Shown: piece by piece, positions 1-61,812 of the stretch
How positions within the stretch are numbered: position 1 is the stretch's first letter
How the letters are laid out: each line of letters begins with the position of its first letter
Assembly: GCA_947628145.1 (NCBI GenBank)
Contig: CANQYU010000001.1
Span: 1-61,812 of the forward strand
Length of the DNA: 61,812 bases
Direction of reading: 5' to 3'
From: an uncultured Bacilli bacterium
Lineage (GTDB): Bacteria; Bacillota_I; Bacilli_A; RF39; UBA660
Notes under the pieces: model-generated
Databases searched by the model: none
Told to the model about the DNA's origin: nothing
The model's input: only the letters and a program-made list of their open reading frames with translations
Translations under genes and position numbers: made by a program

Positions 1-77
1 CGAGAAGTAGCACAATTTGGTAGTGCACATGGTTTGGGACCATGGGGTTGCAGGTTCAAATCCTGTCTTCTCGACCA
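1..77 (+). tRNA. tRNA-Pro (anticodon UGG), CCA encoded
   Basis: Hand-folded cloverleaf. Acceptor CGAGAAG/CTTCTCG, D stem GCAC/GTGC. Anticodon stem CATGG/CCATG with loop TTTGGGA (UGG). T stem GCAGG/CCTGT with loop TTCAAAT. Discriminator A followed by CCA at 75-77. Confidence 0.9.
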
Positions 78-88
78 GTTTAAATTAG

Positions 89-111
89 AAGACATATTAA
101 TGTCTTTTTTT
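89..111 (+). terminator. Intrinsic terminator after tRNA-Pro
   Basis: Hairpin AAGACAT-ATTA-ATGTCTT followed by a T-run. Confidence 0.7.
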
Positions 112-126
112 CATGCTTAAATAAAT

Positions 127-867
127 TTAGATTTCGACTTTTTTATATAGTTTATTTAAATCTAATTCTTGAATTTCAAAACTAGTTCCTTTATCACATA
201 TTTTTCCCTCTTTAGGTCCTTTTTTAAAGATATTTACCCGAAATGTTACTCTTACTACCCCCTCTTCAATTAAATTTAAAAATTCTTTAAAGTCTACTAA
301 TTTATATAAACTATAATCATAATATTTATACATTCTCGTTTTATTTTCTTTCTTTTCCCAAGCTCTTACTAAAAATAAATATTTAGCTCGTTTATTATAA
401 CTGGCTTCTAAAGTTTTAAAATTCCAATAACTTTTACAGTCAACCAGAACATAATCTTTATTAAATATTTCTAAAAAGATTTTGGATTTAGAATAGTTAA
501 CACTTAATTTAAATAATTTACCATTTATAAATTTAGAATAATTAGCTTGAATAGAATTATTAAAAACTTTGCGCCTACTATCAAAAGATTCGGGTTCGCC
601 ATATTTATCCCTTAATCTTTTTATTTGATTTGATTCCTTACCTTCAGGGGTAGCATTAAAAATAGTTAGATAATTACTAGTCCAATTAGTTTTAACTTTT
701 AAAGCGATAGTTTTATATTCAGTTTTTAGATGGGGTGATACTAAATCATAAAGAGTTTTTTCTAAACCAGCACGATTATTTCTAGTATCACTTATATAGT
801 TTAATTCTTTTATTCTTTTTAGTTCGTTATTTAACTTAATTATTTCTTCTTTAAACATAAAAAACAT
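127..867 (-). CDS. MvaI/BcnI (MutH-like) family restriction-endonuclease-fold protein; no methyltransferase visible nearby
   Basis: 246-aa ORF. Overall layout and the C-terminal segment KGPKEGKICDKGTSFEIQELDLNKLYKK resemble my recollection of the BcnI/MvaI C-terminus (..HDRGPHLRI..KLDKLY..). Assignment is by recall only. The canonical D..E-x-K triad is not obvious (region EYKTIALKVK). Confidence 0.4.
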   Translation of the reverse strand: MFFMFKEEIIKLNNELKRIKELNYISDTRNNRAGLEKTLYDLVSPHLKTEYKTIALKVKTNWTSNYLTIFNATPEGKESNQIKRLRDKYGEPESFDSRRKVFNNSIQANYSKFINGKLFKLSVNYSKSKIFLEIFNKDYVLVDCKSYWNFKTLEASYNKRAKYLFLVRAWEKKENKTRMYKYYDYSLYKLVDFKEFLNLIEEGVVRVTFRVNIFKKGPKEGKICDKGTSFEIQELDLNKLYKKVEI

Positions 868-974
868 CCTTTCTTTAAAGAATGTTTTTTATCTTAACAT
901 ATTAAAATTAAATAATTTGTCGAAAGAAAGAAGAAAATTCTTAAAATTCGAACTATTTTTTAATATTTTAACTA

Positions 975-1538
975 TTATAGGTATTTATTAAAGAATTCTT
1001 CGATATAAGATGTGTCTCTACTACCAACAAATCCATCAACCATTTTACCATCTTTAATGATAACAGTTATAGGAGTAAAGCCAAATTTTTTTAATAATTC
1101 ACCATAAGTTCCCTCGTGTTTCTCACCACTAGAATCAGTAATAGTTGTTTCAATATCTAAAACATCAAAAATGTCTTCGTATTCTGTTTTCCAATTAGAA
1201 ACATCAAGACTTAAATAATTTACTTTAATGTCTAACTTATCAATAACTGTATTAAGTTTTGGTAAATAATTTTGACATACTCCACATCCAGAACGACCGA
1301 TATATACAATTTCAGTATTTTTACTCTTAATTAGAGCTTCAGTACGATTTTTATCTAATAAAGTTAATCTACTAGTATCATAACTACTATCAGAGGAATT
1401 ATTTCCGGAATTTGTACCAGTCGCAGTAGTGCTTCCTTTAAAATATAAGCCAGCGACTAAAATAATTAAAACTATAAAACCAACTAATGTTATATAAGTT
1501 AAGTTTTTTAATTTAGTTTCTATTTCTTCTTTATTCAT
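975..1538 (-). CDS. Membrane-anchored thioredoxin-fold protein (CxxC)
   Basis: RBS AAGGAGG upstream of the ATG. N-terminal TM helix, Ser/Thr/Asn-rich linker, then GRSGCGVCQNYLP (CGVC redox motif) in a thioredoxin-sized domain. Confidence 0.7.
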   Translation of the reverse strand: MNKEEIETKLKNLTYITLVGFIVLIILVAGLYFKGSTTATGTNSGNNSSDSSYDTSRLTLLDKNRTEALIKSKNTEIVYIGRSGCGVCQNYLPKLNTVIDKLDIKVNYLSLDVSNWKTEYEDIFDVLDIETTITDSSGEKHEGTYGELLKKFGFTPITVIIKDGKMVDGFVGSRDTSYIEEFFNKYL

Positions 1539-1581
1539 TATGGACCTCCTTAAACAAGTTATATTATACTATTGGTTATAA

Positions 1582-1607
1582 TAAAAATCAAGTTTTTGAG
1601 ACTTGAT
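1582..1607 (-). terminator. Intrinsic terminator of the pseudopilin gene
   Basis: Minus-strand hairpin ATCAAGT-loop-ACTTGAT followed by TTTTTATT. Overlaps the stop codon. Confidence 0.6.
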
Positions 1608-1987
1608 TATTTAATGAATGTAGCTTCAACTTTATTTTTAGAAGCATCATATTCTAATTTTATTTTATTATCATTATAACTTTCATTTTTATTAGATGGA
1701 TTTAAAACTTTACCACTAGCATTAGCCATAGTATAATTTTCATCCACTAAATCTTGAACAGTAATATAAGTAACGGTTGTATCGGCAAATAAATCTAAAT
1801 GAGCAAGGCCATAATCTTCCGCGTCAATTTCGATTAAATCAATTATTTCATTTATAGCGGATTCATTATCAAGAGCAAAAGCATAAGAGGTACGATTAAT
1901 TGTAATAAAAGCAACAATTCCTAAAAGAACCACTATTATTAATAATTCTATTTTAGTATATCCTTGTTTATTTAACTTATTTATCAT
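1607..1987 (-). CDS. Prepilin-type N-terminal cleavage/methylation domain protein (ComGC-like pseudopilin)
   Basis: Start moved to the internal ATG preceded by AGGTGGT. N-terminus MINKLNKQGYTKIELLIIVVLLGIVAF matches the class III signal G|(F/Y)T-x-(I/L)E plus hydrophobic helix. Confidence 0.7.
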   Translation of the reverse strand: MINKLNKQGYTKIELLIIVVLLGIVAFITINRTSYAFALDNESAINEIIDLIEIDAEDYGLAHLDLFADTTVTYITVQDLVDENYTMANASGKVLNPSNKNESYNDNKIKLEYDASKNKVEATFIK

Positions 1988-2053
1988 TTTTTTACCACCT
2001 ATAGAAAAGTATATCATATCTAAAAAAAAGAAGAAAGTATTTATCGGCGACTT

Positions 2054-2542
2054 TTACATATTTTCATTTTTAGTTAACACTTTATAGGCATTAATTAAAG
2101 CAGAAAGTGTAAACTGAGCATTCGCAGGACTAGTACTAGGAAGATATATTCCCTCGATATTAGTTTGAGGTTTTAAAAGCTTATTATATAAATTATAGGC
2201 AGTTTTACCATCTAAATATATTCTTTTAATATTACTTTCTTTAAGAATTTTAGTAAGAGAATTGGGTTTAACATTTTTAATAGTTAAATCACTAGAACCT
2301 TTAATATTACAACTTTTACAAACATCAAATAAAGCAATTTTATGTTTTTTTAAAAGAGCTTTTTTAGCTTCAATAGTTAAAGGAAGAGGCTCATTAAAAA
2401 TGGTACTTAAAACTGGCCAAAAGCGATTTTGAGGATGAGAATAATAAAAACCTATTTCGCGACTTTTAATACTGGGAAATGAACCTAAAATTAAAATTTC
2501 ACTATCACTATTATAATATGGGGGTATAGAATGTTTTTCCAT
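2054..2542 (-). CDS. DNA-deoxyinosine (hypoxanthine) glycosylase, UDG superfamily
   Basis: 162 aa. Motifs ILILGSFPS..S and FYYSHPQNRFW are typical of the small UDG-superfamily glycosylases. Confidence 0.7.
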   Translation of the reverse strand: MEKHSIPPYYNSDSEILILGSFPSIKSREIGFYYSHPQNRFWPVLSTIFNEPLPLTIEAKKALLKKHKIALFDVCKSCNIKGSSDLTIKNVKPNSLTKILKESNIKRIYLDGKTAYNLYNKLLKPQTNIEGIYLPSTSPANAQFTLSALINAYKVLTKNENM

Positions 2543-2562
2543 AAATATTTAAAAAAGATAAG

Positions 2563-3456
2563 TTATTTCTTATCTTTCATAACCTCCGCAAGAGTTGTAC
2601 CAAAAGTAGCAATATTATTTAAATCCGCGGGAATAATTAATTTAGTTGCTTGACCATCAGCGATATGATTTAAAGCTTCATAACTTTTTAAAGTTAAAAC
2701 CGCATTATCAGCTTTGGCATTTTTAAGTAACTCTATTCCTTTCGCTTCGGCCTCTTTTATTTTTAACATAGCTTCCGCTTCACCCTCGGCGATTCTAATT
2801 TGACTTTCTTTTTCAGCTTCAGCTCGTAAAATAGCACTCTCCTTTTCCCCTTCAGCGATTAAAATACTAGATTTTTTCTCGCCTTCTGCTTGAAGAATTT
2901 TTTCTCTTCTTTCTCTTTCAGCGCGCATTTGTTTTTCCATCGCTTCTTGAATATCCCGAGGGGGAATAATATTTTTAACCTCGACTCTATTAACTTTAAT
3001 ACCCCAAGGGTCCGTGGCTTCGTCAAGAATAGCACGCATTTTACCATTAATAATATCTCGACTAGTTAAAGTTTGGTCTAATTCTAATTCGCCAATAATA
3101 TTTCTTAAAGTAGTCGCAGTTAAATTTTCAATAGCACTTACAGGTGCATCAACACCATAAGTATATAATTTAGCGTCCGTTATTTGATAATAAACGACAG
3201 TATCAATTTGCATAGTAACATTATCTTTAGTTATTACAGGTTGGGGAGCAAAATCCTTAACTGTTTCTTTTAAACTAACAATTTTCGCAATACGGTCAAC
3301 AAAAGGTATTTTAAAATGTAACCCATTATCCCACGTAGTATAATAGCTTCCTAATCTTTCAATAACATAACTTTTAGCTTGCGGAACTATTTTAATATTA
3401 GGAATGACAATAACGACAATTAAAATTAAAATAGCTATAAAAATATCAAAACCCAT
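2563..3456 (-). CDS. SPFH/Band 7 (stomatin-like) family protein
   Basis: N-terminal TM, SPFH core, then a Glu/Ala/Lys-rich coiled-coil tail. RBS AAGGGTGA. Forms an operon with the upstream NfeD gene. Confidence 0.85.
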   Translation of the reverse strand: MGFDIFIAILILIVVIVIPNIKIVPQAKSYVIERLGSYYTTWDNGLHFKIPFVDRIAKIVSLKETVKDFAPQPVITKDNVTMQIDTVVYYQITDAKLYTYGVDAPVSAIENLTATTLRNIIGELELDQTLTSRDIINGKMRAILDEATDPWGIKVNRVEVKNIIPPRDIQEAMEKQMRAERERREKILQAEGEKKSSILIAEGEKESAILRAEAEKESQIRIAEGEAEAMLKIKEAEAKGIELLKNAKADNAVLTLKSYEALNHIADGQATKLIIPADLNNIATFGTTLAEVMKDKK

Positions 3457-3876
3457 TTACTTATCACCCTTTCTTACGATGAGTTTTACACCATCTATGC
3501 TTTCAATAATAACATGAGAGCCAACTGGTAATTTTTCGGAACTTATGGCACTCCATCTTTTGCCATCAACTTTTACCTCGCCAATTTTTAAACGAGTTAT
3601 TTCTTCGGTTACAACACCCTCCATACCAATAACCCGGTCAATATTAGTTTTAACGGATGGTTTAGTTAATTTTTTCATTAAAATTGGTCTTGTAATAAGC
3701 ATTAAGATTAAGCCTAAAGTAACAAAAATAGCAAATTGCAAATAAAATGATTTAATAAAAAATGATAAAAATAAACTGATTAAACCACTAGCAATAAACC
3801 AAATACTCACTAAATTAATCGTGACAACTTCTAAAAACGTTAAAAGTATTATGATAATTAGCCATACAACCCACAT
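3457..3876 (-). CDS. NfeD family membrane protein
   Basis: 139 aa with three N-terminal TM segments and a C-terminal OB-like soluble domain (GEVKVDGKRWSA). Abuts the SPFH gene, which is the classic NfeD-stomatin pairing. Confidence 0.8.
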   Translation of the reverse strand: MWVVWLIIIILLTFLEVVTINLVSIWFIASGLISLFLSFFIKSFYLQFAIFVTLGLILMLITRPILMKKLTKPSVKTNIDRVIGMEGVVTEEITRLKIGEVKVDGKRWSAISSEKLPVGSHVIIESIDGVKLIVRKGDK

Positions 3877-3967
3877 ATTATCACCTACCTACTTAAATTA
3901 TACGTTAAGTCTTAAAAAAATACAATACATTTTAAAAAGATATGATATAATTGATTTAGGTGATATT

Positions 3968-5002
3968 ATGCTTGGAAATATGTTATTTGTAGGGCTTAAT
4001 ACAACTGATGAAGATGTGATTAGAAAATTAATTAAAACTTGCCATATTGGAGGAATTACTCTTTATGGTAAATTATATAAAAATTATGAAGAAATGCTTA
4101 AAATAATTAATTTTATAAAAAAACTTAGTCAAGAAGAAAATTATAATATATTAATTGGAATAGACCAAGAGGGTTATCGAGTTAATAGATTACCAAAAGA
4201 GTTTTTAAATATGAAAAGCCCTTACTCAATGCGCAAAGATACTAATAATTTTAAAGAAAGTGCAAATATTGTCGGAACTATTTTAAATTCTAGTGGTATT
4301 CATGTTAATTTTGCCCCAGTTTTAGATATTAAAAGATTTGATGATGAGCATGCCATTGGGGATAGAGCTTTTGGAGATAATGTAGAAGATATTATTAAAA
4401 ATACCAATAGTTATATTACAGAATTAAAGAAACATAAAGTAATCCCTGTGGTAAAACACTTTCCTGGGCATGGGGCGACTAATATTAATTCCCATCATTT
4501 CTTACCAGTTATTTTAAATACTGATAAGTTATTTCAAGAAGATATCGTTCCTTTTAAAGATGCTATTCAAAATGATATTGAAATGATTATGGTCGGACAC
4601 TTTTTAATAAAGAATTATTCTTTATGGAAACCAGCATCTATATCGAAAGAAATGGTTAATTTACTGAGAAATGATTTAGGTTATAAAAATTTAATTATGA
4701 CTGACGATTTAATCATGGGACCACTTAGATTATTTAATAAAGCTAAATTAATTAAAAATGCTATAAATGCCGGTTATAATATGGTAATGATTAAATACTC
4801 CGATACTTTCTTTAAAGATTATGAAAAATTAACCCAATACTACAATAAAAATATGATTAATCATGAAAATATTAATAAATCTTTAGAGATGCTTAAAAAT
4901 TTAAAAATAAAATATAATGTTAATAATAAACAAGTAAAAAATACTTTAGATATTAATAATATTAATGAAAGAATTACAGTATTAAATAATAAAGCAATTT
5001 AA
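3968..5002 (+). CDS. Glycoside hydrolase family 3, beta-N-acetylhexosaminidase (NagZ-like)
   Basis: Start set at ATG 3968 (RBS TAGGTGAT). The longer ORF from 3821 would overlap the NfeD gene. Motifs IDQEG, KHFPGHG and DD..M fit the GH3 N-terminal domain. Confidence 0.8.
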   Translation: MLGNMLFVGLNTTDEDVIRKLIKTCHIGGITLYGKLYKNYEEMLKIINFIKKLSQEENYNILIGIDQEGYRVNRLPKEFLNMKSPYSMRKDTNNFKESANIVGTILNSSGIHVNFAPVLDIKRFDDEHAIGDRAFGDNVEDIIKNTNSYITELKKHKVIPVVKHFPGHGATNINSHHFLPVILNTDKLFQEDIVPFKDAIQNDIEMIMVGHFLIKNYSLWKPASISKEMVNLLRNDLGYKNLIMTDDLIMGPLRLFNKAKLIKNAINAGYNMVMIKYSDTFFKDYEKLTQYYNKNMINHENINKSLEMLKNLKIKYNVNNKQVKNTLDINNINERITVLNNKAI

Positions 5003-5022
5003 AAAGGTAGGTTTCCCTACCT
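5001..5022 (-). terminator. Intrinsic terminator for paralog A (minus strand)
   Basis: Minus-strand hairpin AGGTAGG-GAAA-CCTACCT followed by TTTTT. Confidence 0.5.
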
Positions 5023-5035
5023 AATGATAAATATT

Positions 5036-5084
5036 CTTGTCTATACGTGAATAAGAATGAAAAGCGGTATAGACAAGTTTTTTT
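5036..5084 (+). terminator. Intrinsic terminator for the GH3 gene
   Basis: 11-bp stem CTTGTCTATAC / GTATAGACAAG followed by T7. Confidence 0.6.
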
Positions 5085-5088
5085 ATTC

Positions 5089-6543
5089 CTAAGATGGTAT
5101 GTATGGGTCGCCTACTGTTCCTTTACCTGAAAATTTTGTAGTAGCTTTCAAATTTATTACTGGACGCACACCAGGCTCAGTAAAGTACACGCCGTCGCTG
5201 CCGAGGCCGCCACCAGGAGTCACATAGAACACGCGAGCATAACCGCTAGTGTAAAAGATATGCGGAGACATGGTCCAGTAGTATTGGTTTGTATATAAGT
5301 AATAACTTGAATTTGCTGAGTCCCAGAAACCACCAGCTAATAGTACCTCATCCGCTGTTATTAACCCTATTGGATATTGTAGTAATTTATTTCCTTTACT
5401 AGCTCCATTCTTGGTAAATAAATCTCTTTCATAGGCAGCGGCGTTTACATCTACACTTGTTTCTTGGTCTGTTGCTGTCGCTGCACTTACTCCACATTTT
5501 AATGTTGGATACTGTGTTTTTCTTGTAGAACCACTCTTTACTACTCTTCCCCACATTGCATAACTTGTTGCCGATGTTCCAAAACCTGTTCCTGAATCAT
5601 AACTTGAATTTACACCAATTACTTTTTGTCTATCATTACAAAAGCCTGCATCTTGGTCTATATATTTGTCATATGTTGCTAAATTCTTTCCATACCAATC
5701 ATTTAAATATGTTGCAATATCACTTGGAGTTGTTCCTTTATGAGCTTCGTCATAAGTACTACTTGCTTTTCCTAAATTATAATATCCTACATATGTATTA
5801 TCATTATATGGAGATGTTTTATATGCTAAGGCTGTTAATTGGGTATTTGTATATGCTGTATTTGTACAACTTGTGCTTCCGCATTGATATATTAATCTTA
5901 ATGTTCCATCGCCATTTATTCGGATTATTCTCCATCTTTTATTAGCAAATTGTACCCAGTTATTATTTGCTTGGCCTCTAAAAAAATAACTTGTTCCATC
6001 ATTATCTGGGGCCGCATATAATGTATTTTCATGATTTGCTGTATCAACTCCAGTTATTTTCATTACTCCGCTTGGGTCTGTTCCATCAAAACCGGTTCCA
6101 CTTTTAGCTGTAGTATAATTAGGAAATAATTTAGCAAGTGTATCTTCCGCAGTTGGCAATTTTTCAAACTCTAAATAACACTTTGTTCCTTTTGTGGTAT
6201 AGGGTGTTATGTTTAATATTCCATTTTCATATGTTAATTCTATTGTATCACTTGGTGTGTCTGTATCTCCTACTTTTTCAGTACAATAGCTTGTATCTTT
6301 TAAGACATATCCATTTCCAGGCATAATATCACTTGGAGCGTCATCTATTGTTATACTTACTATTTCTAAATCCACTAAACTATAATTTATGCTTCCTTTA
6401 GCTAATTCTATACTCTCGGTATTCCTATAATTTGCTCTACTTGTTAAATAATTGATTAATATTACTAATAATAAAGTTATTATTACTCCTATAACTATAT
6501 ATTTAAGTTTATTATTATTTAATTCTAATCTTTCTATTCTCAT
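5089..6543 (-). CDS. Paralog A of a 3-copy secreted/anchored surface-protein family: N-terminal TM anchor, Ig-like module, DUF1566/DUF6273-like C-terminal domain with a hypervariable patch
   Basis: 484 aa with RBS AGGAGAT. Roughly 85-90% nucleotide identity by eye to 19754-20800 over about 1 kb. Conserved blocks: AKSGTGFDGTDPSGVMK, WRIIRINGDGTLRLIYQCG, PIGLITADEVLLAGG, YYWTMSP, GVRPVINL. Confidence 0.85.
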   Translation of the reverse strand: MRIERLELNNNKLKYIVIGVIITLLLVILINYLTSRANYRNTESIELAKGSINYSLVDLEIVSITIDDAPSDIMPGNGYVLKDTSYCTEKVGDTDTPSDTIELTYENGILNITPYTTKGTKCYLEFEKLPTAEDTLAKLFPNYTTAKSGTGFDGTDPSGVMKITGVDTANHENTLYAAPDNDGTSYFFRGQANNNWVQFANKRWRIIRINGDGTLRLIYQCGSTSCTNTAYTNTQLTALAYKTSPYNDNTYVGYYNLGKASSTYDEAHKGTTPSDIATYLNDWYGKNLATYDKYIDQDAGFCNDRQKVIGVNSSYDSGTGFGTSATSYAMWGRVVKSGSTRKTQYPTLKCGVSAATATDQETSVDVNAAAYERDLFTKNGASKGNKLLQYPIGLITADEVLLAGGFWDSANSSYYLYTNQYYWTMSPHIFYTSGYARVFYVTPGGGLGSDGVYFTEPGVRPVINLKATTKFSGKGTVGDPYIPS

Positions 6544-6574
6544 ATACTTTTATCTCCTATATATATTCTTATTA

Positions 6575-6600
6575 CGTGTATCATAAATATAATATACACG
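6575..6600. promoter_or_regulatory. Candidate operator palindrome in the paralog-A / XRE divergent region
   Basis: CGTGTAT-N12-ATACACG, flanked by ATTACG direct repeats. It lies over the presumed minus-strand promoter of paralog A. Confidence 0.3.
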
Positions 6601-6660
6601 AATTACGGATATAAGTCAATACACTTAAAACGAATATAGTAAAATTTTTATGGTGATAGT

Positions 6661-6882
6661 ATGGAAAGATTAAGAGATATTAGAGAAGACCATGATTTAA
6701 GACAGGCGGATATTGCTAAATTATTAAATGTAACTCAACAAACATATTCGCGGTATGAAAGTGGCGAAATAAGTATAGATAAAGATAGTTTAATTAAATT
6801 AGCGACTTTTTATAATACATCTGTTGACTATATATTAGGTTTAACGGACGAAAGAAAGCCCTATCCAAAGAGTATTTTATAG
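6661..6882 (+). CDS. XRE-family HTH transcriptional regulator (copy 1)
   Basis: 73 aa. LRQADIAKLLNVTQQTYSRYESG is a Cro/C1-type HTH. RBS GGTGA. Confidence 0.85.
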   Translation: MERLRDIREDHDLRQADIAKLLNVTQQTYSRYESGEISIDKDSLIKLATFYNTSVDYILGLTDERKPYPKSIL

Positions 6883-7001
6883 TCTTAAATATATTTTACT
6901 ATATATAACAATATGTTATATTAATAATATTTTATAACAAAATGTTTTATATGTCAATACAACAATTTGTTTTAAATTAAAATATATATGAGGTTATATA
7001 T

Positions 7002-7247
7002 ATGATAGACGAAATTAAATTAGAAAGATTAAAGGGGTTAAGGGAAAATAAAGATTTAAAACAAGAAGATATTGCTAAACTACTTAATATTACTCAAAGT
7101 GCTTATAGTTATTATGAAATTGGGAAAAGACAAATACCTAGTGATGCTTTAATTAAACTAGCAACTTTCTATAATACATCTGTTGATTATATACTAGGTT
7201 TAACGGACGAAAGAAAGCCTTATCCAAAGAGTATTTTAAATAAATAA
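7002..7247 (+). CDS. XRE-family HTH transcriptional regulator (copy 2, tandem duplicate)
   Basis: 81 aa. The C-terminal 30 aa (LIKLATFYNTSVDYILGLTDERKPYPKSIL) are identical to copy 1. RBS GAGGT. Confidence 0.85.
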   Translation: MIDEIKLERLKGLRENKDLKQEDIAKLLNITQSAYSYYEIGKRQIPSDALIKLATFYNTSVDYILGLTDERKPYPKSILNK

Positions 7248-7285
7248 TATTTTTTTAATTTAAAAGAAGTAATTGCTTACTTCTT

Positions 7286-8035
7286 TTATGAAAGTTTTAA
7301 TAATTTTTGCCAAGTATATTTTTTGGCAGTTATGACACCATCAACTAAATTTCCTTTGAGACCGACAATTTTTTCTTGATATTCTTTGATTATTTTGGCC
7401 ATTTGAGGGCCATATATTCCATCAATGCCATATTTTCCTAAATCATAACCTAAACTTTGTAAATAGGCTTGTAAGACTTTAACAACAGGATGTTTATTGT
7501 TTTTAGTTTGGGATAAAGTGATAGTTTTATTTAAAGTTTCTTGGTTTGGAAGCTCAGTAACACTTACATTAAGTGCTTGTTGTACCCCTTTTAAAAAAGT
7601 ATGAAAATTATTTTCTGGTTCTTTATTTAAATTAAAAGGATTATCATTCATTAAATAAGGTTTAGGGTCTTGATAGCCTTTATTATAAATAGCAAAATGA
7701 ACATTATAACCAGTCGCATTACCGGTTTTACCCATAGTCGCGATTACTTGCCCTTTTTTTACGGTTTCACCCTTTTTTACTCTAATAGTATTTTTAGCGA
7801 GATGGAAATAACGATGTTCTATTCCATTAGTTTTAATGCTGACCCAGTAACCCCCTCCACTGGAGTCATAGCCAGTAAAATTAACTATTCCATCTTCGAC
7901 GGCGACTATATCGTCAACTTTATTAGGACCGACAAAATCCATACCATTATGGGCTTTACGATTAGAATTACGGGTTTTATAATCGCTAGTTAAATAATGA
8001 ATACCTCCTTTTAAAATATTATTTTTAAGTTCCAT
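7286..8035 (-). CDS. Endolysin-like M23 peptidase with C-terminal peptidoglycan-binding (PG_binding_1) domain
   Basis: HNGMDF (HxxxD), YFHL and GYNVHF motifs, plus LQAYLQSLGYDLGKYGIDGIYGP. I place the start at ATG 8035, which overlaps the holin stop; the ORF track extends to a GTG at 8056. Confidence 0.8.
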   Translation of the reverse strand: MELKNNILKGGIHYLTSDYKTRNSNRKAHNGMDFVGPNKVDDIVAVEDGIVNFTGYDSSGGGYWVSIKTNGIEHRYFHLAKNTIRVKKGETVKKGQVIATMGKTGNATGYNVHFAIYNKGYQDPKPYLMNDNPFNLNKEPENNFHTFLKGVQQALNVSVTELPNQETLNKTITLSQTKNNKHPVVKVLQAYLQSLGYDLGKYGIDGIYGPQMAKIIKEYQEKIVGLKGNLVDGVITAKKYTWQKLLKLS

Positions 8036-8432
8036 CTTGACTGCTATTTTGACCACCCTCTATTTTCTTTAAAGCATCATATAATTTTTGAGGAAGAGGT
8101 AAACCCATATTAGACCAGTTTTTTAATATAGACAAGCCTTCATTCGCGGCAAAGAAATAAATAGCCATATTTCTAATCATTAAACTGTCCCCGAGAATTT
8201 TATCAATTAAACTAGATAAAGCAATTATAATTAAATAGCCAAATTTTTTAATAATATTTTTAAGGCCAATAGTGTTATTTAAAGTTTTATTATAAATCAC
8301 TTTACATAAATTAGTGAATATTTCTAATAAAATAAAAGCAATAAATATAGCTAAAGTTTTATCAAATTTACCAAATAAGAAAGTTAGAATATTTAAAATA
8401 AAACTGGGATTTATATTTAAAATATAAAACAT
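8025..8432 (-). CDS. Holin (toxin-secretion/phage-lysis holin family, phage_holin_4_1 type)
   Basis: 135 aa with multiple TM segments. The conserved ANEGLSILKNWSNMGLPLPQKLYDALKKI block is typical of the TcdE-like holin family. Confidence 0.8.
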   Translation of the reverse strand: MFYILNINPSFILNILTFLFGKFDKTLAIFIAFILLEIFTNLCKVIYNKTLNNTIGLKNIIKKFGYLIIIALSSLIDKILGDSLMIRNMAIYFFAANEGLSILKNWSNMGLPLPQKLYDALKKIEGGQNSSQDGT

Positions 8433-8465
8433 ATTTTTACCACTTCCAATATAAAATATTCCAAA

Positions 8466-8510
8466 ATAAAAAAAGGAAACATTTTAGACACCTATTTTGT
8501 TTCCTTTTTT
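8466..8510. terminator. Bidirectional intrinsic terminator between ileS and the holin gene
   Basis: Stem AGGAAACA / TGTTTCCT flanked by an A-run and a T-run. Confidence 0.7.
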
Positions 8511-8520
8511 ATTAATTAAA

Positions 8521-11500
8521 TTAGTTAGCTTTCTTAATACTTATATTAACTAAGTGGTCATTTAACTCTATTTCATTTTTAAGAGACTCATCATAATTAA
8601 TTTCTAAAGCTAAAGTTTCTTTTTTAATATAATCAGTAAATTCGGTAAACATTTCTTGAAGAGAATTATCACCATTATAAGTAATTATTATTCTATCACT
8701 AACATTATAGTTAGCATTTTTACGCATATTTTGAACTTTAGAAACAAATTCCCGAGCTAAGCCCTCTAAAATTAATTCTTGAGTAAGTTCGGTATTTAGA
8801 ATAATAAAATTATTATTTTCCATGCCAACATTAAAGCCCTCTTTAGCGCTTATTCTAATATCAACCCATTCTGGTAATATTTCGTAATTTTCGGAAGCAA
8901 TAGTCATATTTATAGTTTTACCATCTTGTAATTTAGCAAGAGCTTCACTAGATAAGTTTTCTAACATAGAGGTAAATTCTTTAATTTTAGGACCAAAGAT
9001 TTTACCAACAACTTTAAAATTAGGTTTTACTGAAAAATTCATATATTCATTTAAATTTTCTGTAAAAACTACCTCTTTAACATTTAATTCTTCTTTAATT
9101 AAAGAAACTAAATCTTTTAATAAAAGAGCGTTCTTACTTGTTATTAAAGCTTCACTTAATGGTTGTCTAACTTTAATTTTATTTTCTTCTCTTACCATTC
9201 TACCTATACTAATTAAAGAACGAACTAAAGCCATTTTTTCTTCAATATGATTATCAATTAAGCTTTCATTTGCGACCGGATAATCAGCTAAATGAACAGA
9301 TTCTTCGCCAGTTAAATTACGATATATTTCTTCACTTATAAATGGAGTTATAGGCGCAATTAATTTAGATAAACCAACTAAGACTTCATAAGTAGTGATA
9401 TAAACACTTTTTTTAGAATTACCTAAAGTACTACCCCAGAACCGATTACGGCATCTTCTAATATACCAATTAGATAAATCATCTGATACAAAACTGGTTA
9501 ATAAACGCACTACTTTATTTAAATCATATTCTTCAAAAGCATTAGTAACATTTTTAACTAAATTATTATATTTAGATAATAACCATTTATCAATTTCTTC
9601 CCTTTTTTCATAAGGAACATTACATTCGTTAGTCTCAATACCATCAACATTAGCATACATAGTAAAGAAACTATAAGCATTACGAAGAGGATTAAAGAAT
9701 TTAGAATATACCTCTTTTAAACCGTCAATATCAAATTTTAATGGAGTCCAAACGGGAGAAACATATGGTAAATAAAATCTTACTGTATCGGCGCCATATT
9801 CTTTAATAGTTGTAAATGGTTCAACAATATTACCCCGGCTTTTACTCATTTTTTTACCCTCAGCATCTAGTAATAAATCATTAACTAAAACATTTTTAAA
9901 GGGGCTACAACCTTTAACAAAAGTGGAAATAACCATTAAAGTATAAAACCAACCTCTAGTTTGGTCAATACCCTCACATATAAAGTCAGCCGGGAATTGA
10001 GTTTCCCAAAATTCTTTATTTTCAAAGGGATAATGATATTGAGCAAAAGGCATTGAGCCAGAGTCAAACCAACAGTCTAAAACATCAGGGATACGTTTCA
10101 TTTCTCCCCCACATTTAGGACATTTTAAATAAACATTATCAATATAGGGTTTATGTAAATCTAAATTATGATTTAATTTAGTAGTTGCCATTTCTTTTAA
10201 TTCGGCAATAGAACCAACCATATGCTCATAGCCACATTCACATTTAAAGAAAGGAATAGGTGCACCCCAATACCGACTACGAGAAATATTCCAATCTTTA
10301 GCATTAGTAAGCCAATTAGCAAAACGTTTTTCCCCAACATAAGCCGGATACCAATTAACATGGCTATTAGCTTCGACTAACTCATTTTTAAATTTACTGA
10401 CAGCAATATAATAACTAGGCATTGAATAATAAATTAAAGGAGTATGACAACGCCAACAATGAGGATAATCATGCATTATTTTTTGCTTTTTAAATAATTT
10501 ATTATTTTCTTTTAAATAAGCAACAACATCCTCATTAGCATCAAAAACAAATTTGCCAGTCCAAGGACCAGTTGTATAACAACCATCTTTACCTACTGGA
10601 TTTAAAATTGGTAAATCATATTTTTTAGAAGCTTCGGCATCTTCTTCACCAAAAGCGGGGGCTATATGAACAATACCAGTTCCATCTTCCATCGTAACAT
10701 AATCGTCACAAATAACATAAAAAGCTTTTTTTTCAGGGGTAATTTCAGGGATTAATTGTTCATATTCCGTATATTCTAAAGTTTTACCTTTAAAAGTGGA
10801 AATAATTTGAGCTTCGTCACCTAAAACTGATTTAACAAGAGATGTTGCTAATATAAATTTATTACCTAAAGATTCAACTAAAGAATAATCAGCCTCAGGA
10901 TTAACACATAAAGCAACATTAGCGAGTAAAGTCCAAGGAGTTGTCGTCCAAACTAGAAAATATACATCTTCATTCTTCTTTTTAAATGGAACAAAAACAG
11001 TAGTGACAGCTTCATTTACATATTCTTGAGCCACCTCATGAGTAGCAAGCCCTGTACCACAATGAGGACAATAAGGAACTACTCTGGTACCTTCATAAAA
11101 TAAATTCTTCTCATAAAATTGTTTTAAAATCCACCATTCTGTTTCTATATATTCATTTTTATAGGTTAAATAAGGGTTTTCAACATCAATAAATTGAGCC
11201 ATTTTACGAGTTAAATCAGTAAATGCCGCCTCGTTTTCGCGAACACTTTTCCGACATTCTTCATTAAAACGAGCAATACCTAAAGCTTCTATTTCTTTTT
11301 TAGATGATATACCTAATTTCTTTTCAACATGATTTTCAATAGGTAAACCATGAGTATCCCACCCTACTTTTCTAGTTACTTTATAACCTTTCATAACTTT
11401 ATATTTACAAAAAGCATCTTTTAAGTTTTTGGCTACCATATGATGTAAGCCAGGAAAACCATTAGCAAAGGCAGGGCCATCATAGAAAACAAAACGTTTA

Positions 11501-11619
11501 TCATCAGAACGATTTTCTATTTGTCTTTTATTAATTGTATTTATACCACCCCAAGATTTAAGAATATCTTCCTCAACCTCAGGATATGGTCTTTTATCTA
11601 ATTCTTTAAAATTTTTCAT
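8521..11619 (-). CDS. ileS: Isoleucine--tRNA ligase (long, type-2-like form)
   Basis: 1032 aa. Class I motifs PGLHHMV (HIGH-like) and KMSKS, WNISRSRYWGAPIP, and zinc-ribbon cysteines. Preceded by a T-box with an AUC specifier. Confidence 0.95.
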   Translation of the reverse strand: MKNFKELDKRPYPEVEEDILKSWGGINTINKRQIENRSDDKRFVFYDGPAFANGFPGLHHMVAKNLKDAFCKYKVMKGYKVTRKVGWDTHGLPIENHVEKKLGISSKKEIEALGIARFNEECRKSVRENEAAFTDLTRKMAQFIDVENPYLTYKNEYIETEWWILKQFYEKNLFYEGTRVVPYCPHCGTGLATHEVAQEYVNEAVTTVFVPFKKKNEDVYFLVWTTTPWTLLANVALCVNPEADYSLVESLGNKFILATSLVKSVLGDEAQIISTFKGKTLEYTEYEQLIPEITPEKKAFYVICDDYVTMEDGTGIVHIAPAFGEEDAEASKKYDLPILNPVGKDGCYTTGPWTGKFVFDANEDVVAYLKENNKLFKKQKIMHDYPHCWRCHTPLIYYSMPSYYIAVSKFKNELVEANSHVNWYPAYVGEKRFANWLTNAKDWNISRSRYWGAPIPFFKCECGYEHMVGSIAELKEMATTKLNHNLDLHKPYIDNVYLKCPKCGGEMKRIPDVLDCWFDSGSMPFAQYHYPFENKEFWETQFPADFICEGIDQTRGWFYTLMVISTFVKGCSPFKNVLVNDLLLDAEGKKMSKSRGNIVEPFTTIKEYGADTVRFYLPYVSPVWTPLKFDIDGLKEVYSKFFNPLRNAYSFFTMYANVDGIETNECNVPYEKREEIDKWLLSKYNNLVKNVTNAFEEYDLNKVVRLLTSFVSDDLSNWYIRRCRNRFWGSTLGNSKKSVYITTYEVLVGLSKLIAPITPFISEEIYRNLTGEESVHLADYPVANESLIDNHIEEKMALVRSLISIGRMVREENKIKVRQPLSEALITSKNALLLKDLVSLIKEELNVKEVVFTENLNEYMNFSVKPNFKVVGKIFGPKIKEFTSMLENLSSEALAKLQDGKTINMTIASENYEILPEWVDIRISAKEGFNVGMENNNFIILNTELTQELILEGLAREFVSKVQNMRKNANYNVSDRIIITYNGDNSLQEMFTEFTDYIKKETLALEINYDESLKNEIELNDHLVNISIKKAN

Positions 11620-11639
11620 AAATACTCCTCCTAATTTAA

Positions 11640-11815
11640 ATAAAAAGGTGGTAACCTAAAGGGCGAAATGACCGCGGTACCACCTTAATTTATAACTTTA
11701 ACTTGTAACGTAAGTGACACGTAATATTTTACTTATTTCAAATATTAAACTCCCAAGTGATTTCTTAAAAGATAATTTATTAACTTTCACCAAATGTTAA
11801 CTCTCTATAAAATTG
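11640..11815 (-). promoter_or_regulatory. T-box leader (Ile specifier AUC) with terminator/antiterminator
   Basis: On the minus strand: an AGAGA box, then GGTGAAAG, then specifier context GAA-ATC-A (ATC at 11759-11761). The T-box sequence AAGGTGGTACCGCGGTC follows. The terminator is GGTGGTACC...GGTTACCACC plus TTTTT. Confidence 0.85.
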
Positions 11816-11821
11816 AAACTT

Positions 11822-12091
11822 TTAAGCGGCTTGTTCAGCGTTTGTACTTTCATTTAAATAATTAACGGTAAATAAAGTAACAATAAAATCTAAAACTTTT
11901 GGATTTGTTACCTCTTCAATATAATATTCGTTATTCTCTTCAGTAGCTTTTAAATATTTATAATCAGTATTAGTCTCTTCTTCAGGGGTAAGACCAACAA
12001 CATATAAATATTTTTCATTATTAAACTCCGCAATATCAAGAATTACATATTCTTTGTTGTTTTCTAATGTGATAACGTCCTCTTTATTCAT
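11822..12091 (-). CDS. DUF1292 family protein
   Basis: 89-aa acidic protein with the typical pattern ITLENNKEYVILDIAEFNNEKYLYVV. Its ATG overlaps the stop of the upstream gene (ATGA). Confidence 0.7.
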   Translation of the reverse strand: MNKEDVITLENNKEYVILDIAEFNNEKYLYVVGLTPEEETNTDYKYLKATEENNEYYIEEVTNPKVLDFIVTLFTVNYLNESTNAEQAA

Positions 12092-15000
12092 CTAACTTGT
12101 CCTCCATTTTCTTTATAGAAATTTGCTACTCGCTCGTCTATATCAGCCATAACTTTACTGTCAGGGTTTTCAGGCATTTGTTGTAATTGGTCATTTATAG
12201 CTTGGATTTGAGCAGGATTAAGTAATTCTTGAAGATTTTCTTGAGCAGGCTCAGAAGCTTCTTCCGAAATTTCATTAACAATTTCTTCGGCTATTTCGGC
12301 ATTTTCAGCAGAATCTAAATCCGGGAAATTTTCGGTAAATTCATCCGCGGCATTATTAAGGTCATGTTTTAAACCTCGAGCTCGAGATTTAATATAAGAA
12401 CCTAAAGTAAGAATTTTTTCTTTTAGGTTACTTTTATTAACATGCTCATTTAGATGTTCTTCTTCATTTTTCGGTTTAAGTAAATTAACAGCAATGGTTG
12501 TAGATGCCCCTAAATTTATGAGATTTAAAGCGGCAATTCCTAAAGCGGAACCAGCTTTAGTGGCAACAGCACCAGCATTAATTACCGCGCCACTGCCATT
12601 GAGCCATAAACCATTAACAAAGGAAATATTACTAACACTAGCAATTAGAGAACTTAAAGAATTAAAGAAACCAGCGGAGGCAGGAAAAGCAACGGCATTA
12701 CAAGAATTAGCAAAAACTAATATTTCAGGTAAGGTAGCTAAAGATAAAGTAGCCATCGTCGCACATATGCCTAAACCGATAATTAATTTTCGATTCTTTT
12801 TAAGGAATTCTTTTCCTTTAGTATATAATTTTCTAACTGTTACTTTTTGTTTTCTAATTTTAGGAGTACTGGTAAGAGCTCTTTCAAAAGCATTAGCATA
12901 AATAGCTTTAGCTTTTCTAAAGTTTTCTTCGTCCTCTTTAGCAACAGTATAACCATCTACATCGCATAAATCTTTAGCTGTACGAGCCTTTTTAAGATAT
13001 TTTTGCATATCTAATAAAGCGTTTAGAGTTTTTTCAGCTTTGGCTTTTTCTTCTTCGGATTTACCATCCATATTTTGACGTATTTCATTAATAGCATCTT
13101 CAACTTCGGCTAAAGCATCTTTATTTATTTTAGAATCTGTTTCTTGGTCAACTTGATTAAAATCATTAGTAACCCCAATTATAGGTTTTTCTTCTTTATT
13201 TAAGTTTTCTTTAATTTCGCGATAATTAGCAAAAGCTTTACGATAATTTTCTTCGTCATTTTCGGCGACTAATGTTCCAGAAATATGACGTAAATCGGGA
13301 CTAGTTTGAGCATTTACTAAATATTTTTTAATTTCATTTAGAACATTAATTAATTCTTTTATTTTCGCTTGAGTTTCAGGACTAGCTGTTTTTAAACTTT
13401 CTTCATGATTACTTATTTCCCCATCAATTTTAGCAATAAAATCAGCATTAATTTGCGGATTATTTATATCTTCATTAGAACTATTATCAAGGTTAGGCTC
13501 TTCGCTATGTTCAATTTGAGGTTCGGTAACCTCAGGTATTTCTATAACAACTGGTTCTGGTTCTTCTTTTAAAGTTTCGCCAGCAAAATATTTAGTTTTA
13601 CTTGCTAATTCTTTTAATAAAGGAATATCTTCAAAATTAGGCGCATAACCAATAGAGCCAACTTTTAGATAATTAGAACTTGGACGACTTAATATTTTTA
13701 TAATTTCAATTATGCGGTTGCACTCATAAACATCTTCAGGAAGAACAGCCCATTGTTTTTCGCCAATTTTAGTAGTTTCTTTCATATCAACATTGAAACC
13801 ACGATGTTCGTCATCACTTACTCTTTTAGCAATTTCGTCAATATAATTTTCTAGATTATTAATTATTTTTTGATTTTCTTCAAAAGCTTTGAGATTAGGA
13901 TTATGTTCATTAAATAAATTAGTATTATTTAATAATTCTTTTAATTCTCTAACATCTTCACTAGAAGCTTTGGCAATTCCCCATACATCAGTTAAAGCAT
14001 ATTTACTATTATTAGCTTTATTTAAAATTCTTAAAATAGATATTAAATTATTATATTCGGCAAGATTAGAAGCTGTAACATACATACCATTAGCTACTTT
14101 CTTAGAGCCTTTAGTTTGACGACGACTTTCTAATTCTCTTAATTTAGCTGTAATAGCGTTAATTATATCCGCATTTGGTAATTCTGGTTTTGGTTCTTCT
14201 TTTTTAGGAAGAGGTTTTAATCTTTTAAATATTTCCGTATTATTTAAAATTTCGGCGACTTTTTCTTTTTGAATTTCATTTACAAATATTAAGTCATTAA
14301 CACATATTAAATCTTCGTCTTTAACATTATTTATAATTTGTTTTAAAACATATAAATTATCATATTCTTCTTTAGCGCTTTTTAATATACTTTTACCATC
14401 AATGCCAAAAGCAATTTCCGTGCCAGAGCGAGTATTCCGATAAGAGGTTAAGATAAAATCCATTTGCTCATCAATTACCGCATTTATTTTACTATTAACA
14501 GTATTTTTGATAGCCACAATTTGGTCTAAAATTATTTTTTTATGTTCTAATAAGGTGGCTCTTTGACTCATTAATTCTTCAAGTTTTCTTTGGCTTTCTA
14601 AAGCATTAGCAATTAAAGATGTATTTTGAATATCTTTATTTATTTTTTCATAATTGCTATTAATAGTATTAAGGCTTCCAACTAAAGCATTAAAACGAGC
14701 AATTTCTCCACTAGTTGCTTGGGCTAAGTCATAACTTTTTGAATCATAATATTCGTTATTTTCTTCGCGAACCTCATTTTTAAGTTCTTCGTATACCTCA
14801 GTTATATAATCAATATTTTCATTTATAATAACATTATTTTTTTGTTCGTAATATTCATAAGCGCGAACATCAAATTCTTTTGTCCGTCCTTTTTTTACAT
14901 AAACATTAGTATTGCCAACTCTTTCTAATTCACTAGGATTTAAATTGGCTGCTTCTTTAATAATTTCTAATAATACTGTTTTAATTAAATCATAATTCAT
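12088..15000 (-). CDS. Large coiled-coil protein with internal repeats and a C-proximal hydrophobic/Gly-rich membrane region; function unknown
   Basis: Start set at ATG 15000 (RBS AAAGAGGGA). About 970 aa with no family recognised. Repeated modules, e.g. ..LINVLNEIKKYLVNAQTSPDLRHISGTLVAENDEENYRKAF.. versus ..LNALLDMQKYLKKARTAKDLCDVDGYTVAKEDEENFRKAK.. Confidence 0.75.
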   Translation of the reverse strand: MNYDLIKTVLLEIIKEAANLNPSELERVGNTNVYVKKGRTKEFDVRAYEYYEQKNNVIINENIDYITEVYEELKNEVREENNEYYDSKSYDLAQATSGEIARFNALVGSLNTINSNYEKINKDIQNTSLIANALESQRKLEELMSQRATLLEHKKIILDQIVAIKNTVNSKINAVIDEQMDFILTSYRNTRSGTEIAFGIDGKSILKSAKEEYDNLYVLKQIINNVKDEDLICVNDLIFVNEIQKEKVAEILNNTEIFKRLKPLPKKEEPKPELPNADIINAITAKLRELESRRQTKGSKKVANGMYVTASNLAEYNNLISILRILNKANNSKYALTDVWGIAKASSEDVRELKELLNNTNLFNEHNPNLKAFEENQKIINNLENYIDEIAKRVSDDEHRGFNVDMKETTKIGEKQWAVLPEDVYECNRIIEIIKILSRPSSNYLKVGSIGYAPNFEDIPLLKELASKTKYFAGETLKEEPEPVVIEIPEVTEPQIEHSEEPNLDNSSNEDINNPQINADFIAKIDGEISNHEESLKTASPETQAKIKELINVLNEIKKYLVNAQTSPDLRHISGTLVAENDEENYRKAFANYREIKENLNKEEKPIIGVTNDFNQVDQETDSKINKDALAEVEDAINEIRQNMDGKSEEEKAKAEKTLNALLDMQKYLKKARTAKDLCDVDGYTVAKEDEENFRKAKAIYANAFERALTSTPKIRKQKVTVRKLYTKGKEFLKKNRKLIIGLGICATMATLSLATLPEILVFANSCNAVAFPASAGFFNSLSSLIASVSNISFVNGLWLNGSGAVINAGAVATKAGSALGIAALNLINLGASTTIAVNLLKPKNEEEHLNEHVNKSNLKEKILTLGSYIKSRARGLKHDLNNAADEFTENFPDLDSAENAEIAEEIVNEISEEASEPAQENLQELLNPAQIQAINDQLQQMPENPDSKVMADIDERVANFYKENGGQVR

Positions 15001-15152
15001 ATGAGTTCCCTCTTTCACACCAAAAAATATAAATCTGTTAGTATTATAGCATAAAAATATTTGTTTTACAATTAATATTAGAAGTTTTACAAATTGGCTA
15101 CTAAAATTCGCGAAAGTATGCTATTATTAATATAATGAAAGTGGGTTATAAA

Positions 15153-16508
15153 ATGAAAGAAAATATATTTCGGGAGTATGATATTAGAGGTGTTTATCCA
15201 ACAGATATTAATGAGACGGTCGCTTATACTATTGGCAGAAGCTATGGCAGCTATTTACAAGAGAAATTAGGGCAAACTACTTGTATTGTTTCTTATGATA
15301 ATAGATTATCTAGTCCAGTACTTTCAGCTTATTTAATTAAAGGAATTACCGATAGTGGTTTAAATGTCTATAATTATGGACTTACTACGACCCCAATGCA
15401 TTACTATGCCAGATATATTCACAATATGTTTGGCATAATGATTACCGCTAGTCATAATCCTAAGGATGAAAATGGGTTTAAATTTTCATTTGATAGTTTA
15501 GCTAATGCGCGCGGAGATATGATTAAAGAATTTAAAGATTATACTCTAGCTGGAAAATTTTTAAGTGGAAATGGCACGGTTTCCAGTGGCAATATTTCCG
15601 AAAAATATTTAGAATATTTACGTTACGGTTTAGAGTTTGGAAGAAAAAAAAGAAAAGTAGTTATTGATGTGGGAAATGGAACTACATCAATTATTGCCCG
15701 AAGAATATTTGAAAAAGTTAATGTTGATTTTGAAATTATTTATGAAGAAAGTGATGGACATTTCCCTAACCACCATCCTGACCCATCGGTAGAGGCGAAC
15801 TTAGAAGCTTTAAAAAAAGAGGTTGTAAAAGTTAAAGCGGATTGTGGAATTGCTTTTGATGGTGATGGAGATAGAATTGGGATAGTTGACGAAACAGGTC
15901 GCATGGTACCAATTGACCATTTTATGATTTTAATAATTAGAGATATTATTGGTAAGGTTAAAAATAAAACTTTTCTTTATGATGTTAAATGTAGTAAGGC
16001 TTTAGATGACGAAATAAAAAGATTAGGCGGAAATGCTATTTGTTATCGAACTGGAGCTTCTTATACTCAAGCTAAAGTTCATGAAGAAGACTTACCTTTT
16101 GGAGGAGAATATTCCGGACATATTTTCTTTAGAGATAAAATTGCCGATGTCGGGAGTGCAATTTATGCCGGTCTAAGATTATTAGAAATTTTAAGTAAAA
16201 CTAATGAACCTTTAAGTAAACTTTTAACTAATATTCCTCAATATTATTCAACCGCGGAATTAAAATTCCCCTCTCGGGATGAAACTAAGTTTGAGGTTAT
16301 TAAAAAAATCAAAGATTTTTGCGAAACTCAAAACTGGGTTTTAAATACAATTGATGGAGTAAGAGTTAATTTTAATACTGGTTGGGCTTTAGTGAGAGCC
16401 AGCAATACAGGGCCAAATATTACAATGAGATGTGAAGCAACAACTCCAGAAGGCTTACAAAATTTACAAACAATATTTACTAATTTAGTTAATACTTACA
16501 ATAAATAA
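15153..16508 (+). CDS. Phosphomannomutase/phosphoglucomutase (alpha-D-phosphohexomutase family)
   Basis: FREYDIRG N-terminus, active-site TASHNP, Mg loop FDGDGDR, and sugar loop GGEYSGH. Start moved to the second ATG. Confidence 0.9.
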   Translation: MKENIFREYDIRGVYPTDINETVAYTIGRSYGSYLQEKLGQTTCIVSYDNRLSSPVLSAYLIKGITDSGLNVYNYGLTTTPMHYYARYIHNMFGIMITASHNPKDENGFKFSFDSLANARGDMIKEFKDYTLAGKFLSGNGTVSSGNISEKYLEYLRYGLEFGRKKRKVVIDVGNGTTSIIARRIFEKVNVDFEIIYEESDGHFPNHHPDPSVEANLEALKKEVVKVKADCGIAFDGDGDRIGIVDETGRMVPIDHFMILIIRDIIGKVKNKTFLYDVKCSKALDDEIKRLGGNAICYRTGASYTQAKVHEEDLPFGGEYSGHIFFRDKIADVGSAIYAGLRLLEILSKTNEPLSKLLTNIPQYYSTAELKFPSRDETKFEVIKKIKDFCETQNWVLNTIDGVRVNFNTGWALVRASNTGPNITMRCEATTPEGLQNLQTIFTNLVNTYNK

Positions 16509-16536
16509 AGGAAAGATTATTCAGTCTTTCCTTTTT
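16507..16536. terminator. Bidirectional terminator between convergent genes
   Basis: Stem AAAGGAAAGA / TCTTTCCTTT followed by a T-run. Overlaps the last codons of the minus-strand gene. Confidence 0.6.
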
Positions 16537-17332
16537 CTAATAAAAGTTCTAATGGTTTACTCCCAATATCTTGACGTTCAGTTTTTATCATTTCCATAAA
16601 TTCGTCTAAAGTAATATTGGTTTTACCATAGAAATAAAAACCGCTTCGAAAATACATTAATATTTTATGAATTTCTTGTGCTGTAACAGTTTCTTTTAAA
16701 TATAAATCACTACCAATAGCTAAACAAGCTTCTTCAAAGGTTACAAATTTTTTAGGGTAAGCATTAAAGGTTGGTTCGGAGGTATCACTTAGGCTATTAC
16801 CAAATTCAGAGGAAAAACCAATAATTCTTCCCCCACCTAAACTTTTGTAAACAGCTCCCGTACACCTATAATTTGTGTCTTTATCATTGTATTTTATTTT
16901 TTTATCAAAAATAAAAGCATCAATAGCTATATCATCAATATTAGGAACAGTATAGGCGGCAATAATAATATCACGAGGATGATACTCTATTTCCGTTTTT
17001 TGTTCTTGAAGATTAGCTAACTCTTCTTGTAATTTGGTTTTTTCTTCTTCAATATTTATAATATCATTAAGAGAACTATGCTCTGCTTTTAATTTAGCTA
17101 ATTCAATTTTCGCCTTAGCAATTTCCTTTTTGATTTCTTGTAATTCATTTAAAGCGGCCTCTTTTTCAGATAAGCCCGGATGATTATTTTTAAAAGCTCC
17201 AACTATTGCTTTTAAGTGATTTATTTCGGTATCTAATAAAATAATTTCATTATTTCGAGAAGCTATGGCTTCATTTAAAAGTTTTAATTGATTAAATCTT
17301 TCTTCAACTTTTTTTTGATGGTTAGAAAACAT
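16517..17332 (-). CDS. Hypothetical protein: N-terminal coiled coil plus C-terminal globular domain
   Basis: Start at ATG 17332 (RBS AAAGGAG). No family recognised. Confidence 0.7.
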   Translation of the reverse strand: MFSNHQKKVEERFNQLKLLNEAIASRNNEIILLDTEINHLKAIVGAFKNNHPGLSEKEAALNELQEIKKEIAKAKIELAKLKAEHSSLNDIINIEEEKTKLQEELANLQEQKTEIEYHPRDIIIAAYTVPNIDDIAIDAFIFDKKIKYNDKDTNYRCTGAVYKSLGGGRIIGFSSEFGNSLSDTSEPTFNAYPKKFVTFEEACLAIGSDLYLKETVTAQEIHKILMYFRSGFYFYGKTNITLDEFMEMIKTERQDIGSKPLELLLEKGKTE

Positions 17333-17442
17333 TTTTAAGTCTCCTTTCAAATATGGTTTATATTTTATAATAATTTTATTTTTATGTCAATTTTAGGTTT
17401 AATTTATTATATTTCTTTCCATAATAATTTTAGGAGGATAAT

Positions 17443-17634
17443 ATGACACAAAAAGATTTATTATATTTAGAAGATGCTATTGGTCATGAAACTAATTTAG
17501 TAGCGATTTATGAATATTATTTAGAAATGTTAGAAGATAATAATTTAAAAACATTTTTAAAAAATGAAATTAAAAAACATCAAAATCTAAAAGCTAAACT
17601 TTTAAAAACTATGGAGGATGTTGCTAATGAATGA
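17443..17634 (+). CDS. Small Coat F-like spore coat protein
   Basis: 63 aa. The pattern TQKDLLYLEDAIGHE...LK...H..L resembles small Coat_F-domain coat proteins. RBS AGGAGG. Confidence 0.55.
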   Translation: MTQKDLLYLEDAIGHETNLVAIYEYYLEMLEDNNLKTFLKNEIKKHQNLKAKLLKTMEDVANE

Positions 17635-17878
17635 TAAATTAATTATGGAAAGTATTTTATTACTTTTAAAAAGCACAGTTGAGGTTTATGTTCATGGGAC
17701 TTTAGAAAGTTCTAATAAAACTATTCATAGTGCTTTAAAAAATGGATTAGATGAAATTATGAAAATGCAATTTGATGTTTTTTTAAAAATGAAAGATGCT
17801 GGTTGGTATAAAATAACTAATATAGCTCCGAAAATGATTGAACAAAGTTATAAAAAATTACAAAATAAAGAGGCTTAA
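17627..17878 (+). CDS. Coat F domain spore coat protein
   Basis: The segment NDKLIMESILLLLKSTVEVYVHGTLESSN..IH.AL...MQFDVFLKMKDAGWY follows the CotF pattern. Start at ATG 17627, after GGAGGA, overlapping the upstream stop. Confidence 0.65.
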   Translation: MNDKLIMESILLLLKSTVEVYVHGTLESSNKTIHSALKNGLDEIMKMQFDVFLKMKDAGWYKITNIAPKMIEQSYKKLQNKEA

Positions 17879-17880
17879 AC

Positions 17881-18522
17881 TTAAGCTTCTTTTATATAGG
17901 GTTTAAATTCTTTAGGTAATTTAGCTTCAAATAAATATTCTTGCTTATTTAAATTAAGTTCTAAAGAAATGGCATGTAAACCTAATCTATGGAAAGGATT
18001 AGTAGCACTACCATATTTTTTATCCCCAACGATAGGATAACCTAAATTACTAAAACCAACCCTTATTTGATTTTTCTTACCAGTAATTATTTCGATATTA
18101 ACTAAAGTATTATTAAATTTATAATTAATTACTTTATATTTAGTCTCAGCATATTCCCCTTGAGAAGAAGCATAAACTTGGTGGAATTTATTTTCTCGTA
18201 AATATTCTTTAATTACTCCCCTTTTATTTGGTAATTTGCCCTCTAAGATAGCTATATATTTTCTTTTCGTGATATTAAGCCAATTAGCTTGTAAATATTT
18301 TTTTAACTTTTCATTTTTAGCAAATACCACGACTCCACTAGTATCTTTATCTAAACGATGGACAATAAATATTTTATTTGATTTACGCTGCTTCTTAACA
18401 TAATCTTTAGCCATACTATATAAAGTATTAGTAGTTTTACCATCACTAATCGTTAATAATTTAGGAGGTTTATTTACTACCAATAATTCTTGATTTTCAT
18501 AAATAATATTTAATTTTTGCAT
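17881..18522 (-). CDS. RluA-family pseudouridine synthase
   Basis: Catalytic motif HRLDKDTSG. 213 aa with no S4 domain. Confidence 0.85.
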   Translation of the reverse strand: MQKLNIIYENQELLVVNKPPKLLTISDGKTTNTLYSMAKDYVKKQRKSNKIFIVHRLDKDTSGVVVFAKNEKLKKYLQANWLNITKRKYIAILEGKLPNKRGVIKEYLRENKFHQVYASSQGEYAETKYKVINYKFNNTLVNIEIITGKKNQIRVGFSNLGYPIVGDKKYGSATNPFHRLGLHAISLELNLNKQEYLFEAKLPKEFKPYIKEA

Positions 18523-18530
18523 ATAAACAC

Positions 18531-19241
18531 CTACTTTTTAAATTTATTAATATATTCTTTCATTTCTTTACTTACGCGTTTACTATCTTTAATTTTACTT
18601 ATACTTTTATTAATTGTAAATTGATTTAAATTATGATGTTCTAAATAAACTAAAGTAGTACTTTCAAATTTAATAAAACATTCACATAATAACCAAGCTT
18701 TAGCCATGTTTATATAATATAAATCGCTATTAATAGTATCTAAAATATTAAAAATATAACTTAAATATTCTTCGGAAACATAATAATTTAATAATAAAAC
18801 TAAACCTACTCGTACATAATATTCTTGTTTAGTATTTATTAAATTATTAATGATTTTTTGAAAATATTCTTTATGCTTATTTACAATTTTTAAACTAGCA
18901 CAAAAAGTATCACATAAAGCCCAATTATCAATTAAAGATATATAATCTAAAAAATAAATATTTAATTCGTTTAAGTCTTTAATTGTTCCTATGACTAAGC
19001 CAGTAAGCATTACTAATTCATAATAATTAGTAGAAGAATTTTTTAAAAAAGCTTGATAATTACCTTGACTAATTTCTTTAGCTATATTTTTTAAAATAGG
19101 TACTTTTATTCCTAACATAGGATATTTGGTATTTATGATTTTAGTATTAAATTCTTGATATTTATGATTTTTAATACTTATTAAATAATTAATAAATTCT
19201 TGATATGTTTTTTTATTCCAATTAATTTCTTTTAAATTCAT
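18531..19241 (-). CDS. DNA alkylation repair protein (AlkD-like HEAT-repeat)
   Basis: 236 aa. The segment YQEFNTKIINTKYPMLGIKVPILKNIAKEI is typical of the DNA_alkylation family. Confidence 0.7.
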   Translation of the reverse strand: MNLKEINWNKKTYQEFINYLISIKNHKYQEFNTKIINTKYPMLGIKVPILKNIAKEISQGNYQAFLKNSSTNYYELVMLTGLVIGTIKDLNELNIYFLDYISLIDNWALCDTFCASLKIVNKHKEYFQKIINNLINTKQEYYVRVGLVLLLNYYVSEEYLSYIFNILDTINSDLYYINMAKAWLLCECFIKFESTTLVYLEHHNLNQFTINKSISKIKDSKRVSKEMKEYINKFKK

Positions 19242-19340
19242 AATTACCTCATAATTAATATAGCATTTTTTATTAATTAAAAAAAGAGAAAATAAGAATT
19301 AATTGTTTTTTATAAAATATATGATATAATAAATATAAGT

Positions 19341-19442
19341 AAGCGTTAGGAAACTAACGTCTACTATTTTTCATGGTTGACGTTTATGCTGGTATTATTA
19401 CTGTTTAAAACAATAATAATATATGGCATGGACGTCTTTTTT
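19341..19442 (+). ncRNA. Candidate ~100-nt sRNA with its own promoter and intrinsic terminator (possible type I antitoxin)
   Basis: Promoter: TTGTTT (19303-08), 16-nt spacer, extended -10 TGATATAAT (19322-30). The 5' end folds as hairpin CGTTAG-GAAA-CTAACG. The terminator is GACGT..GCATGGACGTC plus T6 (19379-19442). It is antisense to the 3' half of the small ORF 19364-19501. Confidence 0.45.
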
Positions 19443-19501
19443 AGTTTAAACAAACTAAATATCTTAATTAAAATTTCTTTTAATGAGACTAAGTAATGCA
19501 T
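19364..19501 (-). CDS. Candidate 45-aa small ORF (possible type I toxin or leader peptide)
   Basis: MHYLVSLKEILIKIFSLFKLKKTSMPYIIIVLNSNNTSINVNHEK, with SD GGAGAAAGGA 5 nt upstream. That SD can pair with the upstream CCTCCCTTT/CTCC. Below the ORF-track size cutoff; translated by hand. Confidence 0.3.
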   Translation of the reverse strand: MHYLVSLKEILIKIFSLFKLKKTSMPYIIIVLNSNNTSINVNHEK

Positions 19502-19647
19502 AAAATTCCTTTCTCCAAAACCCCCAAGGAGTTTTTAAAGGGAGGTAACTTATGTCTTAATTAGTAGACGCCAGTCCTAACGCTTAAATGTATTCTACCA
19601 TATAGTTTATATTTGTAAAGAAAAATCGTTCGACACTTTTCGACATC

Positions 19648-19672
19648 AAAAAAAGTGAAGATTATTCTTCAC
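19648..19672 (-). terminator. Intrinsic terminator downstream of paralog B
   Basis: Minus-strand hairpin GTGAAGA-ATAA-TCTTCAC followed by T7. Confidence 0.7.
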
Positions 19673-19753
19673 TTAATATGTTAGGCCTTGGTAAAGGGTT
19701 TGGCCTACTTGCCCATATATAATTAAAGCAATATGAGCAAGTTATTTTTTTTA

Positions 19754-21688
19754 TTAAGTTGCTACAACAAATGGAGTGTCAACAGAACCATTTCCTCCTG
19801 AGAAAGTTATATCTGCACGTAAATTTATTACTGGACGCACACCAAGAGTAGCGGTGCCCACAACGTTGTAGCTGAGGTTGCCATCACTATTCACATCGAA
19901 TACGTAAGCACTACCATTAGCGAGCAAGGCATACGGAGACATTACCCAATAATCTTGGTGTGTATATAAGTAATAACTTGAATTACCAGTGCCCAAGAAT
20001 CCACCAGCTAATAATACCTCATCCGCCGTTATTAAGCCTATTGGATGTTCTAACAATTTATTCCCTTTACTAGCTCCTGCTTTAGTAAATAAATCTCTTT
20101 TATAAGCAGCGTTGTTTACATCTACACTTGTTTCTTGTTCTGTTGCTGTCGTTGCACTTACTCCACATTTTAATGTTGGGTATTGTGTTTGTCTTTTAGA
20201 ATTACTCTTTTCTACTCTTCCCCATGCTGCATAACTTGTTGCTGATGTTCCAAAACCTGTTCCATCGTAACTTGAATTTACACCTGTTACCTTTTGTCTA
20301 TCATTGCAAAATCCGGCATCTTGGTCTATGTAGTTGTCATATGTTGCTAGCAAATTATCTCTGTACCAATCATTTAAATAACTTGCTATTGTACTTGGAG
20401 TTGTTCCTTGATGGGCTTCGTCATAAGTACTACTTGTTTTCCCAAAATTGTAATATCCTACGTAGGTATTATCAGTATACGGAGAAGATTTATATTCTTT
20501 TGTTGTTAATTGGGTATTTGTATTTGTTGTATCTTTACAACCTATATTTCCACATTGATATATTAATCTAAGTGTTCCATCTCCATTTATTCTAATTATT
20601 CTCCATCTCTTATTAGCAAACTCTACCCAATTATTATTTGCTTGCCCTCTAAAGAAATAACTTGTTCCATCATTATCGGGAGCTTCATATAAAATATTTT
20701 CGTGATTTTCTGTATCTACTCCAGTCACTTTCATTACGCCACTTGGGTCTGTTCCATCAAATCCTGTTCCACTTTTAGCCGTAGTAAAACTTTCTTCTCC
20801 GCCTTTAGTTTCATTTAACTTAGCAAGCATACCTTCTGGAGTTGGTTTATAGAAATATAATACACAACTAGTTCCACTTTGAGTTAAGTTTGATACTAAT
20901 ACTCCATGGTTTCCATTATCCCATATTGGAGTTGCTCCATTTGTACACATACTTTTTTCTGTATTTAAAATATATCCATCTTCTTTACTTGGTATCTCGT
21001 TTTGTTGTTTATATTTCCCATTTTCTTGTTCTACGTTTATTGCTAATATATTTATATCTGGTTCAGCATCGCTTTCCCCTATTGTTACCTCTCCACTAAA
21101 CACTCCATTATTATCATAACTTTGGTCTTCACTTTCGTTTGGATATTCTATTATGACATAATAACTTACTTTCTCTCCCGTTGGACTCGCATTTATAAAT
21201 TCGTCTTGCACTAATATTTCTTGATTACTTGTTATTGTTCCCTCTCCTACTGGGGAACCTAATTTATCGATGTTACTTATTTTACATTCTTCATAGACCA
21301 TTTGTCCACCGGCTACATTTTGACTTTTTCTATTACAACTTGATGTTACATCTTGTAACTCTGTTACTTTATATACGGTATATTTTAATTTTGTTTTTAA
21401 AGTATTAGTTATTTCTTTATATATTACATTATAGGAAACTAAAATATTATCTCCGGTTGCTTTTACATCTATTCTTGATACATCTTTATGGCCAGGAAGC
21501 ATATCTTTTGCATTAAAATTTAATCTTCCATATATTTCTATGGTTGCTCCATTTATATTCGCGGTTGTTACTTTAGTTTTGGCTCCATCTCCTTGAAACA
21601 ATGTTTTTCCTACAAAAAATGCTAAACTTACCCCTATTCCTAATATTAATACACTTAGTAATACTATTATTCTTTTATTTTTTGTCAT
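19754..21688 (-). CDS. Paralog B of the surface-protein family: TasA/camelysin-like N-terminal module, Ig-like module, DUF1566/DUF6273-like C-terminal domain with a hypervariable patch
   Basis: 644 aa. The N-terminus MTKNKRIIVLLSVLILGIGVSLAFFVGKT...MLPGHKDVSRIDVKATG resembles a SipW-type signal plus TasA/M73 fold. The C-terminal ~330 aa are paralogous to 5089-6543 and 60406-61812. Confidence 0.85.
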   Translation of the reverse strand: MTKNKRIIVLLSVLILGIGVSLAFFVGKTLFQGDGAKTKVTTANINGATIEIYGRLNFNAKDMLPGHKDVSRIDVKATGDNILVSYNVIYKEITNTLKTKLKYTVYKVTELQDVTSSCNRKSQNVAGGQMVYEECKISNIDKLGSPVGEGTITSNQEILVQDEFINASPTGEKVSYYVIIEYPNESEDQSYDNNGVFSGEVTIGESDAEPDINILAINVEQENGKYKQQNEIPSKEDGYILNTEKSMCTNGATPIWDNGNHGVLVSNLTQSGTSCVLYFYKPTPEGMLAKLNETKGGEESFTTAKSGTGFDGTDPSGVMKVTGVDTENHENILYEAPDNDGTSYFFRGQANNNWVEFANKRWRIIRINGDGTLRLIYQCGNIGCKDTTNTNTQLTTKEYKSSPYTDNTYVGYYNFGKTSSTYDEAHQGTTPSTIASYLNDWYRDNLLATYDNYIDQDAGFCNDRQKVTGVNSSYDGTGFGTSATSYAAWGRVEKSNSKRQTQYPTLKCGVSATTATEQETSVDVNNAAYKRDLFTKAGASKGNKLLEHPIGLITADEVLLAGGFLGTGNSSYYLYTHQDYWVMSPYALLANGSAYVFDVNSDGNLSYNVVGTATLGVRPVINLRADITFSGGNGSVDTPFVVAT

Positions 21689-21718
21689 ATATATTCCTAC
21701 CTATTTCTATGATAATAT

Positions 21719-21780
21719 GTACCTTATTAAGGTTCCTACACTATATTAATAATAGCATTGTAAAGGTACCTTGTCAAGGT
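21719..21780. promoter_or_regulatory. Two copies of the palindrome GTACCTT-N3-AAGGT (candidate operators) in the paralog-B / HTH divergent region
   Basis: ACCTTATTAAGGT at 21721-21733 and ACCTTGTCAAGGT at 21768-21780. The first lies between putative -35 and -10 elements of paralog B. The second overlaps TTGTCA, a putative -35 of the HTH gene. Confidence 0.4.
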
Positions 21781-21834
21781 ATTTTTTAGCCTAATAATTG
21801 GTTTTTATAGTAACTTTGATATATGGAGGTATGT

Positions 21835-22050
21835 ATGAAACTTATTGCAAATAGCTATGAACCAAAAGATATTTTTAAAATACTTAGAGAATGGACAGAC
21901 TTAACTCAAGAAGAATTAGCTAAAGAAATAAATAAAAGCAAATTCGGTTTAAAAAAATATGAAAATGGAGAAAATCGTTTTTATTTTGAAACAATATTAG
22001 AGATATGTAATAAACATAATATAACTATTACTTTTGAAAAAGGGCAATAA
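21835..22050 (+). CDS. Small HTH DNA-binding protein (XRE-like)
   Basis: 71 aa. The segment LREWTDLTQEELAKEINKSKFGLKKYENG is an HTH. Start at ATG 21835, after GGAGG. Confidence 0.7.
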   Translation: MKLIANSYEPKDIFKILREWTDLTQEELAKEINKSKFGLKKYENGENRFYFETILEICNKHNITITFEKGQ

Positions 22051-22076
22051 AAAATTGAAGAGTTTCTTCAATTTTT
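22051..22076. terminator. Bidirectional terminator
   Basis: Stem AAAAATTGAAGA / TCTTCAATTTTT between convergent genes. Confidence 0.6.
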
Positions 22077-22959
22077 ATTTGCGATAATTTGTTGTAATAA
22101 TTTCCATATCCGTGGTTAATTGTTTTATTCTTTCAATTATTCGACGAGCTTTTACTTTATCAATATTACTCTTAGTTTGGGATAAATGGGTTTCTAATTC
22201 TTCAATAGTTAAATTAGAGGTAAAGAAAGTTGGTAAATGGTCATTCATTCTATTTTGTAAAATAGTACCTAATACCTCATCTCTTCCCCATTCACTTACA
22301 GTCTCGGCTCCTATATCGTCAATAAGTAAAATAGGAACAGTACTATATTTAGTTATATTTTCGCCAAATAAATCCCAGTCATCCTTTAAAGTTCGTAATA
22401 TTTCTGGAAAATAAAGAGCAATATAATTTACTTTTTTCTTATTTTTAAGTTCATTTAATAAAGCATATATAAGATAAGTTTTCCCACTCCCGAAAGTACC
22501 ATGAAGATATAAACCTTTTAAATCTTTTATACCATCATAGGCATCATAAAAATCTTTTAACCATTTAATTAAAGTTACTCTTTTTTTATCAGTAACATTT
22601 ATATCTTTAAATGAAGCCATTTCTAATTCTTTAGAGGCAGTTTTTTTAGTTTCTAAAAGCTTTTCTTCTTGTTGTTCATATTGGCAAGGAATATAAACAA
22701 AATCAATATAATTAGAAGCTTTTTCGGGATAAAGATAATGACCTATTACTTTATTTTGACATTCATATAAACCATGACAATTTTTACAATTATTTAAACT
22801 TTTGACACAATCTTCTAAACTAGAATTATTTAAACTACCTAAGTATTCATTTATTTTTAGTTTAGTAACTAAATTTTGAAAATCAGGATTTTTTAAGTTT
22901 TCTTTATAATCTTTTAATAAAGTATTATTATTTATTTCGAAAGTTTTAAGTTTTTCCAT
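22075..22959 (-). CDS. dnaI: Primosomal helicase loader DnaI
   Basis: N-terminal Cys-rich zinc module (CKNCHGLYEC...IPCQ) and a C-terminal AAA+ domain with Walker A GTFGSGKTYL and Walker B LLIDDIG. Follows the DnaB/DnaD-type initiator gene, as in Bacillus. Confidence 0.9.
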   Translation of the reverse strand: MEKLKTFEINNNTLLKDYKENLKNPDFQNLVTKLKINEYLGSLNNSSLEDCVKSLNNCKNCHGLYECQNKVIGHYLYPEKASNYIDFVYIPCQYEQQEEKLLETKKTASKELEMASFKDINVTDKKRVTLIKWLKDFYDAYDGIKDLKGLYLHGTFGSGKTYLIYALLNELKNKKKVNYIALYFPEILRTLKDDWDLFGENITKYSTVPILLIDDIGAETVSEWGRDEVLGTILQNRMNDHLPTFFTSNLTIEELETHLSQTKSNIDKVKARRIIERIKQLTTDMEIITTNYRK

Positions 22960-22968
22960 TTAAGCCTC

Positions 22969-24246
22969 CTATATATTTTTTAGTAAGTTTTCTAGTTCTT
23001 GTTGTTCTTCTAAACTTACCTCTTCCTTAGTTATATTTTCATCAAACCAAACAGGTACAGCCTTTTCTTTTAAATTAGTCTTAGTTTTAGTTTCTTTAGT
23101 TTTAACCTGCGATTTTTTATGTTCTTTTTCGGCGAATTCCATCGCTTCTTTAGCGGTTCTAATACCAGCCCTTTTCCACTGGCCAGCGATAGTTTCAATA
23201 TAATTAGCACTAAGACGATTATTATTTTTCTTTAAAACATAATCGATTAATACATTAACCACGGAGGGAGTTAATTCTAAATCAATAGCTAAATACTCTA
23301 ATAATTTTAAATCTCGTGGTGTGGGTTCAATTCCATTATATTTATCTTTTAAAAATTCATAAGGAGAGGTATTTTCAAAAACTGCGATAATTTTACCTTT
23401 TTTAGAATTATTACCAAGGGGTTCTTTTAAATATTCAGGAGTATTACGATAAATTAAAGTAGGAAGAGTACCAGTTTTAAATTGATATTGTTTACGAGCA
23501 TTTTTTCTTAATTCTTCTTTATTAATATTGCCTGTTTCATTTAAACTAGAACGAATTATTTCAGTCATTTTTAAGTTATCTAAATTATAAATAAAACTTA
23601 AATTAATTATTAATTCTTTTACTTTTTTAGTAAAAGCTTTAGGATTTAAAAGAGTTTTCGGAATACTACTCATAAGAAAATCAAAATCAATATCCGAAAT
23701 AATATTTAATGGTAAAGTAGTTCTCTCTTTTATTTCTCCTACAGGGATGCTAGTAGGCTCAAAAGTTTCATTTAATGTTTTAGTTATTTCTTCATAACCA
23801 GTTAAATTAATATTGATTTTTTGTTCCCCTTTTTTTAAGTCATTATATTCTGTTTCGCCAATATTATTATATAAAACAACATTTAAAATAGGATTATTAA
23901 AAAATTCACTGGCAGTTAAAGGAGAATATAATTCATAAACATAGGAATTTACATCTCCAGTTTTAACATAAGTTTTTAAAAGGCCCATGGCTTCTAAAGC
24001 TTCTCGAGCTATTTTGATAGTTTCTAAATCACATTTTAAAATACTCATAAGGTGGTGATGGGTAAAATCTTTACTCATTAATTCTAAACGGTCTAAATCA
24101 CTCCAAAAAGTTAAATATAAAGAAACAGCACTATAACCAATAATAGGTTCATATAAGTTTATTAAATTTTTTTTATCAGTTTCAGTTAGAATGGTTTTAT
24201 TTACAATTACATATCTATCCGCGGGTAATAAGGTTATTAATTGCAT
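22969..24246 (-). CDS. Replication initiation and membrane attachment protein (Bacillus DnaB/DnaD family)
   Basis: 425 aa. N-terminal winged-helix-like region and a C-terminal DnaD-like repeat (YIETIAGQWKRAGIRTAKEAMEF). Located immediately upstream of dnaI. Confidence 0.8.
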   Translation of the reverse strand: MQLITLLPADRYVIVNKTILTETDKKNLINLYEPIIGYSAVSLYLTFWSDLDRLELMSKDFTHHHLMSILKCDLETIKIAREALEAMGLLKTYVKTGDVNSYVYELYSPLTASEFFNNPILNVVLYNNIGETEYNDLKKGEQKININLTGYEEITKTLNETFEPTSIPVGEIKERTTLPLNIISDIDFDFLMSSIPKTLLNPKAFTKKVKELIINLSFIYNLDNLKMTEIIRSSLNETGNINKEELRKNARKQYQFKTGTLPTLIYRNTPEYLKEPLGNNSKKGKIIAVFENTSPYEFLKDKYNGIEPTPRDLKLLEYLAIDLELTPSVVNVLIDYVLKKNNNRLSANYIETIAGQWKRAGIRTAKEAMEFAEKEHKKSQVKTKETKTKTNLKEKAVPVWFDENITKEEVSLEEQQELENLLKNI

Positions 24247-24342
24247 AGCTTCACTTCCTAACTAATTAATAATATTATAAAATAGAAATGAGTTTTAAAC
24301 AAGAAATAATCCACAATAATTAGTAATTATTTTTATTTAATT

Positions 24343-24373
24343 AAAAAACATTTAGAACTTTACTCTAAATGTT
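24343..24373 (-). terminator. Intrinsic terminator of glyQS
   Basis: Minus-strand hairpin AACATTTAGA-loop-TCTAAATGTT followed by TTTTTT. Confidence 0.7.
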
Positions 24374-24404
24374 AAAAAATATTTAATTTATTAAAAGTAA
24401 TTAC

Positions 24405-25778
24405 TTAAAATTCAATAAATTTTTGGATATAAGCTTTTAATTCTTCGGTTTTTAAAGTTATTTGTTCCATAGTATCTCTATTTCTTACAGTAACCGTATT
24501 ATTATTAATTGTTTCATCATCAACTGTAATACATAAAGGTGTACCTATAGCATCGCTTCTTCTATATCTTTTACCAATAGAACCACTTGTATCCATATTA
24601 CACATAAATGATTTAGATAGTTCACTATAAATATCTAAAGCTTTTTCCCCATGAGTTTTTTTAATTAATGGTAAAATGGTAACTTTATAAGGAGCTAAAT
24701 AAGGATGAATTTTTAAAACTTCTCTTTCTTCATTATTACTTAATATTTCTTTAGTATAAGCATCACTTAATAAAGCATATAATAATCTATCTAAGCCGAC
24801 ACTTGGTTCAATAACATATGGTAAATATTTTTCGTTTGTCTCGGGGTCTAAATATCTTAAATCAGTTTTAGAATGCTCACTATGGACAGTTAAATCATAA
24901 TCAGTACGGTCAGCAATACCCCATAATTCACCCCACCCCATAGGAAATTTATATTCTATATCCGTGGTAGCTTTACTATAAAAAGATAATTCTTCTTTAG
25001 AATGGTCGCGGTATCTTAAATTTTCTTTATTTAAACCTAAAGTTTTTAAAAAATCAATACAATAATTTTTCCAAAAACCAAACCATTCTAAGTCAGTGTT
25101 GGGTTTACAGAAAAATTCTAATTCCATTTGTTCAAATTCTCTAGTTCTAAAAATAAAATTACCAGGAGTTATTTCATTGCGAAAACTTTTACCGGTTTGA
25201 CAAATACCAAAAGGAACTTTTAAACGCATACTACGAGCAACATTTAAAAAATTAACAAAAATACCTTGAGCTGTTTCCCCTCTTAGATATACTTTAGATT
25301 TGGCATCTTCCACCACGCCCATATTGGTTTCAAATAAAAGATTAAATTTACGGATAGGAGTAAAATCACTTTTACCACATTTAGGGCATTTTATTTCATG
25401 AGTAATAATATAATTTTCTAATTCTGCATTACTCCATCCATCGCCAGTTTCTTGACCTTGAGAATATTCCTCAATTAATTTATCGGCTCTATGTCTAGCT
25501 TTACAAGATTTACAATCAATTAGAGGGTCGTTAAAATTAGTAACGTGACCACTAGCAACCCAAACCTCCGGATTCATTAAAATAGCACTATCAAGACCAT
25601 AATTATAGGGGTTTTCTTGAACAAATTTTTGCCACCAAGCCCGGCGAATATTATTTTTTAATTCTACACCTAAGGGACCATAATCCCAAGTATTAGCTAA
25701 GCCGCCATAAATTTCACTACCTTGGAAAATAAAACCATATTGTTTACAATAATTTACTAATTCATCTTGTGTTATCAT
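24405..25778 (-). CDS. glyQS: Glycine--tRNA ligase (dimeric class II GlyQS type)
   Basis: Start at ATG 25778 (RBS GAGGAGG). N-terminus ..YGFIFQGSEIYGGLANTWDYGPLGVELKNN.. plus class II motifs. Confidence 0.95.
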   Translation of the reverse strand: MITQDELVNYCKQYGFIFQGSEIYGGLANTWDYGPLGVELKNNIRRAWWQKFVQENPYNYGLDSAILMNPEVWVASGHVTNFNDPLIDCKSCKARHRADKLIEEYSQGQETGDGWSNAELENYIITHEIKCPKCGKSDFTPIRKFNLLFETNMGVVEDAKSKVYLRGETAQGIFVNFLNVARSMRLKVPFGICQTGKSFRNEITPGNFIFRTREFEQMELEFFCKPNTDLEWFGFWKNYCIDFLKTLGLNKENLRYRDHSKEELSFYSKATTDIEYKFPMGWGELWGIADRTDYDLTVHSEHSKTDLRYLDPETNEKYLPYVIEPSVGLDRLLYALLSDAYTKEILSNNEEREVLKIHPYLAPYKVTILPLIKKTHGEKALDIYSELSKSFMCNMDTSGSIGKRYRRSDAIGTPLCITVDDETINNNTVTVRNRDTMEQITLKTEELKAYIQKFIEF

Positions 25779-25794
25779 ATTATTCCTCCTCAAC

Positions 25795-25848
25795 AAAAAA
25801 GCTCTAAAAGATATTATAGGTTGAAAATAAGTTACCCTATTTTTAGAG
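25795..25848 (-). terminator. Terminator-like hairpin plus U-run immediately upstream of the glyQS RBS (leader attenuator candidate)
   Basis: Minus strand CTCTAAAA-A-TAGG...CCTA-TAATATC-TTTTAGAG followed by CTTTTTT, ending a few nt before GAGGAGG. Confidence 0.5.
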
Positions 25849-25871
25849 AGAACACCTTTATTTTTATATTT

Positions 25872-25900
25872 ATTATAAGCTATTATTTTTAGTTTCGCAA
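25872..25900 (-). promoter_or_regulatory. Sigma-A-type promoter of glyQS
   Basis: TTGCGA, a 17-nt spacer, then TATAAT on the minus strand. It lies between the upstream stop codon and the hairpin. Confidence 0.55.
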
Positions 25901-25907
25901 GTCCTTT

Positions 25908-26750
25908 TTAACGGGACCAACCGAAATGCATATTTTTTAAAATAGTTTGTAAAGATGTTATTAAATTCTTAGTTTCAATAGATATTTCTTCCGCGTCTAA
26001 AAGGGCTACTAAATCATCATAAATTAAATTTAAAGTTTCTTCATCACATAAAACTAAACGAGATAAAATATTGATTACCGAAATAACTATTAAAGCATAG
26101 GTATTAGAAGAATTATTTAAATCATCATGACTACGAATATATTCTATAAAATCTAAACTTTCTAAGACTAATATACTTTTATCAACAAAAATATGACTAG
26201 GAAGCTCTTCAGTTCGATATTTATCAGCTTCTAAACTGATATTAGTACTTAACATATCATATAAGAAATCATTTTCTAAATAAGGGTCCATATATATTAA
26301 ATTATATCGATATAATATCAATTCATTACGAATACTAGCATAATAAGGATTATTTATTAATTCATTTAGAAAGTTTAACATTAAATGATTAATATCCGTT
26401 TTTAAAGTATTAGCATAATCATAGACATCATCCCCAGTTAAATGTTCAAATAAATGGAAAAGACGATATATTTCGGCATCGACTAAATGACCTAAAGTTA
26501 AAGGTATTTCTTTAGGACTATATTTTCTTTTTAATATTTCTTCTTTTAAAGTATTTAAAGAAAATTGTTCTGTTAAATGCGAAATTATTTTAGTTTCTTT
26601 TTTAGTAAGCTCTATTATATTTTTAAAACATTCTTCATATTCTAAAGAATCTGTTTTATTTAAAACCTCGCCTGTATATAAAGCTAAATAATTTTCAGTA
26701 ATTTGTGCTTCTATATTTAATAATAAATTTATATATTCTTCTAAAACCAT
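25908..26750 (-). CDS. Hypothetical helical protein
   Basis: About 280-aa ORF. Start at ATG 26750 after AAGGTGGG. No family recognised. Confidence 0.65.
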   Translation of the reverse strand: MVLEEYINLLLNIEAQITENYLALYTGEVLNKTDSLEYEECFKNIIELTKKETKIISHLTEQFSLNTLKEEILKRKYSPKEIPLTLGHLVDAEIYRLFHLFEHLTGDDVYDYANTLKTDINHLMLNFLNELINNPYYASIRNELILYRYNLIYMDPYLENDFLYDMLSTNISLEADKYRTEELPSHIFVDKSILVLESLDFIEYIRSHDDLNNSSNTYALIVISVINILSRLVLCDEETLNLIYDDLVALLDAEEISIETKNLITSLQTILKNMHFGWSR

Positions 26751-26792
26751 ATAACCCACCTTTTTTTAGTATAACATATATTAAAAAAATGT

Positions 26793-26819
26793 AAATAAAA
26801 AAGAAGAGTTATTCTTCTT
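26793..26819 (-). terminator. Intrinsic terminator of rpoC
   Basis: Minus-strand hairpin AAGAAGA-ATAAC-TCTTCTT followed by TTTTATTT. The hairpin includes the stop codon. Confidence 0.6.
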
Positions 26820-29800
26820 CAGTTTGAGGAATGGCATTTTCTAATTCTTCATTTTCTAAAGTTGTTTCCTCTTCACTAATAGTAGGCTCTTCTTCTGTTT
26901 CAACATCAGTTTTCTCATCCATAAGTTTTTCTTCTAAGAATTCTGAAGCATCATCATCCATAAATTCTTTTTCCAGATAAATATCAATGTCATTATATTC
27001 TTTAGCACCTGTTCCAGCCGGAATAAGTTTACCAATAATAACATTTTCTTTTAAACCACGTAAGTAATCAACTTTACCTTTAATCGCAGCGTCAGTTAAT
27101 ACTCTGGTTGTTTCTTGGAAAGAAGCCGCGGATAAATAACTATCAGTTTCAAGAGAAGATTTAGTTATACCTAACATAATTGGACGACCAGTCGCTGGAA
27201 TACCACCACGTAAAATTACTGGTTTATTTCCTTCGGTAAAGTCATGCATAGATACAGTTAAGCCTTCTACAAAATCTGTATCTCCAGCATCAATTATCCG
27301 AACTTTATTAATCATTCTCTTAACAATTATTTCCACGTGTTTATCATTAATATCAACACCTTGTAATTTATATACCGCTTGAATTTCTTTTAAGATATAT
27401 TCTTGAGCTGTAAGTGGGTCCGTGACGGCAAGTAATTCTTTTGGCGCAATAGAGCCTTCCGTTAATTTTTCACCAGCGACAACTTGGTCCCCAACTTCAA
27501 CCCGAAGCTTAGTATTGTAATTAGTGATATGTTCTCTTATACCAGCTTCATTTTCAACGACAACTTTATGTTTACCACCTTGGTCTTCAATAGAAATAAC
27601 TTTACCATTGATTTCCGAAATAGTTGCTTTATATTTTGGCGTACGTGCCTCAAATAACTCTTCAACCCGAGGTAAACCTTGAGTAATATCGTCACCACCG
27701 GCAACACCACCAGTGTGGAATGTACGCATAGTAAGTTGAGTACCAGGTTCGCCAATAGATTGAGCGGCCATAATACCAACTGCTTCGCCGGTTTCAACTA
27801 AGTTACCGGTTGCAAGGTTACGTCCATAACATTTTTGACATACCCCATTTTGAGTTTTACAAGTAAGAACACTCCTTATTTCAACTTTCTTAATACCAGC
27901 TTTAACTATTTTAGTTGCAATATTTTCAGTAATAAGCTCATCTTTATCCACGATTAATTCTTTAGTCTCGGGATTAACTACTTTTTTAGCTGTATATCTA
28001 CCTAAAATACGTTCGCTTAAAGATTCAATTACTGAACCATCTTTATCATTAACTAAATCATAAACCTCAACTCCGGCAATAGAGCCACAATCAAATTCTT
28101 TAACAATTATATCTTGAGCAACATCGACTAAACGACGAGTTAAATATCCAGAGTCGGCAGTACGTAAAGCAGTATCCGCGGAACCTTTTCGAGAACCATG
28201 GGTTGATAAGAAGAACTCAGATACATCTAGACCTTCAATAAAACATGAGGTAATAGGAATTTCAACGGTTGAACCATCAGGTTTAGCCATTAAACCACGC
28301 ATACCAGCAAGTTGAGTAAAGTTGGAAATAGAACCACGCGCATTAGAGTTCATCATCATAAATATTGGGTTATCAAAGTCATTGGCAGATATTTCTTGTA
28401 ATTCTTTTTTAACCTCGTCATTAGCTTCATTCCAAATTGCTATAACACTATTATATCTTTCTTCTTCAGTAATTAAACCACGTTTAAATTGTTTATTTAC
28501 TTTATCAACTTTATCTTTAGCATCGGCAATAATTTGAGGTTTCTTTTCGCTTCGAACAATATCAGATACAGATACAGTTATACCAGCGACAGTTGAATAT
28601 TTGAAACCTAAATCTTTTAATTTATCAAGCATTATAGATGTTTCTGTAGTTTTATAACGTTTAAATACTTGAGCAATTATCCATTCAAGAGTTTTCTTAA
28701 CAAATGGTTTAGATAATTCCATTTTAGCTATTTCTTCCGGAATATTTTTACCCATTTCAATAAAGAATTTACTTGGAGTTATTCCTTCGATATTTTCTTT
28801 AGTACCCTCATTTACATATGGGAAAGAATCCGGTAAAATTTCATTAAAGATTATTTTACCTACGGTAGTTACTAAATATTTATTTTGTTGTTCTTCGGTA
28901 AATAATTTATATTTGAAAGAACGAACTGGAACAGCAATACGAGTATGAAGAGTTACCTCTCTTCTTTCGTAAGCCATTAAAGCTTCACTAGTATTTTTAT
29001 AAACTTTACCTTCGTTGGGCTCGCCCGCTTTTTCAATAGTTAAATAGCAGTTTCCTAAAACCATATCTTGAGATGGAGTAACAATAGGTTTACCATCTTT
29101 AGGGTTTAAGATATTACTTGCTGATAACATTAAAATTCGCGCTTCGGCTTTAGCTTCCTCAGATAAAGGAATATGGACAGCCATTTGGTCACCATCAAAA
29201 TCGGCATTAAATCCCGTACAAACTAATGGGTGTAAACGAATAGCTTTACCGCCGACTAATTTAGGTTCAAAAGCTTGAATACCAAGTCTATGTAAAGTTG
29301 GAGCTCGGTTTAATAATACAGGATGTTCAGTAATTACATCTTCGACAATATCCCAAACACATTCGTCACGAGTATCTATTAATTTTTTTGCTCCTTTAAT
29401 ATTATGAGCTAAACCTCTTTCAACTAAGCCATGAATAACATGAGGTTTAAATAATTCAAGAGCCATTTCTTTAGGTAAACCACATTGATACATTTTTAAG
29501 TTTGGTCCAACTACAATAACAGAACGACCAGAATAATCAACCCGTTTACCTAACAAATTTTGACGGAAACGTCCTTGTTTACCTTTTAACATACTAGATA
29601 AACTCTTTAATGGACGATTACCAGCCGCGGTAATAGAACGACCCCGACGACCATTATCAAATAAAGAGTCAACTGCTTCTTGAAGCATTCTTTTTTCATT
29701 TTGAACGATAATAGTTGGAGCGCCTAATTCTAATAATTTTTTTAAACGATTATTACGATTAATAATTCGACGATATAAATCATTTAAGTCAGAGGTAGCA

Positions 29801-30546
29801 AAACGACCACCATCAAGTTGAATCATTGGACGTAATTCAGGGGGAATAACAGGTAGAACGTCTAAGACCATCCATTCAGGCTTATTGCCACTTTCTTGGA
29901 AAGCAACTAAACAATCTAAACGTTTTACTAAACGAATTCTTTTTTGGCCAGTCGCATTTTCAAGTTCATGACGTAGTTCTTCAACTTCTTTATCAATATC
30001 AACTTTACTTAATAATTCTTTAATAGCTTCGGCACCCATGCCTACTTTAAAGGAATTACCATATTTTTCATAATAAGCCCGATATTCTTTATCAGATAAA
30101 GTTTGTTTTTGCTCTAAAGGAGCATTTCCTGGGTCAATTACTACATAAGAAACGAAATATAAAACTTCCTCTAAGTCTCTTGGAGACATATCTAGGACAA
30201 GACCCATTTTAGAGGGAACGCCTTTAAAGAACCAAATATGAGAACATGGAGCGGCTAATTCAATATGACCCATTCTTTCCCGACGAACACGAGATTTAGT
30301 TACCTCAACGCCACAACGGTCACATATAACATTTTTATATCTTAAACGTTTATATTTACCACAGCTACATTCATAATCTTTAGTTGGACCAAAGATTTTT
30401 TCACAGAATAAGCCTCCCCGTTCTGGTTTTAAAGTACGATAATTGATGGTTTCTGGTTTTTCAACTTCACCATAAGACCAACTACGAATTTTCTCGGGTG
30501 ATGCAATACCTATTTTAATACCTTTAAAATTATTAACATCTATCAT
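26809..30546 (-). CDS. rpoC: DNA-directed RNA polymerase subunit beta'
   Basis: 1245 aa. Zinc motif CSCGKY..C..CGVEV and catalytic NADFDGD. Acidic C-terminal tail. Confidence 0.98.
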
Positions 30547-30549
30547 AAA

Positions 30550-33500
30550 TTACACCTCTTCCCCTAAGATTTCATCTTCTAATTCTTCTAGTTCCTCATC
30601 ATCTGGTTCTTCATCAAAGTCATCATCTTGAGCGTCAAAATCGTCATCGCCATCTTCATAGTCTTCTTCCGGCATTTCTTCTTCGTCGTCGCCTTTTAAT
30701 TCAATTTCGCCATCACGAATACTAGCTTCGGCATCTATTTCTTCTATTTTTAAAGTATCTTCTTGAGCTTCTTCCTCTTCAAGGTCTTTAAATTCTATTA
30801 CTTTATCATCTTGAGATATAATTTGCATATCTAAACCTAAAGCTTGGAATTCTTTAATTAAAACTCGGAAAGATTCAGGAACACCAGCTTGATTAACAGT
30901 TTTACCTTTAACTAAAGCTTCATAAACTTTAACCCGGCCAATAATATCGTCGGCTTTAACAGTTAAAATTTCTTGTAAAACATGAGCTGCACCATAAGCA
31001 TATAGAGCCCAAACTTCCATTTCACCAAAACGTTGGCCACCAAATTGTGCTTTACCACCTAAAGGTTGTTGAGTTACTAAAGAATAAGGTCCTGTTGCTC
31101 GAGCATGTAATTTATCATCAACCATATGATGTAATTTTAACATATACATTACACCAACCGAAATACGTTGGTCAAATGGTTCACCAGTACGACCATTATA
31201 AAGAATAGTTTTACCATCAGGTTCCATACCAGCAGTATGCATTTCTTCTTGGATATCTTCCCATGTAGCACTATCAAAGACTGGCGTAGCATAATGAACA
31301 CCTTGGAGTTTTCCAGCCATTCCTAAGTGTAATTCTAAGATTTGACCGATATTCATACGAGATGGAACACCTAGAGGGTTTAACATAACATCAACTGGTT
31401 TACCATTTGGTAAGTATGGCATATCTTCTTCTGGTAAAATAAGCGAAATAACACCTTTATTACCATGACGACCTGACATTTTATCGCCAACTTGAATTTT
31501 ACGTTTTTGAATAATATAGACTCTTATTATTTTAGAAACACCAGCTGGTAATTCGTCAGAGTTTTCTTTAGTATAAATTTTAACATCATGAACTATACCG
31601 GCGGCACCATGTTCAACTCTTAATGAAGTATCTCTTACTTCTCGAGTTTTTTCACCAAAAATAGCATGTAATAATTTTTCTTCACTAGTTAATTCTTGAA
31701 CACCTTTTGGCGTAACTTTACCAACTAAAATGTCCCCTTCTTTAACCTCAGTACCAATTCTTACTATACCATTAGAATCTAAGTTTTTACGAGCTTCTTC
31801 ACCAACATTAGGAATATCACGAGTTATTTCTTCAGGTCCTAGTTTAGTATCCCGACAATCAATATCATAATGCTCTAAATGTAAAGAAGTATAAACATCA
31901 TCTTTAACTAATCTTTCATTTAAAATTACCGCATCTTCATAGTTATAACCATTAAAGGTCATGAAAGCAACTGTCATATTTTTACCTAAAGCAAGTTCGC
32001 CTTTTTCCGTCGATGGGCCATCGGCAATTACTTCACCACGATGGACTTTATCACCTTTTTTAACAATTGGATGGTGATTTAAAGCCGTCGAAGCATTAGT
32101 TCTTTCAAAATCAGCTAAATAATAAGTGTCTTTGCCTTTAGCATTTTTAACAATAATTTTTTTACCATCCGCATATTCAACGACGCCATCAGCTTTACAA
32201 ACAACTGTAGAGCCAGAATCACGGGCAGCAATATATTCTACACCAGTTCCGACAATTGGAGCTTCACTAGTTAAAAGAGGAACCGCTTGACGTTGCATGT
32301 TGGCACCCATCAAAGTACGATTAGCATCGTCATATTCAAGGAATGGGATACAACTTGTGGTAATTGCAACAATTTGACTTGGAGCAACGTCAACATAATT
32401 AACGTCTTCTCTTTTTACCATAACGTTATCTCCATTTAAACGACATAGAATTTCATCATTTATAATCCGATTATTATTATCAAGTTTAACTGTAGCTTGG
32501 GAAATATAATAATCATGTTCTTCATCCGCGGTCATATAAACTACTTCATTACTTACTACACCATTTTCAACTTTACGATATGGAGTCATAATGAAACCAT
32601 ATTCATTAATTTTAGCATAGCCAGCTAAAGAAGTAATTAAACCAATGTTTTGACCTTCTGGAGATTCGATTGGACAAATACGACCATAATGGGAAGCATT
32701 AACGTCACGAACATCCATGCCAGCTCTATCCCGAGAAAGACCACCAGGTCCTAAGCTTGATAAACGTCTTTTATCAGTTAATTCGGCAATAGGATTAATT
32801 TGGTCCATAAATTTTGATAATTGAGAAGAGCCAAAGAACTCTTTTAAAGCCGCCGTGACCGGGCGAATATTAATTAATGTCTTAGGGGTAACAGAGTCTA
32901 ACTCTTGGGTAGTCATTCTTTCACGAATAACTCTTTCCATCCGAGACATTCCGGTTTTAAAGACATTTTGAATTAATTCCCCAACTTGTCTTACCCGACG
33001 ATTTCCTAAATTATCTATTTCATCAGTATTACCAATATTATCATGTAAATTTAAATAATAAGATATAGATGCATAAATATCCGGAATAGTTAAACGTCTA
33101 ACATCAGTTTTACTATCATTACCGATAATTTTAATAATTCGTTCTGGATTATCTTGAGCATATACTTTAACTTCTTGAATTTCGTTATATTCGTCAAGCT
33201 CTTCATTAATAATTGTTTTCTTTAAATTAACGCCTTTAGCAAAGACAGGTCTTAATTCTTCTAAAACCTCTTTAGTTACTAAAGTGCCTTTACTAGCGAC
33301 TATTTTTTTACCATCTTTAATATCTTCAGCTAAAGTACAACCAAGTAAACGGTCAATAATATTTAATTTCTTATTAAATTTATAGCGACCTACTTTAGCT
33401 AAATCATAACGGAATCTGTCAAAAAATCTCGTTACTAATTGATTTTTACTACTATCAAGAGTAGCAGGTTCACCAGGACGAAGCTTTTCGTATATCTCAA

Positions 33501-34200
33501 TTAAAGCTTCATCAGTATTACGAGTAGAGTCTTTTTCAATAGTATTAGCTAAATAATCATTTTCACCAAATACTTCGTAAATATCCTCGTCATTAGATAA
33601 ACCTAATGCTCTTAAAAAGGTTGTGACTGGTACTTTTCTAGTACGGTCTATTCTAACATACATGATATTACGAGCATCAACCTCATACTCTAACCATGTA
33701 CCTTTATTTGGTATTACTTCACCACTTATAATACGACGACCATTTTTATCTATTTCTCTTTTAAAATAAATAGATGGACTACGGACTAATTGGGAAACAA
33801 TAACCCGTTCGGCACCATTTATAATAAATGTTCCGGAATCCGTCATAAGTGGCATATCGCCTAAGAATATTTCTTGCTCTTTAACTTCACCAGTTTCGTG
33901 AATAAATACTCTTGCTTGAACCTTTAAGGGAGCAGCATAGTTTACCATTCTTTCCTTTGCTTCTTTTACAGAATATCTTGGAACATCAAAAGAATATTCG
34001 CCGAATTCTAGCGAAATATTACCAGTAAAAGATTCAACCGGAAATAAGTCTTCAAATGTTTCTTTAATACCTATGTTTAAGAATTCTTGATAACTCTTTT
34101 TTTGAATTTCAAGTAAATCTTGCAACTCCATAGTGTTTCGACTTCTAGAGAAGGTTCTTCTTTCTCTATGGTCTCCAAATTTTTCAACTTTATAAGCCAC
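30550..34200 (-). CDS. rpoB: DNA-directed RNA polymerase subunit beta
   Basis: 1216 aa with GTG start after GGGGTGA. Conserved blocks [13 protein letters not shown] and FGEMEVWAL. Long acidic C-terminal tail. Only a 3-nt gap to rpoC. Confidence 0.98.
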
Positions 34201-34267
34201 GATTTCACCCCAATATCTAAAATTTTAGTGCTCATTTAAAGAATTACAAATACGTCACCAATTTAAA

Positions 34268-34296
34268 ATTTTAACAATAAAATATTGTGTTGTCAA
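34268..34296 (-). promoter_or_regulatory. Sigma-A-type promoter upstream of rpoB
   Basis: TTGACA, a 17-nt spacer, then TAAAAT on the minus strand. Overlaps the stop of the upstream methyltransferase gene. Confidence 0.45.
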
Positions 34297-34889
34297 TTAC
34301 TTTTTGCAAGAAAAACATAAAAACCCTTACTTTTTTCTTTAATTTCAATTTGATACAGAGAATTTAATTCTTTAATGATACTTTTTACTCCTCCATCAAC
34401 TCGAATTACCGCCCATAGTTCGCCCGATGGATTTAAATGCTTTTTCGCATCTTTTAAAATGCTTAAAACAACTTTTTTGCCCGCTCTAATGGGAGGATTA
34501 GTAATGATTAAATCAAACTTTCCTTCCACTTGTTCATATATATCACTCTCTTTAAATGAGACACTTACTTTATTTAACTTAGCATTTTCTTGAGCTAATT
34601 TTAAAGCTCTTTTATTAATATCGCACCCTACTCCCGGAATATTTAATACTTTAGCTAAAACGATACTAATAAAACCATACCCTGAGCCAACATCAAGAAA
34701 ACTTGTAATATTTTTTTTATTCTTTAAATAAGTTTCGACTAGAAGAATACTACCATAATCAATTTTATTTTTAGAGAATACACCATTATCACTTAAAAAC
34801 TTAAAAGGAATAGAATTGTAAGTAAAATTAATAATTCTACGTTCACTTTTTAATTGGCTGTTGTTAGTAAAATAGTGTTCCAAGTGCAT
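34293..34889 (-). CDS. Class I SAM-dependent methyltransferase (YbxB/RsmC-like small rRNA MTase)
   Basis: Motif I VGSGYG and motif IV NPPIRAG. Its position directly upstream of rpoB matches Bacillus ybxB. Confidence 0.8.
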   Translation of the reverse strand: MHLEHYFTNNSQLKSERRIINFTYNSIPFKFLSDNGVFSKNKIDYGSILLVETYLKNKKNITSFLDVGSGYGFISIVLAKVLNIPGVGCDINKRALKLAQENAKLNKVSVSFKESDIYEQVEGKFDLIITNPPIRAGKKVVLSILKDAKKHLNPSGELWAVIRVDGGVKSIIKELNSLYQIEIKEKSKGFYVFLAKSN

Positions 34890-34960
34890 ATCCCCTTTTT
34901 TGATTACTTTTAGTATATCAAAGATAAAAAAATAGTCAAGAGTTACTTAACTATTTTTCT

Positions 34961-35668
34961 TTAAGAATTACTGCTTTTATAAATTATAACCCCGACTATT
35001 CCAACTAGGAAGACACTAACAGCTCCAATTACTAAAACATAGGTGATTAAATCGGGTTTAGAATTTGGGGTTGGTTCTTCTGTTGGATTTTCTTCAGGCG
35101 AAATTACAGGAACTTTTTTAGCATATTCTAATTGAATAAATTTATCTTGATAGTTGTTTCTATTTATTTTCCAAGTATGAGTATTATTATTTTTTAAATC
35201 AGCATTACTATTTATAATTTCATAATCACTAGAAAGCTCTATATTAATATTTAACTCGTCTAATTCGTCATAATAGTCAAAACAGGAATTGCCTTTAGAG
35301 GTATTAATAATCAAATGATTCTCACTACCAGAAATAAGCCTAACACTTTCTAAGCAGGAATGAGAAGCTGTAGAATTAATAAATTCTCTTCGAGGAAAAT
35401 AATAACTAAAAGTAGCATAATTTTCTTGAAAATTAGTTTGATAATATTTACTTGTATCTTCAATAATATAATCTTCAATATTACCATTTTCATCAACTGA
35501 TTCACTTGGACCTTGGTCGGTATAATAGGCTGGAGTAGGCACACTTGATATATTACTAGCATAAATCGTAATTTCTTCTTGAGCACCATCTTCATTAATA
35601 GTTAAATTATAGTTAGCAGTACAACCAGTTAAAATTATTATAAATAATAAAAGAATAATTTTTCGCAT
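34961..35668 (-). CDS. Lipoprotein with C-terminal TM anchor, function unknown
   Basis: Lipobox LLFIIILTGC. C-terminal hydrophobic helix after a Pro/Glu/Thr linker. Confidence 0.7.
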   Translation of the reverse strand: MRKIILLLFIIILTGCTANYNLTINEDGAQEEITIYASNISSVPTPAYYTDQGPSESVDENGNIEDYIIEDTSKYYQTNFQENYATFSYYFPRREFINSTASHSCLESVRLISGSENHLIINTSKGNSCFDYYDELDELNINIELSSDYEIINSNADLKNNNTHTWKINRNNYQDKFIQLEYAKKVPVISPEENPTEEPTPNSKPDLITYVLVIGAVSVFLVGIVGVIIYKSSNS

Positions 35669-35680
35669 TTTATCTCCTTT

Positions 35681-37939
35681 TTATTGTAACATTCCAGCTC
35701 GGAAAATATTGGCAAATTCTTCAGGGGTAACATTTAATTTATTATTAGCATACCAATCAGTCATATCCACCACAAAATTCTCAGAATCACTAAAGGATAC
35801 AGTACTAATTTTGGTGCCTTCTTTTTCACAGGAGGCATGGGCTATATAATATATTCGATTAATCTCATCGACACCAATGATAAATTGAATATGGCCAGAG
35901 TGCCACAACAAATCACCGGGCTGGCCTACAGGTTCTCCTTTAAGTGGTATTTTTTCACCATTATTTAAATCACCATAGCCGGCAGAGCCGATATTACCAG
36001 GAGCATTAAAACCAGCATTATGCAATATCCAACTTACAAAGCCTGCACATTCAGGGCCATAGACTTTATAATCAACAGTACAATTATCGCCATAATTATA
36101 ATAAGTTGAATTTCCACAATTACTATTATGGATAGGAGTTCCCCAATCAGGATCTACACCATAAAAGTTTTTATAGTATTTATTGATGTTAACACCTTGA
36201 GAATTATAAAAGTCACTACATTGTCTTTGACCACATAAAGTATAAGGAAGACGTACCCCATACATTTGATATAAATCGCCAACCATGGAAATAGCAACAG
36301 CGACCGCGGCAGCTCTAGTTCCCGGGCCAACACTTAAAACATTGGCTAAGATATGTTCATTAAATTCGTTTACATTACTTCCATTTTTCCGCAAATAATC
36401 TCTTAAATTAGTGTCTATTATATCATTGCGACCCCTACTAGTAGCTAAAGTATAATTATCACTAACACTTTCATAGATAGACATTATTTTACTATCTTCT
36501 CCATTATAATATGCTAAAATATCAAGATAATCATAGCCTTTTTCAAGATTTAAATAATAAGCTCCTATTTGACTAGCTCCATAAGCGTGGCCATGTTCAC
36601 AACGACCTTCATCGACATATGAAATGAAATCAGTTCGACTAGTCCATTTATCCCAGCTTTTAGGAATAGGTTGTAATTGTTCAGTACCAATAGTATTGCT
36701 TCCATAGCCAATATAATAGTTCTCGTCATCTTCGCTTCTTAAACAAGCCATGTCATAATTGCCTTTACCTATTTCATTATTTTTTACCAAAATTAAACCA
36801 TAAGTTTCGGCCGTGGCTTTAGCAATAATATTATCTTCCGCGGTTATTTTAGCAATAACATTTTCATCCGTATTCATATTTTGAAAGCTACTACTAGATG
36901 GGAGAACACATGGGTCTTCTTCAGTATTATTATTAATACCTCTTAAAGCATAAGTTCGAGACATAATGGCAAACGTTTTTAAAGTATCCATAGAATCAGT
37001 AAATTCTCCAACTTCAGCATATATAACTCCAGGAATATACTCTTTTTCAAAATCAAATTCTCGAGTGTAAGTACCATCTTTCTTTTTAATAGTGACTTTA
37101 TCACATAGAACATTTGGTTTATAATATGGATAACCATATAAGCCCATTTTATCAAAATTACTATTAAATTTAGAATCGCCACCCATGACGGTAAAGATTA
37201 TTAGGAAGAAAAAGGCTATTCCCATCCCTCCTAAAATAATAGGAATTTTATGACGCTCATAAAAACTTTTTAAACCTTTACTTAAAATATCTGAAGCATT
37301 AGGTCCACTTTGACCCTTTCCTTTATTTGAAGCTTGAGGATTAGTTAAGTCAGGTGGAAGAAGAGAGGAAAGTGGTCTTCTAGGAGAAGGAGTTGCTCCT
37401 GCCTCAGAATTAGGAGCCGTGCCCATCTCAGGATTAGGAGTTCCTCCATTAGCTTCGGCATTATTAGCCATTTCACGATTTAAACTACCATTTTTACGGA
37501 AATTAGGAATTGGATTTTCAGAAGCTTGAGGCATTCTAGAAGCTTGAGCTCCTTTATTTCCTTTCATATTAATGGCTTCATTAGCCATATTAGTGGCACC
37601 ACTTTGATTTAATCCTTGACTTGCTTCTTTAACCCCGGGAATTTTATCAGCTTTTTTAGCTACATCACTGGTTGCTTTGTCAAGTATTTGACTTGTACCA
37701 GGAATTTTTTTAGCCATATCATAGGCTTTACCCCCTATTCCGGGAGCAAAATGCTCGGCAACCCCTTTAGCCGCGGTATCTACAACTTGTTTAGTATCAG
37801 AATGCTCATCTTGAGTTGTGGGAGAATTATTTTTACTATAATAATTTTCAGGTATTTGACTTATAAAGCGTGAGTTTTCAGGTGTATTCGATTGTTGATT
37901 ATTTTCTTCATTTGAATAATTAGAGTTATTTTCATTCAT
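35681..37939 (-). CDS. Multidomain cell-wall hydrolase: disordered N-terminus, TM, SpoIID/LytB-like domain, NlpC/P60-type cysteine peptidase domain
   Basis: Start set at ATG 37939 (RBS AGAGGGTG). EYIPGVIYAEVGEF..LKTFAIMSRTYAL matches the SpoIID/LytB signature. ECAGFVSWILHNAG...GDLLWHSGHIQF matches the NlpC/P60 Cys/His signature. Confidence 0.75.
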   Translation of the reverse strand: MNENNSNYSNEENNQQSNTPENSRFISQIPENYYSKNNSPTTQDEHSDTKQVVDTAAKGVAEHFAPGIGGKAYDMAKKIPGTSQILDKATSDVAKKADKIPGVKEASQGLNQSGATNMANEAINMKGNKGAQASRMPQASENPIPNFRKNGSLNREMANNAEANGGTPNPEMGTAPNSEAGATPSPRRPLSSLLPPDLTNPQASNKGKGQSGPNASDILSKGLKSFYERHKIPIILGGMGIAFFFLIIFTVMGGDSKFNSNFDKMGLYGYPYYKPNVLCDKVTIKKKDGTYTREFDFEKEYIPGVIYAEVGEFTDSMDTLKTFAIMSRTYALRGINNNTEEDPCVLPSSSSFQNMNTDENVIAKITAEDNIIAKATAETYGLILVKNNEIGKGNYDMACLRSEDDENYYIGYGSNTIGTEQLQPIPKSWDKWTSRTDFISYVDEGRCEHGHAYGASQIGAYYLNLEKGYDYLDILAYYNGEDSKIMSIYESVSDNYTLATSRGRNDIIDTNLRDYLRKNGSNVNEFNEHILANVLSVGPGTRAAAVAVAISMVGDLYQMYGVRLPYTLCGQRQCSDFYNSQGVNINKYYKNFYGVDPDWGTPIHNSNCGNSTYYNYGDNCTVDYKVYGPECAGFVSWILHNAGFNAPGNIGSAGYGDLNNGEKIPLKGEPVGQPGDLLWHSGHIQFIIGVDEINRIYYIAHASCEKEGTKISTVSFSDSENFVVDMTDWYANNKLNVTPEEFANIFRAGMLQ

Positions 37940-38066
37940 TTTACTACACCCTCTTTGTCTTTTTAAATTATACCATAAAAAAATATAAAAAAAAAGAATT
38001 ATAGAATACACGATTTTAAATATTGAGCATAAATTAATAGTGAGAATACATGAAAGGGTGAATAAT

Positions 38067-38510
38067 ATGAATAATAACGATAGTAACACAACCGGAAACT
38101 GCATTAATGAAATACTTAGTGTTATATTAGTCCTTCAACAAAATGCCTGTCCAGAGTCTTGCTTAGACGCTTGTGATAGACCAGTTTTAGGTGGCGGGCC
38201 TAATTGTTTAATATGTAACACTCGACCAGTTATGCTATATACTTGCGGAGGAAATGGTACTCCTTGGAGTATGCCAACAGTTAAAGACACAACTATAACT
38301 TGTACAGGAACAACCGGTACAGAATGTTCAAGTATTTTTAGAGTTGAAAAAATCGAAGGGAATTGCTGTACTTTTAGAGTACTTGCCGATAATCCTGACC
38401 CAACCAGTTTAAATCCATATGTTTCAACTAATTCTTTCTTTACAATGGATTGTGGATGCTTATGTGCAATTAGATGTTTAAGTGATACTTACGTAGATTG
38501 TGTCTGCTAG
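38067..38510 (+). CDS. Spore coat/exosporium protein, CotZ/CotY/ExsY family
   Basis: Cys-rich 147 aa. FRVEKIEGNCCTFRVL and DCGCLCAIRCL resemble CotZ (FFRVERV..SCA..L, DLDCFCAINCL). Start at ATG 38067, after AAAGGGTGA. Confidence 0.75.
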   Translation: MNNNDSNTTGNCINEILSVILVLQQNACPESCLDACDRPVLGGGPNCLICNTRPVMLYTCGGNGTPWSMPTVKDTTITCTGTTGTECSSIFRVEKIEGNCCTFRVLADNPDPTSLNPYVSTNSFFTMDCGCLCAIRCLSDTYVDCVC

Positions 38511-38515
38511 TTAGT

Positions 38516-38541
38516 AAAAACCTCAAATAAGAGGTTTTTTT
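38516..38541. terminator. Bidirectional terminator
   Basis: Stem AAAAACCTC-loop-GAGGTTTTT. Confidence 0.7.
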
Positions 38542-38557
38542 AATTGACTTTAATATA

Positions 38558-38695
38558 TTAAATTAATATGAGAGTTAGTAAAATCGGAATATTATGTTTT
38601 AATTCCCCATTTATTGCAATAAGACTTGGTACTAGTTCTTCTAATGTACTTAATATTATACAATCTTTTTTATAATTTTGTCTGGTCATTACCAT
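38558..38695 (-). CDS. Candidate 45-aa small ORF with its own promoter and terminator
   Basis: MVMTRQNYKKDCIILSTLEELVPSLIAINGELKHNIPILLTLILI. AAGGAG lies 12 nt upstream and an extended -10 TGGTATAAT at 38731-38739. Ends at the bidirectional terminator. Hand-translated; below the ORF-track cutoff. Confidence 0.3.
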   Translation of the reverse strand: MVMTRQNYKKDCIILSTLEELVPSLIAINGELKHNIPILLTLILI

Positions 38696-38825
38696 TTTTA
38701 TCACTTACTCCTTATTGTACCTATATTTACATTATACCATTTTTCCAATAAAAAAGTAAGGCTTGTAAGCTTAATTTTAGGTACAGTAAGCAGCCTTACA
38801 TTTTTATTATAATATATTTTTTTCA

Positions 38826-38866
38826 AAATAAAAAGACTATTAGCAAAATTTCTTTTGGCAATAGTC
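38826..38866 (-). terminator. Intrinsic terminator of the membrane XRE gene
   Basis: Minus-strand hairpin GACTATTGCCAAAA-GAAA-TTTTGCTAATAGTC followed by TTTTTATTTT. Confidence 0.65.
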
Positions 38867-38919
38867 TGAAGTTATCAATTTTACTTGATAACCTTACTTA
38901 TCTCTTTGGATTTTATTTA

Positions 38920-39645
38920 TTATCTATTATCACAAGTGCCACCAATACTTATAATATAATCTTCCATATCTTTAAGTAAATCATAGGTATGATTATAAGC
39001 ATCTAAATTAATATTCATTTTAGCCATTAATTCGGTTTCTCGTTCTTTAGTTTTATTGTCTATAATATTGTAACCTGATGGTTTATTAGAAAAATCCGAA
39101 ATACAATGAGGAATTTCTAAAAATGTTTTGTTTTTACATACTGAATTAGAAAAATCAAAAATACAATATGGGGTTTCTAAAAATTTTTTAGTTTTATTAT
39201 CATCACATACATTACGAGATAAAGCCATAATTTTTAAGTTTTTGCCATCTAAATTACATTTATTAGTTATAGCACTTTCCATTTCATTTTCCATATATTC
39301 CATAAAATTAATTTGAGAACGATAACTATATCCTTTATATATTATAGTTCCCACAATTAAAATAACTATTACTACACAAAGAACAATTATAATTTTTTTT
39401 AATATCTTGTTATTTTTGGTTTTCTTATTAATATCTTTTAACATTTCTTTATCGCCTTTTAATAAAATGTCTAATGAAACATTAAATTTATCACTAATCG
39501 TTATTAATGTTTCAATATCAGGATAATTATTACCATTTTCCCAATTTGAAACAGTTTGTCTTGTTACATTTAAAATTTCAGCAAGTCTTTCTTGGGACAT
39601 TTTATTATCCTTTCTTATTTTTAAAATTTTATCACCCAAATTCAT
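38920..39645 (-). CDS. Membrane-anchored XRE-family HTH regulator with extracytoplasmic Cys-containing domain
   Basis: Start at ATG 39645 (RBS AAAGGAGGA). HTH MSQERLAEILNVTRQTVSNWENG, a TM helix IIIVLCVVIVILIVGTIIY, and an internal 20-aa duplication. Confidence 0.8.
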   Translation of the reverse strand: MNLGDKILKIRKDNKMSQERLAEILNVTRQTVSNWENGNNYPDIETLITISDKFNVSLDILLKGDKEMLKDINKKTKNNKILKKIIIVLCVVIVILIVGTIIYKGYSYRSQINFMEYMENEMESAITNKCNLDGKNLKIMALSRNVCDDNKTKKFLETPYCIFDFSNSVCKNKTFLEIPHCISDFSNKPSGYNIIDNKTKERETELMAKMNINLDAYNHTYDLLKDMEDYIISIGGTCDNR

Positions 39646-39692
39646 AAAATATCCTCCTTTCATAAGAACATAATAAAAGATAATTTAAAAAT

Positions 39693-39735
39693 ATTATATC
39701 AAACTTATTTGACATTACTAGCAAGAATTTCTTGC
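39693..39735 (-). promoter_or_regulatory. Promoter with overlapping palindrome for the membrane XRE gene
   Basis: Minus strand TTGCTA, a 17-nt spacer, then extended -10 TGATATAAT. The palindrome GCAAGA-N3-TCTTGC (39721-39735) overlaps the -35, making it an autoregulation candidate. Confidence 0.45.
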
Positions 39736-39752
39736 ATATTAAAAAACAAAAT

Positions 39753-39773
39753 AAAAAAACTAGGTAAGCCTAG
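39753..39773 (-). terminator. Weak terminator after tRNA-Met
   Basis: 5-bp hairpin CTAGG-CTTA-CCTAG followed by T7 on the minus strand. Confidence 0.4.
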
Positions 39774-39788
39774 CTTTTCATACAAATT

Positions 39789-39865
39789 TGGTAGCGACGG
39801 AGGGGGTCGAACCCACGACCTACCGGGTATGAACCGGTCGCTCTAGCCAACTGAGCTACATCGCC
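39789..39865 (-). tRNA. tRNA-Met (elongator, anticodon CAU), CCA encoded
   Basis: Minus strand GGCGATG..., anticodon stem ACCGG/CCGGT with loop TTCATAC. Acceptor has G1-U72 and U6-G67 wobbles, like Bacillus elongator Met. There is one U-U mismatch in the T stem. It lacks the initiator GGG/CCC anticodon stem and the Ile2-type CTCATAA loop. Confidence 0.85.
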
Positions 39866-39937
39866 ATTTCTTTGTCGCATAAATAATATATCAAATTGCC
39901 TAATTAAAGTCAATATTTTTTTATTTAAAAAAGCTAG

Positions 39938-40651
39938 TTATACGGCTTTACTTTCACCAGTTTTATAATTTATTTCTACTCCATCTTCAACATTATAAAT
40001 ATATACATGAAAACTTAAACTTTTACCCCTATCTTCAAAAGAGGCGGCTTCTATTTCGATTCCACTAGCAATTAAATTAGCTCCCTCATATATAGGAGTT
40101 ACTCGATATAAAACTTGATTATTTGTATCTTTAACATAATTAGCAACTTTATTTTCAAAAGTTAGCATAGATTTAGTATTAGTACTTCTAGTACAGGTTA
40201 TAAGATTTTTTTCATTAGCATTTTCCCCGGTTAGTTGATAGCCAATTAAGTGACAACGATTATATAAATATTTGCCATCAATAAAATCATATTTAATTGT
40301 ATGCCAACCACTTGGTTTTACTCCACTTATTGAGCCTCTTTCTTCCGTAGGCATAGTACTAAGTCCAACTTTAGCAAAAGCAACACCCGCACGACCTAAT
40401 AAATCTAAATTACTATATTTTTCTAATTCTTTAGTATTATAATCTTCTTCAGTAAATAAAGGTTTATTATCATTTAAATAAACATAAGGATTTCCATCAT
40501 AAGCTGGAATACTACTTAAGGAAGCATAAGTTTCACTAAAAACATGAAGCTCTAAAAAATTATATATATCATTTTTAAAATAAGTAAATAAAGCGACTAA
40601 AAAAATTAATATTAAAGTAAATAGGCTTTTATTTTTTTTACTTCTTTTCAT
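39938..40651 (-). CDS. DNA-entry nuclease / DNA-RNA non-specific endonuclease (EndA-like)
   Basis: N-terminal TM/signal. PSGWH...NRCHLIGYQLTGENANEKNLITCTRSTN...YRVTPIY...INYKTGE parallels pneumococcal EndA (PPGWHQ..DRGHLLGY..YRVT..DYRTGE). Confidence 0.8.
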   Translation of the reverse strand: MKRSKKNKSLFTLILIFLVALFTYFKNDIYNFLELHVFSETYASLSSIPAYDGNPYVYLNDNKPLFTEEDYNTKELEKYSNLDLLGRAGVAFAKVGLSTMPTEERGSISGVKPSGWHTIKYDFIDGKYLYNRCHLIGYQLTGENANEKNLITCTRSTNTKSMLTFENKVANYVKDTNNQVLYRVTPIYEGANLIASGIEIEAASFEDRGKSLSFHVYIYNVEDGVEINYKTGESKAV

Positions 40652-40701
40652 ATACTTTCCTACCTTATAGATATTATAACATAATTTTGGTCAAGAAGAA
40701 A

Positions 40702-41451
40702 CTATTCTATTTTTTTAGATAAAATATTACTTTCTTTTTCTATAACTCCATTATAAAAGCTAGGTACTTCCCCCTCTAACATCATAGATGCAACCATAGT
40801 TTTATATTCTAAATCAGTTTTTTTATAATGAAAAGGAGCTAAAGTAGAGGTAGATAACTTTAAATAAACAAATACCTCGACTAAAGCATTATTAAGGCCA
40901 TAATTAGTTACTTTTGTTTCTAAATTAGTTAAAATACTCCCAATAAAATTAACTTTAACAGGGATTTTAGGACCCATATTATAAAAATAAGTACTATTAA
41001 AAATATTACCAATAGGAATATTTAAAACTAAACCATTAGCTTTATGACTAAGTTTAGAATTATAATAACTAAATGAAATATTACCATTTTCCATATTTTT
41101 AAATGATTTAGTTAAAGCATTAGATATATTTTCTAATACTTGATAGGCAGGAGCTAAATTAAAATCAACATATAATATTTCATTATTAGCATTTTTATTT
41201 ATTATTAAAATATTATTTAAAGAAATTTTATTAACTATTTCGTTTGTTAAACTATCAGTTATGAGAGAATAAGTTACTCTTTTTATTTCTTCGGTAGTCA
41301 TTTTTTCTAAAGTTTTATTAGCTTTTTTATTAAAATTATATAGTAAAAAAAAGGTAAATATAATAATTAAAATAAAAGTTAATATTAATATATGCCCTAA
41401 TATTTTATTATTATATTTACGTTCATTTTTAGTTTTAAATATATATTTCAT
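40702..41451 (-). CDS. yunB: Sporulation protein YunB
   Basis: N-terminal TM. NIPIGNIFNSTYFYNMGPKIPVKV...GLNNALVEVFVYL...MLEGEVPSFY follows the YunB family pattern. Confidence 0.65.
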   Translation of the reverse strand: MKYIFKTKNERKYNNKILGHILILTFILIIIFTFFLLYNFNKKANKTLEKMTTEEIKRVTYSLITDSLTNEIVNKISLNNILIINKNANNEILYVDFNLAPAYQVLENISNALTKSFKNMENGNISFSYYNSKLSHKANGLVLNIPIGNIFNSTYFYNMGPKIPVKVNFIGSILTNLETKVTNYGLNNALVEVFVYLKLSTSTLAPFHYKKTDLEYKTMVASMMLEGEVPSFYNGVIEKESNILSKKIE

Positions 41452-41475
41452 AGTAAAATATATGTAAGATATTTA

Positions 41476-42366
41476 TTAAAATAAACCAAGATTTAAAAAT
41501 TTATTTAGAAAAATTACTAAGCCGGCAATTAAAATTAAACTAACAAAAACAATAGTAACATAAATTAAAGCTCGACTAGATTTAACTTCTTTCTTTAAAT
41601 CATTAAAATCGTCAAAATCACTTTGAGTAAAAGTTAATGTATTAGTAAGTGATGCAGTCTGGTCTTCTTTCGATTCTGTTTTGGTATTGGCTTTTTCGAC
41701 CTCTTCTTTAGCTTTAGTTGCTTCTTCTAAAGACATAATTGGGGCAGTTTCTCCAATACTTTCTTCTTCATGAATACCCCCGACTACAACTGTATTTTCG
41801 TCCCCTTTTAAATCAGTTAAAATATCTAAGGGATTTAAATCTTCTTCCGGATTATCTTTAATATCAAGTTCATGCATCGTGATAGTATTTATTAAATCCA
41901 TTAATTCGTGATTATCATCTTTAGGAGTTGATAGTTCTTCCTCTTCTGGAGCTTCAGAAGAATTTTTATTTATTTCTAAACTATTTAAAATATCATATTG
42001 AGTATCTCTAACTTTTTTTAAACGTTCCTCCGTATAATCAACTTCTTTTTCACTACGAGCTTTTTCTAAAATAGCATTAATATCATATTCTCTGGTTTCG
42101 TCAAGAGCAATACTTGGTTCGGGAGAAATTTCTTCAACAATAATACTACGACGTTTGGGTTCTTTATTATATTTAGTATCAAGAATTTTTTTAATTTTTT
42201 CAACATCTATTTCTTTAGCATTATTATCAATAATTGTGGCATTAGAATCAATTTGATAATCTTCAACTTCATAATTATTTATATTTTTATATAAGTCTTC
42301 ATTTCGTTGCTGTCTTAAAGGAGTTTCGGTATTTTCTTCGTAATATTTTTGCATACGTGTTTGCAT
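41476..42366 (-). CDS. Acidic protein with C-terminal TM anchor, function unknown
   Basis: Start chosen at MQTRMQKYY (AAGGA upstream); the ORF track starts 18 nt earlier. Glu/Asp-rich with a terminal hydrophobic helix. Confidence 0.65.
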   Translation of the reverse strand: MQTRMQKYYEENTETPLRQQRNEDLYKNINNYEVEDYQIDSNATIIDNNAKEIDVEKIKKILDTKYNKEPKRRSIIVEEISPEPSIALDETREYDINAILEKARSEKEVDYTEERLKKVRDTQYDILNSLEINKNSSEAPEEEELSTPKDDNHELMDLINTITMHELDIKDNPEEDLNPLDILTDLKGDENTVVVGGIHEEESIGETAPIMSLEEATKAKEEVEKANTKTESKEDQTASLTNTLTFTQSDFDDFNDLKKEVKSSRALIYVTIVFVSLILIAGLVIFLNKFLNLGLF

Positions 42367-42477
42367 TCTATCACAATCCTTCATATTAATGATAACATAT
42401 TTTTTATGGTTTTAAAAGTCTTTATCTTTGCAATTTCAAAAAGTTTTGCTATAATTAAATTATAAGGAGAGAAAAAT

Positions 42478-42750
42478 ATGAAAAAAATTAAAGTTAATCA
42501 TGAAGCTTGTATAGGATGTGGAGCTTGTGTAGCAATTGCCCCAGATTATTTTGAATTTAATGACGAGGGTTTATCTAAACCTAAAAAACAAGATAATTTA
42601 GAGTCTCCAGATTTACAAAATGCCATTGATTCTTGCCCTACTAGCGCTATTAGTGTAGGAGAAGCTCAAGAAAATGAGTTTTTAGATGGAACTAATGAAG
42701 ATAATTGCGAATGTGATGGCTGTGACCATTGTGGTCATTGTGAGGAATAA
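42478..42750 (+). CDS. 4Fe-4S ferredoxin with Cys/His-rich C-terminal tail
   Basis: CIGCGACVAIAP....C(P)TSAI cluster motif. RBS AAGGAGAG. Tail is NCECDGCDHCGHCEE. Confidence 0.85.
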   Translation: MKKIKVNHEACIGCGACVAIAPDYFEFNDEGLSKPKKQDNLESPDLQNAIDSCPTSAISVGEAQENEFLDGTNEDNCECDGCDHCGHCEE

Positions 42751-42794
42751 GAGAGCTATTTACAAATCTATAAAATTATTATATACTTAATTTA

Positions 42795-42864
42795 GCGAGA
42801 CACATCATAGTGCTTGCCAAATGGCTTGCACCATTTACTTAAACAGGTAAATGGCGCTTTTTTT
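42795..42864 (+). ncRNA. Candidate ~70-nt sRNA (possible type I antitoxin), or simply the ferredoxin 3' UTR and terminator
   Basis: Promoter TTTACA (42759-64), a 17-nt spacer, then TATACT (42782-87). The terminator is GCACCATTTAC-loop-GTAAATGGCGC plus T7 (42828-42864). It is antisense to the 3' UTR of the small ORF 42875-42943. Confidence 0.35.
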
Positions 42865-42874
42865 ATATTAAAAA

Positions 42875-42943
42875 TTATCTAAAGATAATTAATAAAATAA
42901 TTATAACGAATAAAGCAAAGATTAATAAATCTTGTTTCTTCAT
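42875..42943 (-). CDS. Candidate 22-aa hydrophobic peptide (type I toxin-like)
   Basis: MKKQDLLIFALFVIIILLIIFR, with SD GAGGTGG 4 nt upstream. Minus-strand promoter: TTGCAC, a 17-nt spacer, then TGATATGTT (43015-43043). Hand-translated. Confidence 0.35.
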   Translation of the reverse strand: MKKQDLLIFALFVIIILLIIFR

Positions 42944-43046
42944 ATAACCACCTCACTTTTCCAAAAAAATAAAGTGGCAAGCACCAAGACCCCCTTAAGA
43001 TGTCTCGCGCAATAAACATATCATAAATTTATATAGAGTGCAAAAA

Positions 43047-43139
43047 CAGATTTTATTAAATTGGAGGCAATTTTATTAAAAAATGGCCATTTTTGATGCA
43101 GATTTAATTAAATTGGCTAAGCAGATTTTATTAAATCTG
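43047..43139. repeat. Four copies of an ~18-nt motif CAGATTT(T/A)ATTAAAT(T/C)(G/T)G
   Basis: Copies start at 43047, 43068 (degenerate), 43099 and 43122. The last copy is itself a hairpin, CAGATTT-TATT-AAATCTG. Confidence 0.6.
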
Positions 43140-43167
43140 TAAATTTTAATTACTTTACAATTATTTA

Positions 43168-43194
43168 CAAAAAAAGCTCTTAATTAGAGCTTTT
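43168..43194 (-). terminator. Intrinsic terminator of the rluB-like gene
   Basis: Minus strand AAAAGCTCT-AATTA-AGAGCTTTT plus T-run. Includes the stop codon. Confidence 0.65.
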
Positions 43195-43902
43195 CAAACT
43201 ATATAATTTTTTTATTTCTTTAATTTTTAAAGGGCGATATTCGCCAACTTTTAAATTATCTAAAGTTAAAAAGGCTATTTTAGTTCTTTTTAATTTTAAA
43301 ACAGGATGATTTAAGCTAGCAAATATTTTTTTTATTATGTGGTTGCGGCCTTCATGGATAGTTATTTCTATGAGTGTTGTTTCTTTTTCAAAGTTTTTGC
43401 TTTTTATTTTAAAGTTAGATGTAATTACTTTACGGCCATCAATAACTAACCCATTTTTTAATTTGGCAATGTCTTCTTTAGTAAGTAAACCGGATATGCG
43501 AGCTAAATAAGTTTTGGGAATATTATTTTGAGGATGCATTAAAATATTAGCTAGTTCACCATCATTAGTTAAAATAAGTAATCCGGTTGTATCATAATCA
43601 AGTCTTCCAACGGGATATATTCTTTCCGGGGTGGGAATTAAATCAACCACAGTTTGGCGTTTTTTTTCGTCTTTAGTACTAGTAATTACCCCCGCTGGTT
43701 TATTTAATAAATAATATAATTTTTTTACCTTGGTATTTATTACTTGGTCATTAATGGTTATTAAAGCTTCACTACTGACTTTAGTTCCTAATTCTTTGAC
43801 AATTTTACCATCAACTTTAACCTGACCATTTAGAATTAATTCTTCGGCTTTACGACGAGAAGCATAACCATAACTTGCAATAACTTTTTGTAATCTTTCC
43901 AT
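43180..43902 (-). CDS. rluB: RsuA/RluB-family pseudouridine synthase (S4 domain + catalytic domain)
   Basis: N-terminal S4 motif (RLQKVIASYGYASRRKAEELI) and catalytic GRLDYDTTGLL. Confidence 0.85.
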   Translation of the reverse strand: MERLQKVIASYGYASRRKAEELILNGQVKVDGKIVKELGTKVSSEALITINDQVINTKVKKLYYLLNKPAGVITSTKDEKKRQTVVDLIPTPERIYPVGRLDYDTTGLLILTNDGELANILMHPQNNIPKTYLARISGLLTKEDIAKLKNGLVIDGRKVITSNFKIKSKNFEKETTLIEITIHEGRNHIIKKIFASLNHPVLKLKRTKIAFLTLDNLKVGEYRPLKIKEIKKLYSLKSSN

Positions 43903-43904
43903 AA

Positions 43905-45053
43905 TTAAACCCTAACTAGCATATAACTTAAAAAGGCAATTAGTAAAATAAGCACTATGGAACCATTAATTCTATCATTTTTATTATTGCGACCAGGAAT
44001 ACCTAAAGCCATCGTTGTAAGATATCCCCCGATTAGCCCACCAATATGGGCAAAATTATCAATGCCAGGAAGAATAAAACCAATTGCAAGATTAAGAATA
44101 ATAACTGGTAAAATTTGACTTTTTAAAACAGAGCCTAAATATAAGCGGTAGTGATAACCAAAATAAAGTAAAGAACCTAATAAACCAAAAATGGCACCAC
44201 TAGCCCCCGCGGAGATAGATTCATGCATAACAACGGAAAGCAAAGAGCCCACTAAACCACTGATTAAAAAGACTAATAAATATTTAGTTTTACCAAGAAA
44301 ACTTTCTAATTGGCGACCGATTATATATAAAGCATACATATTTACTAATAAATGAATAATGCCAATATGTAAAAAGTTAGAGGTTATTAAGCGCCATACT
44401 TGTCCAGCTTTAACTAAAGGACGATAGTTAGCTCCAAAAAATAATAAAGTACTAGGACTTTCACTCCCATCACCAAAAATATACATAGCGATAAAAGTTA
44501 AAACGCAAATAGCAATAAGCATAGGGGTAATAATAGCTTTTTTAGGAGTAAATATTTTAGTATAAGTTTCACTATCTTTAAGAGTTTTAGCATTTATATC
44601 ATTAGTTACATTAACAATTAAATCTATGCCTTCTAAATCTTTCATTAATTTATTTTTAATATTAGGAAATATTTTTAAAATATTTTGATTATCAGTTATT
44701 TCATTTACATTATTTACAACAATAGACGAAATATTATTATTTTCTTCAGGGACTTTTAAATTAGCTTCAACATTAATTAAAATATTTAAAGTATTAACTT
44801 TTAAAGATAAAGTTTTTCTTTTTATTTGGTCAATTATTCTTAAAGCTTTAAATATATCATATTTATATTGTTCAGTATTATGAATATGGTTAGAATTAAT
44901 ACGGATAATACGATATGGTCCATCAACATTTTCGAGCCAAATTTCATCCTTAGTTCCTTTAACCATAATTGGGGTATAGTTTTCAATAGTTATAAAATAA
45001 TGAACAAGCATCATAACTATTTCATCATTTTTACTAGTTATACTATAATTCAA
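43905..45053 (-). CDS. Rhomboid family intramembrane serine protease (GluP/YqgP-like) with N-terminal cytoplasmic domain
   Basis: TTG start after GAGGTGA. Motifs HLLVNMYAL, GASGAIFGLLG (catalytic Ser) and AHIGGLIGG (catalytic His). Confidence 0.85.
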   Translation of the reverse strand: MNYSITSKNDEIVMMLVHYFITIENYTPIMVKGTKDEIWLENVDGPYRIIRINSNHIHNTEQYKYDIFKALRIIDQIKRKTLSLKVNTLNILINVEANLKVPEENNNISSIVVNNVNEITDNQNILKIFPNIKNKLMKDLEGIDLIVNVTNDINAKTLKDSETYTKIFTPKKAIITPMLIAICVLTFIAMYIFGDGSESPSTLLFFGANYRPLVKAGQVWRLITSNFLHIGIIHLLVNMYALYIIGRQLESFLGKTKYLLVFLISGLVGSLLSVVMHESISAGASGAIFGLLGSLLYFGYHYRLYLGSVLKSQILPVIILNLAIGFILPGIDNFAHIGGLIGGYLTTMALGIPGRNNKNDRINGSIVLILLIAFLSYMLVRV

Positions 45054-45116
45054 AATTAATCACCTCAAGTACTTTTATTTTAATACAAAACATATATTTA
45101 GTAAAGAGGTGATAAG

Positions 45117-45434
45117 ATGTCTTTATTATTTTATTTAACATTTATTATATTTATTTTAATGGTTATTTATTATTTTATTTATTTAAAAAATATTACTTAT
45201 GATAATTTATTTGTAATTATTTTAAATTTAGTTTTCTTATGTATTCTTCCCCTTTATTATGGTTATTTTAAAGATAATATTTATAGTTTGATAATAAGTA
45301 TTGCTCTATTTATTAGTTCATTTATATTTAATATAAAAATAAAAGAAATATTTCATAGTAATAAAATATTGCCAATTATTTATTTTTTGATTTCTCTTTT
45401 TATTTTAGGTTATATGACTTTAACCTTATTTTAA
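45117..45434 (+). CDS. Small integral membrane protein, unknown function
   Basis: 105 aa with 3-4 hydrophobic helices. RBS AGAGGTGA. Confidence 0.6.
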   Translation: MSLLFYLTFIIFILMVIYYFIYLKNITYDNLFVIILNLVFLCILPLYYGYFKDNIYSLIISIALFISSFIFNIKIKEIFHSNKILPIIYFLISLFILGYMTLTLF

Positions 45435-45493
45435 ATATATATACATTAAATTAGAATTAGATAATTAATTTTTAAACTATAATTAAAAAAAGA

Positions 45494-46384
45494 TTATTCT
45501 AAAGTTTTTAAATAATCTTCAAAATATTTAGGAAGTGGACAAGTGAATTCCATTTCTTTTTTAGTGATAGGATGAGTAAAAGTCATTTTATATGAATGGA
45601 GAAATTGACCAAATTCCGTCGCATTTTTAGTACCATATACAGGGTCATTATGAACTGGATAACCTATATAAGCCATATGAACTCTTATTTGGTGAGTTCT
45701 TCCGGTTTCGAGAACACAGCTAACTAAAGTATGTTCAGCATATCTTTTTAAAACTTTTAAATGCGTCACTGCATGTTTACTATTTTCGGCAGTTACAGCC
45801 ATTTTTTCCCGGTTATTTTCATTTCGACCAATTGGCGCATCAATAGTGGCACTATGGTTTTTAAATACACCATCTAAAAGAGCTATATATTCCCTTTTAA
45901 TTCTTTTATTTTTAAAATCTTCACTTAATATAGCATGAACTTTATTGGTTTTAGCGACCATAATTAAACCACTAGTATCTTTATCAATTCGGTGAACTAT
46001 ACCGGGTCGTTCTATTCCCCCAATATTACTTAAATTTTTAGTGTAATATAATAAACCATTAACTAAAGTATTTTGATAATTACCAGCCCCGGGATGCACA
46101 ACTAAGCCACTGGGTTTATTAATAATAATTAAATATTCGTCTTCATAAACAATATCTAAAGGCATTTTAGTGGGAACAATATCAGTTTTATTTTCTAGAG
46201 CTTCTTCATTAATTATGATTTCGTCATTTAGTTTTATTTTATAACTAGCCTTGGGTTCTTCCCCATTTACTGAGACTAAATGTTCTTCAATTAATTTTTG
46301 GATATATTCCCGAGAATAATCTAAATTAGTACTTAAATATTTATCTAAACGAATATTTTCAACATTAGCGATTATTTTATGCAT
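45494..46384 (-). CDS. rluD: 23S rRNA pseudouridine synthase, RluA family with S4 domain (RluD-like)
   Basis: S4 N-terminus and catalytic HRIDKDTSGL, with GRTHQIRVH near the C-terminus. Overlaps lspA by 8 nt, the usual lspA-rluD arrangement. Confidence 0.9.
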   Translation of the reverse strand: MHKIIANVENIRLDKYLSTNLDYSREYIQKLIEEHLVSVNGEEPKASYKIKLNDEIIINEEALENKTDIVPTKMPLDIVYEDEYLIIINKPSGLVVHPGAGNYQNTLVNGLLYYTKNLSNIGGIERPGIVHRIDKDTSGLIMVAKTNKVHAILSEDFKNKRIKREYIALLDGVFKNHSATIDAPIGRNENNREKMAVTAENSKHAVTHLKVLKRYAEHTLVSCVLETGRTHQIRVHMAYIGYPVHNDPVYGTKNATEFGQFLHSYKMTFTHPITKKEMEFTCPLPKYFEDYLKTLE

Positions 46385-46835
46385 CTTGAGCTTCTCCTTT
46401 CAAAATAGCCAAAATAAGCAAGCATACTCCGACTACAATAGCAATATCAGCAATATTAAATATAGGATAATCATAGCCAAAAATAGTAAAGTCTAAAAAA
46501 TCACGGACATAACCTAAAAAAAGGCGGTCTGCTAAATTAGACATTATACCACTTATAGTAAGAGCAAAAGCTAAATTATTACGAAAGTTATTTTGAAAGC
46601 TTAACATAAAACGGAGTAAAATTATAACGGCAATAACTGAAAAAATAATAAATAAATCACTATAATTAGCAAAAATACTCCAAGCTCCCCCAGTATTATG
46701 AACAATAGTAAGAGCAAAAAAATTTTTAATTAAAACATATGAGCTATTTGAATTAAAATATATTTCAATAAGACTTTTAGATAATTGGTCTATTATAAGA
46801 ATAATAACCGCGATGATAAAAGTTTTTTTATTCAT
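46377..46835 (-). CDS. lspA: Signal peptidase II (lipoprotein signal peptidase)
   Basis: 152 aa, four TM segments. Motifs N.GGAWS (HNTGGAWSIF) and FNIADIAI. Confidence 0.9.
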   Translation of the reverse strand: MNKKTFIIAVIILIIDQLSKSLIEIYFNSNSSYVLIKNFFALTIVHNTGGAWSIFANYSDLFIIFSVIAVIILLRFMLSFQNNFRNNLAFALTISGIMSNLADRLFLGYVRDFLDFTIFGYDYPIFNIADIAIVVGVCLLILAILKGEAQDA

Positions 46836-46866
46836 GGTAAGTCACCGATATAAGTATATCATAAAA

Positions 46867-47091
46867 TTATAAATCTACCAAGATTACATCTTCACCTATT
46901 TTAATTATTTGTTTAATAGTTACATTGGTTTCACTTTCACTTTTAAATAAACGCCTAAAAAAATGTTTAGGCATAACAATAAAATAATTAATATTACCCT
47001 CTTCGGTTATGTCCGCATCAGTAATGGTACCAAGATGGCGGCCATTTTGAATATTAACAACCATTTTTAGTTGTAAATCACTTAAACGCAT
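46867..47091 (-). CDS. YlmC/YmxH family sporulation protein (PRC-barrel)
   Basis: 74 aa. MRLSDLQLKMVVNIQNGRHLGTITDADI is the family N-terminus. Confidence 0.8.
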   Translation of the reverse strand: MRLSDLQLKMVVNIQNGRHLGTITDADITEEGNINYFIVMPKHFFRRLFKSESETNVTIKQIIKIGEDVILVDL

Positions 47092-47132
47092 AATACCACC
47101 TAGTAAATTATATGTTAAAAATTATTTTTAAA

Positions 47133-47909
47133 TTATTTTAACATTCTTTTTAAACTTAAAATAGCATTCTTTTCAATTCTTGATACTTGAGCTTGACTAA
47201 TATTTAAAGCTTCTGCTATTTCCATTTGGGTTTTACCAACAATATATCTAGCCATTAAAATATCTTTTTCTCTTTTTTTAATTTTATTTAAAGCTCTATT
47301 TAAAGAAATTAACATATCTTGAGAACTATTTAAAGCTTTTTTATCAGCTAATTGGTCCATTAAATAAATAGTATCTCCCCCATCATTATAAATTGGTTCA
47401 TAAATACTCATGGGTTCTTTTAAAGAATCTAAGGCATTAGCAATTTTATATTCTTCGATTCCTAATTTTTCGGCGATTAAAGCATTAGTTGGTTCTATTC
47501 CATATTTATTAAAATAGGTTTCTTTAAAACTAATTATAGCATAAGCTAAATCTTTAATACTCCGACTAACTCTAAGAGAGGTATTATCACGAATATAACG
47601 TTTTATTTCCCCTAAAATTAAAGGTACAGCATAAGTAGATAATTTTAAATTATAGGATAAATCAAAATTATCAATAGCTTTTATTAAACCAATAACCCCG
47701 ACTTGAAATAAATCATCCATATTATAATTACCTTTATTAAAACTCCTTAAAATACTTAAAACTAACTTTAAATTACCATTTATTAGTTCTTCTTTAGCTA
47801 ATTGATTGCCATTTTGATATTCTTTAAATAGAGCATTGGTTTCTTCTGAGGTTAAAACTTTTAATTCATTAGTATTAATACCAGTAATATCTACTTTATA
47901 ACGGGCCAT
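47133..47909 (-). CDS. sigG: Sporulation sigma factor SigG (forespore, late)
   Basis: N-terminus RYKVDITGINTNELKVLTSEE parallels B. subtilis SigG (NKVEICGVDTSKLPVLKNEE). Region 2 has DLFQVGVIGLIKAIDNFD...STYAVPLILGEIKRYIRDN. Region 4 HTH is present. Confidence 0.8.
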   Translation of the reverse strand: MARYKVDITGINTNELKVLTSEETNALFKEYQNGNQLAKEELINGNLKLVLSILRSFNKGNYNMDDLFQVGVIGLIKAIDNFDLSYNLKLSTYAVPLILGEIKRYIRDNTSLRVSRSIKDLAYAIISFKETYFNKYGIEPTNALIAEKLGIEEYKIANALDSLKEPMSIYEPIYNDGGDTIYLMDQLADKKALNSSQDMLISLNRALNKIKKREKDILMARYIVGKTQMEIAEALNISQAQVSRIEKNAILSLKRMLK

Positions 47910-47930
47910 TAAAAAAACTTCCTTTCTCCT

Positions 47931-47961
47931 TAGTTATGGCTTAAAGAAAGTTTTTTTATAC
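47931..47961 (-). promoter_or_regulatory. Possible forespore (SigF/SigG-type) promoter upstream of sigG
   Basis: Minus strand GTATA, an 18-nt spacer, then CATAACTA. This is an imperfect match to the recalled GHATR-N18-CATxxTA consensus. Confidence 0.25.
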
Positions 47962-47962
47962 A

Positions 47963-50140
47963 CTAAATAGTTAAGGGTTCCGGATTTATTTCTAAGAAGG
48001 TATCTTTATTAGTACTAAATATTTGAATTAATTCTTTTAAAGTAGGCATTATAGTAGAATCAAAACGATATTTAAGAGTAATATTAAAGCGATAAATATT
48101 ATTGATTTTAAAATTTAAAGCGGTTGATGGACCTAAAATAATAGTATTAGAAGATATATGATTTTTTAAATATTTGACTACTTTAGTAGAGTTAAGACTG
48201 GCTTGTTCATATATTTTACTCGCAACTTTAATATTTATTAAATAATAATAAGGGGGATATTTTAAAGTTTTACGAATTTGCATTTCATAATTATAAAAAT
48301 CCAGATAAGCATTTTTACTAGCTGCAATGATAGTATAATGAGTAGGATTGTAAGTTTGAATAATTACTCGACCAGGATTTTTACCCCGACCAGAACGGCC
48401 TGAGGCTTGACTTAAAAGCGCAAAGGTTCGTTCACTACTACGGAAATCTGGAATATTTAAAGTCGTGTCCGCATTAATAATACCTACTAAAGTACAATTA
48501 GGAAAATCTAAACCTTTACTAATCATTTGGGTACCAATTAAAATATCATATTCGCCATTTTTAAAAGCGGTAATAATTTTATTTTGACTACCCTTTTTAC
48601 TAGTAGTATCGGCGTCCATCCGAATTATGCGAGCTTGAAATTTTTGAGCAATAAGACTTTCTAATTTTTCGGTGCCTAAACCTAAATAATTTAAAGCTTT
48701 TTCCCCACATTTAGGACAAATATCGTCTTTTATTTTTGTATAGCCACAATAATGGCATCGTAAACTATTAGAGGTTTTATGATAAGTTAAAGATATTTCA
48801 CAGTTAGGACATTTATAAGTAAAACCACAATTACTACAAGTAATAACTGTCGAATAACCCCGGCGATTTAAAAGAAGAATAACTTGCTCTTTTTTATTTA
48901 AAGTTTCTGTTATAGCTTTTTCTAAAGCTTCACTAATAATAAAATTCCGTTTTTTTAATTCTTCCGCCATATCTACAATTAAACTTTTAGGAAGCTCTTG
49001 ATTATTAGCTCTTTTTGTCAAACTTAATAATTCGTAATTACCTTTTTGAGCTCGAGCCATACTCTCTAAACTCGGGGTAGCGCTTCCAAGTACTAAAGGG
49101 GCATTATGATATTCACATCTTTTTTTAGCTATAGTTAAAGCATGATATCTAGGTGTAGTATCTTGTTTATAAGTATCACTATGCTCTTCGTCAATAATTA
49201 TAATACCAATATTTTCTAAAGGAGCAAAAATAGCGCTTCTCGTTCCAATAACAATTTTAACTTCTTTACGTAAAATTTTTAAATATTCATCATATTTTTC
49301 AGCTTTAGATAACCCACTATGGAGAATAGCAACATCACTACCAAAATGGGCATAAAAAATATTAATTATTTGTTCCGTTAAACTAATTTCAGGGACTAAA
49401 AGAATGGCGGTTTTTTTATTTTTTAAAACAGCTTTAATTAAATTTATATAAATTAAAGTTTTACCACTGCCGGTTACACCATAAATTAAAAAAGTATGAA
49501 ACTTATTAAAAGATGCTAAAATGGAATTATAAACTTTTTGTTGTTCTAAATTTAATTTTTGAGCAGTAACTAAAGTTTTAGTTTTATTGATGCGATAAAT
49601 TTCTTGAGGAGTAATTTTAATTAAACCCGCTTGTAATAACTCTCTTAAACTAGAACTGGGAAATTCTTTTTTATTTACTTGATTTTCGTCAATTAATCTT
49701 TCTAATATAGCCACTTTTTTACCACGATGGGTATTTTGATATTCTAAAATAGTATTTAAATCAGCATTTAAAGAAACATAATATTCATATTTATTATAAT
49801 TAGTTTTTTGTTCTTTTATTTTTAAAGCACTGGGAAGCATGGTTTGATAAGCAGTAATAAGATTACATAAAGTTACCTCTTGTAAATACTTTCCTAATAA
49901 AATAAGTTCAGAATTTAAAACTAAAAACTCATCTTCAATTCGGGCAATACTTTTTAATTCATAGTCTCCCTCATAAGAATTTTTAATTTCTAAAACAATC
50001 CCATGAACTAAACGGGTATTAAATGGTACTAATACTTTCATGCCTACTTTAATACGGGAACGAAGATTTTCTGGAATAAGATAAGTAAAAGCTTTATCTA
50101 AAGCTTTAATGGGATATTCTATAACACAGTAAGCATACAT
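47963..50140 (-). CDS. priA: Primosomal replication restart helicase PriA
   Basis: 725 aa. Walker A GVTGSGKT, DEEH box, and a double CxxC zinc-binding insert (CSNCGF..CPNC...CHYCG..CPKCG). Confidence 0.95.
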   Translation of the reverse strand: MYAYCVIEYPIKALDKAFTYLIPENLRSRIKVGMKVLVPFNTRLVHGIVLEIKNSYEGDYELKSIARIEDEFLVLNSELILLGKYLQEVTLCNLITAYQTMLPSALKIKEQKTNYNKYEYYVSLNADLNTILEYQNTHRGKKVAILERLIDENQVNKKEFPSSSLRELLQAGLIKITPQEIYRINKTKTLVTAQKLNLEQQKVYNSILASFNKFHTFLIYGVTGSGKTLIYINLIKAVLKNKKTAILLVPEISLTEQIINIFYAHFGSDVAILHSGLSKAEKYDEYLKILRKEVKIVIGTRSAIFAPLENIGIIIIDEEHSDTYKQDTTPRYHALTIAKKRCEYHNAPLVLGSATPSLESMARAQKGNYELLSLTKRANNQELPKSLIVDMAEELKKRNFIISEALEKAITETLNKKEQVILLLNRRGYSTVITCSNCGFTYKCPNCEISLTYHKTSNSLRCHYCGYTKIKDDICPKCGEKALNYLGLGTEKLESLIAQKFQARIIRMDADTTSKKGSQNKIITAFKNGEYDILIGTQMISKGLDFPNCTLVGIINADTTLNIPDFRSSERTFALLSQASGRSGRGKNPGRVIIQTYNPTHYTIIAASKNAYLDFYNYEMQIRKTLKYPPYYYLINIKVASKIYEQASLNSTKVVKYLKNHISSNTIILGPSTALNFKINNIYRFNITLKYRFDSTIMPTLKELIQIFSTNKDTFLEINPEPLTI

Positions 50141-50197
50141 ATTAATACCTCCTTTTATTCATTATAACAAAAAAATAAAATTTATTTAATTCTTTTT

Positions 50198-50230
50198 ATA
50201 AAGAAAAAAGAAACTATTAGTTAGTTTCTT
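50198..50230 (-). terminator. Intrinsic terminator of the YitT-family gene
   Basis: Minus strand AAGAAACTA-loop-TAGTTTCTT followed by a T-run. Confidence 0.65.
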
Positions 50231-51134
50231 AAAAAAGATTACTTAAATCAAAGCCCCGGGATTTAATAGTTCCCCCCTCTATATCATAACAATCATTTAT
50301 AATACAAAAAGCATTTTTATCAATAGTTTTTATTATTTCTTTAAAATAATAATAATCATTTGTGGGAACAACACACATTAAGATTTTTTTAGTTTCTTTA
50401 GAGTAGCCACCTTTACCATCTAATAAAGTAACTCCTAAATGTAAATCATTAATTATAATATTTTCGATTTCCTGATATTTAGCACTTTGAATGAAAAATA
50501 ATTTTCGTTTTGATATACCGATAAGCATTCTATCAACAATAATACTAAATATATAAGTTATAATGATGGCATATACCACTTTATTTACCCCCATCACTAA
50601 ACCAGCAAAGAGAATAATGACCACACTACTAATAAAATTAGCTCGGCCCTCAGGCATATGAAAATATTTACACATAATATCCATAATAATATCTGAGCCT
50701 CCAGTATTATAACCAGTTTTATAAATTAAACCATTAGCAAAACCATAAATAACTGAGGTTAAAATAAGAGTTATAATAAAATCGTCAAAATGAAAATATG
50801 GAGCTAAAATACGACTTAAAGGTAAAGTAAAAGTAAGCATTATAGGATATAAAATACTCCCAATTATAGATTTTTTAGTTTTATTAAAACCTAAAGTAAA
50901 ATAACTTAAAACTAATAAAAGAATGTTAGCTATATATATAAATATTTTATCATTCCAACCAAGCCAACTATGAAATACAATGGCAAGGCCACTTACTCCC
51001 CCAGTGACTAAATCATATTCAGCAAAGAATAAATTATAATTTAAAGCAAGTAAAAAAACACCTATAAACATAGTTAAATGGCGCAAGATTTTATTTTTAT
51101 TACTAATTATTTTGCTTAATTTCTTTATATCCAT
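50229..51134 (-). CDS. YitT family membrane protein (DUF2179 C-terminal domain)
   Basis: Start at ATG 51134 after GTGAGGA. Five to six TM segments followed by a soluble C-terminal domain (..VTLLDGKGGYS..). Confidence 0.8.
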   Translation of the reverse strand: MDIKKLSKIISNKNKILRHLTMFIGVFLLALNYNLFFAEYDLVTGGVSGLAIVFHSWLGWNDKIFIYIANILLLVLSYFTLGFNKTKKSIIGSILYPIMLTFTLPLSRILAPYFHFDDFIITLILTSVIYGFANGLIYKTGYNTGGSDIIMDIMCKYFHMPEGRANFISSVVIILFAGLVMGVNKVVYAIIITYIFSIIVDRMLIGISKRKLFFIQSAKYQEIENIIINDLHLGVTLLDGKGGYSKETKKILMCVVPTNDYYYFKEIIKTIDKNAFCIINDCYDIEGGTIKSRGFDLSNLF

Positions 51135-51226
51135 ATTAATTATCCTCACTTAAATAATAAATTTAAATCTTTTAATTGTCAATAATTTATTTAATTATTC
51201 ATATATTTTTTTAGAGGTGAAAACAA

Positions 51227-51580
51227 ATGAATGGAAATTTTTTTAGTACGCCAACTTTTCCAACTAATAATAATTTAGAAAGTCCCCCAGGTAATATTAA
51301 TTTTAGTAGTACTAGTCTGCCGATGGAACAAAGTTATATTGAAAATATTTTACGACTTAATAAAGGTAAAAAAGTTAAAGCTTATTATTCTTACCCTGAT
51401 TCCAACGAATGGCGTGATAAAATTTATGATGGAGTAATTGAAGAAGCTGGAAGAGACCATTTAATTATGAGTGATGCCAAAACGGGAGATTGGTATTTAC
51501 TTAGAATGATTTATTTAAATTATGTTACTTTTGAAGAAAGAATAAATTATAGTCATGATTATTCAGAAAAAACGTTTTAG
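51227..51580 (+). CDS. gerQ: Spore coat protein GerQ
   Basis: EQSYIENILRLNKGKKVKAYYSY...GVIEEAGRDHLIMSD..TGDWYLLRMIYLNYVTFEE matches the GerQ/YwdL core. Confidence 0.8.
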   Translation: MNGNFFSTPTFPTNNNLESPPGNINFSSTSLPMEQSYIENILRLNKGKKVKAYYSYPDSNEWRDKIYDGVIEEAGRDHLIMSDAKTGDWYLLRMIYLNYVTFEERINYSHDYSEKTF

Positions 51581-51642
51581 AACGTTTTTTTAATGGTATA
51601 TTTTTAGTTTCTTTTGTGTTATACTTATTATAGGTGAAGATT

Positions 51643-52185
51643 ATGTTGTGGTTTTCTATTCTTTTAATTATTATTATAATTTTAGCTTTAGGAGGAATTT
51701 TTTATATAAATGCTTTTAATAAGCTTAATGATTTAAAAACTAAAATTAATGAAGCGGAAGCAATAATTGATGAAAATTTAAGAATTAAATATGATACTAT
51801 TATGCGCATAAGTAATAGTTTAAAAAATAAAATGAAAAGTGACAAAAATTATTTTAAAGAATATGAAAAATTAAATAACCAAAATTTATCTAATTTTGAA
51901 ATGGATAGAAAATTAAATGAAGCTTTTACTTTAATTTTAAAAATGCGAGATGATTTAGGACTTACACAAGAAGAAGAGTTAGCTCAAGAATTAGCCCAAA
52001 TTAGAGAATTAGACGAAAAATTATGTGCGGCTAAAAATTATTATAATAAAAACACTAGTTTAGAAAATGCGATTATTAGACGCTTTCCAACTAATGTTAT
52101 TGCGAAAATTCATAAATTTAAAATTAAATTATTCTTTGACGGAAAAGATATGGATGACGAAATAATTGATGACTTTAAAATATAA
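51643..52185 (+). CDS. LemA family protein
   Basis: N-terminal TM, then FNKLNDLKTKINEAEAIIDENLRIKYDTI. Start at ATG 51643, after AGGTGA. Confidence 0.75.
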   Translation: MLWFSILLIIIIILALGGIFYINAFNKLNDLKTKINEAEAIIDENLRIKYDTIMRISNSLKNKMKSDKNYFKEYEKLNNQNLSNFEMDRKLNEAFTLILKMRDDLGLTQEEELAQELAQIRELDEKLCAAKNYYNKNTSLENAIIRRFPTNVIAKIHKFKIKLFFDGKDMDDEIIDDFKI

Positions 52186-52193
52186 GTCATTTT

Positions 52194-52850
52194 TTAATGC
52201 CAATCAATTTCTTTTAAACCATTTTGTTTTAAAAATTCATTAGTTCGACTAAAAGGTTTAGAACCAAAGAAACCATAGTAAGCTGAAAAAGGACTAGGAT
52301 GAGAGCTAGTTATTACTAAATGTTTGGGATTAGTAATAAGAGCTTTTTTTTCTTTAGCAAAATTACCCCAAAGAATAAATACCACGGGTTCTTCTTTTTC
52401 ATTTAAAAGTTTAATTATATAGTTAGTTAATCTTTCCCAACCTAATTTACGGTGAGACGCGGGGGTATCCTTTTTTACTGTTAAAACCGCATTTAAAAGT
52501 AAAACACCATTTTTAGCCCAAGATGTTAAATCACCATCGCTTCTGGGAGGAATACCTAAATCGTCATATAATTCTTTATAGATATTTTGAAGCGAAGGAG
52601 GTACTTTAACTCCTTTTTGCACTGAAAATGATAAACCATGGGCTTCCCCTTCCCCATGATAAGGGTCTTGCCCAACGATTACTACCCTAGTATCTTGATA
52701 ACTAGTTAATTTTAAAGCTTCAAAAATATGGTCCTTAGGGGGATAAATTGTTTCATTTTGATATTCTTTTTCAATTAAATGATAAAACTTTTTAAAGCCT
52801 TCACTTTCCCAAATTATTTTTAATTTTTCGTCCCAATCATTACCAATCAT
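52194..52850 (-). CDS. ung: Uracil-DNA glycosylase (family 1)
   Basis: Motifs VVIVGQDPYHG, AHGLSFSV and HPSPFSAY. Confidence 0.95.
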   Translation of the reverse strand: MIGNDWDEKLKIIWESEGFKKFYHLIEKEYQNETIYPPKDHIFEALKLTSYQDTRVVIVGQDPYHGEGEAHGLSFSVQKGVKVPPSLQNIYKELYDDLGIPPRSDGDLTSWAKNGVLLLNAVLTVKKDTPASHRKLGWERLTNYIIKLLNEKEEPVVFILWGNFAKEKKALITNPKHLVITSSHPSPFSAYYGFFGSKPFSRTNEFLKQNGLKEIDWH

Positions 52851-52865
52851 TTTAACACATCCTTA

Positions 52866-53303
52866 CTACTTATGATAAGTTTCATGATTATTTATTTTAA
52901 AAGCCCGATATATTTGCTCTAATAAAATACCTCGAAATAAACCATGAGGAAAAGTAAATTTAGAAAAAGATAATTTTAAATTACTTAAGGCGGTAATACT
53001 AGGTGATAAACCTAAAGAAGAACCAATAATAAAAGTAATAGTACTATAATTAATAAATGTCTGTTCTATAACTTGAGCAAATTCATTACTAGTTAAACTT
53101 TTACCGGTAATTTCTAAAGTTATTATAAAATCTTTATTACCAATATATTTTTTAATATTTAAAGCTTCTTTTTCTAAATTTTCTTCGTCTTTTAATTCTA
53201 TTAATTCCACTTTATGATATTTACTGATTCGTTTTAAATAGTCATTAGTTAAATCTATTAAATATGGCTCTTTTAATTTTCCTAAACAAATTATTTTTAA
53301 CAT
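52866..53303 (-). CDS. rlmH: 23S rRNA (pseudouridine1915-N3)-methyltransferase RlmH (SPOUT)
   Basis: 145 aa. Family pattern ..IGSSLG......L.LSFSKFTFPH.LFR..LLEQIYRA. Confidence 0.85.
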   Translation of the reverse strand: MLKIICLGKLKEPYLIDLTNDYLKRISKYHKVELIELKDEENLEKEALNIKKYIGNKDFIITLEITGKSLTSNEFAQVIEQTFINYSTITFIIGSSLGLSPSITALSNLKLSFSKFTFPHGLFRGILLEQIYRAFKINNHETYHK

Positions 53304-54061
53304 ATGATTACTTCACTCACACTATCGGGTTTAGCACATTTTATATCATTAAAAGGAATATTATAAGTTTTAAAAACTTGATGGATTTCATTTAAAGCTA
53401 GCTCTTCTGTATTATTTTTTTCAGATAAATGCATTAAATATATTTTTTTAGTATTATTACCAATTAATTTAGATAAATAAACACTACAAGCATTATTACT
53501 TAAATGACCATAATCTGATAAAACTCTTTTTTTTAACCAATCGGGATATGGACCATGTTGTAATTTTTCAATATCATGATTACTTTCAAATAAATAAATT
53601 TCTTTATTCATTAAATATTTAAAATTCTTATGATTAACATATCCTGTATCGGTTACGTAAACTACTGAATGAGAACCACTTTCAAAGACAAAATTACGAG
53701 AATCCGTCGCATCATGAGAAGAATGTAAACATCTCACTTGAAGATTATTTAATATTACTTCGTCTTCATAAATCAAAATATGTTCATAATCATGAAGGTC
53801 AGTTAATTCTGTGAGCATAGCTTGAGAAATTACAATTGTTGGTTTATATTTTTTTATAAAAGTTTTTAAAGCCGAAATATGGTCATCATGTAAATGACTA
53901 ATAAAAATATAATCTATATCCGAGGCATTAATCCCAATTTCGGCTAATTTATCGACAATATATTTACGATTTTTACCTATATCAACTAAAATTTTATAAT
54001 TTTCAGTTTCAATATAAGTTGAATTACCCCCTGAGCCACTTCCTAAAACACATACTTTCAT
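53297..54061 (-). CDS. MBL-fold metallo-hydrolase (YycJ/WalJ-like)
   Basis: Start at ATG 54061 (GGTGG upstream). The longer ORF would overlap the M23 gene. Begins MKVCVLGSGSGGNSTYIE, with metal motif SHLHDDH. Confidence 0.85.
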   Translation of the reverse strand: MKVCVLGSGSGGNSTYIETENYKILVDIGKNRKYIVDKLAEIGINASDIDYIFISHLHDDHISALKTFIKKYKPTIVISQAMLTELTDLHDYEHILIYEDEVILNNLQVRCLHSSHDATDSRNFVFESGSHSVVYVTDTGYVNHKNFKYLMNKEIYLFESNHDIEKLQHGPYPDWLKKRVLSDYGHLSNNACSVYLSKLIGNNTKKIYLMHLSEKNNTEELALNEIHQVFKTYNIPFNDIKCAKPDSVSEVIIC

Positions 54062-54062
54062 T

Positions 54063-55565
54063 TTAACCACCATATAAACGCATTGGATTAAAGTAATTAG
54101 TTTGCGTTCCCTGAGCGACGGCGAAATGTAAATGATATCCAGTGGAAGAACCACTATTACCCATACCACCAATTCTGGTACCTTTAGAAACAACATCACC
54201 AACACTAACTAAAATATTTTTAGTTAAATGGGCATATCTAGTATAATAACCATCGGCATGTTCAATAATAACGGAATTACCCATTCCCCCTCCACATGGG
54301 TCACCATAACCTCGACCACTGGAAGGACAGCCATTATAAACATAAATTACTACACCATCCGCGGCAGAATAAATTGGCGAATTAGCATTACCAGCCCCAG
54401 AAATATCAATACCTTGGTGCATTCGGCCCCAACGCCAACCCCAACTACTAGTTATGATATAACCTTTATTAGTAGGCCAGCCCCAGCTTCCGGTAATTTC
54501 TACACGATTTTCAGGAATATAAGTATAATCTCTTCGAGTTCCAATAGTTACTATTTGGTCTACTGGTTCTCTTAATATTTCATAAGAAGAATCTTTGACA
54601 CCTTGGTCTCCTACGCCATTAGTTACAGAGTATTCTTCATGAACTCTTTGTAAACCTTGTTGACCAGCTTGAGTTGGTTCTCTATAGCCAATTGGTTTAC
54701 TTGCATCTTCAACTTCGATTGTTTCAAAACCTATTACTTGATTAGTTACTTCTTTTAAATCATAAATAAAGGTTAATTGAGGTTCGATTAAAGTAACATT
54801 GACTTCATCCCCAACGCGTAGTAAAGAATTTTCTGACGTATAATTGGGATTAGCAATTAAAAATTCTTCGGGGTGTAAATGATTAGAATCGGAAACTGAA
54901 GCAATAGTATCTCCTAATTTAACTGTATAGGTTTTAGTATCTGGTTCTTCACCAAATAATAAGAATTGACTTAATTCTAATTCGTCCGTGTATATTTTAT
55001 CATTAACACTAATATAGTTTTCACTAATAGTAATATTTTCGTCAAATTTCATATCTTCAATGATTCGACCTGTTTCGACTATTTCTTCTTGACTATTATT
55101 TATATAATTTTCATACTCATTTTCGTCTAAAAAAGCTTTAACAAATCTTTTAGCCGCATCATAAAAGATGTTTTTATCTAAAACATTAATTTTATAATTA
55201 TTAGTAGTACCATTTATAGTAATAGTATAACCTTTGATAGTAAAGTCGTCACGTTCTTCAATTTTATTATAAACCTCTTTTTCACTATTTAATGTATCAT
55301 GAAAAGTATTGGTACTAACTATTTTTAAATCAGTCGGAGGATAAACATTTTTAACTCCATATTTTTCTTTAATAGAACTTTGATTACTATCAATTAAGTT
55401 ATATAATTTATTTTTATTTTTTATAATACCTATTTTTTCACCATTTAAATATACTTGATAAAAAGTATTGACGTCTACAAATACTTGTTTAGCCGTACTA
55501 TTTAAAAATATTACCACGCCTACAATTAAACAAAGGAGAATGGTTATAATATTTTTTTTAGTCAT
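54063..55565 (-). CDS. M23 family metallopeptidase with TM anchor, LysM and G5-like modules
   Basis: LysM (YTVKLGDTIASV...). Canonical M23 motifs HQGIDI, YAHL and GYHLHF. Confidence 0.85.
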   Translation of the reverse strand: MTKKNIITILLCLIVGVVIFLNSTAKQVFVDVNTFYQVYLNGEKIGIIKNKNKLYNLIDSNQSSIKEKYGVKNVYPPTDLKIVSTNTFHDTLNSEKEVYNKIEERDDFTIKGYTITINGTTNNYKINVLDKNIFYDAAKRFVKAFLDENEYENYINNSQEEIVETGRIIEDMKFDENITISENYISVNDKIYTDELELSQFLLFGEEPDTKTYTVKLGDTIASVSDSNHLHPEEFLIANPNYTSENSLLRVGDEVNVTLIEPQLTFIYDLKEVTNQVIGFETIEVEDASKPIGYREPTQAGQQGLQRVHEEYSVTNGVGDQGVKDSSYEILREPVDQIVTIGTRRDYTYIPENRVEITGSWGWPTNKGYIITSSWGWRWGRMHQGIDISGAGNANSPIYSAADGVVIYVYNGCPSSGRGYGDPCGGGMGNSVIIEHADGYYTRYAHLTKNILVSVGDVVSKGTRIGGMGNSGSSTGYHLHFAVAQGTQTNYFNPMRLYGG

Positions 55566-56916
55566 AATTCACCTCATTAATATTTTCAGGTTTTAAATAA
55601 TTTTTAAAATTACTCATGTTAAGTTCAAATAATAATTGATATAAACCGGTTGCCCCTTTTCGATGTTTAGCAATAATAACATCGATAGGAACAACGTTTT
55701 GTTTTTCGACACTTTTAGCTTCGTAATAATCTTTACGATTTAAAAATAAAACTAAGTCAGCATCTTGTTCTAGAGAACCAGATTCTCTTAAATCAACTAA
55801 AGCTGGTTCTTTATTTTCTCTTTTATCAACATTACGAGAAAGTTGCGCTAAAGCAATAACCGGAACATCCAATTCTAAAGCCATAGTTTTAAGGCTTCGA
55901 GATATTTCGGAAACCTCAACTTGTCTAGATTCTACCCGATTAGAACCGGTCGTAACTAATTGTAAATAATCGATAATAACTAAACCTAAACCCTCTTTAT
56001 TATTGGCGAGGCGGCGACATTTAGCTTTAATTTCGGGAGCAGTGATGGCGGCATTATCTTCAATATAAATATTAGTACTCCCGAGTTTACTCATGGCTTC
56101 ATTATATCTTTTCCAATCATTATGTTCAAGTTTACCAGTATTTAATTTATATAAATCTATACCCCCAATACTGGCAAGCATCCGATTTACTAACATCTCC
56201 GCGGACATTTCAAGATTAAAGACAGCGATGGCTTTATTAGTCGTAAAAGCAGCATTAGTCGCAATGTTTAGGGCAAAAGAGGTTTTTCCCATACCGGGAC
56301 GAGCAGCAAGGATGATAAGTTCTCCCCCATGTAAACCAGCGGTCGCTCTATCTAAATCATAAAAACCTGTCCGAATACCAGTAACATCACTTTTATTTTT
56401 AGCTAATTCTTCTAAACGTTCTTGAGCTCGTCTTAAAGTTTCATGAATAGGAACAAATTCGGTTGTTTGTCTTTTTTTAACAACATTTAAAATATTTCTT
56501 TCGGCTTCATCTAATAAACTCGTTATATTATCGTCATTATAAGTATTCGTTATAATATCCGTGGCAGTATTAATTAAATTACGACGAATAGCATGTTCTT
56601 TTAAAATTTTAATATAGTAAGTTAAATTAGCGGTAGTAACTACAGAATCTATTACTTCCATAAGATAAGAAATACCACCAACTTCATTTAAATTTTTTTT
56701 CTTATCTAATTCAGCTTTAACAGTAGTTAAATCAACTGGACTACCATTTTTATAAAGTTCAATTATAGCATTAAAAATAAGACGATTTTGGTCACTATAA
56801 AACATATCTTCTGTTACCTCGTCATTAATAGTTTCGATTGTATCTTTATTTAAAAATGCCACGCCTAAAACACTCATTTCGGCTTCTAAATCATGAGGTA
56901 GGACCCGACCCTTCAT
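55558..56916 (-). CDS. dnaB: Replicative DNA helicase
   Basis: LPHDLEAE N-terminus, Walker A ARPGMGKTSF, IDYLQL and a RecA-like core. Follows rplI, as in Firmicutes. Confidence 0.95.
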   Translation of the reverse strand: MKGRVLPHDLEAEMSVLGVAFLNKDTIETINDEVTEDMFYSDQNRLIFNAIIELYKNGSPVDLTTVKAELDKKKNLNEVGGISYLMEVIDSVVTTANLTYYIKILKEHAIRRNLINTATDIITNTYNDDNITSLLDEAERNILNVVKKRQTTEFVPIHETLRRAQERLEELAKNKSDVTGIRTGFYDLDRATAGLHGGELIILAARPGMGKTSFALNIATNAAFTTNKAIAVFNLEMSAEMLVNRMLASIGGIDLYKLNTGKLEHNDWKRYNEAMSKLGSTNIYIEDNAAITAPEIKAKCRRLANNKEGLGLVIIDYLQLVTTGSNRVESRQVEVSEISRSLKTMALELDVPVIALAQLSRNVDKRENKEPALVDLRESGSLEQDADLVLFLNRKDYYEAKSVEKQNVVPIDVIIAKHRKGATGLYQLLFELNMSNFKNYLKPENINEVNYD

Positions 56917-56924
56917 TGTATCAC

Positions 56925-57365
56925 CTACTTACTTATATTTATTTTTATTTTAAAATTTACTTCTTTATGAAGAGATACCGTGATTTCATGAATACCTAAA
57001 GAATCAAGATTATAATCTAACTCTAAACATTTTTTATCAATGTTATAGCCCATTTTCTTTAATTCATCCGCGATTTGTTTAGAAGAAATTTTACCAAATA
57101 CTTTATCTTGGGCACCCGTTTTAACTTTAAAAGTTAAAGTTTTATTTTCTAAGGCTTTTTTTATTTCTTTATATTCTTGGATTTTATTATTTTCAATGGT
57201 TGTTCTTTTAGCGATGGCAATGTCTAAAACTTCTTTGCTTCTTTTAGTATAAGGAACAGCTAGTTTATTTTTAATTAAATAATTATTGGCATAACCATCA
57301 CTTACTTCTAGGATTGCATCTTTTTTACCAACTTTTTTGACATCTTCAAGCAATATGACTTTCAT
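56925..57365 (-). CDS. rplI: 50S ribosomal protein L9
   Basis: MKVILLEDVKKVGKKD...GYANNYL N-terminus. Confidence 0.95.
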   Translation of the reverse strand: MKVILLEDVKKVGKKDAILEVSDGYANNYLIKNKLAVPYTKRSKEVLDIAIAKRTTIENNKIQEYKEIKKALENKTLTFKVKTGAQDKVFGKISSKQIADELKKMGYNIDKKCLELDYNLDSLGIHEITVSLHKEVNFKIKINISK

Positions 57366-57427
57366 GAGCATCTCTCTTTTCTTTTCTTATTATACCAAAA
57401 AAAAACTACTAATTAAAGTAGTTTCCT

Positions 57428-57982
57428 TTAATTCTTCCTAGAGAAGACAATTAAAGCAATAAAGCCTAAAACGGCAACCCCAAAGATACTTAAAACAATA
57501 TAAGTGGCAACTGTACTATCTTTATATAAAGTAGAGCTTTGGAATTTAATGCCTTCTTTTTTTTGTAATTCGGTCATAGTTGGGGCAACAATATCTTTAT
57601 AATCGGGATTATTAATATATTTCTTAGCTTTATTAATTAATTCGGTAAAATCGCTTAAATTACCATCTAATCCGATTTGATATTCGTCACTAATAACTAA
57701 AAAAGGGACACTTTCTTTATACTTGTCTTCAACATTTAATTTATCAACTAAAGCAGCATGTAATTTTTCATTATTAGGATTTTTCCATACTTCATAAGTA
57801 ATTATTTCTATTTCTTTAGGAATATCAGATTTATGATTATTTATATATTCAATTGAAGATTCACAATGAGAACAATTATAACCTCTAAAAAAGTATATTT
57901 TAACTTTGTCGTCTTCTTTGTTGCATCCTGATAAAATAAATACTGATAAAATAAGAGTTATTAATAAAATAAATTTTTTCAT
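57428..57982 (-). CDS. Thioredoxin/glutaredoxin-fold lipoprotein with C-terminal TM anchor
   Basis: Lipobox FILSGC and CxxC motif CSHCES. Start at ATG 57982 after AAGGATG. Confidence 0.7.
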   Translation of the reverse strand: MKKFILLITLILSVFILSGCNKEDDKVKIYFFRGYNCSHCESSIEYINNHKSDIPKEIEIITYEVWKNPNNEKLHAALVDKLNVEDKYKESVPFLVISDEYQIGLDGNLSDFTELINKAKKYINNPDYKDIVAPTMTELQKKEGIKFQSSTLYKDSTVATYIVLSIFGVAVLGFIALIVFSRKN

Positions 57983-58060
57983 TATATACACATCCTTAAA
58001 TAAAATTATAGCAAAGATTATTTTTAGAGTAAAGCTGTTTTAGAAATTTTATACCGCCTT

Positions 58061-58651
58061 TTATGGTTTAAGCTCTTCTTCTTTTAAAGGCTCATTGCAT
58101 TTATTATTTAATTGTGATATATTATTTATAGATGTGGAAATATTCTGTTTGCTTTTCGTTTGGGACGTATGGTGAAAGGTTAAATTTTGATTTAAAGCAT
58201 GAACCGAAGCAGATGATATTTTCCACATTGTTTTTATAATTAAGTATTTACTTTTGATAGGTACAACCTCAACGATATATGTAAAATGATGGTTGTATTT
58301 TTTTATGTATCTAATAGTTACATTACCTTTTTGATTATTTCCTTTTATAATTTTAGTAGGTTTTAATATGATTTCTGGTATATTAATTAAATTAAAAATA
58401 GTTAAGGCTATTTGGTCTTTTTTAATTTTATTTTGAAAATTGCTATGATTATTATACATATGCCTTATATCATTATCAACTAAGATATGAACTCTATTTT
58501 CAACACTAAAGCCAATTAATTTTTCAATTTGTTTAGCTACTTTGGGAGCTATTTTTCCTAAATATAGTTTATTATGGGAATTTTTACTATTTAAAGCTCG
58601 ATATATTGTTTTTTCTAATTCTTTTATTTTATTCTTTTCTTCTCTTTCCAT
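58061..58651 (-). CDS. Hypothetical; possible PBECR-type (Barnase/EndoU/ColicinE5-D/RelE-like) nuclease domain protein
   Basis: The layout LGKIAPKVAKQIEKLIG..VHILVDNDIRHMYNNH ... IPEIILKPTKII...YIVEVV...IIKTMWKIS resembles my recollection of small PBECR toxins (..L.D.RI.HI..H.., ..PD.I.., ..T.W). By recall only. Confidence 0.35.
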   Translation of the reverse strand: MEREEKNKIKELEKTIYRALNSKNSHNKLYLGKIAPKVAKQIEKLIGFSVENRVHILVDNDIRHMYNNHSNFQNKIKKDQIALTIFNLINIPEIILKPTKIIKGNNQKGNVTIRYIKKYNHHFTYIVEVVPIKSKYLIIKTMWKISSASVHALNQNLTFHHTSQTKSKQNISTSINNISQLNNKCNEPLKEEELKP

Positions 58652-58740
58652 ATTGCCATCCTTTAAGTATACTAATACTTACATATGTTCGCCATAAAGC
58701 CAAATTTTATAAATAATATATGAAAAAAATTAATTTTGGT

Positions 58741-58768
58741 GATATTTTTTAAAGCTTTAACATAGTTT
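58741..58768 (+). promoter_or_regulatory. Candidate SigE-type (mother-cell) promoter of spoIVA
   Basis: GATATT, a 14-nt spacer, then CATAGTTT, compared with the recalled consensus (k/m)ATATT-N14-CATACA-T. Located about 30 nt upstream of the start. Confidence 0.35.
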
Positions 58769-58798
58769 TAATTAGAAAGTTTGAAAGATGGTGAAATT

Positions 58799-60277
58799 TT
58801 GGAAAAAAAAGAATTACTGGAGTCAATATCCAAAAGAGGTAATGGCAGTATATATCTTGGGGTTGTGGGGGCGGTTCGGACTGGTAAATCAACTTTTATT
58901 AAAAGATTTATAGAAAACTTAGTAGTGCCTAATATTACCGACGAATATGAAAAAAAGCATTGTTTGGATGAAATTCCTCAAAGTGCACAAGGTAAAACAA
59001 TAATGACCACTGAACCAAAATTTGTTCCCTCTAATGGCGCGGTTGTGCAAGTTGGAGAATTTAGTACCAATATTAAACTGGTTGATTGTGTAGGTTTTGT
59101 TATTCCGGGAGCAAATGGTTATGAAAATGAAGATGGCGAACCTAGAATGGTTAAAACACCTTGGTTTGAAGATTCAATTCCTTTTGTAGAAGCCGCGGAA
59201 ATTGGGACAGAAAAAGTTATTAGAGACCACGCGACAATTGGTATTGTAGTAACTACGGATGGTTCTTTTGGGGAAATTCCTAGAAATAATTATATTGACG
59301 CGGAAGCTAAAGTTATTAATGAATTAAAAGATATTGGTAAACCTTTTATTGTTATTTTAAATAGTGTTCATCCGACTAATACTGAGACTATTAGAGTAGC
59401 AAGAGAAATGGAAGAAGAATATAATGTTCCAGTTATGCCAATAAGTGCTGAAAAAATGAATGAAATAGAAATAATGGAAATACTTAAAAAAGCTTTATAT
59501 GAATTCCCAGTTTTAGATATTAAAGTTAATGTACCTGATTGGATAGATGCTTTACCTAAAGAACATGAAATTAAACAACATTATTTAGAAAAAATTAGAG
59601 AAAGTGTTGTTAGTGTCGAAAAAATTAAAGATATTGATTTTATTTTAGAACATTTTCAAGATAGTGAATATATCGCTAAATCATATATAAGTGAATTAGA
59701 TGCCGCGACTGGTACAGTAACAATTACTTTAGAGGCTAAAGAAGAACTTTATAATGAGGTACTTAAAAGTATGATGGGTGATGCCGCCTCTAGTAAAGCT
59801 GGGATGATTAAAATATTTGCTAATTATAAAGAAGCTAAAGAAGAAATGGATGGTATTAAAACTGCCCTTAATGTTGCTAGACAGTCAGGCTATGGAATTG
59901 TATATCCAACAATTAAAGATATGAAATTAGAAACTCCAGAAATAGTTAAACAAGGTACAAGATATGGAGTTAAATTAAAAGCTACGGCTTCTTCAGTTCA
60001 TTTAATGAAAGTAGAGGTCCAATCAACTTTTGAACCAATAATAGGTTCCGAACAACAAAGTAAAGAACTTATTAACTATTTAATGAAAGATTATGAAAAA
60101 GACCCTAATTCAATATGGCAAAGTGAAATATTTGGACGAAGCTTAGAAGCAATAGTTCAAGAAGGAATACAAGCAAAACTTTCTATGATGCCTGAAGCAA
60201 CAAGATATAAATTATCGCAAACTGTAACTAAAATAGTTAATAAAGGGGCTAATAATTTAATAGCTATTGTATTATAA
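58799..60277 (+). CDS. spoIVA: Stage IV sporulation protein A (coat-basement ATPase)
   Basis: Collinear with B. subtilis SpoIVA: IYLGVVGAVRTGKSTFIK Walker A through ...LIAIVL at the C-terminus. The TTG at 58799 gives 492 aa, aligning with B. subtilis MEKVDIF.. The ORF track starts at a TTG at 58781. Confidence 0.9.
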   Translation: MEKKELLESISKRGNGSIYLGVVGAVRTGKSTFIKRFIENLVVPNITDEYEKKHCLDEIPQSAQGKTIMTTEPKFVPSNGAVVQVGEFSTNIKLVDCVGFVIPGANGYENEDGEPRMVKTPWFEDSIPFVEAAEIGTEKVIRDHATIGIVVTTDGSFGEIPRNNYIDAEAKVINELKDIGKPFIVILNSVHPTNTETIRVAREMEEEYNVPVMPISAEKMNEIEIMEILKKALYEFPVLDIKVNVPDWIDALPKEHEIKQHYLEKIRESVVSVEKIKDIDFILEHFQDSEYIAKSYISELDAATGTVTITLEAKEELYNEVLKSMMGDAASSKAGMIKIFANYKEAKEEMDGIKTALNVARQSGYGIVYPTIKDMKLETPEIVKQGTRYGVKLKATASSVHLMKVEVQSTFEPIIGSEQQSKELINYLMKDYEKDPNSIWQSEIFGRSLEAIVQEGIQAKLSMMPEATRYKLSQTVTKIVNKGANNLIAIVL

Positions 60278-60311
60278 AAGAACATTTCGATTTGAAATGT
60301 TCTTTTGCTTT
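60278..60311 (+). terminator. Intrinsic terminator of spoIVA
   Basis: Hairpin AAGAACATTTC-loop-GAAATGTTCTT followed by TTGCTTT. Confidence 0.65.
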
Positions 60312-60405
60312 AATACTACCTCACATTATAACTAATTACAAATAATTTTTATGTAAAACTCAAGTTATTATTAAACCTGAGTTAAGGTATTTCAAATTTA
60401 TTTTT

Positions 60406-61812
60406 TTATGATGGTATATATGGGTCGTCTACTGTTCCACTACCTGAAAAATTTGTAGTAGCTTTCAGATTTATTACTGGACGCACACCATAAGGGCTAC
60501 TCACGTTGCCGTTGCCGGTATTGAGGTCACCACTAGTGTTTACAATGAACATGTAAGCATAGCTACTACTAAAGTGAGATGGGGTCATAGTCCAATAGTA
60601 CTTATTTGTATATAAATAATAGTTTAAGTTTGCTTCTCCAGCTTTCCCTCCGGCCATGGCTACTTCATCCGCAGTAATTAATCCTACTGGATATTGTAGC
60701 ATTCCATTTCCTTCCTCTGTTTCGTCACTCGTTGTGAATAAATCTCTTTGTAATGCAAACTGATTTACTATTTTTGTTTTTAGGTCTACTCCACATCTTA
60801 AATCTGGTGTTTGAGTTTTCAAATAGCTCGAAGCATCAGAAAATCTATCAACTGCGGCATAACTTGTTGCACTATTATAACTGCTACCATATCCAGTATT
60901 ATAGTCACTACTTCTGTATACTTGAGCAATTTGCCTATCATTACAAAAGCCAGTATTTCCACTTAAATATTTTCTATATTCTTCGGGTATTCCTTTTTCT
61001 TTGCCTTCAAAGCTTCCCGCTCCTTCATACCAATCGTTTATATATTTGGCTATGTCACTCGGATTTGTTTTTAAACTTTTATGAGCAACAGCATAATCAC
61101 TTGCACTTGGTGTTCCAAAATAATATCCTACATATGTATTATCATTATTAGGATTACTTTTGTATGCTACCCCTGTGTCTCCATTTATTTGGGTATTATT
61201 TCCTGTTGTGTCAGTACAATTTGCACTACCACATTGGTATATTAAGCGAAGTGTTCCATCTCCATTTATTCGGATTATCCTCCATCTTTTATTGGCAAAT
61301 TGTACCCAGTTATCTTGAACATTTCCTCGGAATACATAACTTGTTCCATAGTTATCTTCGGTTGTATATAATTTTCCTGTTGAACTTGATGTATCTCTTT
61401 CGCTTATTGTTGGCATAGGAAGAATTGTATAGTTGTTTCCACCCTTAGCTTCCTGTAATTTTGCAAGCATATTTTCCGCGGTTGGCATTTTCTCAAAATA
61501 TAATACACATCCTGTTCCACTTTGGGTTAAATTATCTACATAAAATCTCTTATTAATATAATCCCATACTGGTTTAGCTTCATTAGAACACATGCTTTGT
61601 TCATTTAATGACCATTTACCTTCTGTTGGCATTTTATCTGCTTCTTCATATTCTCCTGTTTCTTCGTTTTGTATATACATTGCCATTATTTCTATATCTG
61701 GTTTGGCATCACTTGCTTCGACTGTTACTACTCCGTCAAATCCTAATCCTATATCTTCATTTTGACTTGTCTCTTTATTTGGATATTCTAATATGACATA
61801 ATAATATACTGT
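60406..61812 (-). CDS. Paralog C of the surface-protein family (5' end lies beyond the window edge; partial)
   Basis: The frame stays open upstream of the first Met to position 61812 (..YYYVILEYPNKETSQNEDIGLGFDGVVTVEASDAKPDIEIMAMYIQ..). That stretch is collinear with paralog B residues ..YYVIIEYPNESEDQ..DINILAI.. The C-terminal 20 aa are nearly identical to paralog A. Confidence 0.85.
   Translation of the reverse strand, partial: TVYYYVILEYPNKETSQNEDIGLGFDGVVTVEASDAKPDIEIMAMYIQNEETGEYEEADKMPTEGKWSLNEQSMCSNEAKPVWDYINKRFYVDNLTQSGTGCVLYFEKMPTAENMLAKLQEAKGGNNYTILPMPTISERDTSSSTGKLYTTEDNYGTSYVFRGNVQDNWVQFANKRWRIIRINGDGTLRLIYQCGSANCTDTTGNNTQINGDTGVAYKSNPNNDNTYVGYYFGTPSASDYAVAHKSLKTNPSDIAKYINDWYEGAGSFEGKEKGIPEEYRKYLSGNTGFCNDRQIAQVYRSSDYNTGYGSSYNSATSYAAVDRFSDASSYLKTQTPDLRCGVDLKTKIVNQFALQRDLFTTSDETEEGNGMLQYPVGLITADEVAMAGGKAGEANLNYYLYTNKYYWTMTPSHFSSSYAYMFIVNTSGDLNTGNGNVSSPYGVRPVINLKATTNFSGSGTVDDPYIPS

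Follow-up and report, generated by a model that had tools for sequence, protein, structure and literature searches.

Probable variable regions of a diversity-generating retroelement in paralogous DUF6273-like genes of an uncultured Bacilli bacterium

A G+C-rich patch near the 3′ end of a gene for a membrane-anchored surface protein (paralog A) is likely to be the variable region (VR) of a target gene of a diversity-generating retroelement (DGR). The original prediction to this effect is supported by the predicted fold of the protein, by candidate template repeats (TRs) recovered from metagenomes and by a bias of the differences toward template adenines. Under this reading, two further paralogs, B and C, hold sister VRs. 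These VRs seem to be genuine DGR variable regions, possibly orphaned, of an apparently unusual, dispersed multi-template DGR. The window, that is, the whole stretch of DNA that was analysed, is one complete contig of a metagenome-assembled genome (61,812 bp) and contains the following relevant features.

5089–6543, minus strand: paralog A gene, open reading frame of 484 aa
5263–5271, minus strand: 5′ boundary of VR A, ATGTCTCCG; TR–VR homology begins at (T)GTCTCCG
5173–5262, minus strand: VR of paralog A, 30 codons, 84 nt 5′ of the stop codon
5152–5172, minus strand: 3′ boundary 21-mer of VR A, GGTGTGCGTCCAGTAATAAAT
19754–21688, minus strand: paralog B gene, 644 aa, with a longer N-terminal part
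19844–19933, minus strand: VR of paralog B, 21% A and 48% G+C; nhmmer match at 19830–19946 (E=2e-15)
19823–19843, minus strand: 3′ boundary 21-mer of VR B
60406–61686, minus strand: paralog C gene, 426 aa, convergent with spoIVA
60490–60579, minus strand: VR-equivalent of paralog C; nhmmer match at 60476–60590 (E=1.5e-12)
60469–60489, minus strand: 3′ boundary 21-mer of VR C
Ends of the VR scaffold in the target gene: GTCTCCG..GGTGTGCGYCCAGTAATAAAT

The paralogs and the limits of their variable regions

The patch in paralog A (5173–5262, minus strand) stands out by composition and by its mode of divergence. A recount reproduced the 49 G+C (54%) and 13 A (14%) among its 90 nucleotides that had been counted by hand, and the rare codons attributed to it (four GGC, three GTG and the others listed) are indeed present. 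The highest G+C content of any 90-nt segment in the entire 61.8-kb window (0.61) is at this patch, the runner-up being a tRNA; the genome as a whole has a G+C content of about 28%, compared with 54–61% G+C and 14% A in VR A. The codon counts for patches A and B are likewise as first reported, with 7 of the 30 codons identical, 22 differing non-synonymously and one synonymously, and with codon position 3 kept in 17 of the 23 that differ. Upstream of the patch, by contrast, 196 of 296 codons are identical between A and B (Fisher p=6.6e-6), the ratio of synonymous to non-synonymous differences is 48:52 as opposed to 1:22 inside the patch (p=4e-5), and the differences are distributed over codon positions 1, 2 and 3 as 35, 28 and 68, compared with 16, 15 and 6 in the patch. 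More AAC/AAT codons are kept in VR B than in VR A.

The bounds of the VR, namely ATGTCTCCG and the 21-mer, are sharp in A, in B and in the alleles of related bacteria. The 21-mer GGTGTGCGTCCAGTAATAAAT, described originally as identical in the three paralogs, occurs exactly three times in the window, always on the minus strand, with no match in shuffled sequence, and was found without mismatches in 23 loci from about 14 other species in a scan of a genome collection. On the 5′ side, the claim that ATG-TCT-CCG is invariant applies to A and B, but not to paralog C, which reads ATG-ACC-CCA. The VR-equivalent of C has a degenerate 5′ boundary (ATGACCCCA) and its alignment with A, B and the recovered TRs requires offsetting one-codon gaps; it could be either an older VR or one that uses a different TR.

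Besides a transmembrane helix at its N-terminus, paralog A has a beta-sandwich domain and a large DUF6273/C-lectin-like domain, the latter terminating in the VR. In the AlphaFold2 model (pLDDT 90, pTM 0.82), the helix spans residues 10–37, and the VR (residues 428–457) is modelled mostly as beta strands (422–431, 435–441 and 447–451) with pLDDT >95. A Foldseek search with this model retrieved phage DUF6273 proteins (E of 1e-6 to 4e-4), the DUF6273 N-terminal domain in PDB 9qa6 (E=5.5e-4) and the corresponding domain of the IgA peptidase from T. ramosa, and gave no direct match to Mtd or TvpA. Structure prediction, which had been proposed as a check, thus yields a DUF6273/C-lectin-like fold whose C-terminal end is formed by the VR. 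DUF6273 is a C-type-lectin-like domain and a DGR target that carries the VR at its C-terminus (PMC10743442; PMC11792537; bioRxiv 10.1101/2024.10.15.618418); its likeness to C-lectins is taken here from PMC10743442 and the 2024 bioRxiv preprint. At the level of sequence profiles, the DUF1566/DUF6273-like segment of the original prediction calls for a small correction: the fold matches DUF6273, but DUF1566 gives no match and Pfam DUF6273 (PF19789) remains below its curated gathering threshold of 23.5 bits, with 17.9 bits for A and 21.2 bits for C over the final ~60 profile positions only and no match for B. Several homologues of paralog A have precomputed PF19789 matches. The paralogs are divergent relatives of DUF6273 rather than called members of PF19789.

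Candidate templates in related bacteria and the adenine bias

A metagenome scan with the nucleotide scaffold of the patch recovered 47 AAC/AAT-rich candidate TR units from related bacteria. Preceded by no more than 40 in-frame codons, these units are non-coding. Many uncultured gut Bacilli have the same scaffold in their homologous genes. It consists of variable NNC/NNT codons between the A-free invariant codons GTG TTC, GTG, GGC and CTC, and its synonymous sites are conserved in about 14 species or more. A profile of the TR units matches VR A at 5158–5273 (nhmmer, E=1.9e-14). The units share the ends GTCTCCG, at the place equivalent to the 5′ boundary, and GGTGTGCGCCCA, beyond which the VRs differ. 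At the 3′ side, the first 12 nt of the 21-mer are the TR 3′ end save for one base (GGTGTGCGYCCA, with T in the window and C in the recovered TRs), and its last 9 nt are VR-specific; past the shared element, TRs run on into CCAATATCC and VRs into CCAGTAATAAAT, so that the junction is between GGTGTGCGYCCA and GTAATAAAT in VRs compared with GGTGTGCGCCCA and ATATCCTTTTAAAC in TRs.

The units are structured RNAs about 290 nt long and have TATAAT boxes that resemble promoters and hairpins that resemble terminators. The fold comprises 46 base pairs, of which 97% are paired across the units and 24 show compensatory changes, a value reached in none of 500 shuffles and compared with at most 9 pairs in slid controls; the 170-nt tail covaries strongly, and a helix between leader and tail encloses the TR. 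Because of the covarying tail and the promoter-like and terminator-like sites, the units are taken to be selected as RNAs. Some are arranged in tandem (three in L056; two each in L031, L041, L087, L093 and L111), and at least five occur in a single assembly. No Rfam family matches the TR unit. Directly upstream of about a quarter of the units lies a gene for a PDDEXK nuclease (yhcG-like), which may be part of the DGR system; a search of PDB sequences with this protein returned nothing informative. The gene 3′ of the L101/L053 unit encodes a protein of 399 aa with neither RT motifs nor a Pfam match.

The differences between the VRs of A and B are concentrated at positions where the TRs have adenine (22 of 30, compared with 15 of 77 other positions; p=4.8e-7), so that the expected placement of variable positions on template adenines holds for this pair against heterologous TRs. 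Measured against a single TR (L081), VR A is mismatched at 18 of 30 adenines and 11 of 77 other bases (p=5e-6) and VR B at 15 of 30 and 16 of 77 (p=0.004), with the proviso that these templates are heterologous, derived from metagenomes, and that the mismatch at non-adenine positions is itself 14–21%; the fit of VR C is weak (13/32 vs 15/75, p=0.03, with 11 gap columns). In the relatives, the bias is seen between the VR of L113 and the TR of L045 (17 of 31 adenines, 1 of 70 other bases) and, within one assembly, between L096 and L031 (14 of 28 adenines, 4 of 73 others).

The mechanism that probably accounts for patch A would run as follows. A TR RNA from elsewhere in the genome would carry a matching scaffold of ~107 nt (GTCTCCG .. 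GCT AAC GTG TTC AAT GTG AAT TCG AAT GGC AAC CTC AAC AAC AAC .. GGTGTGCGYCCA), with AAC or AAT where the protein varies; a DGR-type reverse transcriptase (RT) that misreads adenines would copy this RNA; and, in the target genes, the cDNA would replace whatever lies between ATGTCTCCG and GGTGTGCGTCCA. As a result, some 12–15 codons would be randomised, mostly in beta strands, at the end of the C-lectin-like domain of a membrane-anchored surface protein. Presumably, this genome possesses one or more TRs and an RT of its own, and the DGR may have acted on these VRs recently. Action in trans is consistent with the absence of an RT beside the 47 TR units and ~80 VR loci of the relatives.

The search for a reverse transcriptase and the competing explanations

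That the window itself holds neither an RT nor a TR, as originally stated, was confirmed by open reading frame, YxDD, phmmer and nhmmer searches: RVT_1 and Avd are absent from its ~48 open reading frames, and no TR unit was detected in it with the nhmmer TR profile (E<=10) or by a repeat search. A YxDD regular expression and phmmer with a group II RT revealed no DGR-type RT in the window or the scanned loci, nor was one present in the 133 loci examined; the only RT found, that of locus L028, was rejected as a DGR RT because it belongs to a genuine group II intron, bordered by D1–D4 and D5/6 RNA domains. None of the 47 TR units adjoins an RT (the flanks searched extend downstream for at least 1 kb in 34 units and at least 2 kb in 26, and upstream for at least 1 kb in 35), and neither do the ~80 VR loci of relatives; the canonical cassette, with the TR within ~1 kb of the RT, is not seen at the relatives' TR units. 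The neighbourhoods of P0109, P0044, P0028 and P0026 (~20 kb each) contain neither RVT nor TR, the phage loci L116–118 (11–18 kb) neither RT nor TR, and the genome-collection scan with the 21-mer yielded homologous VR loci and no TR. TR units were not found in IMG/VR, and the C-terminal domain had no tblastn match in INPHARED. When viral contigs were scanned for the scaffold, for a TR-like 21-mer and for two motifs of the tail, a VR-like small phage gene (L024) turned up; another match, L123, was dismissed as a chance coding match.

One way to accommodate these observations, put forward tentatively as a reading that is possible but short of probable, is that all three paralogs serve as targets for a dispersed multi-template DGR, in which each genome of this gut-Bacilli clade has a library of separate, structured TR small RNAs that are unlinked to the RT and probably transcribed individually. 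Given the common GTCTCCG and GGTGTGCGYCCA ends, templates differing in length and scaffold could rewrite the same gene or many paralogous genes, perhaps including phage-borne ones, and variation would come from template choice as well as adenine mutagenesis. In the relatives, the VR is replaced in a cassette-like manner between near-identical alleles: L107, L049, L039 and L115 have flanks that are 92–100% identical and unrelated VRs of varying length, the divergence starts precisely at the 5′ boundary, and the swap is bounded exactly by ATGTCTCCG and GTGTGCGCCCAGTAAT.

Alternatively, although we consider this less likely, the VRs of the window could be orphans, that is, fossils of past DGR diversification in a genome that has since lost the RT and/or the TRs, so that the three VRs would be frozen alleles subject to ordinary mutation. 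Precedents exist, given that T. denticola isolates with neither RT nor TR retain 2–6 leftover targets (PMC4891356) and some phages retain DUF6273 targets without a DGR (bioRxiv 10.1101/2024.10.15.618418), and the lack of an RT and a TR in the window and the apparently eroded state of paralog C fit this picture. The divergence of A and B at non-adenine VR positions (19%) is similar to that in the flanks (15%), which implies that the two were not both rewritten recently by one shared TR; multiple TRs per genome could, however, account for the lack of homogenisation. The homologous VR of Mycoplasma sp. CAG:776 (P0109) is fixed over more than 100 samples, being identical in 119 collection blocks with only one VR residue varying among 10 strain variants; hence VRs of this family can stay unchanged for long. 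On whether hypervariability is restricted to the VR, the relatives give conflicting pictures, since the four alleles above differ in the VR only; for the species of the window itself, the databases contain no close relative. Against long neutral decay, VR A is still G+C-rich and A-poor with intact scaffold codons, and the compensatory pairs in the TR RNAs of relatives, together with the differing VRs in near-identical alleles, indicate that the machinery works in the clade.

Far less credible is a scenario with no retroelement at all, in which a loop that binds a ligand is under ordinary positive selection and the paralogs perhaps exchange sequence by gene conversion. The paralogs do evolve fast, A and B being singleton clusters at 90% identity with a best foreign match of 63%, unlike RpoB and SpoIVA, which have 86–120 close relatives, and the C-terminal tails of A and C are more alike than the rest of the protein, a hint of mosaic exchange. 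Such selection is nevertheless already disfavoured, since it leaves unexplained the A-poor, G+C-rich composition, the conservation of the scaffold at synonymous sites and the location of the differences on adenines of independent non-coding repeats (p=5e-7). Equally improbable is cassette switching, in which the TR-like units would be silent donors copied by DNA gene conversion with no reverse transcription: several donor-like units per genome (some of them in tandem), the allelic variation in VR length, the lack of an RT near any unit and the PDDEXK-nuclease gene next to about a quarter of them are compatible with it, but faithful gene conversion would not produce mismatches at 50–60% of donor adenines as against 1–6% elsewhere, and the promoter-like and terminator-like sites and the covarying tail mark the units as selected RNAs.

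Relationship to known systems and potential implications

Known DGRs keep the template beside the RT, and the free-standing small-RNA templates of the relatives depart from this arrangement. In the archetypal DGR, that of phage BPP-1 (Mtd/Brt/Avd), the TR shares a transcript with avd and brt. The systems have in common an AAC-rich TR, adenine-specific changes, A-free invariant scaffold codons and a structured RNA 3′ of the TR, in a position comparable to that of the BPP-1 spacer. They also share a G+C-rich 3′ element in TR and VR that is followed by VR-specific sequence, an asymmetry that, judging from the sequences, looks like that between IMH (initiation of mutagenic homing) of BPP-1 and the equivalent element of the TR, IMH*. 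Unlike in BPP-1, each TR unit has its own promoter-like and terminator-like sites and a leader–tail helix around the TR. The presence of several silent donor units, some arrayed, and the replacement of a defined segment of a surface gene are reminiscent of Neisseria pilS/pilE and Borrelia vls; however, those systems rely on faithful DNA recombination, whereas here the differences are specific to the adenines of the donors, which are structured RNAs.

The chromosomal DGR of T. denticola diversifies TvpA together with as many as six distant target genes with C-lectin-type VRs, the targets lie far from the RT, and strains with targets yet with neither RT nor TR exist (PMC4891356). The dispersed paralogous surface proteins with C-terminal VRs are similar in the two cases, but T. 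denticola has one TR, adjacent to the RT and an accessory gene, whereas the relatives studied here have many free-standing TRs with no adjoining RT, and its targets are FGE-sulfatase-type lipoproteins rather than DUF6273-like proteins with an N-terminal membrane anchor. DGRs with DUF6273 targets that, as here, bear the VR C-terminally, where the domain ends, are found in phages, namely the tentaclins of nd4/nd12, the Faecalibacterium prophages Lelie, CP11, Roos and Pioen, and Toutatisvirus; two targets per element occur, one up to 17 kb away (PMC10743442; PMC11792537; bioRxiv 10.1101/2024.10.15.618418). The phage elements are, however, compact avd-TR-RT cassettes that act on receptor-binding or decoration proteins, in contrast to the chromosomal targets described here, for which no cassette was found. 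Our literature search returned no paper that links DGRs with Mollicutes or RF39; multiple TRs came up solely in a metagenomic remark on T. denticola and in one 2026 preprint, and are not discussed in the large survey of Wu et al.

If the VRs of the window are merely orphans, they are an ordinary case of DGR remnants. If, on the other hand, there is a clade with free-standing, multi-copy templates far from the RT, it would be invisible to RT-anchored surveys, such as the largest one, which identified the RT first and then a repeat within ~1 kb of the RT gene (PMC8144416); because such surveys are blind to unlinked TRs, the use of DGRs in uncultured gut Bacilli may be underestimated. It would also follow that a DGR RT can recognise template RNAs wholly in trans, via a conserved leader–tail structure, which bears on the recognition and priming of TR RNA, and a natural multi-template, multi-target design would be relevant to the engineering of DGRs for directed evolution. 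The membrane-anchored, lectin-like family, which is large (more than 5000 homologues of paralog A, many per genome), would then be a variable face toward the host, phages or nearby cells.

In the window, the target genes have housekeeping neighbours (rpoBC, ileS, dnaB and spoIVA), and a search via SpoIVA for the orthologue of paralog C showed that the equivalent site in the related species is occupied by just a 103-aa gene that resembles the N-terminal domain.

The variable patch and its scaffold

The patch in paralog A, together with its sister in paralog B and, less clearly, that in paralog C, is very probably a variable region (VR) of the diversity-generating retroelement (DGR) type in a membrane-anchored, lectin-like surface protein. 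This identification, originally proposed for the patch from its composition, codon differences and position, is supported by the adenine bias relative to template repeats (TRs), by a scaffold shared across species and by the protein fold.

Paralogous genes, patch and VRs (genes from ORFs and paralogy; VRs from nhmmer matches to a TR-unit profile)
5089-6543, minus strand: paralog A gene
19754-21688, minus strand: paralog B gene
60406-61686, minus strand: paralog C gene
5173-5262, minus strand: patch in A, 90 nt directly upstream of the 21-mer
5158-5273, minus strand: profile match at VR A, E=1.9e-14
19830-19946, minus strand: profile match at VR B, E=2e-15
60476-60590, minus strand: profile match at VR C, E=1.5e-12

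The 21-mer GGTGTGCGTCCAGTAATAAAT is indeed common to A, B and C, with one exact copy in each, no other copy in the window and none in shuffled sequence. Recounting reproduced the hand-made base counts of the patch (49/90 G+C, 13/90 A), on which the highest 90-nt G+C of the whole window (0.61) falls, as well as its codon comparison between A and B: 7 codons are identical, 22 differ non-synonymously and 1 synonymously, and the third base is kept in 17 of the 23 that differ. Outside the patch, the A/B alignment displays the pattern of ordinary divergence, from which the patch stands apart significantly: identical codons number 196/296 upstream versus 7/30 in the patch (Fisher p=6.6e-6), synonymous and non-synonymous differences 48:52 versus 1:22 (Fisher p=4e-5), and differences at codon positions 1/2/3 are distributed 35/28/68 versus 16/15/6. 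The supposedly invariant codons ATG-TCT-CCG are present in A and B, whereas C has ATG-ACC-CCA.

Among other species-level genomes, about 14 carry the exact 21-mer, in 23 loci altogether (their labels are uncultured Bacilli, 'Mycoplasma sp. CAG:776' or a yak-rumen bacterium); its place within the homologous genes never varies. The 90-100 nt before it conform, in most loci, to a single nucleotide scheme, ATGTCTCCG NNT NNC TTT .. GCT NNC GTG TTC NAT GTG NAT NCG NNT GGC NNC CTC NNC NNC NNC GTG NNC .. GGTGTGCG, with adenine-free codons at invariant residues and NNC or NNT at variable ones. Adenine randomization of a DGR template composed of AAC and AAT codons would leave such a pattern; protein-level selection alone does not predict it in genomes of ~28% G+C.

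Template repeats in relatives and adenine bias

A single metagenome scan with the scaffold GTGTTCNNTGTGNNTNNNNNTGGCNNCCTC yielded 91 loci, the matches in which sort into two classes. About 55 matches (VR class) are found where long ORFs of the same family (200-590 codons) end, and they continue GGTGTGCG[C/T]CCAGTAATAAAT. The 47 matches of the TR class are non-coding (no more than 40 codons in frame upstream) and rich in AAC and AAT (for example, GCTAACGTGTTCAATGTGAATTCGAATGGCAACCTCAACTGGAACAACGTGAATAACACGAAT); after GGTGTGCGCCCA, they continue with ATATCCTTTTAAACTT.. and a conserved tail of ~170 nt. TR and VR are homologous from (T)GTCTCCG through GGTGTGCGCCCA, and the 3' ends reproduce the asymmetry of known DGRs that is typified by IMH, the initiation-of-mutagenic-homing element of BPP-1, and its TR counterpart IMH*. 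The differences between TRs and VRs of the relatives are adenine-specific, even across samples.

Mismatches at TR adenines and at other positions (L-numbers denote loci from genome, metagenome and viral-contig scans)
VR L113 vs TR L045: adenines 17/31, other bases 1/70
VR L071 vs TR L104: adenines 13/31, other bases 3/76
VR L096 vs TR L031 (one assembly): adenines 14/28, other bases 4/73
A vs TR of L081 type: adenines 18/30, other positions 11/77, p=5e-6
B vs TR of L081 type: adenines 15/30, other positions 16/77, p=0.004
C vs TR of L081 type (with indels): adenines 13/32, other positions 15/75, p=0.03
A vs B, differences: TR adenines 22/30, other positions 15/77, p=4.8e-7

When the window was searched with an nhmmer profile built from 34 TR units, only the three VRs matched, and these only via the VR-homologous part of the model; the window thus contains three VRs and, as initially stated, no TR unit. 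The nearest TR type, that of L081, L041 and L093, equals VR A and VR B in length and has the ending ACT GAN CCT in common with A. The original prediction invoked adenine-specific mutagenesis of an AAC/AAT template, and the A/B differences do concentrate on the adenines of the heterologous TR (22/30 versus 15/77). Because the TRs come from other organisms and were recovered without use of the variable positions of the window, this agreement is an independent test of that hypothesis; the residual non-adenine mismatches are as expected with a heterologous TR. At non-adenine VR positions, A and B differ by 19%, close to the 15% of the flanks; the two have thus not recently been overwritten from one common TR.

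A TR sub-type (L035, L053, L054, L086 and L101, e.g., L101 4890-4945) carries ..AATAAAATAATGATGTCCTGTTAGGCGCTTGACAGGGCAATATCC instead of the GGTGTGCGCCC 3' element; this insert is a G+C-rich hairpin immediately ahead of the conserved tail. IMG/VR phage contigs L024/L116 (10001-10603), L117 (4924-5424) and L118 (7793-8383) encode small proteins of ~200 aa that end in the VR-like scaffold of the family (..YYWTMSP..AYVFYVNSGGNLDWYGVNGTFGLRPVITLK), with neither TR nor reverse transcriptase (RT) in the 11-18 kb covered; these phage targets may use host templates or may be remnants.

Organization of the TR units

No RT was found beside any of the 47 TR units on either side in the flanks searched, which extend at least 1 kb downstream in 34 units, at least 2 kb downstream in 26 and at least 1 kb upstream in 35. 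The only RT across ~870 kb of loci belongs to a complete group II intron (L028 5814-7593, minus strand; RT/maturase ORF with D1-D4 and D5/6 RNA domains) that has inserted immediately 3' of a family gene with a VR. The TR units occupy varied chromosomal gaps (between trmB and dedA, next to ribosomal-protein operons, beside two-component systems), and some form tandem arrays, of three in L056 and of two each in L031, L041, L087, L093, L111, L045 and L080; one assembly of ~25x coverage contains at least 5 TRs and 5 VRs.

A TATAAT-type box precedes every aligned TR unit (both boxes in L031 have an extended -10 TG), and many units end with a hairpin followed by a T-run. In the predicted RNA, the leader GGUUAAUCU and the tail segment AGAUUAAUC form a helix that encloses the TR; AUAUCC directly 3' of the TR pairs with GGAUAU, and two more hairpins follow. 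Among 32 distinct TR units, the 46 predicted pairs are 97.2% paired, 24 of them with compensatory changes, a value reached by 0/500 shuffles, with at most 9 compensatory pairs in slid registers. The promoter-like box, terminal hairpin and RNA structure suggest that each TR unit is an RNA gene of its own. No Rfam family matched the unit, and its tail motifs are absent from IMG/VR.

A yhcG-like gene adjoins 11-12 of the 47 TR units (L037, L040, L041, L045, L072, L081, L087, L093, L104 and, twice, L111), which start -20 to +15 nt (+150 in one case) from the end of this same-strand gene. It encodes DUF1016_N and a YhcG_C PDDEXK nuclease, is truncated around profile position 126-130 of 157 and in some cases carries a frameshift. 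The gene holds the position of avd in canonical DGRs and could encode an accessory nuclease or mark a site preferred for insertion.

Known DGRs likewise include VRs in DUF6273 proteins and remote targets, so the window VRs are of a known type, and T. denticola strains that lack RT and TR offer a precedent for orphan targets (PMC4891356). Free-standing, structured, multi-copy TR small-RNA genes away from any RT, as seen in relatives across flanks of 1-5 kb around the units, are beyond the described DGR architecture. The largest DGR survey would have missed such units, as it accepted only repeats lying no more than 1 kb from the RT (PMC8144416). On multiple or unlinked TRs, the literature search returned only a metagenomic remark on T. 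denticola and one 2026 preprint, and no report on DGRs in Mollicutes-like Bacilli was found.

Protein fold, activity and genomic setting

The AlphaFold2 model of paralog A, built from an alignment of 71 homologues (pLDDT 90, pTM 0.82), comprises an N-terminal transmembrane helix (10-37), a small beta-sandwich and a large domain (~140-484), the final strands of which (422-431, 435-441, 447-451) hold most of the patch. Foldseek matched the large domain to phage 'DUF6273 domain-containing' proteins (E 1e-6 to 4e-4) and to the Thomasclavelia ramosa IgA peptidase (PDB 9qa6), the N-terminal domain of which is annotated as DUF6273 (PMC12402451). The segment originally described as DUF1566/DUF6273-like is, by fold, a DUF6273-type domain with most of the patch in its last strands; the Pfam matches to DUF6273 are sub-threshold, and DUF1566 gave none. 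Three papers characterize DUF6273 as a C-type-lectin-like domain that DGRs diversify, the VR lying at its C-terminal end (PMC10743442, PMC11792537, bioRxiv 10.1101/2024.10.15.618418). More than 5000 proteins belong to the family at E<=1e-5, and in some MAGs a single contig carries several paralogs. One homologue, P0109 of Mycoplasma sp. CAG:776 (L119 10001-12190), consists of two tandem modules. The G+C-rich scaffold is missing from the inner, lectin-like one, the end of which reads GVRPVINIKK, and a TR-matching VR is confined to the C-terminal module.

Alleles L107, L049, L039 and L115, from separate samples, combine flanks that are 92-100% identical with unrelated VRs of unequal length, changing exactly at ATGTCTCCG and reverting exactly at GTGTGCGCCCAGTAAT, a pattern that argues for DGR activity. 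Evidence against constant activity comes from P0109, the sequence of which, with a VR matching the L041/L093 TR type, is identical in 119 collection blocks, and 10 strain variants of which (98-100% identical) differ elsewhere in the protein and at only one VR residue; several further VR alleles are also unchanged across different assemblies. The databases contain no close relative of the window's own species.

The window is a complete contig of an uncultured, spore-forming, low-G+C 'Bacilli bacterium' MAG with housekeeping genes (rpoB/rpoC, ileS with a T-box leader, dnaB, priA, spoIVA). The stated lack of an RT was borne out: none of the ~48 ORFs encodes an RT or Avd-like (DGR accessory) protein, and a YxDD regex and phmmer with a group II RT returned nothing in the window. 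Genes with a mobile-element flavour lie amid the housekeeping genes: beside the paralog A locus, a phage holin (PF05105) and then an M23 peptidase that has a PG-binding domain (7286-8432, minus strand); where the contig begins, an MvaI/BcnI restriction endonuclease (127-867, minus strand); and adjoining spoIVA, a PBECR3 nuclease (58061-58651, minus strand). A 976-aa ORF (12088-15018, minus strand) between ileS and a phosphoglucomutase gene matches no Pfam family at E<=0.01.

Divergent from paralog A are two tandem small XRE-type HTH genes (6661-6882 and 7002-7247, plus strand; 73 and 81 aa), which give rise to direct repeat D4 (150 nt, 80% identical). Family members in L010, L124, L132 and L133 likewise have a divergent HTH_3/HTH_19 gene upstream, suggesting that each paralog has a regulator of its own. 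In a related species (L125-L131, around the SpoIVA protein P0167), a 103-aa gene convergent with spoIVA stands in the place of paralog C and resembles the family in its N-terminal beta-sandwich domain alone; 5 of the 7 contigs shown stop 60-160 nt from spoIVA, within the 3' end of this gene. From the 21-mer onward, the 3' tails of A (5089-5151) and C (60406-60468) share 21/28 codons, with only 53% identity of the whole proteins, and that of B is far less alike (9/28 codons), suggesting that the paralogs have swapped 3' ends in a mosaic manner.

Follow-up and report, generated by a model that had tools for sequence, protein, structure and literature searches.

In the diversity-generating retroelement (DGR) of Bordetella phage BPP-1 the parts stand close together: ~3 kb hold mtd with its variable region (VR), the template repeat (TR), brt, and the ORF bbp7 that separates mtd from the TR. 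In many DGR targets, not in all of them, a DNA hairpin or cruciform is found just 3' of the VR. Cellular DGRs with remote targets have one TR beside the reverse transcriptase (RT), and the remote VRs match this TR except for A-to-N changes (Wu et al. 2018, PMC5758913). Among the published DGR targets is DUF6273, a C-lectin-like domain that carries its VR at the C-terminus (PMC10743442, PMC11792537). Are there such systems in gut Bacilli? No DGR was recorded in Tenericutes/Mollicutes in a large survey, and the searchable literature describes none from gut Bacilli of the RF39 type or of 'Mycoplasma sp. CAG'. DGR pipelines begin with an RT and an adjoining TR, so a lineage with separate multi-copy TRs and scattered targets would escape them.

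Here we analyse a stretch of 61,812 nucleotides from an uncultured Bacilli bacterium, hereafter the window, in which three paralogous genes carry a variable-region-like patch near their 3' ends. The patch of the second gene, at 19844-19933, is probably the VR of a DGR-type target gene, and its current rewriting is only putative.

Results

The features of the window referred to below are:

5089-6543, minus strand: paralog A gene, 484 aa, with its patch at 5173-5262 and boundaries at 5152-5172 and 5263-5271
6661-6882 and 7002-7247, plus strand: two tandem HTH_3 genes, divergent from paralog A
19653-19674, minus strand: predicted terminator-like hairpin and T-run, 3' of gene B
19754-21688, minus strand: paralog B gene, 644 aa, number two of the three paralogs, which all code for membrane-anchored proteins
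19823-19843, minus strand: 3' boundary of patch B, GGTGTGCGTCCAGTAATAAAT (GVRPVIN)
19844-19933, minus strand: variable-region-like patch of paralog B, 30 codons (residues 586-615), translation YALLANGSAYVFDVNSDGNLSYNVVGTATL
19934-19942, minus strand: 5' boundary of patch B, ATGTCTCCG (MSP)
21749-21777, minus strand: predicted promoter-like site of gene B (TTGACA, 17 nt, TATTAT, TG before; 11/12 consensus positions)
21823-22050, plus strand: HTH_3 (XRE-type) regulator gene, divergent, upstream of B (Pfam HTH_3, E=1.1e-7)
60406-61686, minus strand: paralog C gene, 426 aa, with its patch at 60490-60582 (31 codons)

Paralog B has a membrane anchor at its N-terminus, followed by a variable middle; its C-terminal domain of 349 aa is conserved and ends in the patch. 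The patch takes up the final 90 bases ahead of the conserved tail of this surface-protein gene, bracketed by ATGTCTCCG on its 5' side and the 21-mer GGTGTGCGTCCAGTAATAAAT on its 3' side. All three patches sit in the C-terminal parts of their ORFs on the minus strand, and the paralogs share 53-63% identity. Downstream of the patch, A and C have 50 nt in common at 96% identity. The HTH-then-target layout of B recurs at paralog A and in four loci of related gut Bacilli (L026, L027, L036 and L047).

The composition of the patch sets it apart from the rest of the gene. A preliminary description had quoted 30 codons with 43/90 G+C and 19/90 A, and these values are exact when the minus strand is read. 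The G+C content of 48% compares with 33% for the gene outside the patch and 28.8% for the contig, and it places the patch in the top 0.86% among all 90-nt windows of the contig; patches A and C have 54% and 44% G+C. At third codon positions A is found only once in the 30 codons of patch B, versus 305/614 in the remainder of the gene (p=1.3e-7), and the corresponding counts are 0/30 in patch A and 2/31 in patch C, compared with ~49% elsewhere. The third-position C:T ratio is 12:14 in patch B versus 52:210 (p=0.005), which is a synonymous shift towards C. The patches agree with the AAC/AAT codon design of DGRs, in which adenines occupy the first two codon positions and avoid the third. As described before, the codons AAT, AAT, AAC and AAC of B (codons 6, 15, 19 and 23) stand opposite AGC, ACT, GGC and GAC in A.

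The flanks of A and B were also said to be shared, and they are. There are exactly two copies of ATGTCTCCG in the window, at 5263-5271 and 19934-19942, where 0.04 would be expected by chance; in paralog C this boundary has diverged to ATGACCCCA. The 21-mer is identical in 3/3 window paralogs (5152-5172, 19823-19843 and 60469-60489) and also in 23 loci of other species. Its G+C-rich 11-mer GGTGTGCGTCC (19833-19843) is the portion common to this boundary and to the 3' ends of the TRs treated below. At the 5' boundary, a rare CCG codon accompanies VR-type copies, while plain copies have CCA or CCT. No DNA hairpin was predicted 3' of any patch when the following 100 nt were folded (z = 0.44, 1.44 and -0.47).

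How do the copies differ from each other? Between A and B the differences at codon positions 1, 2 and 3 number 16, 15 and 6 in the patch, versus 12, 6 and 16 in the 83 codons upstream. For positions 1 and 2 together, 31/60 sites differ in the patch and 72/626 in the flank (p=1.6e-12), while third positions differ at the flank rate (6/30 versus 77/313). Third-position differences that involve A make up 7/37 in the patch versus 325/470 in the flanks, and the four per-comparison p values for this avoidance of A range from 0.025 to 1.5e-4. Since third-position changes avoid A, the A-free state has been kept through paralog and species divergence. Between strains there is little variation: in the scorable 90%-identity clusters of relatives it touches 0-1 patch columns versus 1-39 columns elsewhere, a count that sets aside one fragment-inflated cluster, leaves two clusters unscored and includes two clusters that are VR-type by DNA. 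The window's own protein forms a cluster of one member and hence falls outside this comparison. One locus of relatives shows an allele swap between strains (424 versus 460 aa, 51% identity).

In an AF2 model of residues 296-644 of paralog B (pLDDT 97, pTM 0.95), the patch lies on C-terminal beta-hairpins, in the strands at model residues 291-320. The top Foldseek matches in BFVD are phage proteins annotated as 'DUF6273 domain-containing protein' (prob 1.00, E 3e-5 to 3e-4); the low TM-scores of 0.3-0.4 are due to the several sub-domains of the query. By sequence, the Pfam DUF6273 profile (PF19789) gave 17.9 bits for A and 21.2 bits for C, both below the 23.5 cut-off and over profile positions ~113-171 of 172, and it did not match B; a sequence search of PDB gave no match. 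By this model, the domain has a DUF6273-type (C-type-lectin-like) fold, and its C-terminal hairpin carries the variable residues.

Is there any template for such a patch? A designed TR-like pattern search retrieved the first elements in related gut Bacilli, and more were obtained via neighbouring genes and spurious antisense ORFs. These TRs are non-coding, stop-flanked, AAC/AAT-rich and bounded by AGTCTCCG...GGTGTGCGCCC. In total, 11 different TR bodies were collected, which measure 102-120 nt; a locus holds one to three of them, and these differ in length and stand in tandem or close together. The TR profile comprises a -10 box, GGTTAATCT, ~25 nt, (A/T)AGTCTCCG, 27-38 AAC/AAT-rich codons, GGTGTGCGYCC, and CAATAYCCTTTTAAACTTA...GCATTAGGRTACAAGATTARYC. 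Every TR has its own -10 box, and its leader GGTTAATCT pairs 9/9 with the tail AGATTARYC. The tail shows compensatory changes, and core and tail together keep ~85-90% nucleotide identity between two organisms whose adjoining target proteins share 42%. In TR24, third-position A is found in 0/28 codons. Judged by their sequences, the TR elements function as RNAs, and purifying selection on them is strong in the relatives. Some of them look degraded, with the 3' end replaced in L025 and L026, the leader deleted in L025, and only 15 A in the TR at L047:7909-7704. No Rfam family matched the TR elements. Viral collections gave 0 matches to the 21-mer and likewise 0 to the core and to the tail of the TR, and phage and plasmid records gave no DNA or protein match. 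The TR module of L026 shows no synteny with the window except for the HTH-target pairing; a mobile element was considered beyond the L026 tRNA and rejected, as only ordinary genes are found there.

The TR body starts with (A/T)AGTCTCCG and ends with GGTGTGCGCCC (GGTGTGCGTCC in L052), beyond which it diverges into AATATCC... The 3' boundary is thus G+C-rich and IMH-like, as is typical of DGRs, with GGTGTGCGTCC-AGTAATAAAT in the VR versus GGTGTGCGCCC-AATATCC in the TR. Within the window, the TR profile has its best match in patch B (E=1.1e-12), and so has TR26; patches A and C match the profile with E=1.5e-11 and E=2.6e-7. Patch B also departs from TR-conserved bases, for example with GTA for GTG. 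In the 61.8-kb window, blastn-short, a repeat search and nhmmer with the TR profile found no fourth copy and no TR, only the three coding patches. A template reconstructed by placing A at each variable column had no match within the window, which is one MAG contig; when scored with the independent TR profile, this reconstruction reached 55.3 bits, compared with 41.8 for B and 36.2 for A.

Do the variable columns follow the adenines of the TRs? Over 16 VR-like patches the column entropy is 1.52 bits at TR-A columns versus 0.61 bits at the others (p=5e-12), and on columns independent of the search pattern and the flanks it is 1.60 versus 0.80 bits (p=8e-6). On independent columns, A and B differ at 9/11 template-A columns versus 7/27 others (p=0.003). 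The A/B/C-variable columns coincide with TR adenines, also once circular columns are removed. Where the TRs have A, the patches show all four bases (A 203, G 128, T 99, C 56), and the differences from heterologous TRs are concentrated at TR adenines and go towards any base, as in DGRs. A strict adenine-only rule was obeyed by no TR/VR pair examined. L028 is the one set in which TRs and a VR-type target come from a single genome; there, mismatches affect 12-18 of 71-79 non-A sites, and 6-12 columns are gaps. The best heterologous TR for B has 14/71 non-A mismatches. None of the 11 TR bodies fits as the cognate TR for B, which may perhaps lie outside the sampled set.

Then which enzyme could copy such templates? 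In the 61.8-kb window, YxDD and multi-motif scans and phmmer probes with retron RTs and Brt found no DGR-type RT, whose signatures are (I/L)GxxxSQ and YxDD, nor did the Brt probe in ~435 kb of related-lineage loci. No RVT_1 gene is listed within ~5-10 kb of the TRs in L026, L047 and L048. The accessory protein Avd (PF05635) had no match in the window's small ORFs or in the ORF near the L027 TRs, and none is listed near the TRs of relatives. The RTs found in related loci are retron RTs only (L027-L030). One of them, with its own ncRNA, lies 6.5 kb from a TR array in one organism and is the sole RT near TRs. As partner enzyme it was rejected, being Ec107-like (E=6e-116), provided with its own a1/a2 and hairpins, and frameshifted in 4/4 strains; it is most likely a bystander. 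A marginal RT match in L017 turned out to be a small N/Q-rich protein, not an RT. A 399-aa ORF adjoining the TR of L025/L026 was considered as a new polymerase and rejected, since it has no match in Pfam, NCBIfam or PADLOC, is missing beside other TRs and has no homologue in the window.

Discussion

The preliminary description had read A and B as two independent outcomes of a DGR from one A-rich template. The DGR part of this reading holds, in that the patch behaves as a VR and TR adenines match its variable columns; the single shared template is not supported. A template reconstructed from A and B needs several AAA codons and six adenines at third positions, both of which are avoided in real TRs, and the third positions of the two patches differ just as often as those of their flanks. 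One template common to A and B is therefore unlikely. Relatives carry up to three TRs of different lengths, so separate templates or later drift fit better. We infer that A and B use different TRs, that a TR and a reverse transcriptase are present elsewhere in the genome, and that rewriting of the patch is rare or episodic.

How would such rewriting proceed? Paralog B is membrane-anchored and presumably surface-exposed, its DUF6273 domain presenting the 30 patch residues on beta-hairpins. In analogy to known DGRs, a non-coding TR RNA, with GTCTCCG as 5' and GGTGTGCGYCC as 3' boundary and AAC/AAT codons at the variable sites, would be reverse-transcribed with random misincorporation opposite adenines, and the mutated cDNA would take the place of the patch. 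This would account for the variation at codon positions 1 and 2, for third positions that are C, T or G and hardly ever A, for a G+C-rich island in an A+T-rich genome, and for the nucleotide-identical boundaries. The stand-alone template-RNA genes in related gut bacteria look like a dispersed variant of the known mechanism. A wider scenario is conceivable and is put forward tentatively, that gut Bacilli have a dispersed DGR in which autonomous template-RNA genes serve at least five surface paralogs in trans and the RT is unlinked. Patch B would then be one read-out of one template. The RT of such a system might be no canonical DGR RT; the nearby retron-type RT is one candidate, of low probability, and an A6 frameshift acting as on/off switch of this RT could explain the stability of the patch between strains.

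Might the patch instead be a relic? An ancestral DGR would have written it, the RT and perhaps the TR would now be lost or silent, and B would be a frozen paralog. The window without RT, TR and Avd is in accordance with this, and so are the VR-type relatives without strain-level variation, the A/B third-position differences at flank rate, the deviation of B from TR-conserved bases, and the degraded look of some TRs (L025, L026, L047:7909-7704). However, free drift at 29% G+C would hardly produce third-position changes that avoid A, the TR RNA genes of relatives seem to be under strong purifying selection, and the boundaries remain nucleotide-identical in all three paralogs, so we consider a relic rather unlikely. 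The TR-like elements might also be silent donors for an RT-independent cassette exchange, in which gene conversion runs via the short conserved boundaries. There are several donor-like elements per genome with conserved flanks and no linked RT, one locus shows the strain allele swap, and A and C share the 50 nt downstream of the patch. But faithful copying would be expected from such an exchange, while the patch-TR differences favour adenines and go towards all three other bases. Boundaries of 7-11 nt are probably too short for RecA-type exchange, and the TR elements are predicted to be transcribed from promoters of their own as structured RNAs with paired ends. Cassette exchange is thus very improbable.

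Even less weight can be given to ordinary paralog divergence, that is, a surface loop under diversifying selection together with a coincidental compositional quirk. The patch is indeed a surface hairpin of a binding-type domain, the paralogs are old, as their identity shows, and differences occur at non-adenine sites too. Selection on amino acids leaves unexplained both the synonymous bias towards C-ending codons and the near-lack of third-position A. Nor does divergence explain why the variable columns coincide with the adenines of independently found non-coding elements, or why TR-like elements exist at all. The VR reading, by which the patch belongs to a DGR-type target, has several implications if confirmed. 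The gut Bacilli would be a new host clade for DGRs, with a new architecture in which several TRs, unequal in length, might each be matched to a paralog class of its own. The compact conserved TR RNA scaffold of ~220 nt would be open to programmable-mutagenesis testing. The membrane-anchored lectin-like family, each member with its own HTH regulator, would be an adaptive interface with the gut environment.

Comparison with known systems

The TR RNA resembles retron ncRNA (msr-msd, a1/a2) in that its 5' GGTTAATCT pairs with the 3' AGATTARYC and closes the RNA. Unlike in retron ncRNA, the TR/VR homology leaves out the tail, as in DGRs, and the nearby retron, with its separate a1/a2 and hairpins, has no motif in common with the TR elements. 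Adenine mutagenesis is not known from retron RTs. Systems of antigenic variation by silent cassettes, such as Neisseria pilS and Mycoplasma genitalium MgPar, likewise have several non-expressed donor-like copies for the variable segment of surface paralogs, but the donor-target differences here are adenine-biased rather than faithful copies, and the donors would be transcribed structured RNAs, as predicted from sequence.

The DUF6273 targets of Faecalibacterium prophages (PMC11792537) and the tentaclins (PMC10743442) belong to the same fold family by structure search, and in the phage targets, too, a beta-hairpin at the C-terminus of DUF6273 carries the VR. Unlike them, paralog B is a cellular membrane-anchored protein with no match to phage, plasmid or viral-contig sequences. 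Chromosomal paralogous targets in a non-phage context, coding for surface proteins, are also known from Treponema denticola, Legionella and lineage-4-type DGRs. In remote-target DGRs the target genes are distant from the cassette, as seems to be the case here, but the TRs of the gut Bacilli are dispersed or tandem, 102-120 nt long, and have no RT within the ~5-10 kb examined.

With BPP-1 (mtd VR, avd, TR, brt) there are differences in layout and in strictness. An RT or Avd was found neither in the window nor next to any TR. Each TR is an autonomous RNA gene with a predicted promoter, one to three occur per locus, and there is neither a strict A-only pair nor a downstream hairpin. What the present system shares with BPP-1 is a C-terminal VR on a lectin-like fold, an AAC/AAT-rich non-coding TR, variation at TR adenines towards any base, and a G+C-rich 3' boundary present in TR and VR alike, after which the two diverge as IMH does from IMH*.

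Layout and composition of patch B

The preliminary description read a 90-nt stretch of paralog B, one of three related membrane-anchored protein genes (A, B and C) in the window, as a copy of a hypervariable patch near the 3' end. Its sequence and counts (43/90 G+C, 19/90 A) proved correct, as did the codon pairing, in which AAT, AAT, AAC and AAC of B face AGC, ACT, GGC and GAC of A.

Features of the paralogs in the window
19754-21688, minus: paralog B gene (ORF, 644 aa)
19942-19934, minus: 5' boundary ATG TCT CCG of paralog B, read from the sequence
19933-19844, minus: patch B, 30 codons, between both boundaries
19843-19823, minus: 3' boundary GGTGTGCGTCCAGTAATAAAT of paralog B, directly after the patch
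19674-19653, minus: terminator-like hairpin 3' of gene B, about 23 further codons standing between the boundary GGTGTGCGTCCAGTAATAAAT and the hairpin
5089-6543, minus: paralog A ORF, patch at 5173-5262, same layout as B
60406-61686, minus: paralog C ORF, patch at 60490-60582, a looser version of the B layout
21823-22050, plus: HTH_3 (XRE-type) regulator gene, divergent, upstream of paralog B
6661-6882 and 7002-7247, plus: two HTH_3 (XRE-type) regulator genes, divergent, upstream of paralog A

The G+C content of patch B is 48% against 28.8% for the contig, which puts it in the top 0.86% of the contig's 90-nt windows. Third-position A occurs in 1 of its 30 codons and in 305/614 of the remaining gene (p=1.3e-7), and pyrimidine-ending codons have a C:T ratio of 12:14 versus 52:210 (p=0.005). 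Amino-acid selection cannot be the source of this synonymous C:T and third-position signal. Between B and A, first and second positions differ at 31/60 sites in the patch versus 72/626 in the conserved C-terminal flank (p=1.6e-12), and for third positions the patch has the same rate as the flank (6/30 versus 77/313).

The 50 nt just 3' of the patch are 96% identical between A (5124-5173) and C (60441-60490), whose whole proteins are 53% identical, and paralog B departs from this similarity 24 nt beyond the patch. Judged from the sequences, local gene conversion between A and C may account for this identity. A divergent small HTH_3 regulator gene precedes many paralogs, including A and B, and also occurs in the related loci L036, L026, L027 and L047. 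This pairing suggests that the paralogs are individually regulated in expression.

Relatives carrying the boundary

The window comprises an entire NCBI contig of 61,812 nt. The 21-mer GGTGTGCGTCCAGTAATAAAT was found in 23 loci of species-representative genomes and was in frame in every case. All of them are gut MAGs named 'uncultured Bacilli' or 'Mycoplasma sp. CAG', from rabbit, mouse, yak and human hosts. The copies split into two classes. Those resembling the variable region (VR) of a diversity-generating retroelement (DGR) have G+C of at least 0.41, third-position A of 0-2 and the common blocks GCT nAC GTG TTC nAT GTG nAT ... GGC nnC CTC ... GTG; in plain copies G+C is about 0.30 and third-position A reaches up to 12. 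In a protein comparison, the related protein P0006 keeps the fixed scaffold of B, Y.L..NG.AYVF.VN.DG.L....V, and differs at other positions. It is probably a further paralog from the same MAG as the window and, as far as the protein tells, would look like the expected sibling VR of B's own template.

At one locus, two strains have the target alleles L027:13065-14339 (424 aa, plain patch) and L028:11138-12520 (460 aa, VR-like patch), with only 51% identity; this is allele replacement, not point diversification. Next to the regulators of paralog A, the window encodes a phage-type holin (PF05105) and an M23 peptidase with a peptidoglycan-binding domain (7286-8432, minus) in otherwise housekeeping surroundings (IleRS, with rpoB/rpoC farther along), and at 51227-51580 (plus) a homologue of the spore-coat protein GerQ (E=1.4e-34). 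Given GerQ and the peptidoglycan enzymes, the organism is no wall-less Mycoplasma, whatever the related MAGs are named.

Template elements

Is there a template for such patches? A search pattern with A placed at variable columns of the conserved VR core was scanned against metagenome contigs, those of the first elements being reached via a neighbouring gene. It gave three non-coding template repeat (TR) elements with an AAC/AAT-rich body, surrounded by stops in all frames and reading AGTCTCCG ... GGTGTGCGCCC followed by a conserved tail. One organism has three in tandem, each in a separate intergenic gap. A further search via spurious ORFs annotated antisense to TRs by gene callers gave 31 additional TR-bearing records, and the fetched contigs L047 and L048 carry three elements per locus. 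The TR bodies total 11 distinct ones of 102-120 nt.

TR elements in contigs of relatives
L027: 9580-9800, 11044-11259, 12405-12624
L048, minus: 2774-2979, 4120-4342, 5475-5691
L047, minus: 7704-7909, 7991-8171, 9951-10172

An intact element consists of a -10 box, GGTTAATCT 6-7 nt downstream, a leader of about 25 nt, the TR body, CAATAYCCTTTTAAACTTA with a hairpin, GCATTAGGRTAC and AGATTARYC. This end pairs 9/9 with the leader, and the tail has compensatory changes. Between two organisms, identity is about 85-90% for the TR core and tail and only 42% for the adjacent target proteins; thus the elements are conserved as RNAs. These autonomous RNA genes, up to three per locus, match no Rfam family.

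In L027 and L048 the TR genes alternate with duplicated DUF1016/YhcG nuclease-like genes; parA is nearby in both (also parB in L027), and yidC-jag in L026. No RT adjoins these genes. The TRs at L025:5550-5680 and L026:4819-4950 have a 36-nt hairpin-bearing insert (GTCCTGTTAGGCGCTTGACAGGGC) in place of the G+C-rich 3' end GGTGTGCGCCC, and the former also lacks the GGTTAATCT leader. These templates may have degraded or may have other boundaries. TR1, the first element of L027 (9624-9730), has CGT, GAT and AGC where sister TRs show AAT, AAT and AAC, and an in-frame TGA; the element L047:7704-7909 has just 15 adenines in 108 nt. Both stand in full TR context and look partly 'mutagenised'.

Variability at template adenines

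In an alignment of the TRs with 16 VR-like patches, variability was 1.52 bits at TR-A columns versus 0.61 at others (p=5e-12). Since the search pattern had been designed from VRs, its 27 columns and the flanks were removed, leaving 1.60 versus 0.80 bits (p=8e-6). At independent columns, differences between A and B fall on 9/11 TR-A columns versus 7/27 others (p=0.003). TR-A columns show all four bases, as expected from DGR mutagenesis and not from deamination. A TR profile search of the window matched solely the three patches, B being top (E=1.1e-12).

Target protein and fold

In the paralog B protein, a hydrophobic anchor at the N-terminus is followed by a variable middle part and a conserved C-terminal domain of 349 aa. 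According to published work, the domain DUF6273 is C-type-lectin-like, serves as a DGR target and carries the VR at the C-terminal end (PMC10743442, PMC11792537). In Pfam, A and C match DUF6273 below threshold, and the search gave no DUF6273 match for B. The AlphaFold2 model of the B domain (pLDDT 97, alignment of 76 homologues) comes closest in structure to phage proteins labelled 'DUF6273 domain-containing' (prob 1.00, E down to 3e-5). A fold search of the PDB with residues 296-644 (19757-20803, minus) gave a single significant match, an IgA peptidase of Thomasclavelia ramosa (9qa6, E=1.3e-4, prob 0.99), and no sequence-level relative was found in the PDB. Patch B, model residues 291-320, is predicted to lie on beta-strands and hairpins.

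The N-terminus of paralog A has a weak pilin-like NCBIfam match (E=0.059). In L038:4083-6258, genes of a T2SSF platform protein and a prepilin peptidase (Peptidase_A24) stand a few kb upstream of a family member.

One template or several, active or relic

We have good confidence that patch B is DGR-derived. Did A and B come from one A-rich template, as the preliminary description proposed? A reconstruction with A at every A/B-variable column is more TR-like (55.3 bits) than the two VRs (41.8 and 36.2), but it requires A at 6 third positions as well as AAA codons, and neither occurs in real TRs. Relatives hold several TRs, unlike in length and sequence. In the simplest interpretation, A and B answer to separate templates, or have drifted since the last rewriting.

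Is patch B still rewritten? Searches of the window found no TR (short-match, TR-profile and reconstructed-template searches), no reverse transcriptase (RT; motif scans and RT probes) and no accessory protein Avd. DGR-type RTs were absent from about 435 kb of lineage DNA and from within about 5-10 kb of the TRs in L026, L047 and L048. The only RT close to TRs, in L027-L030, belongs to a retron and is Ec107-like (E=6e-116). No TR/VR pair examined satisfies a strict A-only rule, and no hairpin was found 3' of the patch. In scorable 90%-identity clusters of relatives, leaving aside one with a fragment-inflated count and two not scorable, the patch has 0-1 variable columns versus 1-39 elsewhere, and this invariance extends to two clusters whose DNA confirms them as VR-type. 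Such invariance among strains, like the missing enzyme, counts against activity. On the other side, when B is compared with its paralogs or orthologues, third-position differences involve A in 7/37 cases in the patch versus 325/470 in the flanks. This speaks for continued template control, as free drift in an A+T-rich genome should not give it, and so does the finding that TR RNAs are selectively conserved in relatives. Thus present-day rewriting of patch B is possible but unproven and, if occurring, infrequent.

The retron RT (L027:18866-19782, also in L028, L029 and L030) is frameshift-split at an A6 run (GAGAAAAAACAAG) in 4/4 strains, and directly upstream are its own promoter, an a1/a2 pair (AAGCAGCA/TGCTGCTT) and hairpins. 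A conserved pseudogene is one possible identity of this RT gene, a gene controlled by slippage another.

Comparison with known systems

Patch B is like a DGR in footprint, fold and boundary logic. It is unlike one in that the TR genes are autonomous, up to three per locus and without linkage to any RT, and no cognate TR/VR pair is demonstrated. The nearest precedent is cellular DGRs with remote targets, in which a single TR remains beside the RT (PMC5758913). Therefore we say that patch B works like a DGR VR, a likeness in VR features, and treat this genome as a candidate member of the DGR family with respect to the two defining genes.
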